Assembly: GCA_029856525.1 (NCBI GenBank)
Contig: JAHQXC010000039.1
Coordinates: 1-11,727, forward strand
Direction of reading: 5' to 3'
Length of the DNA stretch: 11,727 bases
Origin: Candidatus Odinarchaeia archaeon
Lineage (GTDB): Archaea > Asgardarchaeota > Odinarchaeia > Odinarchaeales > Odinarchaeaceae
The notes under the pieces: model-generated
What the model saw: only the letters and a program-made list of their open reading frames with translations
What the model was told of the DNA's origin: nothing
Database searches by the model: none
Program-made: the position numbers and the translations under genes
Shown here: positions 1 to 11,727 of the stretch, piece by piece
How positions within the stretch are numbered: position 1 is the stretch's first letter
Layout: each line of letters begins with the position of its first letter

Positions 1-495
1 CGGTAACATGATTCTTGTTTTTGGATCCACCCATACCGAAGGGTAACTATTGACTACAGTAGCCTGTATCCTGTACGCCCTCTTGAGAGCTAAGCCTTTT
101 TGTGCTACATCTGATGATAAAACATATCTGTCGCCAGTCTTCAGAAAGCCCTTTTTAATAAGCTCTGTACGCACCCTGTTCTGCCATGCCCCTGCAATTA
201 TATTACCACTTATCGCGTTTGTGACCATCTTCAAGCCATATTTAGAATAATTCCTTAAGACACTTTCAGCTTGAGCCGGTTCTAGGTTCAATAAAACTAT
301 ATCGAAGCTTTCTTCTAGAGCAGTCGGTACAAGTGTAGCATCATACCCTCTTCTGTTTACAAAACTGACTACCGATTGCAGAAAAGCTCTTCTTTCAATT
401 CTCTTTTCGATATTTAAGGATTCAAACCTGATAAAGCATCCTTTAACGTTGATTGGGACTGGTTGTTGCGATTTAAAAATGTTCGTATATGTCAT
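1..495 (-). CDS. ago: Putative long prokaryotic Argonaute, N-terminal 165 aa (N and L1 domains); runs off the left edge of the window
   Basis: Hand translation from ATG at 495 has no stop to position 1: MTYTNIFKSQQPVPINVKG...RTELIKKGFLKTGDRYVLSSDVAQKGLALKRAYRIQATVVNSYPSVWVDPKTRIMLP. The N-terminal TNIF resembles the TNHF/ANFF first strand of Ago/Piwi. GFLKTGDRYV...RAYRIQATVVNSYPSVWVDPKTRIM resembles the N-to-L1 segment (PIWI-like QQIGRNYY...PGFTTSI...IMLCTDVSHKV; TtAgo-like LLEVDPAYRIL). It starts 1 nt after the upstream stop. PAZ/MID/PIWI are outside the window. Confidence 0.68.
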   Translation of the reverse strand, partial: MTYTNIFKSQQPVPINVKGCFIRFESLNIEKRIERRAFLQSVVSFVNRRGYDATLVPTALEESFDIVLLNLEPAQAESVLRNYSKYGLKMVTNAISGNIIAGAWQNRVRTELIKKGFLKTGDRYVLSSDVAQKGLALKRAYRIQATVVNSYPSVWVDPKTRIMLP

Positions 496-496
496 A

Positions 497-1201
497 CTAC
501 ATCAACTTCCTTTGGAACGATTCAAACTTGAGAGAAGGGCCGATTATTTTTTCCACAACATATTTAAGAGTCACTATCTGCTGTTCAAAAGTAAAGCCAG
601 AATTGTAGATCGTAATTATTCCCCTTTTATCAAAACCTACTCTCGCCTCCTCGGGTATTTCTTTCAACCTCACTTTCACTTTGCTTAATGGTTCGCCTCC
701 ATAGTCCTCATAGAATTCTGTACTAATTATTTCACGTCCGATACACGAAATCCTGTCTACACGATCCATGCCTGGAATAACGTCTAGCTGGGAAACATCC
801 GGACATTTCTCGATAACGCTCCGCAACGCGCTTTCATCGAATTTTACTTTGCTAAGAACAAAATCACTTATAAAGTGCCTCTCTATGAAGTTAATGACTC
901 GTTGTTCTATGTCCTTTGTGCAGTTGCCTATTAATAAGAAGTTTTCTTCAAGAAGAAATATTATCGGAATCTCGCGGGATGCCTTAACAGACTTCTGTCC
1001 TTCAAGGGTTGAATAGGTGAGCTCATATTCGAAAGTAAACATGAACCCGATTGATCCATTGACAACTGCTAGTGTGTCAGGTAATGTACCTTCGCGAAAT
1101 TCCTTTTTATCCTCTATAGCAGGGAATGACTTGACTTTTTCAGTTATTTCCTTAACATCAATTTTCATCCTGGGCAGGGGAATAAGTACATAGCTAGGCA
1201 A
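497..1201 (-). CDS. Hypothetical protein (~234 aa), alternating alpha/beta pattern reminiscent of RdgC/DUF4747/KwaB-like folds
   Basis: Track ORF 497..1210. AGGAGG (1211-1216) directly abuts the GTG at 1210, so the in-frame TTG at 1201 (9-nt spacing) is the more likely start. It overlaps the ATPase stop. The fold remark is inference from hydrophobic patterning only. Confidence 0.8.
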   Translation of the reverse strand: MPSYVLIPLPRMKIDVKEITEKVKSFPAIEDKKEFREGTLPDTLAVVNGSIGFMFTFEYELTYSTLEGQKSVKASREIPIIFLLEENFLLIGNCTKDIEQRVINFIERHFISDFVLSKVKFDESALRSVIEKCPDVSQLDVIPGMDRVDRISCIGREIISTEFYEDYGGEPLSKVKVRLKEIPEEARVGFDKRGIITIYNSGFTFEQQIVTLKYVVEKIIGPSLKFESFQRKLM

Positions 1202-2315
1202 GATATTCACCCTCCTGCATGATTTTTAATTGGATGAGAGGTTTTACCTCATCTTTTATGCGGTAAAAATATGAACGCCCAATTCTTTCGAGTTTAATAA
1301 ATTTGCTTCTATTCAGTATTCCAAGGTGATAGGAAACAGTAGCTTTGTCTTTTTCAAGAATCTCCACCAGTTTTGAAGGCCGCAGTCCACGTTCATCACG
1401 CTCTAATAATATATGCTTGAGAATGAGAATCTGGAGTTCTGATAGTTTGCTTACTCTGTCAAAAAAGTTCTCAATGCCCATGGTTCTAGCTGCTAACTCA
1501 ACAGCTGTTTCGTTGATGTTTTTAGAGCGAGCAAGGAAGGCTTCGCTGAAGGTTCTTATGAAGAGCCCTATAGTCAACTTTGGGATCCCATAGCTAAACG
1601 AGTGAATCTTTTCAATAACTTCCGTCTTGAGCTGAAACTTACCGTCACTTACATACTTCAGAATAACTGAAATGAAATGAGAGGTCGCAGCCTCGTCAAG
1701 AGGTTCTATGTGGATTTCTTGGGAAGTTTCAAGACATTCTTCTACTTCGTCTTTAAATAAATTCCAATGTTCTGGTGTCCAAGACGTAATGACAACACCA
1801 TTTTTAAGTATGTTAGCAATCTGTCTTAATGAATTCACTATGTCCTTGTCTTTCTCACATGAATCTATAAATATGACATCAAGATGTTCCCTTTTGAGTT
1901 CGTCCAAAACCCGATAAAGTACCTGCTCCTCTTCTTCTCCTTCTAAAATTTCACTAAACTTTGACGCATCTATCAGTTGATGTTTAAGGGAGATGTTTCT
2001 TTCCTGGAGAAACGATTTTGTCAATTGAATAAGATGACTTTTTCCAGAGCCGACTACTCCCACAATAGGGATGTGATAGATTTCGCTTTTTTCTTTACTG
2101 TAGAAGCCGATAAATTGACCTATTACCTCAATTTCCTTTTCTAGGTTGACGGTAAATTCTGGATTTTCGAGCAAGTATTTCGAAATAGTTTCCACACTGA
2201 ACTTTAATGGATTAATCCCAAGTGATTTAAGCCATACATTAAAGCTTTCGACCTCTCCACTTAATCCTTTTTCGAAAGCTTTTTCAAATGCTTCAAACAG
2301 TCTTCCTTTTTTCAT
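1194..2315 (-). CDS. ExeA/GspA- or Cdc6-like AAA+ ATPase with C-terminal ArsR-type winged helix-turn-helix
   Basis: N-terminal WLKSLGINPLKF (ExeA-like GLxxNPF); Walker A GVVGSGKS (2037-2060); Walker B-like VIFIDS (1860-1877); lid motif IHSFSYGIPKL...AVELAA; C-terminal LSELQILIL...PSKLVEILEKDKATVSYHLGILNRSKFIKLERIGRSYFYRI wHTH. Confidence 0.85.
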   Translation of the reverse strand: MKKGRLFEAFEKAFEKGLSGEVESFNVWLKSLGINPLKFSVETISKYLLENPEFTVNLEKEIEVIGQFIGFYSKEKSEIYHIPIVGVVGSGKSHLIQLTKSFLQERNISLKHQLIDASKFSEILEGEEEEQVLYRVLDELKREHLDVIFIDSCEKDKDIVNSLRQIANILKNGVVITSWTPEHWNLFKDEVEECLETSQEIHIEPLDEAATSHFISVILKYVSDGKFQLKTEVIEKIHSFSYGIPKLTIGLFIRTFSEAFLARSKNINETAVELAARTMGIENFFDRVSKLSELQILILKHILLERDERGLRPSKLVEILEKDKATVSYHLGILNRSKFIKLERIGRSYFYRIKDEVKPLIQLKIMQEGEYLA

Positions 2316-2332
2316 GCTAATCTAACCGTTCA

Positions 2333-2348
2333 AACTATTAAAATAGTT
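2333..2348. promoter_or_regulatory. Inverted repeat AACTATT-AA-AATAGTT, candidate operator of the ATPase-wHTH operon
   Basis: Perfect 7-bp inverted repeat with a 2-nt spacer between the TATA box and the ATG at 2315. AT-rich, so a chance occurrence is possible. Confidence 0.4.
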
Positions 2349-2358
2349 AAAACTAAAA

Positions 2359-2366
2359 TATTTAAA
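2359..2366 (-). promoter_or_regulatory. TATA box (TTTAAATA) for the ATPase-orphan-Argonaute operon
   Basis: Consensus archaeal TTTAWATA on the minus strand, 43 nt upstream of the ATG at 2315. Confidence 0.55.
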
Positions 2367-2411
2367 GTTATCGCTTTTAACGCGACGATATGCGAAGGGT
2401 TAAATGTTTGC

Positions 2412-2437
2412 GGCGCTCATGCCATACTATGAGCGCC
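2412..2437. repeat. Perfect 9-bp inverted repeat GGCGCTCAT / ATGAGCGCC with 8-nt loop, covering the IS110 start codon
   Basis: Arms at 2412-2420 and 2429-2437 are exact reverse complements. Confidence 0.75.
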
Positions 2438-2527
2438 TATATTGGTTTGGATGTGCACAAGGATTGGACTTTCGCTACTGTCCTCGACCAAGATGGTCGA
2501 GTTGTTGTTTAGAGGAAGCTAGCGAAG
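2429..2527 (+). pseudogene. IS110-family (DEDD RuvC-like) transposase N-terminal remnant
   Basis: ATG 2429 reads MSAYIGLDVHKDWTFATVLDQDGRVVV*RKLAK, matching the IS110 N-terminal pattern Y(V/I)G(I/L)DVHK...a.vld.dG.vv. There is an in-frame TAG at 2510-2512 and similarity is lost after ~2527. Confidence 0.8.
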
Positions 2528-2712
2528 ATTCAAATCTGGATTCTACTTCTTATATCCGCACCATTAATAGAATCTGTTGTTATAGGCTTATCATTGAACT
2601 ATTCTAAGAGAGCTTTGAAACCTTTTTATTTGGTATCGTTCTGATTGGAGTGTGAGGATAGTCCTAGGTTAAATATGTTGGAAACGTATTTTAATTCACA
2701 GGCGGCGTGATA

Positions 2713-2721
2713 TTATAAATA
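2713..2721 (+). promoter_or_regulatory. TATA box (TTATAAATA) for the zinc-ribbon protein gene
   Basis: TATA-like element 36 nt upstream of the TTG at 2758; SD GGAGGTGG at 2746-2753. Confidence 0.45.
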
Positions 2722-2757
2722 CTGGTTTTGTTTTAATTAAATTCTGGAGGTGGAAGT

Positions 2758-3813
2758 TTGACTAGGGAGCTTAAAGTATATGAAGTCGACGAGTTTGATA
2801 AATGCCCTAACTGCGGGGGTGAGATTTATCGGGGTCGTTTGAATTGTAGATGGGGGATGATTTTCTACTATCGTTTAAAACATGATCTTCTACTTGATAA
2901 GCATGGGCGTCCTATTATTTTTGAAGAAAACGTTCGTATCGGAAACCCTGTTAAAAGCCGATTCGATCATGCTGCTATATGCAGGAATTGCCTTTTTTTA
3001 TTTTTTAAAGCTATTAATTACGATCCGCTTAGAAAAGGTTTTGAAGAACGTTTTAACAAGACGCGAAAAGAACTTTACAAGAAGGCGGTGGAGGAGTCTA
3101 AGAAGCCATTAAATTTTGATAAATGCCCGGTTTGCGGTAATAAAATAGATAAAGGGTATTTATGTGATAATCCTCCTTCAGGCTGCACACCCGGGTTAGT
3201 CTTCTATATGCAGCTGGATAAGCCTATCGGAGGGAGAAAAGAGGAGCCGATTGTTGTAGCCCAAGACTTTCTAGGACATTTCTATGAGGCATATTTCTGT
3301 GATACCTGTTTCACAGCTATCGGTAGAATAGAGAAATTCCTCCCCTTCGCCGATGATTTCTGGGATCGTTTTGAAGCCCCTTCTAAATCAACAGTTATTA
3401 AATTAGAACGCCGGCTTGAAAGGTTAGATCAGTTAGAAAATCTTCAAAACCCTGAAAGAGGGGTAGACGCGGGTTTATCAGAGGCTAGAAAAGAATTTGA
3501 AGAGTATGAGAATCCGATTGAAGAGGATTCTGAAGACCGCTTATTAGAATCTGTTCTCGATGAAATCTCAATAGGCGGCGGAGACATCCCTGAATTTAAA
3601 GTTGAAGATTCAAATGAACGTGTTAAATCAAATGATATCGGTGTCGATGGTCTTGAACTGGAGCCTAAACTACCCTACGAGTATCTTCCTTCAGTGAAAT
3701 CCTGCCTTGAGCCACCTGACAGGTTTCAGTTCTGTCCTAATTGCGGTGTCGAGAACAGTTCTAAGCAAAATGTATGCCGGAAATGCGGGACTGAATTGCC
3801 CTCAATCAAATAA
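2758..3813 (+). CDS. Multi-zinc-ribbon protein: two DUF6487-like CPxCG...CxxC modules, acidic linker, C-terminal double zinc ribbon
   Basis: FDKCPNCGG...AICRNC and FDKCPVCGN...YFCDTC repeats; E/D-rich linker; C-terminal CPNCGVENSSKQNVCRKCG; TTG start with a strong SD. Confidence 0.8.
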   Translation: MTRELKVYEVDEFDKCPNCGGEIYRGRLNCRWGMIFYYRLKHDLLLDKHGRPIIFEENVRIGNPVKSRFDHAAICRNCLFLFFKAINYDPLRKGFEERFNKTRKELYKKAVEESKKPLNFDKCPVCGNKIDKGYLCDNPPSGCTPGLVFYMQLDKPIGGRKEEPIVVAQDFLGHFYEAYFCDTCFTAIGRIEKFLPFADDFWDRFEAPSKSTVIKLERRLERLDQLENLQNPERGVDAGLSEARKEFEEYENPIEEDSEDRLLESVLDEISIGGGDIPEFKVEDSNERVKSNDIGVDGLELEPKLPYEYLPSVKSCLEPPDRFQFCPNCGVENSSKQNVCRKCGTELPSIK

Positions 3814-3996
3814 TTGTGCATATATCTCATAATTTTTTTCAACCGCTTCCATAATTTTTTTACCAATATTCGAATTCTTTTTAATAATCGTGTAACCTTT
3901 TTGATTTATAGTAGCATCGAAAATATGGTTGCCTTCTATATAGAATTTTAGACGTGTATTCGAGAGGTCAGGTCTCACATATATTCGAATTTTTTT
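3802..3996 (-). CDS. C-terminal domain of the PINA ATPase, encoded in the -1 frame after an A9 run
   Basis: Frame is bounded by TAA (3997-3999) and TGA (3802-3804) and reads KKIRIYVRPDLSNTRLKFYIEGNHIFDATINQKGYTIIKKNSNIGKKIMEAVEKNYEIYAQLFD. This resembles the PINA-family C-terminal pattern v.iyv....lFtATv.kkG.i.ikK.S.iGk.l..A. Confidence 0.7.
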   Translation of the reverse strand, partial: KKIRIYVRPDLSNTRLKFYIEGNHIFDATINQKGYTIIKKNSNIGKKIMEAVEKNYEIYAQLFD

Positions 3997-5423
3997 TTAA
4001 GGGGTTTAACTTTAACTTTAATGTTATCTTTCACTTTCTGAGAGCTGCGGCTTGTTTTCAACTCTTTATCTGAGATTAAAGGTATGACGACAACCTCTTC
4101 GCCGTAACTGTATACCTCATATTCTAAACGGTTTGTTTCGAAGTCTCTAACTTCTATAACAGGTCTAGCTAAATCCGCTTGAACCATTCCGGTGGGAATT
4201 TTAACAGTTGTACTTATAGCGTACACTTTTCTAATCTCGCCTTCTTCTATAAATATTATAGTGTCTAGAACTCTGCTAATCAATCCTAATTCAATTCTAC
4301 CTATAAATCTTTGAAGAGCGTCTATCGGTTGGCTTGCATGAACAACGCCGATCATGTTAACACCGCTGAATCTTAAATCAGCGTATATTTTGAAATCATT
4401 AGTTTTACGCATTTCATCGTATATCACGTAGTCAGGTCTTACAAGAAGAAGTATATCAGCTGTTTTCTCCATGCTATCGCTCAACGGTGAGTATTGAGTT
4501 ATATCTGGGCCTACTTGTAAGTCTCTCGGGCTCTCCATGGTCTTCACAATCTTACCTTTACTAGCATAGTATTCAGCTAAAGCCGCGCTGAATGTGCTTT
4601 TACCAGCTCCAGGCGGTCCGGCTATTAAAATTCCTTCAGCTCTTTTTTCAAGCCTTGACTCTAATTTACTAGATAAGTTATACGCTTTCAGATCGACTTT
4701 AACTATAGGCTTCACCGCTGTTATCTCTAAGCCGTCTGAAAAAGGCGGTCTAGCTATAACTATTCTCATATTCCCTAACTGGATAACCGTTGCTGCGGGT
4801 TCATCGATTTCGATAAAACTATCCTTCTCTTTTAAAGCTCTTTCATATATTTGTAAAGCTATATCTCTGAGAAGCTCACCTTCCACAGGTTTATCAGATA
4901 ATTCAACCAGTCTCCAATCACCAGGACTCCCCTTCTTAGCCTTCGGTGGAACCCCCTCTCTTAGATGAACTGACATCGTATCGCTGTCGAAAAATTTTTC
5001 AAGATCTAGCTTTAATGCTTTACCCGGTTTAGCTACATAATTAACTTTAACCCCTTTAATCTCAGCTATATCCGCTTGAACTCTATCACTCGTATATAAT
5101 TCAGCTGAATTCTCTTCAGCGCATTTAATTATTATCTCATCTAGTTCCCCGCTAGGTCCAAGCTTTACTTCCTCTAAAGTCGGTCTAGCCCCAACTATTT
5201 CGACTAATATGTCGCCTTTAGTTGAAAGCTCTCTTAGTTTTTTTAATTCAACTAATCCAGCGAAGCCCGCTGGTTTATGTAAATTCGCCTGGTTCTCTAT
5301 TTCAGCTATAACAGCGTTTGGAATAAGAATCTTACAGTTTTTTAATTCCCCTTTCTCTATGGTTTGCGAAATATATCCGTCTATTATGATGCTAGTATCA
5401 GGTACTATTTTTCTAAAATTCAA
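3975..5423 (-). CDS. PINc/VapC-family ATPase (PINA; PIN domain plus PilT-like ATPase), apparently frameshifted near the 3' end
   Basis: PIN start IVPDTSIIIDG...IPNAVIAEIENQAN; Walker A GPPGAGKSTF; TMESPRDLQV; Walker B YVIYDEMR; GVVHASQPIDALQRFIGR. The TTG start overlaps the hisS stop by 4 nt. Confidence 0.92.
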   Translation of the reverse strand: MNFRKIVPDTSIIIDGYISQTIEKGELKNCKILIPNAVIAEIENQANLHKPAGFAGLVELKKLRELSTKGDILVEIVGARPTLEEVKLGPSGELDEIIIKCAEENSAELYTSDRVQADIAEIKGVKVNYVAKPGKALKLDLEKFFDSDTMSVHLREGVPPKAKKGSPGDWRLVELSDKPVEGELLRDIALQIYERALKEKDSFIEIDEPAATVIQLGNMRIVIARPPFSDGLEITAVKPIVKVDLKAYNLSSKLESRLEKRAEGILIAGPPGAGKSTFSAALAEYYASKGKIVKTMESPRDLQVGPDITQYSPLSDSMEKTADILLLVRPDYVIYDEMRKTNDFKIYADLRFSGVNMIGVVHASQPIDALQRFIGRIELGLISRVLDTIIFIEEGEIRKVYAISTTVKIPTGMVQADLARPVIEVRDFETNRLEYEVYSYGEEVVVIPLISDKELKTSRSSQKVKDNIKVKVKPLKKKFEYM

Positions 5424-6727
5424 TACCGGTTCACCACAGGTGTGAGTATACTACTAATCTCCTCAACATTTATTGTATGCTGTTCCCCGCTATCAAGTTT
5501 TTTAACAGTGACTTTATTCTCTTTCTCCTCTTTTTCCCCTATAAATATTATAATACTGTAATTATTACTAACCGCATAGGAGAGTGCTCTTTTAATGTTT
5601 CTTCTCAAAACATCGACTTCTGTTTTATACCCTAATTCTCTAATTTTACTAGCTGTAATAAAACAGGCGGGTATTTGCCTCGGAGTTAACGGGGTTATTA
5701 GTATTTTTTTCTCAAGTGGTTTTCTGAATAAGTTTCTCTCATCCATAGCGATTATTAAACGATCTATACCCGCTGCAAAGCCTACTGCAGGTGTATGCTC
5801 TCCGCCGAATAATTCTACAAGCTTATCATATCTGCCACCGCCGCCGACTGCTATGTCAAGTCCTTCGACAAATATTTCGAAGATGAGCCCTGTATAGTAT
5901 TCTAACCCCCGCGCGAGGCTCATATCCACTTCTATTTTTTTAAAAATATCTAATTTTGATAACAACTGGAGTATTATAGTAAACTTCTCAACTTCTCCTA
6001 ATACTTCAGGATACTCTGATAATAGATTATTTAACTGGTTTATTATCGTAGTATACTCTTTTCCCTTTAAATTTAATATATTATAAAATAATTTTACCGC
6101 GTTCTCTGGAATATTATTCTCTTTCATAATTTCCTCTATTTTACCCATCTCTCTCTTATCTAATAAACCTAGTATTGTATCTTGTAATTCGTCAGGAATT
6201 TTTATAACACTGAAAAAGCTTCTAAGCACGCCTATATGCCCTATTTTTATTTTAAACTCTGTGAAACCGAGCTTCCCCATTAGATCATATGCGATGTTAA
6301 GGATTTCAATATCGCTCTCAGGGTAGTCTGAGCCGAATAACTCGAACCCTGCTTGCCAGAACTCTCTATATCTCCCTCTCTGAGGGTTATCATACCTGTA
6401 ACAGGTGCCTATATACCCTAATCTTACAGGTTTAGGCGCGCTTCTCATCAAGTTTTCTATATATAATCTAGCTATAGGAGCGGTCATTTCAGGTCTTAAA
6501 GCTAAAAGCCTCCCTCCTTTATCTTCGAATACAAACATTTTCTCCCTTATCTCCGCGCCGGCTTTAGCTGCTACCAGATCAAAAAACTCAACTATAGGTG
6601 TGGATACTTCATCATAATTATACTTATAATATAATTCTCTAACTATGCTGTTAACGTAGTTTAACCTCCACCTGTCTTCTTTTAAGTAGTCTCTCATTCC
6701 TCTAACCGTTCTAAACATTTTACTCAA
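5420..6727 (-). CDS. hisS: Histidyl-tRNA synthetase
   Basis: VRGMRDY; LALRPEMTAPIAR; YRYDNPQRGRYREFWQAGFE (class II motif 2); LARGLEYYTG; GGGGRYDKL; C-terminal anticodon-binding domain; TTG start with GGTGG SD. Confidence 0.98.
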   Translation of the reverse strand: MSKMFRTVRGMRDYLKEDRWRLNYVNSIVRELYYKYNYDEVSTPIVEFFDLVAAKAGAEIREKMFVFEDKGGRLLALRPEMTAPIARLYIENLMRSAPKPVRLGYIGTCYRYDNPQRGRYREFWQAGFELFGSDYPESDIEILNIAYDLMGKLGFTEFKIKIGHIGVLRSFFSVIKIPDELQDTILGLLDKREMGKIEEIMKENNIPENAVKLFYNILNLKGKEYTTIINQLNNLLSEYPEVLGEVEKFTIILQLLSKLDIFKKIEVDMSLARGLEYYTGLIFEIFVEGLDIAVGGGGRYDKLVELFGGEHTPAVGFAAGIDRLIIAMDERNLFRKPLEKKILITPLTPRQIPACFITASKIRELGYKTEVDVLRRNIKRALSYAVSNNYSIIIFIGEKEEKENKVTVKKLDSGEQHTINVEEISSILTPVVNRY

Positions 6728-6773
6728 TTAAACCACCGGTTTTCTTAAAAATAATAGAGTATTACTCGTATTT

Positions 6774-7337
6774 TTAAAGTTCCACCTCTGAAACAAAATA
6801 ATATGTAGGCTCACCCTGCCGGTCCACTACCGCCAGAGCGGTCTTCTTCCTTGAACTAGCGCCTATTGAAATAATTTTCTCAAGATCAATCAATGCTAAA
6901 GGTATTCCCTCCTCTATCACATATATTAAATATTTTGCAGCCTCTTCGTTCGGAACCGCGCCTCTCTCATAAACTCTAAAATCCATGTCCCCTTCATACC
7001 CTAATCCTACAGTATACCCTCTACTACGTAGATCTCTATATACAATGTATTTTGTCCAGATCTTTCGGTCTTTCTTTAAATAGAAGTTGACTAACTGCTT
7101 AAAATCAACAGCGTTTTTACTGGTATCCGTGACTTTTATTTTACCGCGTTCTAATAACAGCAGTGCTTCTAAAGGCGTTAAGTTTAGAACATCTTTTTCA
7201 AAATAACCGTAGTATCCTTTATTATAGATTTCAGTCTTTCTCTCATCGAATATTTTAACTAATCCATTCTCATCTAAAATAGCTTCAACAGGTTCAGCCT
7301 CCTCCTCGGCTTCAACCATCTCCTCATCGCCGCTCAT
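6774..7337 (-). CDS. endA: tRNA splicing endonuclease subunit, probably the non-catalytic structural subunit
   Basis: LTPLEALLLLE; VYRDLRSRGY; DFRVYERG; SRKKTALAVVD...TYY. The catalytic His position (KEHSVY in M. jannaschii EndA) reads EEAAKY. Confidence 0.9.
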   Translation of the reverse strand: MSGDEEMVEAEEEAEPVEAILDENGLVKIFDERKTEIYNKGYYGYFEKDVLNLTPLEALLLLERGKIKVTDTSKNAVDFKQLVNFYLKKDRKIWTKYIVYRDLRSRGYTVGLGYEGDMDFRVYERGAVPNEEAAKYLIYVIEEGIPLALIDLEKIISIGASSRKKTALAVVDRQGEPTYYFVSEVEL

Positions 7338-7490
7338 TTCAACACCTTTAACTTATTTTAAAAACACTTTACTCTTCGAAGATGCATCAAATTAGTATTT
7401 TAAATGAACTCTATAAAACATTAATTAATATTCATTTATACTTATAACTTTAATACTTGCTTAAACTTATGTTAACAGAGTATACTGGGA

Positions 7491-7523
7491 AAGGGAGGCT
7501 CAGCGGCTCTCAGCCTCCTCCTT
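7491..7523. other. GC-rich hairpin in the endA/hycI divergent intergenic region
   Basis: GGAGGCT (7494-7500) pairs with AGCCTCC (7512-7518). It can be extended by AAGG/CCTT in an alternative register with a bulge. Confidence 0.55.
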
Positions 7524-7530
7524 CAATCAC

Positions 7531-7538
7531 TTAAATAT
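7531..7538 (+). promoter_or_regulatory. Candidate TATA box (TTAAATAT) for the hycI-mtnA leader
   Basis: TATA-like octamer ~45 nt upstream of the mini-ORF ATG at 7583. Confidence 0.35.
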
Positions 7539-7582
7539 AGAGTTGAATTACCTGTCTCACTGTCTCTCAGAGGAGTTGAGTT

Positions 7583-7606
7583 ATGAAAACCATTATAGAG
7601 CTTTAA
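7583..7606 (+). CDS. Candidate 7-aa leader ORF MKTIIEL
   Basis: ATG AAA ACC ATT ATA GAG CTT TAA preceded by GAGGAG (7570-7575) at 7-nt spacing. Too short to prove coding. Confidence 0.25.
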   Translation: MKTIIEL

Positions 7607-7646
7607 GCTGCCTGTTGTTTTGAAGTAAACAGGCTTAAAGCTATAA
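7593..7646. other. Long bulged hairpin upstream of hycI (attenuator- or terminator-like)
   Basis: AGCTTTAA (7599-7606) pairs with TTAAAGCT (7635-7642); GCCTGTT (7610-7616) pairs with AACAGGC (7628-7634); 3-nt bulge at 7607-7609. Confidence 0.6.
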
Positions 7647-7668
7647 GCGTTTCACCAAGCAGATTTAA

Positions 7669-8178
7669 ATGAAAAATTCGCGTGGTGGTATTTTGCAGTT
7701 TGAAGAGGAGTTTAATGAAAAATTTAAGGATGTGAAAAGACTTGTCATATTAGGAGTCGGCAATATAATACGCGGGGATGACGGTGTCGGGTCTAAGATT
7801 ATCCGATCGTTGAAAGGTAAACTAGATGAAAGAGTGAAGCTTATAGACGGCGGCCCTGTTCCTGAAAGCTTCACAGATGTTGTTAAAGCATTCAACCCCA
7901 CTCATATTTTAATAATAGACGCCGCGGATATGGGTAAGAAACCAGGTTGGATTGAATTCATAGGCGAAGACCAGATTTTAAACACATCTTTTTCAACTCA
8001 TCAAATGCCTTTAAGCCTTCTAGTAGAGTATTTTAAATACGAGACGAAGAGTAGAATATTTTTATTAGGAATTCAACCATTAACTAATTCGTTTGGAGAA
8101 AAGTTAACTCCAGAGGTGGAGGCAGCGAAGAATCGGATCGTTAAACTAATACTTAAATATTTTAAAAAACCCTCTTAA
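7669..8178 (+). CDS. hycI: Hydrogenase maturation endopeptidase, HycI family
   Basis: LVILGVGNIIRGDDGVG; IDGGPVPE; LIIDAAD; STHQMPL; LLGIQP. An alternative start at TTG 7693 follows GGTGGT. Confidence 0.9.
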   Translation: MKNSRGGILQFEEEFNEKFKDVKRLVILGVGNIIRGDDGVGSKIIRSLKGKLDERVKLIDGGPVPESFTDVVKAFNPTHILIIDAADMGKKPGWIEFIGEDQILNTSFSTHQMPLSLLVEYFKYETKSRIFLLGIQPLTNSFGEKLTPEVEAAKNRIVKLILKYFKKPS

Positions 8179-8182
8179 GGCG

Positions 8183-9451
8183 GTGAAGACTATCCTCGAC
8201 GTTTTAAAAATTCTTAAGAAAAACGGATTCGAATATAATCCTGAACTGTCTCTATATGTTGATTCGAAGACAGGTTTACCGCTCACCTTATTCTTTGACA
8301 GAGACGCTGGCAGATTATTTCTATTAGATCAGTGTAAACTCCCATATGAAGTAGCAGCCTGGTCTACTGATAACTGGTATGAAGCTGCTGTTAAAGGCAT
8401 CAAAGGCATGATAGTTAGAGGCTCGCAAGCTATCGGCGTAGCCGGCGCGTACTCTCTAGCATTAGCATGTATGAGCTTAAATGCTTCGAGTATAAGTGAA
8501 GCTTTAAAAATTCTTTTTGAGAGAGGGGAGATCATCAGATCAGTGCGCCCTACAGCTGTTAATTTAAGCTGGGCTGTCACTAGAATACTTAACAGGATTA
8601 AATCCCGTGAGTTTTCCAGTCTAGCAGATTTAAAGTTAAATGTTTTAGATGAAGCGGATATGATTTTTATAGAAGACTTTATCTTAAATAAAAGTCTTAG
8701 AGCGAATGGTTTACAACTCTTTGAATCCGGGGATGTAGTTTTAACTCATTGTAACGCCGGTTCACTGGCAACTGTTTACGGTGGAAGCGCGCTAAGCATC
8801 CTCTCAGAGGCTTTTCTGAGAGGACGGCGATTAACCGTTGTCTCGAAGGAAACCCGGCCTAGAAGCCAAGGGTTTAAACTTACATTATGGGAGCTTAATA
8901 GAATAGGAATCCCCACGGTCGCGATCACAGATAATATGGTCTCTAAGAGTATAGAACGATTTAAAATTAATAAAATGCTTGTAGGCGCAGATAGAATAAC
9001 CGCAGATGGATATGTTACTAATAAAATAGGCACCTGTGATATAGCGCGAATAGCATACATGGAAAAAATCCCATTCTACGTAGCCGCATCCCACTCTACG
9101 TTAGATTTAGATCATCAACACGGTGAGATACCTATAGAGGAACGGGATAAAGACGAGGTTAGAGCCGTATACGAGTATGAAATTAAGTATATGAGAGATA
9201 AAGGATTATTATCTGAAAGATCTGTTGAAAAATGGCCGCCTGACGATAAAATAACAGATTCAGAGAACCCTATTAATTTTAAGATAAAAATATATAATCC
9301 AGCTTTCGACATAACTCCCGGCGACTATGTTAGTAAAATAATACTTGACATAGGCGTTTACTCTCCTATACGGATAAAGCATCTAACTTCAAGGTTAATA
9401 GATAAGAAAATCAGCCGGATCATTAAAAGCGAGCTAAAAGACTATGATTAA
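8183..9451 (+). CDS. mtnA: Methylthioribose-1-phosphate isomerase (MtnA; eIF-2B-like family)
   Basis: LLDQCKLP; MIVRGSQAIG; RPTAVNLSWA; THCNAGSLAT; ETRPRSQG; VGADRI...NKIGT; YNPAFDITP. GTG start 4 nt after the hycI stop. Confidence 0.88.
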   Translation: MKTILDVLKILKKNGFEYNPELSLYVDSKTGLPLTLFFDRDAGRLFLLDQCKLPYEVAAWSTDNWYEAAVKGIKGMIVRGSQAIGVAGAYSLALACMSLNASSISEALKILFERGEIIRSVRPTAVNLSWAVTRILNRIKSREFSSLADLKLNVLDEADMIFIEDFILNKSLRANGLQLFESGDVVLTHCNAGSLATVYGGSALSILSEAFLRGRRLTVVSKETRPRSQGFKLTLWELNRIGIPTVAITDNMVSKSIERFKINKMLVGADRITADGYVTNKIGTCDIARIAYMEKIPFYVAASHSTLDLDHQHGEIPIEERDKDEVRAVYEYEIKYMRDKGLLSERSVEKWPPDDKITDSENPINFKIKIYNPAFDITPGDYVSKIILDIGVYSPIRIKHLTSRLIDKKISRIIKSELKDYD

Positions 9452-9532
9452 TTTTACACGCGGTATTCACGGTATGAGTTAGGATATTAACAGGTAAATC
9501 TATGAGGCGGAGTTTACTCTAGAAATTGGAAA

Positions 9533-9631
9533 TGGCGCCGGGGGCAGGATTTGAACCCGCGAGGTGCAAAGCACCACTGGCTTTCCTGTCCTCTCTCGAG
9601 GCCAGCGCCTTAACCGCTTGGCTACCCCGGC
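9533..9631 (-). tRNA. tRNA-Ser(CGA) with a 12-nt intron at 37/38 and encoded CCA
   Basis: Minus strand GCCGGGG/CCCCGGC acceptor stem, G73, CCA; CTGGC/GCCAG anticodon stem with CT-CGA-G; long variable arm GGTGC-TTT-GCACC; T arm GCGGG-TTCAAAT-CCTGC. Confidence 0.95.
9583..9594 (-). other. tRNA intron (AGAGGACAGGAA)
   Basis: Removing these 12 nt between G37 and A38 restores a 7-nt anticodon loop CUCGAGA. Confidence 0.85.
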
Positions 9632-9729
9632 ATACGTTACCTAATAAATATATTATTTTACTGGAAATAATAAAACTCTATAAGCGTTCTCTCTTATATT
9701 TTATAGATAAAATTATTAGAGGTATATAT

Positions 9730-10440
9730 ATGAGTTTTGAACTTGAAAAAGAACTTGTAGGTAAACACGCTGCTGAACTAGTGGAAGACGGTCAGGTGAT
9801 CGGTGTAGGCAGCGGGACCACAGTATCTTATTTTATAAAACACCTTGGCGCGCGTTGTAGAAGAGAAGGTCTTAAAATATTGGCGGTTCCCAGCTCTTAT
9901 CAATCCTATTTTGAACTTATCAAAGCCGGTGTTGCTTTAACTACTCTCGACGAGTATGATACTCTCGATTTGACAATCGACGGTGCTGATGAAGTGGATG
10001 AAGATTTAAATCTGATAAAAGGTGGGGGTGGAGCTCTAACCCAGGAAAAAATAATTGGAACATACACTAAGAAGTTAATTATTCTTGTAGATTCATCTAA
10101 ATTTGTTAAGAGAATAGGGGGCGCCCCTATACCAGTTGAAGTTTTACCTAAAGCTTTATCCCCTGTCTATAAAAAAATAGAATCGTTCGGTGGTAAACCT
10201 GAAGTTAGAATGGCTAAGAGAAAACTAGGCCCGGTTGTCACAGATAACGGCAATTTTATTTTAGACTGTAAATTTGAAGAGATAATCGACCCAGAGTCTC
10301 TAAATACGAGAATTAAGATGCTTCCAGGTGTTGTGGAAACCGGCTTATTCATAGGCTTAGCTGATAGGATCCTAATAGGTAAAGAAGGAGCCGTTATTGA
10401 AAAAGTAAAGGAGCGGGCCCGACCGGACTTGAACCGGTGA
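9730..10440 (+). CDS. rpiA: Ribose-5-phosphate isomerase A
   Basis: GVGSGTT; TIDGADEVD; LIKGGGGALTQEK; PIPVEV; VTDNGNFILD; PGVVETGLF. The true start is ATG 9730 (GAGGT SD). The track start at 9526 runs through tRNA-Ser. Confidence 0.97.
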   Translation: MSFELEKELVGKHAAELVEDGQVIGVGSGTTVSYFIKHLGARCRREGLKILAVPSSYQSYFELIKAGVALTTLDEYDTLDLTIDGADEVDEDLNLIKGGGGALTQEKIIGTYTKKLIILVDSSKFVKRIGGAPIPVEVLPKALSPVYKKIESFGGKPEVRMAKRKLGPVVTDNGNFILDCKFEEIIDPESLNTRIKMLPGVVETGLFIGLADRILIGKEGAVIEKVKERARPDLNR

Positions 10441-10488
10441 CCCCTGGCTTAGGAGGCCAGTGCCCTATCCTGGCTAGGCTACGGGCCC
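10414..10488 (-). tRNA. tRNA-Arg(CCT), no encoded CCA
   Basis: Minus strand GGGCCCG/CGGGCCC acceptor stem, G73; CTGGC-CT-CCT-AA-GCCAG anticodon arm; ACCGG-TTCAAGT-CCGGT T arm. Confidence 0.97.
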
Positions 10489-10832
10489 GTTTACATTAGA
10501 TTATTTGAAACACATCTTCCTGTTTACTCTTCGATTAAATATTTTTAAAGTTTTAATTAACATTTTCTAAAATATCTTTAAATTAATGATTCATGACCCT
10601 TATACTCGTTTTAACTATTAGTAGGCTATTTCGCTTTATATAACATTTAACTCTCTCACTGCAGGTGAGTAGCAGTCTTATTTATGAAAATTTTAATTTA
10701 ACTGTTAAAAAAATACTTGGGGCGCATTCTTATAAAACATTGGAATAACGCCGCTTTAAAATCGCATTATTAATAGTATTTTAGTAGAAATATTTTTTAG
10801 ATCATTAAAAATAGTTTTTCCGGGGATCGGAC

Positions 10833-11727
10833 TTGTATATACCTAGATGTATGAGTACTCAACACCCTGATAATGTTAACACTCCTTTCTTCGCTGAGGA
10901 AAGTGAGCTGAGCGGTGAAGATGAAATTCAGGAAGCCTACTATGTATTCTCTCATCTGGGATGCGACGAGCAGATGTGGGATTGTGAAGGTAAGGAAGTC
11001 GATAATTATGTTGTGAAAAAACTGATTACAAAATATCCTTCGTTTTTCACGTCGAAAAGGCTTGGTAGAGATGTCTTCTTAACTTTAAGGGTTCCGAACC
11101 CTGCTGTTGAAGTAGCTGAGGCTAAAATACTTTTAGAAACATTGGAGAGTATCCCCAGATCCTTCGATGCTGCTAAACTGTTTTTCAAAGATGATTTACC
11201 CCCCATTTTTGAAGTGATACTGCCTATGGCGGCTTCAGCTAAATTCATTGATCGAGTTTACAAGTATTACTGTAACTTCGTGGTAGGTAAACAAGATCAG
11301 CCTTTCAGCGAGGGCGATATAACTATAGGTGAATGGGTTGGTAGATTTAAACCTGAGAAAATAAACGTGATACCCTTATTCGAGGATATGAAAAGACTTA
11401 TTGATTGCGATAATATTCTAAGAGAATATTTAAGTGATAAAGACTTCGATTATCAACGCGTATTTTTAGCTAGATCAGATCCAGCTATGAATTACGGGCT
11501 TGTCGCCGCGGTTCTCCTAAATAAGATTGCATTACTCAAGCTTCAAACCCTTTCCGAAGAGTTGAAGCTACCAATATATCCTATTATAGGTGTCGGATCC
11601 CCACCGTTTCGAGGTAATCTAACACCTTTAAACGTTGATAATGTTCTAGCAGAGTATCCTAGTGTTCAAACATTCACGGTTCAATCCGCTTTTAAATACG
11701 ATCACCCACCAAACCAGGTTATAGAAG
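10833..11727 (+). CDS. ppcA: Archaeal-type phosphoenolpyruvate carboxylase (partial, runs off the right edge)
   Basis: Not in the track. TTG 10833 reads MYIPRCMSTQHPDN...QMWDCEGKEVD...RVPNP...FEVILPM...VIPLFED...RVFLARSDPAMNYG...GVGSPPFRG...TVQSAFKYD, with no stop to the window end. Confidence 0.97.
   Translation, partial: MYIPRCMSTQHPDNVNTPFFAEESELSGEDEIQEAYYVFSHLGCDEQMWDCEGKEVDNYVVKKLITKYPSFFTSKRLGRDVFLTLRVPNPAVEVAEAKILLETLESIPRSFDAAKLFFKDDLPPIFEVILPMAASAKFIDRVYKYYCNFVVGKQDQPFSEGDITIGEWVGRFKPEKINVIPLFEDMKRLIDCDNILREYLSDKDFDYQRVFLARSDPAMNYGLVAAVLLNKIALLKLQTLSEELKLPIYPIIGVGSPPFRGNLTPLNVDNVLAEYPSVQTFTVQSAFKYDHPPNQVIE

Follow-up and report, generated by a model that had tools for sequence, protein, structure and literature searches.

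The left end of a contig from a Candidatus Odinarchaeia archaeon [GenBank accession number JAHQXC010000039.1; assembly GCA_029856525.1] carries an Argonaute gene that runs off the contig, preceded by genes for an ATPase and an orphan protein. This raises the question of whether the three form a new type of Argonaute system, as proposed in an earlier note on this DNA, and what the two genes in front would contribute to it. The window, which is the whole 11,727 nt stretch that was analysed, was compared with related loci in other genomes.

Gene order and junctions

Three co-oriented ORFs occupy the left end of the window on the minus strand. The first (positions 1194-2315) predicts a 373 aa AAA+ ATPase [P0001] of a DnaA/Cdc6/RuvB-like kind with a C-terminal ArsR-type winged helix (wHTH). 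The second (497-1201) predicts a 234 aa orphan protein [P0010] with an RdgC-like fold, and the third (1-495) is open to the contig end and includes the first 165 codons, corresponding to the N domain, of a divergent long prokaryotic Argonaute (pAgo). A longer version of the orphan that begins at an upstream GTG [P0002] would span 497-1210. Thirteen homologues share a conserved MPSYxLIP N-terminus, which backs the TTG start at 1201, as does the 234 aa gene call in the GenBank record. As the orphan starts at this TTG and the ATPase stop codon lies at 1194-1196, the two genes overlap by 8 nt. The orphan stop codon (497-499) is separated from the Argonaute ATG (495-493) by 1 nt, and neither junction has room for a promoter. 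The trio is translationally coupled. A TATA-box-like element, TTTAAATA, read directly from the window sequence, is located on the same strand at 2359-2366, 44-51 nt before the ATPase ATG at 2315. Hence the single TATA box, the three same-strand genes, the overlap and the gap are all as the earlier note had given them.

The third gene belongs to a divergent long pAgo family

The Argonaute fragment is 52-57% identical to the N-termini of six proteins of 766-777 aa. These full-length relatives match the PADLOC pAgo profile PDLC02436 (E 1e-46 to 1e-49), with one score of E 2.7e-49 over residues 339-758. The closest of them [P0004] is 57% identical to the window fragment, and its AlphaFold2 model (pLDDT 75, pTM 0.71) retrieved KmAgo in Foldseek searches (E 4e-28 over ∼800 columns). 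Further matches of the model were CbAgo, PliAgo, Siwi and hAgo2. The N-L1-PAZ-L2-MID-PIWI fold is thus found over the full length of this relative, of which the window holds the equivalent of residues 1-165 only. Placement of the third gene in a long pAgo family is therefore upheld, and the relatives have the MID and PIWI domains whose absence would have spoken against it.

The family is remote from characterised members. Pfam Piwi finds no match in the window's genome or among the full-length relatives, phmmer searches of PDB with two of the Argonautes (from L027 and G033) returned nothing, and the family profile gave only weak PDB matches, to VbAgo and short pAgos. Identity between the Argonautes of the trio loci falls as low as 23%. 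In hhalign comparisons the family aligned to four Piwi-positive Argonautes with a probability of 99.6. Catalytic positions 1, 3 and 4 correspond in this alignment to D524, D603 and Q750, all of them invariant. Invariance extends to E559, but its assignment as the glutamate finger is the least certain of the four, and the loop has low pLDDT. In canonical pAgos the catalytic tetrad is DEDX, where X is D, H, N or K (PMC6299218, PMC11291487). Here the fourth position is an invariant Gln in 12/12 family sequences, so that the tetrad, as judged from the relatives, retains D, E and D but ends in a non-canonical residue (D-E-D-Q). The MID pocket is Y-K/R-Q-K-like. The third gene of the window belongs to this family, and its own MID and PIWI regions would lie beyond the contig end. 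In an independent Logan contig, which comes from a similar kind of sample, the sequence extends 602 nt past the left end of the window.

The orphan has a predicted RdgC fold

The AlphaFold2 model of the orphan (pLDDT 90, pTM 0.86) has E. coli RdgC as its best Foldseek match in PDB (2owl; E 3e-8, TMq 0.58), followed by CENP-L/Iml3 and then lambda RexA. It also aligns with an RdgC (PF04381) cluster in the Atlas at a TM of 0.70. The earlier description of the protein as RdgC-like is borne out by this model. However, the orphan has no match in Pfam, with RdgC PF04381 absent at E values up to 1, and it is therefore called RdgC-like by predicted fold rather than as a member of that family. E. coli RdgC is also longer (∼300 aa compared with 234 aa). 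Among 1.8 billion proteins, the orphan family counts 65 representatives, most of them full-length (∼210-260 aa), and only 3 loci were recovered when the orphan profile was used to search metagenomes.

The ATPase resembles initiator-type switches

Pfam matches of the first gene product to AAA_22 and HTH_5 are both under cut-off, as are all of its NCBIfam matches under the curated cut-offs, which include ArsR/SmtB (1.2e-7) and Hda. The family profile matched ArsR (4e-7), DnaA (4e-6) and the RuvB lid (1e-5) in PDB, and the similarity of the lid to RuvB, ExeA-type and DnaA proteins and of the wHTH to ArsR is significant in these comparisons. The Walker A motif (GxxGxGKS, residues 86-93) is intact. 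The Walker B motif reads hhhhD-S-C-E, with D151 invariant and no Glu directly after it, whereas AAA+ initiators have D-E or D-D at this point. From its sequence, the protein is predicted to be an AAA+ ATPase of the DnaA/RuvB/Cdc6 initiator/switch type joined to an ArsR-type wHTH. A switch-like role is suggested because the Walker B motif lacks the catalytic Glu, the AAA+ part is DnaA/Hda-like, and the C-terminus is a wHTH.

The predicted AAA+ core with a DNA-binding domain is a combination also seen in DnaA, Hda and Orc1/Cdc6. In profile comparisons the protein is weakly similar to DnaA, to Hda and to the lid of RuvB. The wHTH is similar to that of Csa3/ArsR. CapW/BrxR proteins are front regulators of defence operons, and the ATPase gene is likewise the first of its operon, a position shared with Csa3 and CapW/BrxR.

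Phased 9-bp repeats precede the ATPase gene

The interval between the TATA box and the ATG (2316-2356, minus strand) consists of ∼4.5 phased 9-bp direct repeats (TTAGTTTTA / ACTATTTTA / ATAGTTTGA / ACGGTTAGA / TTAGC), which form a candidate operator. Tandem Repeats Finder did not report the array, as it is too short and degenerate. A self-match peak at a lag of 9 (0.53-0.62) is present in all eight loci of the Ago/nurA type and in none of the three CBASS-type loci. In related loci the repeats are likewise preceded by TATA-like A/T-rich boxes, whose distance from the ATG varies. The phased dimer RGTTNNANNRGTTNNA, a motif defined after the sequences had been inspected and in loci that share descent, is positioned at -21 to -39 relative to the start of the ATPase gene in 7/8 Ago/nurA-type loci, compared with a background of 0.0012 per 50 nt in the window's own genome, where a trimer does not occur. 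The array recalls DnaA-box arrays. No sign of an origin role was seen for the window ATPase, and we infer that it binds the repeats.

Conservation of the cassette in other genomes

The same gene order and overlaps are retained in six other contigs (L002, L003, L005/6/7, L026, L027 and L048), indicating that the trio is a real coupled module. In all six (L005 in the case of L005/6/7), the trio is followed directly by nurA, herA, mre11 and rad50. The unit in the relatives is thus made up of seven genes ending in NurA-HerA-Mre11-Rad50, more than the three that were visible to the earlier note. A link to resection nucleases is repeated across phyla, with a distant Argonaute followed by nurA-herA-mre11-rad50 (G033) or a family Argonaute followed by other enzymes, namely a Cas4/Dna2-like SF1 helicase, Mre11 and Rad50 in Bathyarchaeia (L020) and a UvrD-PD-(D/E)XK, AddA-like helicase-nuclease in Hydrothermarchaeota (L022). 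A distant ATPase-wHTH gene adjoins distant Argonautes in L020 and L042. The gene after the ATPase in these two loci shows no sequence similarity to the orphan profile in hhalign comparisons, and the second protein of L042 gave only sub-threshold CENP-L/RdgC leads in the Atlas. No APAZ, SIR2, TIR or membrane protein was found in the trio/nurA cassettes examined.

Homologues of the ATPase and orphan do occur with Argonautes in other genomes; a consistent lack of such cases had been named as grounds for rejecting the proposal. The pair is found together with an Argonaute in 8 of the 13 informative pair loci, one of which (L045) has a divergent canonical Argonaute. However, while co-occurrence holds, specificity for Argonaute does not. 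In L046, the pair heads nurA-herA-mre11-rad50 without any Argonaute, and in L028, L029 and L050 it heads CBASS-like operons, a conjugative-element setting being among them. In L047 the orphan occurs by itself, among genes of a defence-like kind. The ATPase/RdgC-like pair is portable and not Argonaute-specific. The cassette has a patchy spread across phyla, and restriction-modification, GmrSD and integrase genes abound on its flanks.

In the pAgo literature searched, neither an ATPase-wHTH nor an RdgC-like partner of Argonaute was found described, in line with their absence from the partners listed in the earlier note. No relevant paper was found that links Argonautes to NurA/HerA/Mre11, to Rad50 or to RdgC, or that treats RdgC-like proteins together with ATPases in defence. 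The archaeal Argonaute cassette is recurrent and apparently undescribed.

Setting of the trio in this genome

Synteny with a closed sister genome (G002) resumes at position 2758 of the window. Three sister genomes have neither the Argonaute nor the orphan, and across 400 genomes of the phylum the orphan turned up in a single one. Here the trio forms an insertion specific to the strain, and its placement in an accessory patch is confirmed. An IS110-like transposase N-terminal fragment (2428-2527, plus strand) marks the edge of the patch. This fragment of ∼30 codons has the IGLDVHK-type N-terminal motif and one internal stop, but its match to PF01548 positions 1-29 is below threshold (E 0.25), and the claimed IS110 remnant is accordingly present as a motif but weak as a family assignment. 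Hairpins were noted at 2412-2437 and 2483-2501.

A join through contig C120, by which the Argonaute would run into the genome's own nurA operon, was ruled out by a further contig (C88). This contig is collinear with sister genome G001 and joins the ancestral upstream genes to the initial 11 codons of nurA. The housekeeping genes of the window map to ∼653 kb in the closed sister genome and nurA to ∼1417 kb, about half a chromosome apart. C120 has the only nurA-herA-mre11-rad50 set detectable here; the genes upstream of it are still the ancestral ones, it does not follow the Argonaute, and no second set was found in the assembly, which is 93% complete. The link between the Argonaute and resection therefore rests on the relatives and not on this genome.

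Predicted role of the ATPase/RdgC-like pair

According to the earlier note, the ATPase and orphan load, regulate or act downstream of the Argonaute. Of these options regulation is favoured, because a conserved phased candidate operator is found at the pair's promoter, and loading or downstream action less so. The chances that the pair is an ATP-dependent sensor/regulator appear evenly balanced. The ATPase would bind the direct repeats head-to-tail via its wHTH as an ATP-dependent oligomer, as DnaA and Orc do, and in this form would set transcription of the whole operon, while the RdgC-like protein would sense DNA (ends, gapped or foreign DNA) and flip the ATPase switch. Once expressed, the Argonaute may take 5′-phosphorylated DNA guides produced by the end-resection machine encoded with it, and may then mark invader DNA that matches them for the same machine, much as in DdmDE, APACE or CbAgo with RecBCD. 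As an explanation of the whole, a cassette with pair-controlled transcription and an Argonaute coupled to end resection is the best available and is held with moderate confidence. A fuller and more tentative reading, possible but doubtful, is a novel kind of pAgo-based immunity in archaea in which an RdgC-like sensor and an AAA+-wHTH switch on phased 9-bp repeats turn on the operon, a D-E-D-Q Argonaute is physically and functionally coupled to NurA-HerA-Mre11-Rad50 that both makes guides and destroys marked DNA, and the same pair also controls CBASS-like systems.

The tight translational coupling given by the 8-nt overlap and 1-nt gap, the company of an Argonaute in 8/13 pair loci and the distant ATPase-wHTH genes beside distant Argonautes in L020 and L042 could instead point to physical partnership. 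RdgC is a ring-shaped DNA binder (PDB 2owl/2owy titles), and a clamp-loader-like AAA+ ATPase might place an RdgC-type ring on DNA, handing substrates or guides to the Argonaute or acting as the effector. This is unlikely, as the pair lacks an Argonaute in L046 and in three CBASS-like operons, and a structural subunit common to mechanistically unrelated effectors would not be expected. The wHTH is also of a sequence-specific type, and the conserved repeats lie at the ATPase's own promoter. If the pair were a self-contained two-gene system for defence or DNA surveillance, comparable with RexA/RexB or Kiwa, with the Argonaute working alone as a neighbour in a defence island, the lone orphan of L047 and the restriction-modification, GmrSD and integrase genes on the cassette flanks would fit, and RdgC-fold proteins are sensors in RexAB, lambda RexA being among the fold matches. 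Yet the pair is always at the 5′ end, co-oriented with and overlapping the next gene with no space for an intergenic promoter, and has no recognisable effector domain, making this reading improbable.

The cassette might also be a DNA-repair or chromosome-maintenance device, in which an RdgC-like anti-recombinase and a regulator tune a resection operon, with the Argonaute taking part in the processing of chromosomal DNA ends or replication termini, a role that has been proposed for TtAgo. E. coli RdgC is recombination-associated (PDB 2owy title), two studies refer to pAgos acting in replication and repair (PMC12094033; bioRxiv 10.1101/2020.03.01.971358), and in L046 the pair heads the resection genes without Argonaute. 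Against this, the trio is accessory, being absent from three sister genomes with the orphan in 1/400 phylum genomes, its distribution is patchy across phyla with defence and mobile genes on its flanks, and the same pair heads CBASS-like operons on a conjugative element. We consider this the least likely of the readings, and transcriptional control by the pair remains the preferred one.

Relationship to known pAgo systems

The Vibrio cholerae plasmid defence system DdmDE consists of the pAgo DdmE and the helicase-nuclease DdmD. The cassette is like DdmDE in that the pAgo has a catalytic site of non-canonical composition and is encoded beside helicase/nuclease proteins that could break down recognised DNA, and L020, with its Cas4/Dna2-like SF1 helicase, and L022, with UvrD-PD-(D/E)XK, have the same two-part layout, the likeness being one of layout. 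However, DdmD is one fused helicase-nuclease whereas the closest relatives of the window locus encode four proteins (NurA-HerA-Mre11-Rad50), the cassette Argonaute keeps three of the four catalytic residues, and the AAA+-wHTH/RdgC-like front pair has no counterpart in DdmDE. SPARTA/SPARSA and SiAgo-Aga1-Aga2 combine a short pAgo with an APAZ-effector or membrane partner, and differ from the cassette, in which the Argonaute is full-length in the relatives.

In APACE1, a cyanobacterial long-A pAgo is accompanied by ACE1, a Cas4-family protein that processes DNA guides (PMC12094033, Mol Cell 2025). A long pAgo is likewise co-encoded with a repair-related nuclease, and the same guide-making logic is proposed here for NurA/HerA/Mre11/Rad50. 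However, the DEDD tetrad is complete in APACE pAgos, which work with one small nuclease and no front regulatory pair, and neither NurA, HerA or Rad50 nor an ATPase is mentioned in PMC12094033. CbAgo obtains guides through double-strand breaks and RecBCD (Kuzmenko et al., bioRxiv 10.1101/2020.03.01.971358). In that case the pAgo-resection link is functional only, whereas the cassette relatives encode it in one operon with the archaeal NurA-HerA-Mre11-Rad50 set.

The supply of guides to pAgos and the destruction of targets by atypical Argonautes are known only in a few bacterial cases, namely RecBCD/CbAgo, ACE1 and DdmD. The cassette places a pAgo and archaeal genes for double-strand-break resection in a single operon, in several lineages and with three kinds of resection enzyme, which makes the guide/target question directly testable in archaea. 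The AAA+-wHTH/RdgC-fold pair is a portable front module common to Argonaute and CBASS-like operons, and is a candidate for a new class of switch through which archaeal defence genes would respond to damage or invaders.

Organisation of the operon and its promoter

The ATPase-wHTH gene (1194-2315, 373 aa), the orphan gene and an Argonaute reading frame that is open to the contig end (1-495) are all on the minus strand. The window is the entire contig C61 of an assembly of 1.32 Mb in 127 contigs that is 93% complete. The longest ORF for the orphan covers 497-1210 (minus strand), and its start was assigned to TTG 1201 because MPSYxLIP forms the N-terminus of 13 homologues and the orphan call in the record itself is 234 aa. 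As the ATPase stop is at 1194-1196, these two genes therefore overlap by 8 nt, and 1 nt separates the orphan stop (497-499) from the Argonaute ATG at 495. A TATA-like sequence, TTTAAATA (2359-2366, minus strand), is located 44-51 nt 5' of the ATPase ATG, and the gene junctions in the window leave no space for a further promoter within the trio. The earlier note had described three same-strand genes with this overlap and this gap behind one TATA box, and each of these features was recovered.

Predicted gene products

For the ATPase, matches to AAA_22, AAA_16, Hda and an ArsR-type HTH in Pfam and NCBIfam were sub-threshold, and a family profile of 20 sequences matched solved structures of ArsR (4e-7), DnaA (4e-6) and the RuvB lid (1e-5). 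As Walker A is intact and Walker B (hhhhD-S-C-E, with D151 invariant) lacks a Glu directly after the Asp, the predicted protein is more in line with a slow ATP switch than with a motor.

The orphan has no family assignment in Pfam, NCBIfam or PADLOC. Its AlphaFold2 model is confident (pLDDT 90, pTM 0.86), and the best match among solved structures is Escherichia coli RdgC (E 3e-8), with CENP-L/Iml3 and lambda RexA ranking next. An Atlas RdgC cluster also matches the model (TM 0.70), and the earlier guess that the protein is RdgC-like holds for the predicted fold. The family is small: a set of 1.8 billion proteins contains 65 representatives, mostly full-length and ~210-260 aa long.

Only the first 165 codons of the Argonaute gene are in the window, and an independent Logan contig extends 602 nt past its left end. 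The fragment shares 52-57% identity with the N-terminal ends of six proteins of 766-777 aa. These full-length relatives have no Pfam matches but match the PADLOC pAgo profile PDLC02436 (~1e-49, residues 339-758), and their AlphaFold2 model is a complete long Argonaute (pLDDT 75) for which Foldseek found KmAgo (E 4e-28) as well as CbAgo, PliAgo, Siwi and hAgo2. Using hhalign, the 12-member family aligned to four Piwi-positive Argonautes of the same phylum with a probability of 99.6. Invariant residues D524 (HDVSR), D603 (KDG) and Q750 (TQNLG) align to catalytic positions 1, 3 and 4, respectively, and E559, also invariant, falls at the expected glutamate finger in a stretch that is poorly aligned. 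Because these four residues are placed on catalytic positions, the predicted site is D-E-D-Q, which is outside the accepted pAgo tetrad DEDX, where X is D, H, N or K (PMC6299218, PMC11291487). At the level of motifs, the MID 5'-phosphate pocket would have its Gln and Lys in Q461 and K491, and its Tyr-Lys pair in Y441 and K443/R445. The predicted long-Argonaute fold is present in the full-length relatives, but the canonical tetrad is not.

Association with resection genes

In six other contigs (L002, L003, L005, L026, L027 and L048, after L004 was merged with L003, and L006 and L007 with L005, as duplicates), the trio recurs as the front of a seven-gene order, ATPase-orphan-Ago-NurA-HerA-Mre11-Rad50, and the coupled trio proposed earlier is thus conserved. 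The L048 contig ends inside mre11, and the order is seen there to that gene only. Junctions within these cassettes vary between an overlap of one base (L026) and gaps of 15 nt, and Argonaute identity among them drops to 23% (L027). Of the cassette, only the front third is in the window.

Argonautes of this lineage also occur in other phyla. In a Bathyarchaeon, genes for a Cas4/Dna2-like SF1 helicase, Mre11 and Rad50 come directly after the family Argonaute, with a divergent AAA-wHTH gene upstream, and in a Hydrothermarchaeon a gene for a UvrD-PD-(D/E)XK (AddA-like) protein takes that place. Genome G033 (locus L042, G033:C25:19000-38000) carries a distant 754-aa Argonaute with the same KDG and QNL motifs, then nurA-herA-mre11-rad50, and here the genes for an ATPase-wHTH (374 aa) and for a 272-aa protein of unknown fold lie in divergent orientation to it. 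A second, more canonical NurA is encoded elsewhere in G033, on C71. Together with the seven-gene contigs, these loci show that this Argonaute lineage is repeatedly linked to enzymes of double-strand-break resection, of which three different sets occur.

The region 5' of the L002 cassette (L002:90-6009) resembles an integrated element that adjoins the cassette. Besides a tyrosine integrase gene and a ParB_N gene, it includes a gene for a transcription-factor-like zinc-ribbon protein and an Orc1/Cdc6 gene in two parts, of 160 aa and 144 aa.

Genomic context in the host genome

The trio is accessory in its own genome, as had been claimed. Argonaute and orphan profiles found no match in three genomes of the same genus, and among 400 genomes of the phylum the orphan was found in one. 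The window is syntenic with the closed sister genome G002 only to the right of 2758 (zinc-ribbon protein, PIN-ATPase, HisRS and beyond); left of the matching point, G002 has tRNA-Pro and other genes where the trio stands. The IS110 remnant reported at this boundary was seen as an N-terminal fragment, but at sub-threshold level only. Within this remnant, which separates the promoter of the cassette from the zinc-ribbon gene, are two perfect hairpins (2412-2437 and 2483-2501, plus strand; 10-bp and 8-bp stems). The PIN domain protein fused to a PilT/T2SSE-like ATPase (3975-5423, minus strand, 482 aa) is core and outside the accessory patch, since it is 90% identical in sister genomes. Two tRNA genes (9536-9631 and 10414-10488, both minus strand) are also present. 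The first, at 96 nt, probably bears an intron and lies under the 5' part of a long ORF (9526-10440), whose real start is probably much later given this overlap and an RpiA domain that begins only at residue 120.

The only herA-mre11-rad50 genes of the assembly are in contig C120, which starts inside nurA and is ~80% identical to sister genomes. Continuation of the Argonaute gene into C120 was ruled out, as the first 11 nurA codons are on contig C88, together with the ancestral genes that precede nurA. Because of this content, and because the trio-flank and nurA loci are ~650 kb apart on the G002 circle, the Argonaute gene is not followed by the native nurA operon. No second resection set was found in the 93% complete assembly. 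Around native nurA (contigs C33, C108, C88 and C120), the upstream 5 kb is broken into 2.0- and 2.5-kb contigs and ~160 nt within the 5' part of nurA are missing, and these dense breaks suggest strain variation at this site in the sampled population.

Portability of the ATPase and orphan pair

The first interpretation made the ATPase and orphan partners of the Argonaute. When loci were sought from the ATPase or orphan alone, ten were informative, and Argonaute was present in 4, resection genes in 5 and CBASS-like genes in 3. The pair does co-occur with Argonaute, but is not specific to it. In L046 (7887-15804), the pair directly precedes nurA-herA-mre11-rad50 without Argonaute, a 145-nt gap being found in its place. 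The called ATPase start of L046 (7785) is probably 34 codons too early, and ATG 7887 gives the family N-terminus. In L045 (3958-17443), the pair and a 40-aa ORF precede mre11-rad50-nurA-herA (Rad50 of 1094 aa), and divergent genes encode a canonical 914-aa Piwi protein, a DUF2797 protein and an RNase_H_2/HHH_5 protein; the orphan variant here, P0105, occurs on 60 contigs. In L028 (1041-6288), L029 (340-5674) and L050 (8887-14185), a pair that is ~37% identical heads a CBASS-like operon without Argonaute, comprising a 283-aa unknown protein with no Pfam family, a SMODS nucleotidyltransferase, a SLATT-like protein and CD_NTase_C. L028 and L050 adjoin TraG/TraC-like conjugation genes. Elsewhere the pair precedes small genes of unknown kind (P0087 locus), or the orphan occurs without the ATPase, next to genes for a Schlafen-Roc protein and a giant helicase (L047). 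Because the pair precedes mechanistically unrelated effectors, it is more simply read as a sensor or regulator than as a subunit of any one of them.

A candidate operator

The 43 nt 5' of the ATPase start are made up of 9-bp direct repeats whose consensus is close to ATAGTTTGA, with units (2316-2356, minus strand) at -41, -32, -23, -14 and -5. They lie ~25 nt after the TATA box, where an archaeal transcript is expected to start. A pattern-free self-match scan gave a lag-9 peak of 0.53-0.62 in 8/8 Ago/nurA-type loci, counting L046 with its start corrected to the family-N-terminus ATG, and in 0/3 CBASS-type loci. In L046, the array stands in front of ATG 7887. The phased dimer RGTTNNANNRGTTNNA is at -21 to -39 in 7/8 Ago/nurA-type loci, by a motif defined after the sequences had been seen, and the intergenic DNA around the repeats has diverged past alignment. 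The dimer occurs 62 times in its own genome (both strands, 2.64 Mb; 0.0012 per 50 nt), where no RGTTNNANNRGTTNNA trimer was found on either strand. The only other match in the window (3422-3437, plus strand), inside the zinc-ribbon ORF, is probably due to chance (0.17 expected). Head-to-tail repeats suit a directional oligomer, for example of an AAA+ protein whose subunits each carry one wHTH, and not a symmetric dimer. Mainly because these repeats are conserved at its own promoter, we infer that the ATPase may bind them and regulate its own operon in an ATP-dependent manner.

Relationship to known systems

DdmDE, which combines a pAgo with a helicase-nuclease, is among the systems nearest to the cassette. 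Others are CbAgo-RecBCD, a functional partnership, and APACE1, in which a pAgo is combined with a Cas4-family nuclease that processes guides (PMC12094033). Genes reported near pAgos encode nucleases, helicases of the UvrD type and HTH proteins (Ryazansky et al. 2018), and NurA, HerA, Mre11, Rad50, SbcC and ATPase are absent from the main text of that study. NurA is likewise absent from two Asgard Argonaute papers and HerA from one (PMC11291487), and a search for literature linking Argonaute to NurA/HerA/Mre11/Rad50 or RdgC found nothing relevant. The portability of the pair, the predicted RdgC fold of the orphan, the candidate phased operator, the predicted D-E-D-Q site and the separation of the cassette from the native nurA operon in its own genome are new here.

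Of the interpretation in the earlier note, the coupled trio with a long Argonaute is retained, but the pair as an Argonaute-specific partner is not. A switch/sensor pair would act first, then the Argonaute and then the resection machine, a sequence of events to which we give about an even chance. The cassette itself is real and conserved and, as a variant of pAgo system, apparently undescribed.

Follow-up and report, generated by a model that had tools for sequence, protein, structure and literature searches.

Argonaute systems related to the new family

The guides of bacterial Argonautes are supplied by RecBCD or AddAB, and in some cyanobacteria by ACE1. Archaea use the Mre11-Rad50-HerA-NurA machinery in place of RecBCD. 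The precedents are as follows. The small DNA guides of CbAgo depend on RecBCD processing of double-strand-break ends (Kuzmenko et al. 2020, bioRxiv 10.1101/2020.03.01.971358). In the APACE1 system, a cyanobacterial long-A pAgo is combined with ACE1, a DNA-repair-type nuclease of the Cas4 family that processes siDNA guides and boosts interference (Mol Cell 2025, PMC12094033). The Argonautes of Asgard archaea (asAgos) are polyphyletic, fall into 15 clades, and have spread by horizontal transfer (PMC11217426). Our literature search found, within the library covered, no paper joining a pAgo or other Argonaute with an operon of Mre11, Rad50, HerA, and NurA, and none of these genes is mentioned by Ryazansky 2018 (PMC6299218).

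The window, i.e., the whole stretch of DNA that was analyzed (11,727 nt of contig JAHQXC010000039.1, assembly GCA_029856525.1), starts inside a gene whose homologs, judging from profile comparisons, form a divergent Argonaute clade that escapes annotation by Pfam and NCBIfam. Like the long-A pAgos VbAgo, CbAgo/CpAgo, TtAgo, KmAgo, and PliAgo, members of this family have the full predicted N-L1-PAZ-L2-MID-PIWI fold (Z of 20 to 22), the D-E-D part of the catalytic tetrad, and a YK-type 5′-phosphate pocket, with VbAgo being the best sequence match. However, the family is only 12 to 15% identical to the long-A pAgos, stays below the Pfam Piwi cut-off, has an invariant Gln at the fourth tetrad position, and comes with two obligatory upstream partners, referred to here as A and B. 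The resemblance to APACE1 lies in the co-encoding of a long pAgo with a nuclease of the DNA-break-repair type, and two family loci (L018 and L019) include Cas4-domain helicase-nucleases next to the Argonaute. In contrast to APACE1, the Argonaute is partnered by an AAA+/wHTH protein and by an orphan that does not look enzymatic, and the relatives carry a whole NurA-HerA-Mre11-Rad50 machine instead of one small nuclease; no ACE1 or ACE2 homolog was found in the window. The CbAgo-RecBCD pair is a functional precedent for guides coming from a host resection machine, although its members are not encoded together in a single operon.

With the asAgos, including HrAgo1 (Nat Commun 2024, PMC11217426), the new gene shares an Asgard host and an accessory, horizontal pattern of occurrence, but it shows no detectable sequence relation to HrAgo1, and the neighbors of the family process DNA ends, in contrast to the RNase III and helicase next to HrAgo1. 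The SiAgo-Aga1-Aga2 and SPARTA/SPARSA systems, in which a short pAgo is paired with a separate APAZ protein resembling N-L1-L2, have an N-L1-type fold as well, and the best Foldseek match of the fragment encoded in the window is Aga1, with APAZ chains also among the matches. Unlike in these systems, the N-L1 part of the new family is fused to MID-PIWI in one polypeptide with a PAZ region, and membrane, TIR, and SIR2 effectors are absent here.

An open frame at the contig edge

When open ends are allowed in the ORF listing, a 165-codon frame with an ATG start (positions 495 to 493) is seen at window positions 1 to 495 of the minus strand, with no stop codon up to the window edge. Its translation starts with MTYTNIF, includes KGFLKTGDRYV, and terminates with KRAYRIQATVVNSYPSVWVDPKTRIMLP, in agreement with the preliminary description, in which a stopless frame opening with TNIF and ending in KRAYRIQATVVNSYPSVWVDPKTRIMLP had been reported from the same place. 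Position 1 of the window is also base 1 of the contig (C61), so that it is the end of the contig, rather than a stop codon, that interrupts the gene. The host assembly that was searched comprises 1.32 Mb in 127 contigs and is 93% complete. A full-length homolog, P0003, used as a query against this assembly, matched the window piece alone; the Pfam Piwi model had zero matches across the genome, and no MID-PIWI sequence was found anywhere in it. No end overlaps were found between C61 and any other contig. An exact-protein look-up of partner B returned no record, and metagenome contigs scanned for the rest of the gene with an exact pattern of 44 nt gave no match.

A search among longer proteins returned six homologs of 766 to 777 aa that are 52 to 57% identical to the fragment over 99 to 100% of its length (E values of 1e-43 to 1e-57), and an exhaustive search of representative sequences found 23 cluster representatives related at E ≤ 1e-3, the full-length ones being 730 to 790 aa long. 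By these sequence comparisons, the frame is evidently not a chance ORF, because it matches the N-termini of full-length proteins of 763 to 790 aa and the 23 cluster representatives and retains all seven invariant residues of the family, M1, N5, R35, N106, R109, Y124, and K138. Within the GFLKTGDRYV segment, G121 and Y124 are conserved across the family.

Profile searches and predicted fold

Family members are named “hypothetical protein” in both NCBI and JGI. Pfam gave no match for the 165 aa, and its Piwi model did not match any of the six full-length members; the best score of the family against that model, 24.6 bits for the Halobellus member, is below the gathering cut-off of 28.9 bits. NCBIfam provided no usable match for either the fragment or the full-length homologs. 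The PADLOC pAgo model PDLC02436 matches residues ~330 to 757 in all six members tested, with E values of 1e-42 to 1e-51. When the family profile was compared with PDB, bacterial VbAgo was matched over PAZ-L2-MID with an E value of 5e-11 and silkworm Siwi with an E value of 0.007, and HrAgo1 was not matched. The profile of the N-terminal 165 aa produced only chance matches in PDB, such as BMP-2 at E > 0.4, and no Argonaute among them. Motif-level likeness to Argonautes, including the alignment of GFLKTGDRYV with the PIWI segment QQIGRNYY that had been suggested earlier, is therefore unsupported.

The AlphaFold2 model of P0003 (pLDDT 79.7, pTM 0.76) is of low confidence in its C-terminal tail. 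In Foldseek, the entire length of the model matches Argonautes (E ~1e-30). VIA-align superimposes model residues 1 to 754-760 on long Argonautes with Z of 20 to 22, the aligned ranges being 2 to 764 in PliAgo, 3 to 748 in CbAgo, 2 to 737 in KmAgo, 8 to 685 in TtAgo, 152 to 899 in Siwi, and 28 to 817 in HrAgo1. The short pAgos SPARTA, SiAgo, and AfAgo align only from model residue ~306 onward. Alignment with long Argonautes from end to end, and with short pAgos only from ~306, indicates that the family has the long architecture. According to this model, the full-length relatives are single polypeptides of ~770 aa with the N-L1-PAZ-L2-MID-PIWI domain order. The two-protein arrangement of short pAgo/APAZ systems is not seen in the full-length homologs, where N-L1 is fused to the remainder. 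The preliminary description had classified the gene as a long rather than a short pAgo, and both the alignment of the homolog model with long Argonautes from residue 1 to ~759 and the PADLOC pAgo matches uphold that assignment.

The 165 aa of the fragment, folded by AlphaFold2 with an alignment of 22 N-termini, yielded a model with pLDDT 91.7 and pTM 0.83. Its best Foldseek match is Aga1, which is the N-L1-like partner in the SiAgo system of Sulfolobus (E 2.7e-6). N-terminal portions of MpAgo, KmAgo, TtAgo, and PIWI proteins come next, along with APAZ chains, and Argonautes, Argonaute-like folds, or APAZ partners account for 49 of the 50 highest-ranking matches. In VIA-align, residues 1 to 165 of the model superimpose on TtAgo residues 9 to 176 (Z 9.3, rmsd 4.0 Å, 147 residues aligned), and further superpositions cover residues 3 to 157 of KmAgo, 4 to 179 of CbAgo, 155 to 314 of Siwi, and 3 to 177 of Aga1. 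Since TtAgo residues 1 to 106 are, we assume, the N domain and residues 107 to 167 the L1 linker, the fragment covers N plus L1. Thus, window positions 1 to 495 of the minus strand encode the Argonaute N domain and L1 linker, the first 165 codons of a long pAgo of ~770 aa in relatives, an assignment in which the Z score is moderate and which rests on the agreement of the matches and on the full-length homologs. Structure comparison of the 165 aa recovers Argonaute N-L1 domains (TtAgo 9 to 176, KmAgo, CbAgo, Aga1, and APAZ), which bears out the original N-L1 reading, whereas the sequence profile finds no Argonaute in PDB. What was a “hypothetical” ORF at a contig edge can now be annotated as an Argonaute N-terminus.

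Predicted active site and MID pocket

The MID-PIWI part of the gene is missing from its own assembly, and catalysis is therefore read wholly from homologs. The active-site and MID columns come from 14 full-length members and are given in P0003 numbering; the homologs are 52 to 57% identical to the N-terminal part represented by the fragment. D524, E559, and D603 are invariant in the 14 members, down to 30% identity. In the HMM alignment, D524 and E559 fall on D544 and E580 of CpAgo, presumably the equivalents of D541 and E577 of CbAgo, and the AKDG motif of the family aligns with the usual RDG. The fourth tetrad position appears to be occupied by the invariant Gln750, which is aligned to the Asp of the “ADK” motif of SPARTA Ago (ADKIGE) via the conserved G-E after it; this is an inferred assignment, given the low confidence of the C-terminal tail of the model. 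Canonical tetrads have D, H, or K in this position (PMC6299218). The homologs have Gln, outside this D/H/K set, which makes nuclease activity uncertain.

The MID residues Y441, R/K445, Q461, and K491 are conserved in the 14 members, with Arg replacing Lys at position 445 in most of them, and the Y-x3-(R/K) and Q of the family align with Y-x3-K and Q of VbAgo. The homologs have, by prediction, a YK-type 5′-phosphate pocket of the form Y-(R/K)-Q-K.

Operon partners

Two genes precede the Argonaute on the minus strand. Partner A (positions 1194 to 2315; 373 aa) is a P-loop AAA+-like NTPase with a C-terminal ArsR-type winged helix, as seen from matches to AAA_22, HTH_5, and HTH_20 in Pfam and to ArsR and DnaA/Hda-like models in NCBIfam. 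Partner B (positions 497 to 1210; 237 aa) represents an orphan family that is conserved immediately upstream of the Argonaute in 11 other loci. A and B overlap by 17 nt, and the TAG stop of B lies 1 nt ahead of the Argonaute ATG; A, B, and Argonaute form, in this order, a translationally coupled operon in which Argonaute is the last visible gene. A spacer of 442 bp (positions 2316 to 2757), whose layout suggests a promoter region, separates the operon from a divergent zinc-ribbon gene (positions 2758 to 3813). The GC content of the cassette, 0.36 to 0.40, is the same as that of the rest of the window. The trio of A, B, and Argonaute is conserved in 12 distinct other loci; it is present in L003-8, L013-17, L024, L025, and L027.

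In some members of the A family, Arg takes the place of the Walker A Lys, and of Walker B only the Asp is retained. Partner B has no Pfam or NCBIfam match, and its only invariant residues are Gly, Pro, and hydrophobic ones, so that it looks non-enzymatic. Two possible identifications of B were set aside. One was a PADLOC match to SduA (E 0.004), as none of the conserved residues of B is acidic, Lys, or His. The other was the ESM Atlas feature search, which returned unnamed clusters and an RdgC-labelled cluster at rank 78 with a score of 0.80, too weak to be used.

Resection genes next to the trio

Members of the family are recurrently co-encoded with DNA-end-resection enzymes, and the resection-linked layouts seen among the relatives number four. 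In the metagenome contigs and the Nitrososphaerales and Bathyarchaeota MAGs that make up loci L003-8, L013-17, and L027, where Argonaute identity goes down to 30%, the A-B-Ago genes are followed, 10 to 15 nt on, by NurA-HerA-Mre11-Rad50. In L018, L024, L025, and L030, resection genes are present in other gene orders. Halobellus clavatus and a gammaproteobacterial MAG share the same eight-gene block, A-B-Ago-Mre11-Rad50-NurA-(207 aa)-HerA. In a Bathyarchaeia MAG, the Argonaute is followed by a Cas4/SF1 helicase-nuclease and then by Mre11-Rad50; in a Hydrothermarchaeota MAG, it is followed by an AddA-like UvrD/PD-(D/E)xK protein; and in an Archaeoglobus contig, radA lies just upstream. The Haloquadratum locus (L030) consists of Mre11-Rad50-A-B and a partial Argonaute. 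A distant Asgard Argonaute (23% identity) has NurA-HerA-Mre11-Rad50 downstream, too. In the family tree, the resection-linked members are found on several separate branches, the most divergent one included.

An additional Rad50 and an additional NurA are encoded elsewhere in the genome of H. clavatus, which indicates that the Argonaute-linked set is a dedicated one. In Bathyarchaeota genome G003, the linked Rad50 is apparently the sole one. Several thermophile relatives apparently have no resection operon besides the adjacent one, and in these the linkage could thus partly reflect insertion beside a housekeeping operon. The upstream flanks vary by locus and include integrase/ParB, NotI and other restriction-modification genes, and GmrSD; such varying flanks are typical of defense islands. 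An orc1/cdc6 gene is located just upstream in L003 and L013. This repeated co-encoding with Mre11-Rad50-HerA-NurA or with AddA/Dna2-like enzymes makes the question of guide supply in archaeal Argonautes directly testable, and one member of the clade belongs to a cultured haloarchaeon, H. clavatus.

The host genome has a single nurA-herA-mre11-rad50 operon, on contig C120, which starts inside nurA. An arrangement in which the Argonaute of the window directly precedes this operon was considered and rejected on the basis of synteny: another contig, C88, carries the start of nurA, ending 13 to 14 codons in, together with the native upstream genes, and the gap between C88 and C120 is ~151 nt. The DNA found upstream of nurA in two same-genus genomes corresponds to contigs C33, C108, and C88 of the host assembly, and in the closed same-genus chromosome, the resection operon is hundreds of kilobases away from the genes flanking the window. 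As C88 holds the native sequence upstream of nurA, adjacency of the Argonaute and resection genes is unsupported in this genome. The cassette is located left of the zinc-ribbon gene, in a place where relatives have other genes and where the host assembly is broken into many small contigs.

Host and phyletic distribution

The HisRS encoded in the window is 87% identical to that of “Candidatus Odinarchaeum yellowstonii,” with the next matches in Odinarchaeia and then in other Asgard lineages. The host is thus an Odinarchaeum species, in line with the Asgard host that had been considered in the preliminary description. The Argonaute gene was found in none of 40 relatives, three same-genus genomes among them, and only 2 of 400 genomes of the phylum, the host genome being one of the two, encode true members of the family. 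The absence of the cassette from the same-genus genomes characterizes it as an accessory, horizontally acquired module: this Odinarchaeum species carries it, and the closed chromosome of “Ca. O. yellowstonii” does not.

Most of the family comes from Nitrososphaerota, Bathyarchaeia, Archaeoglobi, and haloarchaea, with two bacterial MAGs in addition. Named members belong to Nitrososphaerales, Bathyarchaeia, Hydrothermarchaeota, Archaeoglobales, haloarchaea, one Thorarchaeota MAG, a Dehalococcoidia MAG, and a gammaproteobacterial MAG. The Halobellus member had no match in the plasmid collection. Such a scattered taxonomic spread is characteristic of an accessory module that moves horizontally, and the accessory status of the Odinarchaeum gene agrees with the published polyphyly of asAgos (PMC11217426).

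Possible functions of the module

The most likely role is that of a long Argonaute of a divergent clade that, loaded with a guide, acts on invader DNA together with A, B, and resection enzymes. Such an Argonaute would load a 5′-phosphorylated small nucleic-acid guide, and the loaded protein would act on complementary invader DNA. It would work with A, B, and DNA-end-resection enzymes; for most relatives the latter are NurA-HerA-Mre11-Rad50, and for others, AddA-like or Dna2-like helicase-nucleases. The part of these enzymes would be to produce guides from DNA ends, to complete the degradation of the cut target, or to do both, a role that may parallel those of RecBCD for CbAgo and of the nuclease ACE1 for cyanobacterial pAgos. 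A more specific proposal is possible but, on balance, doubtful: the clade, A and B, and Mre11-Rad50-HerA-NurA might constitute one machine with a D-E-D-Q site that turns invader ends into guides and destroys the cleaved targets, an operon-encoded archaeal counterpart of the RecBCD-pAgo partnership, in which the Odinarchaeum copy would use the unlinked resection operon of its host.

The Gln in the fourth position of the tetrad gives rise to the main rival of the guide-loaded Argonaute: a catalytically dead sensor, similar to long-B and short pAgos, whose target binding would activate or recruit the NTPase of A, B, and the resection nucleases, leaving the damage to them. It would account for an invariant Gln outside the canonical D/H/K set (PMC6299218) and for partner genes that are strictly conserved and translationally coupled, and inactive pAgos generally rely on co-encoded effectors (PMC12094033). 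However, D524, E559, and D603 stay invariant down to 30% identity, which is unusual for a PIWI domain without activity; partner B lacks conserved residues of the catalytic type, and members of the A family do not all retain the Walker A Lys. We consider an inactive sensor rather unlikely.

We give still less credence to a function in chromosome maintenance instead of defense, with the Argonaute aiding double-strand-break repair, recombination, or replication termination. The vicinity of NurA-HerA-Mre11-Rad50, RadA, and AddA-like or Dna2-like genes is what such a function would lead one to expect, as are the apparently sole copy of the adjacent resection operon in some relatives and the position of orc1/cdc6 just upstream in L003 and L013. 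A mobile defense module nevertheless fits better than a core function, given the patchy spread (0 of 40 relatives; 2 of 400 genomes in the phylum, the host genome included), the restriction-modification systems, GmrSD, and integrase that flank other loci, the dedicated second Rad50/NurA set in Halobellus, and the transfer of the whole block to a gammaproteobacterium.

It is improbable that the Odinarchaeum gene is a decaying, non-functional remnant, truncated or disrupted just past the contig end. The assembly does break within the gene, MID-PIWI is absent from the whole 93%-complete assembly, and a partial copy exists in Haloquadratum (L030), but the 165-codon frame is unbroken and retains the full set of invariant family residues, A and B upstream of it have their full length, and the fragmentation of the surrounding region into small contigs points to assembly problems, not decay.

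The weakest alternative, an Asgard Argonaute specifically related to eukaryotic PIWI/AGO proteins, as HrAgo1 is, and bearing on the origin of RNA silencing, is very improbable. In its favor are the Asgard host, a family member found in a Thorarchaeota MAG, and the nominal first rank of Siwi in both Foldseek and VIA-align. Against it, the structural scores of PIWI, HrAgo1, and bacterial pAgos are tied (Z 21.5 to 22.1), VbAgo (5e-11) is far ahead of Siwi (0.007) by sequence with HrAgo1 unmatched, the family is mostly non-Asgard and rare in Asgard genomes, and its neighbors process DNA, whereas those of HrAgo1 are an RNase III and a helicase (PMC11217426). As far as this evidence goes, the tied structural scores and the bacterial best sequence match indicate no special affinity to eukaryotic Ago/Piwi and no bearing on the origin of RNA silencing, and a PIWI-clade or eukaryote-like position finds no support in these scores or in the same-genus genomes, which do without the gene.

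Gene neighborhoods of the Argonaute family

The divergent long-Argonaute family adjoins recombination enzymes even where its usual partner genes, A (encoding an AAA+/winged-helix protein) and B (encoding a 237-aa orphan protein), are missing. Family Argonautes without A and B are found beside a UvrD/PD-(D/E)xK AddA-like helicase-nuclease (L019, positions 12378 to 15380), an SF1 helicase that has a Cas4 domain and precedes Mre11-Rad50 (L018, 12318 to 18432), and RadA (L022, 7737 to 8741). A different, distant Argonaute is encoded in a 4.5-Mb Asgard genome (L048; contig C25 of G040, about 1386 to 9900, minus strand). It shares 23% identity with the family, has a profile match over MID-PIWI with an E value of 1.7e-29, and is directly followed by NurA-HerA-Mre11-Rad50, the gene order of the family's main layout.

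The eight-gene blocks of Halobellus (L025) and a gammaproteobacterium (L024) both include, between NurA and HerA, a conserved protein of ~206 aa that belongs to no family (17605 to 18228 and 12084 to 12701, respectively). A scaffold of Haloquadratum walsbyi J07HQW1 (L030, 2979 to 11434) has the arrangement Mre11-Rad50-A-B-Argonaute, with a partial A and a partial Argonaute of 448 aa; this scaffold contains runs of N, and the truncations may therefore be assembly gaps rather than decay.

In two loci, L012 (6901 to 7916) and L023 (Dehalococcoidia), the Argonaute gene is preceded by genes for an XRE-type HTH protein and an ImmA/IrrE-like Peptidase_M78. The surroundings, with GmrSD, a ubiquitin-like E1/E2/JAB system, and helicases, are a defense-island setting. 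In the two divergent loci L003 (5090 to 6009) and L013 (5077 to 6123), gene A, itself encoding an AAA+/winged-helix protein, has orc1/cdc6 as its immediate upstream neighbor; in L003 this neighbor is divided into two parts.

Variable locus and flanking genes in the window

The window and two same-genus (Odinarchaeum) loci, L037 and L041, have in common the EndA-HisRS-PIN/ATPase-zinc-ribbon genes, with protein identities of 82 to 90%. The region left of this gene set, adjoining the zinc-ribbon gene (window positions 1 to 2757), is a variable locus, where L037 and L041 carry a zinc-ribbon paralogue and other genes in place of A-B-Argonaute. The zinc-ribbon gene (2758 to 3813, plus strand), divergent from the Argonaute operon, encodes a 351-aa protein that has an acidic linker and several zinc ribbons, namely two DUF6487-like units and, at the C terminus, a Zn_Ribbon_1; because it is kept in the same-genus genomes, it probably lies outside the Argonaute cassette.

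The window's own assembly, G000, is fragmented in this left-hand region (small contigs C101, C40, and C97). Its nurA is split by an assembly break between base 1 of C88, which stops 13 to 14 codons into the gene, and base 1 of C120, which picks up at about codon 66, leaving a gap of ~151 nt as judged by synteny. C88 also shares a 102-nt overlap with C108.

ARAGORN detected two minus-strand tRNAs in the window. The first, at 9533 to 9631, is 99 nt long, has an unusual anticodon loop, and is probably an archaeal tRNA with an intron; the second, at 10413 to 10488, is a tRNA-Arg(CCT). The listed open reading frame at 9526 to 10440 begins by reading through the first of these (translated as …GAGFEPAR…), and the true start of ribose-5-phosphate isomerase is probably an internal Met (MSFELEKE…).

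Follow-up and report, generated by a model that had tools for sequence, protein, structure and literature searches.

The one established case of programmed -1 frameshifting in a cellular archaeal gene is fucA1, which encodes the alpha-L-fucosidase of Sulfolobus solfataricus (PMC1616953, PMC8211752). In fucA1, frames 0 and -1 share a short overlap with an A-rich heptamer, A AAA AAT. Rare codons flank the heptamer, a putative stem-loop accompanies it, and the full-length product has been demonstrated both in vivo and in vitro. The split is specific to the strain, full-length relatives having an A stretch that differs by one base. Since this strain-specific gene is nevertheless expressed (PMC8211752), lack of conservation alone is no proof against expression of a split gene. 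Frameshifted genes can also be rescued by transcriptional slippage on poly(A), as in Thermus dnaX, with an A9 run, and in poly(A)-containing genes of endosymbionts (PMC5009743). These cases are bacterial and are backed by cDNA heterogeneity.

Here we analysed a window, by which we mean the whole 11,727-nt stretch of Odinarchaeal DNA, that contains a gene for a PIN-domain ATPase of presumed DNA-repair function, interrupted near its 3' end. The nearest described protein is SisPINA of Sulfolobus islandicus (5F4H, 5YWW), a Holliday-junction branch-migration ATPase. Its C-terminal ~70 residues bind Hjm and Hjc and also control how the hexamer assembles (PMC6061704), and by analogy loss of the C-terminal domain would be expected to matter. 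Sulfolobus acidocaldarius can do without PINA (PMC8775617), indicating that a cell can tolerate damage to this gene.

The junction in the ATPase gene resembles fucA1 in joining frames 0 and -1 across a short overlap with an A-rich heptamer, here A AAA AAA, and its split is likewise strain-specific. Unlike fucA1, it has no predicted structure, and the missing base may lie outside the A run. As in the poly(A) rescue cases, a sense-strand A9 run lies at the frameshift, and the frame would be regained with one extra A in the mRNA; by contrast with those cases, the host is an archaeon and the evidence consists of DNA sequence. Most likely, the frameshift is an ordinary recent mutation rather than a programmed signal.

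Reading frames and family of the interrupted gene

The frame-0 ORF of the ATPase (5423..3975, minus strand; 482 aa) starts with a TTG at 5423 and ends at a premature TGA at 3977-3975. Upstream lies a histidine-tRNA ligase gene (5420..6727, minus strand; NCBIfam TIGR00442 hisS, 379 bits against a cut-off of 287), whose TGA overlaps the ATPase start as TTGA, indicating that the two genes form an operon. A GGTGA is found at 5435-5431, 7 nt ahead of the TTG. At the junction the minus strand reads, in frame 0, CTT (4001-3999), AAA AAA AAA (3998-3990) and TTC GAA TAT ATG TGA (ending 3977-3975). The A run (3990..3998; T9 on the plus strand) is exactly nine bases long and contains the slippery heptamer A AAA AAA (3996-3990, minus strand). 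The -1 frame is closed upstream by a TAA (3997..3999, minus strand), the 5' limit of any shift, and then stays open over 3802..3996 (minus strand) for 64 codons up to a TGA at 3804-3802; this stretch codes for the C-terminal domain that the family conserves. Its end (3802-3813) overlaps the last 12 nt of a convergent gene (2758..3813, plus strand) for a multi-zinc-ribbon protein of 351 aa (Pfam Zn_Ribbon_1 and DUF6487).

Given the positions of the -1 frame TAA and the frame-0 TGA, any shift is confined to 3978-3996 (19 nt). The heptamer lies wholly within this stretch and is a valid X XXY YYZ motif in frame 0, downstream of the TAA and upstream of the TGA. The joined product would be ~539 aa long, which is the length of intact relatives (annotated as 539-542 aa). 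The original prediction had described the same frame-0 reading and TGA stop, the A9 run, a -1 frame open to 3802, the 12-nt overlap with the convergent gene, a joined product of ~540 aa and a valid slippery heptamer, and all of these were reproduced. It had also invoked fucA1 as the precedent for archaeal -1 frameshifting, which the literature bears out (PMC1616953, PMC8211752). Of its shift window, 3975-3996, the upper bound held whilst the lower bound was narrowed to 3978.

The 482-aa ORF matches NCBIfam PRK13764 (NF010335) over positions 4-473 of 613 with 718 bits (cut-off 340), and passing this curated cut-off classes the gene as a PRK13764-type PIN-domain ATPase (PINc/VapC family ATPase). 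Pfam detects a PIN domain (PF01850, residues 6-121, E 2.9e-8) and T2SSE (PF00437, residues 252-373, E 3.7e-6), and the translation contains the Walker A motif GPPGAGKST. The ORF is predicted to carry a PIN domain, a PilT/T2SSE-like ATPase and a C3 region; the C-terminal domain that PRK13764 members have in frame sits here in the -1 frame. Against the PINA equivalog model NF053733 the protein scored 475 bits, below the cut-off of 800, and is by NCBI's criterion classed as a PINA homologue but not an equivalog. It is encoded by the only PINA/PRK13764-type PIN-ATPase gene in the genome.

SisPINA has the PIN, C1, ATPase and C3 architecture in common with this protein, and its residues 7-436 (5f4h) align with residues 9-450 of the 91%-identical congener protein (E 1e-121). 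The Odinarchaeal protein fits PRK13764 rather than the PINA equivalog model. Euryarchaeal members have an extra canonical KH domain (PF00013) that is absent from the Asgard proteins.

Absence of the split from relatives and its recovery by a second assembler

Three Odinarchaeota genomes of the same genus (G001-G003; 85-91% identity) have a continuous open frame of 551-552 codons, with the junction reading ...KPLKK(N/T)FRIYVRPD.... Some 20 more homologues from Asgard archaea (Odinarchaeia, Baldr-, Jord- and Freyarchaeial) are also unsplit, at 528-546 aa. The split was thus conserved in none of the three congeners and none of the ~20 further homologues, and the 482-aa form stood alone in its cluster. 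A search of 5.8 billion proteins returned no match above 91% identity except the window's own protein, and no split homologue was found among matches of 265-844 aa. This lack of conservation argues against an evolved programmed frameshift. The original prediction had proposed looking for a conserved split in orthologues, and all of those compared proved continuous; it had also held that A10 with a continuous frame in close relatives would mark an assembly artefact, and since none of them has A10, this test cannot be taken to the letter.

Compared with its relatives the window is one base short, and the gap fits at two places, the A run or the Arg codon that follows TTC. At the gap site the congeners read TT(T/C) AGA ATA, and their A run is A8 followed by TTTT AGA, AAGAAAAA-like and interrupted, or absent. 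Compared with the congeners, a change from AAT to AAA gave rise to the A9 run of the window. In our own count on the DNA alignment, a gap after TTC (TTC|GA, 3985..3989, minus strand) needs three substitutions against G003 (which has TTC AGA) and an A10 ancestor six; against G001 and G002 the numbers are two and three. With the fewest substitutions at this candidate site, the missing base may be the A of the AGA codon after TTC, outside the run. Deletion within a homopolymer is mechanistically far likelier. Weighing this likelihood against the smaller number of substitutions elsewhere, we leave the placement of the missing base between the two sites.

The frameshift was recovered when the reads of the probable source run were assembled independently. 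The Logan contig matches 3300-4700 with no differences and no gaps at a k-mer depth of 19, a comparison made at the level of contigs, which drop minority variants, so that a mixture of A9 and A10 would not show. Two other runs, one from the same sample and one from the same study, contained next to none of the stretch, only a few pieces less than 90% alike from other organisms. A census of the 1.32-Mb genome found 956 homopolymer runs (A/T of 7 or longer, G/C of 6 or longer). Four are A9 or T9 and none is longer; three of the four are intergenic, leaving the run at 3990-3998 as the sole A9/T9 within a long ORF. Of 84 A8/T8 runs, 69 fall within uninterrupted ORFs of 100 codons or more.

Twenty-nine junctions were flagged mechanically as possible splits. 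The 12 ranked highest were inspected, and in most of them an ATG sits where the upstream frame stops. Two that lack a nearby start and might have passed for split genes proved to be genuine gene boundaries, one of PriL/PriS, which is conserved in the congeners, and one of AcsV-like/MoaD. No second gene split at a homopolymer was found in the census of 956 runs and the inspection of the top-ranked flags. An error-prone assembly was rejected on these grounds, with 69 A8/T8 runs in intact ORFs. Together with the identical Logan contig, the lack of any other homopolymer-split gene makes an assembly artefact unlikely.

The out-of-frame C-terminal domain and signals for recoding

The 63-aa translation of the -1 frame matches PRK13764 at positions 553-611 of 613 (E 3.5e-7) and shares 79% identity with the C-terminal end of the protein from the nearest congener, indicating that the open -1 frame is not due to chance. 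The AlphaFold2 model of this piece (pLDDT 96.7) has the order beta-beta-beta-beta-alpha-beta. The type II KH domain of SisPINA, unlike this predicted order, has three helices and three strands, and it could not be aligned by sequence with the Odinarchaeal domain; the sequence alignment to 5f4h/5yww ends at chain residue 436. Foldseek against the PDB returned no match to the model at E 0.001 or better (best E 0.04), and the wide VIA alignment gave a best Z of 4.7, a weak match to unrelated beta-sandwich parts. No KH entry was present among the best, weak PDB matches of either search. The original prediction had called it a PINA-like C-terminal domain; it is a PRK13764-type C-terminal domain by its profile match, whilst an alignment to the SisPINA KH domain was not obtained.

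Across its 64 codons the -1 frame is free of stops and of any second indel. Its dN/dS is 0.10, compared with 0.16-0.22 among intact pairs, and the changes specific to the window are six synonymous and seven mostly conservative non-synonymous ones. The downstream piece shows purifying selection like that of intact relatives, which fits a young lesion. An old pseudogene was rejected on the strength of the stop-free, indel-free frame and its low dN/dS. An undecayed C-terminal piece is equally expected if it is still translated.

Sites of transcriptional slippage are recognised by an A/T run of about nine or more at a frame junction, and the A9 is such a run. No significant stimulatory RNA structure was found 5-9 nt downstream by pseudoknot-free folding of 53 nt or 93 nt. 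At 37 °C the 53-nt segment had a minimum free energy of -4.5 kcal/mol (z -0.09) and the 93-nt segment one of -11.5 kcal/mol (z -1.0). A downstream hairpin, AUUCGA...UCGAAU, was rejected as no better than shuffled sequence. Relatives of the organism come from hot habitats, whilst folding was done at 37 °C. No SD-like or rare-codon element was seen.

Mutation weighed against rescue, error and fission

The reading we favour, and consider reasonably probable, is a real, recent, lineage-specific deletion of one base in the DNA of this Odinarchaeota population, with any full-length protein coming from unselected slippage. One base would have been lost ~60 codons before the end of the ATPase gene, either in the A9 or no more than 4 nt away from it. 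Standard decoding would then yield a 482-aa protein with the PIN, ATPase and C3 regions but without the conserved 60-residue C-terminal domain. The full-length protein of 539 aa would arise only if RNA polymerase added an A or the ribosome shifted -1 on A AAA AAA; occasional slippage at the A9 could yield some of it, as in Sulfolobus fucA1. The junction had been put down to recoding, or else to a homopolymer error or recent indel. The recent indel is the part that finds support; the unconserved split argues against programmed recoding, and the identical Logan contig makes an assembly artefact unlikely.

It is rather doubtful that a useful share of full-length protein is made, either from A10 transcripts of the T9 template or by a ribosomal -1 slip (...KKK IRIYV...), in which case selection would be keeping the C-terminal domain intact. 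A valid heptamer does fall wholly inside the 19-nt window, in the genome's only coding A9, itself newly arisen by the AAT to AAA change, yet no stimulatory structure and no SD-like or rare-codon element accompanies it. The low dN/dS of the downstream frame and its freedom from stops and indels would suit such selection but are explained equally well by a young mutation, and the arrangement is conserved in none of more than 20 relatives. Bacterial RNA polymerases are established to slip at runs of A9 length; we know of no measurement of archaeal RNA polymerase slippage at A9. The fucA1 precedent, likewise strain-specific, is 5-10% efficient (PMC8211752).

Consensus error, the intact gene really being A10 plus TTCGA or A9 plus TTC AGA, is quite unlikely. 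Although indel errors classically occur at homopolymers, one of which lies at this junction, and the genome is a 127-contig metagenome bin, a second assembler arrived at the identical sequence from the reads at ~19x depth. The probable source sample is the sole dataset with the sequence and the downstream frame is perfectly preserved, as an error would have it, but the other 955 homopolymer runs split no gene, 69 A8/T8 runs lie in intact ORFs, and an A10 would be the sole run of that length in the genome. Very improbable is gene fission, in which a separate 58-aa C-terminal polypeptide would work in trans with the 482-aa ATPase after termination and reinitiation at a -1 frame GTG (3976..3978, minus strand) that overlaps the frame-0 stop as GTGA. 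Genes of this genome are usually coupled by a 4-nt start/stop overlap like the one at 3978-3975 (TTGA at hisS/ATPase, ATGA elsewhere), but the GTG is inherited as the Val codon of RIYV, which the congeners spell GTC, GTA or GTG, and, unlike real internal starts here, has no GGTGA-like Shine-Dalgarno motif before it. Whilst the C-terminal domain is confidently predicted to fold alone, starting at the GTG would remove the first beta-strand of the model (residues 2-5, IRIY), and the homologues matched, at 265-844 aa, include no split form.

On the favoured deletion, the locus for now calls for a change of annotation: a frameshift flag on the gene, and no entry for the 58-aa downstream ORF as a hypothetical protein in its own right. 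That the A9 serves as a 'saviour' slippage site, through which this Asgard archaeon tolerates the ATPase frameshift by making enough full-length protein, is unlikely, and present evidence gives no positive support for frame restoration at the A9. If true, no recoding would have been documented before it in Asgard archaea, and only one other cellular -1 event in Archaea as a whole; two isoforms would result, with and without the putatively partner-binding C-terminal domain. Restoration of the frame by A9 slippage would place recoding in the lineage closest to eukaryotes and provide a natural truncation series for the role of the PRK13764-type C-terminal domain.

The only homopolymer-associated frameshift detected in the genome lies no more than 4 nt from its only coding A9, which would be odd if the run were irrelevant. 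The A9 may have a role, as a mutational site or as a rescue site.

Layout of the ATPase gene junction

The PINA/PRK13764-type ATPase gene lies on the minus strand as a 482-aa ORF running from TTG 5423 to TGA 3977-3975. Its product combines a PIN domain with a PilT/T2SSE-type ATPase and matches positions 4-473 of the 613-position NCBIfam profile PRK13764 with 718 bits (cut-off 340). With 475 bits it falls short of the cut-off (800) of the crenarchaeal PINA equivalog model. The ORF ends in CTT AAA AAA AAA TTC GAA TAT ATG TGA, which contains an A9 run (3998-3990, minus strand). TAA 3999-3997 closes the -1 frame on the upstream side, and no further stop follows before TGA 3804-3802. The -1 translation (63 aa) corresponds to PRK13764 positions 553-611 (E 3.5e-7) and shares 79% identity with the C-terminus of the nearest congener's protein; the end of the frame overlaps a convergent zinc-ribbon gene (2758..3813, plus strand) by 12 nt. 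The original prediction of an ORF stop, an A9 run and a -1 frame encoding a C-terminal domain with a 12-nt overlap was thus correct in every element.

The TTG start of the ATPase gene overlaps the TGA of hisS (TTGA; window 5420-5437, minus strand), with GGTGA at 5435-5431, 7 nt before it. Judged from these signals, the two genes would clearly form a Shine-Dalgarno-led, translationally coupled pair. The pair is kept in all three congeners, each with a 435-aa hisS ORF upstream. The convergent gene encodes a 351-aa protein with several CxxC pairs, two DUF6487-like stretches, an acidic and low-complexity middle and a zinc ribbon at its C-terminus.

Conservation of the gene and position of the missing base

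The ATPase gene was present in 25 of the 30 related genomes searched. Its open frame spans 542-666 codons in the 19 relatives with a match over nearly the whole query, and 551-552 codons in three same-genus genomes (G001, G002 and G003; 85-91% identity), whose translations are uninterrupted (...KVKVKPLKK(N/T)FRIYVRPD(F/L)SNRRLKFY...). Among 5.8 billion proteins searched, the full-length matches (Odinarchaeia, Baldr-, Jord- and Freyarchaeial) were 528-546 aa long and the window's 482-aa form was a one-member cluster from one contig. The sole other 482-aa match sits on a 1.6-kb contig and we take it to be clipped by the contig end. The original prediction had proposed looking for a conserved split among orthologues; in the congeners and the wider Asgard homologues the frame is continuous, which speaks against a programmed frameshift maintained by conservation. 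The gene is single-copy in the window's genome, a 1.32 Mb bin of 127 contigs (93% complete) whose nearest relatives are deposited Candidatus Odinarchaeota MAGs. The window sequence occurs in only one run, a sediment metagenome.

In a DNA alignment with the congeners the window is one base short. Its junction reads CTT A9 TTC -GA ATA TAT GTG, compared with CTT A8 TTTT AGA ATA TAT GT(C/A) in G001 and G002 and CTG AAG AAA ACT TTC AGA ATA TAC GTG in G003, the A9 run being shorter or absent in these relatives. A gap after TTC, with loss of the A of Arg AGA, restores KKKFRIYV and leaves 2 substitutions relative to G001 and G002 and 3 relative to G003. A gap in the run, from an A10 ancestor, gives KKKIRIYV with CGA as the Arg codon and leaves 3 and 6, respectively. 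Parsimony thus favours the position after TTC whilst mutational mechanism favours the run, since long runs slip far more often. An artefact was to be recognised by A10 and a continuous ORF in reads or close relatives; the relatives have the continuous ORF but lack A10, so this test is not literally applicable.

Deletion, assembly error or recoding

The most likely reading of the frameshift is a real loss of one base at or next to the A9 run, recent and confined to this lineage, which would truncate the main product of the ATPase gene. Assembly error is an unlikely cause. Logan, the product of a different assembler on the probable source run of the bin, contains a 2,194-nt contig (mean k-mer depth 19.3) that covers window 3300-4700 with no differing letters and no gaps. 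We also took a census of homopolymers in the genome (A/T runs of at least 7 or G/C runs of at least 6; n = 956), flagging junctions with at least 45 open codons on each side of the run in differing frames. The best 12 of the 29 flagged junctions were inspected, and in most of them an ATG sits at the upstream stop, like ordinary operon junctions. The two without a nearby start were rejected as split genes, being the PriL/PriS and AcsV-like/MoaD boundaries; all three congeners share the layout of the former. Of the 84 A8/T8 runs, 69 fall within unbroken open frames of 100 codons or more. The identical Logan contig and the clean census show no tendency of the assembly to homopolymer errors, so that the dominant genotype very probably carries the frameshift in its DNA. 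Between the error and the recent indel originally proposed, it is the indel that finds support.

Synonymous divergence of the window from the congeners is near saturation (dS about 1). Relative to G001, dN/dS was 0.10 over the 60 codons past the shift and 0.05 in the upstream part; pairs of intact congeners gave 0.13-0.22 for the same C-terminal segment. Changes in this segment found only on the window branch comprise 6 synonymous and 7 non-synonymous, the latter mostly conservative (F/L, V/I twice, L/V), a ratio no worse than on the branches of intact relatives. Across its 64 codons the -1 frame is free of stops and extra indels, at a genomic G+C content of 38.5%. Given the low dN/dS and the intact frame, the C-terminal segment has not drifted, which excludes an old pseudogene. 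This leaves two options, a recent deletion or continued translation of the segment.

The heptamer A AAA AAA (3996-3990) fits X XXY YYZ and lies wholly inside the 19-nt span (3996-3978) where a -1 shift would work, confirming in pattern and position the slippery site originally proposed; the shifted product would continue ATT CGA ATA TAT GTG (IRIYV). Downstream RNA structure was no better than in shuffled sequence (z -0.09 over 53 nt, -1.0 over 93 nt) and no Shine-Dalgarno-like element was visible upstream of the heptamer. The one accepted cellular archaeal recoding case, fucA1 of S. solfataricus, is restricted to two strains; its relatives have full-length genes with an A stretch one base different, and it yields 5-10% full-length enzyme despite the frameshift (PMC8211752). 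The ATPase gene shares with it an A-rich slippery site, a strain-specific split and a full-length gene in relatives. As fucA1 is likewise strain-specific yet expressed, leaky full-length ATPase expression is plausible by analogy, although no analysis gave it positive support, and incidental slippage on the A9 run is possible. The probability of a separate C-terminal product starting at GTG 3978-3976 is low. This codon overlaps the TGA (GTGA), as in coupled genes elsewhere in the genome, but it is just the inherited Val codon of RIYV, it lacks a preceding GGTGA such as that 7 nt upstream of the ATPase TTG, and translation from it would remove the domain's first strand. The favoured one-base deletion is an event ordinary in kind, one more strain-specific frameshift located at an A-rich slippery site.

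Long A/T runs are strongly depleted in the 1.32 Mb, 38.5% G+C genome, which has 2010 runs of 6, 638 of 7, 84 of 8, 4 of 9 and none of at least 10. Of the four A9/T9 runs, three are intergenic; only the run of the ATPase gene falls inside a long ORF. The congeners have 4-13 A9 runs each, with one run of at least 10 in each of G001 and G003. It is an oddity that the sole coding A9 lies within 4 nt of the sole homopolymer-associated frameshift detected.

The C-terminal domain and the PriS start

The C-terminal ~70 residues of S. islandicus PINA make up a KH-type domain, which interacts with Hjm and Hjc and modulates the assembly of hexamers (PMC6061704). S. acidocaldarius can live without PINA, although deletion brings cold sensitivity (PMC8775617). 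By sequence, the Odinarchaeal C-terminal domain does not align to the S. islandicus KH domain, and the alignment to 5f4h stops at chain residue 436. An AlphaFold2 model of the domain (window 3805-3993, minus strand; 49-sequence alignment; pLDDT 96.7) arranges its ~60 residues as four strands, a helix and a strand (beta4-alpha-beta). No convincing solved relative was found (Foldseek best E 0.04; VIA-align best Z 4.7). The model indicates a conserved, well-folded domain that closes PRK13764-type proteins. In Asgard members (~540 aa) only this domain follows the ATPase, with no canonical KH (PF00013). Many euryarchaeal members (~600 aa) carry a canonical KH domain in addition, which from profile positions would precede it. 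By analogy with S. islandicus, we infer that loss of the C-terminal domain may impair partner binding.

At the PriL/PriS boundary (contig C110, about 5390-5500; locus L101:1190-1300; congener loci L104, L105 and L106), the DNA primase small subunit PriS has no ATG, GTG or TTG across its ~33 first conserved codons (KKI(D/N)EKTRIFLRNKYQEYY...). Position 2 of the NCBIfam PriS profile is residue 4 of the stop-to-stop frame, and this alignment matches the family Met1 to a conserved ATA. A conserved GGTGA stands 7 nt before this ATA, which shares bases with the PriL stop codon. A non-canonical ATA start is likely on this sequence evidence, and a +1 shift giving a PriL-PriS fusion would be less likely. 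The A run here is not conserved, indicating that this is not a homopolymer effect. The layout is common to all four Odinarchaeum genomes, with the first Met of G003 even further downstream.
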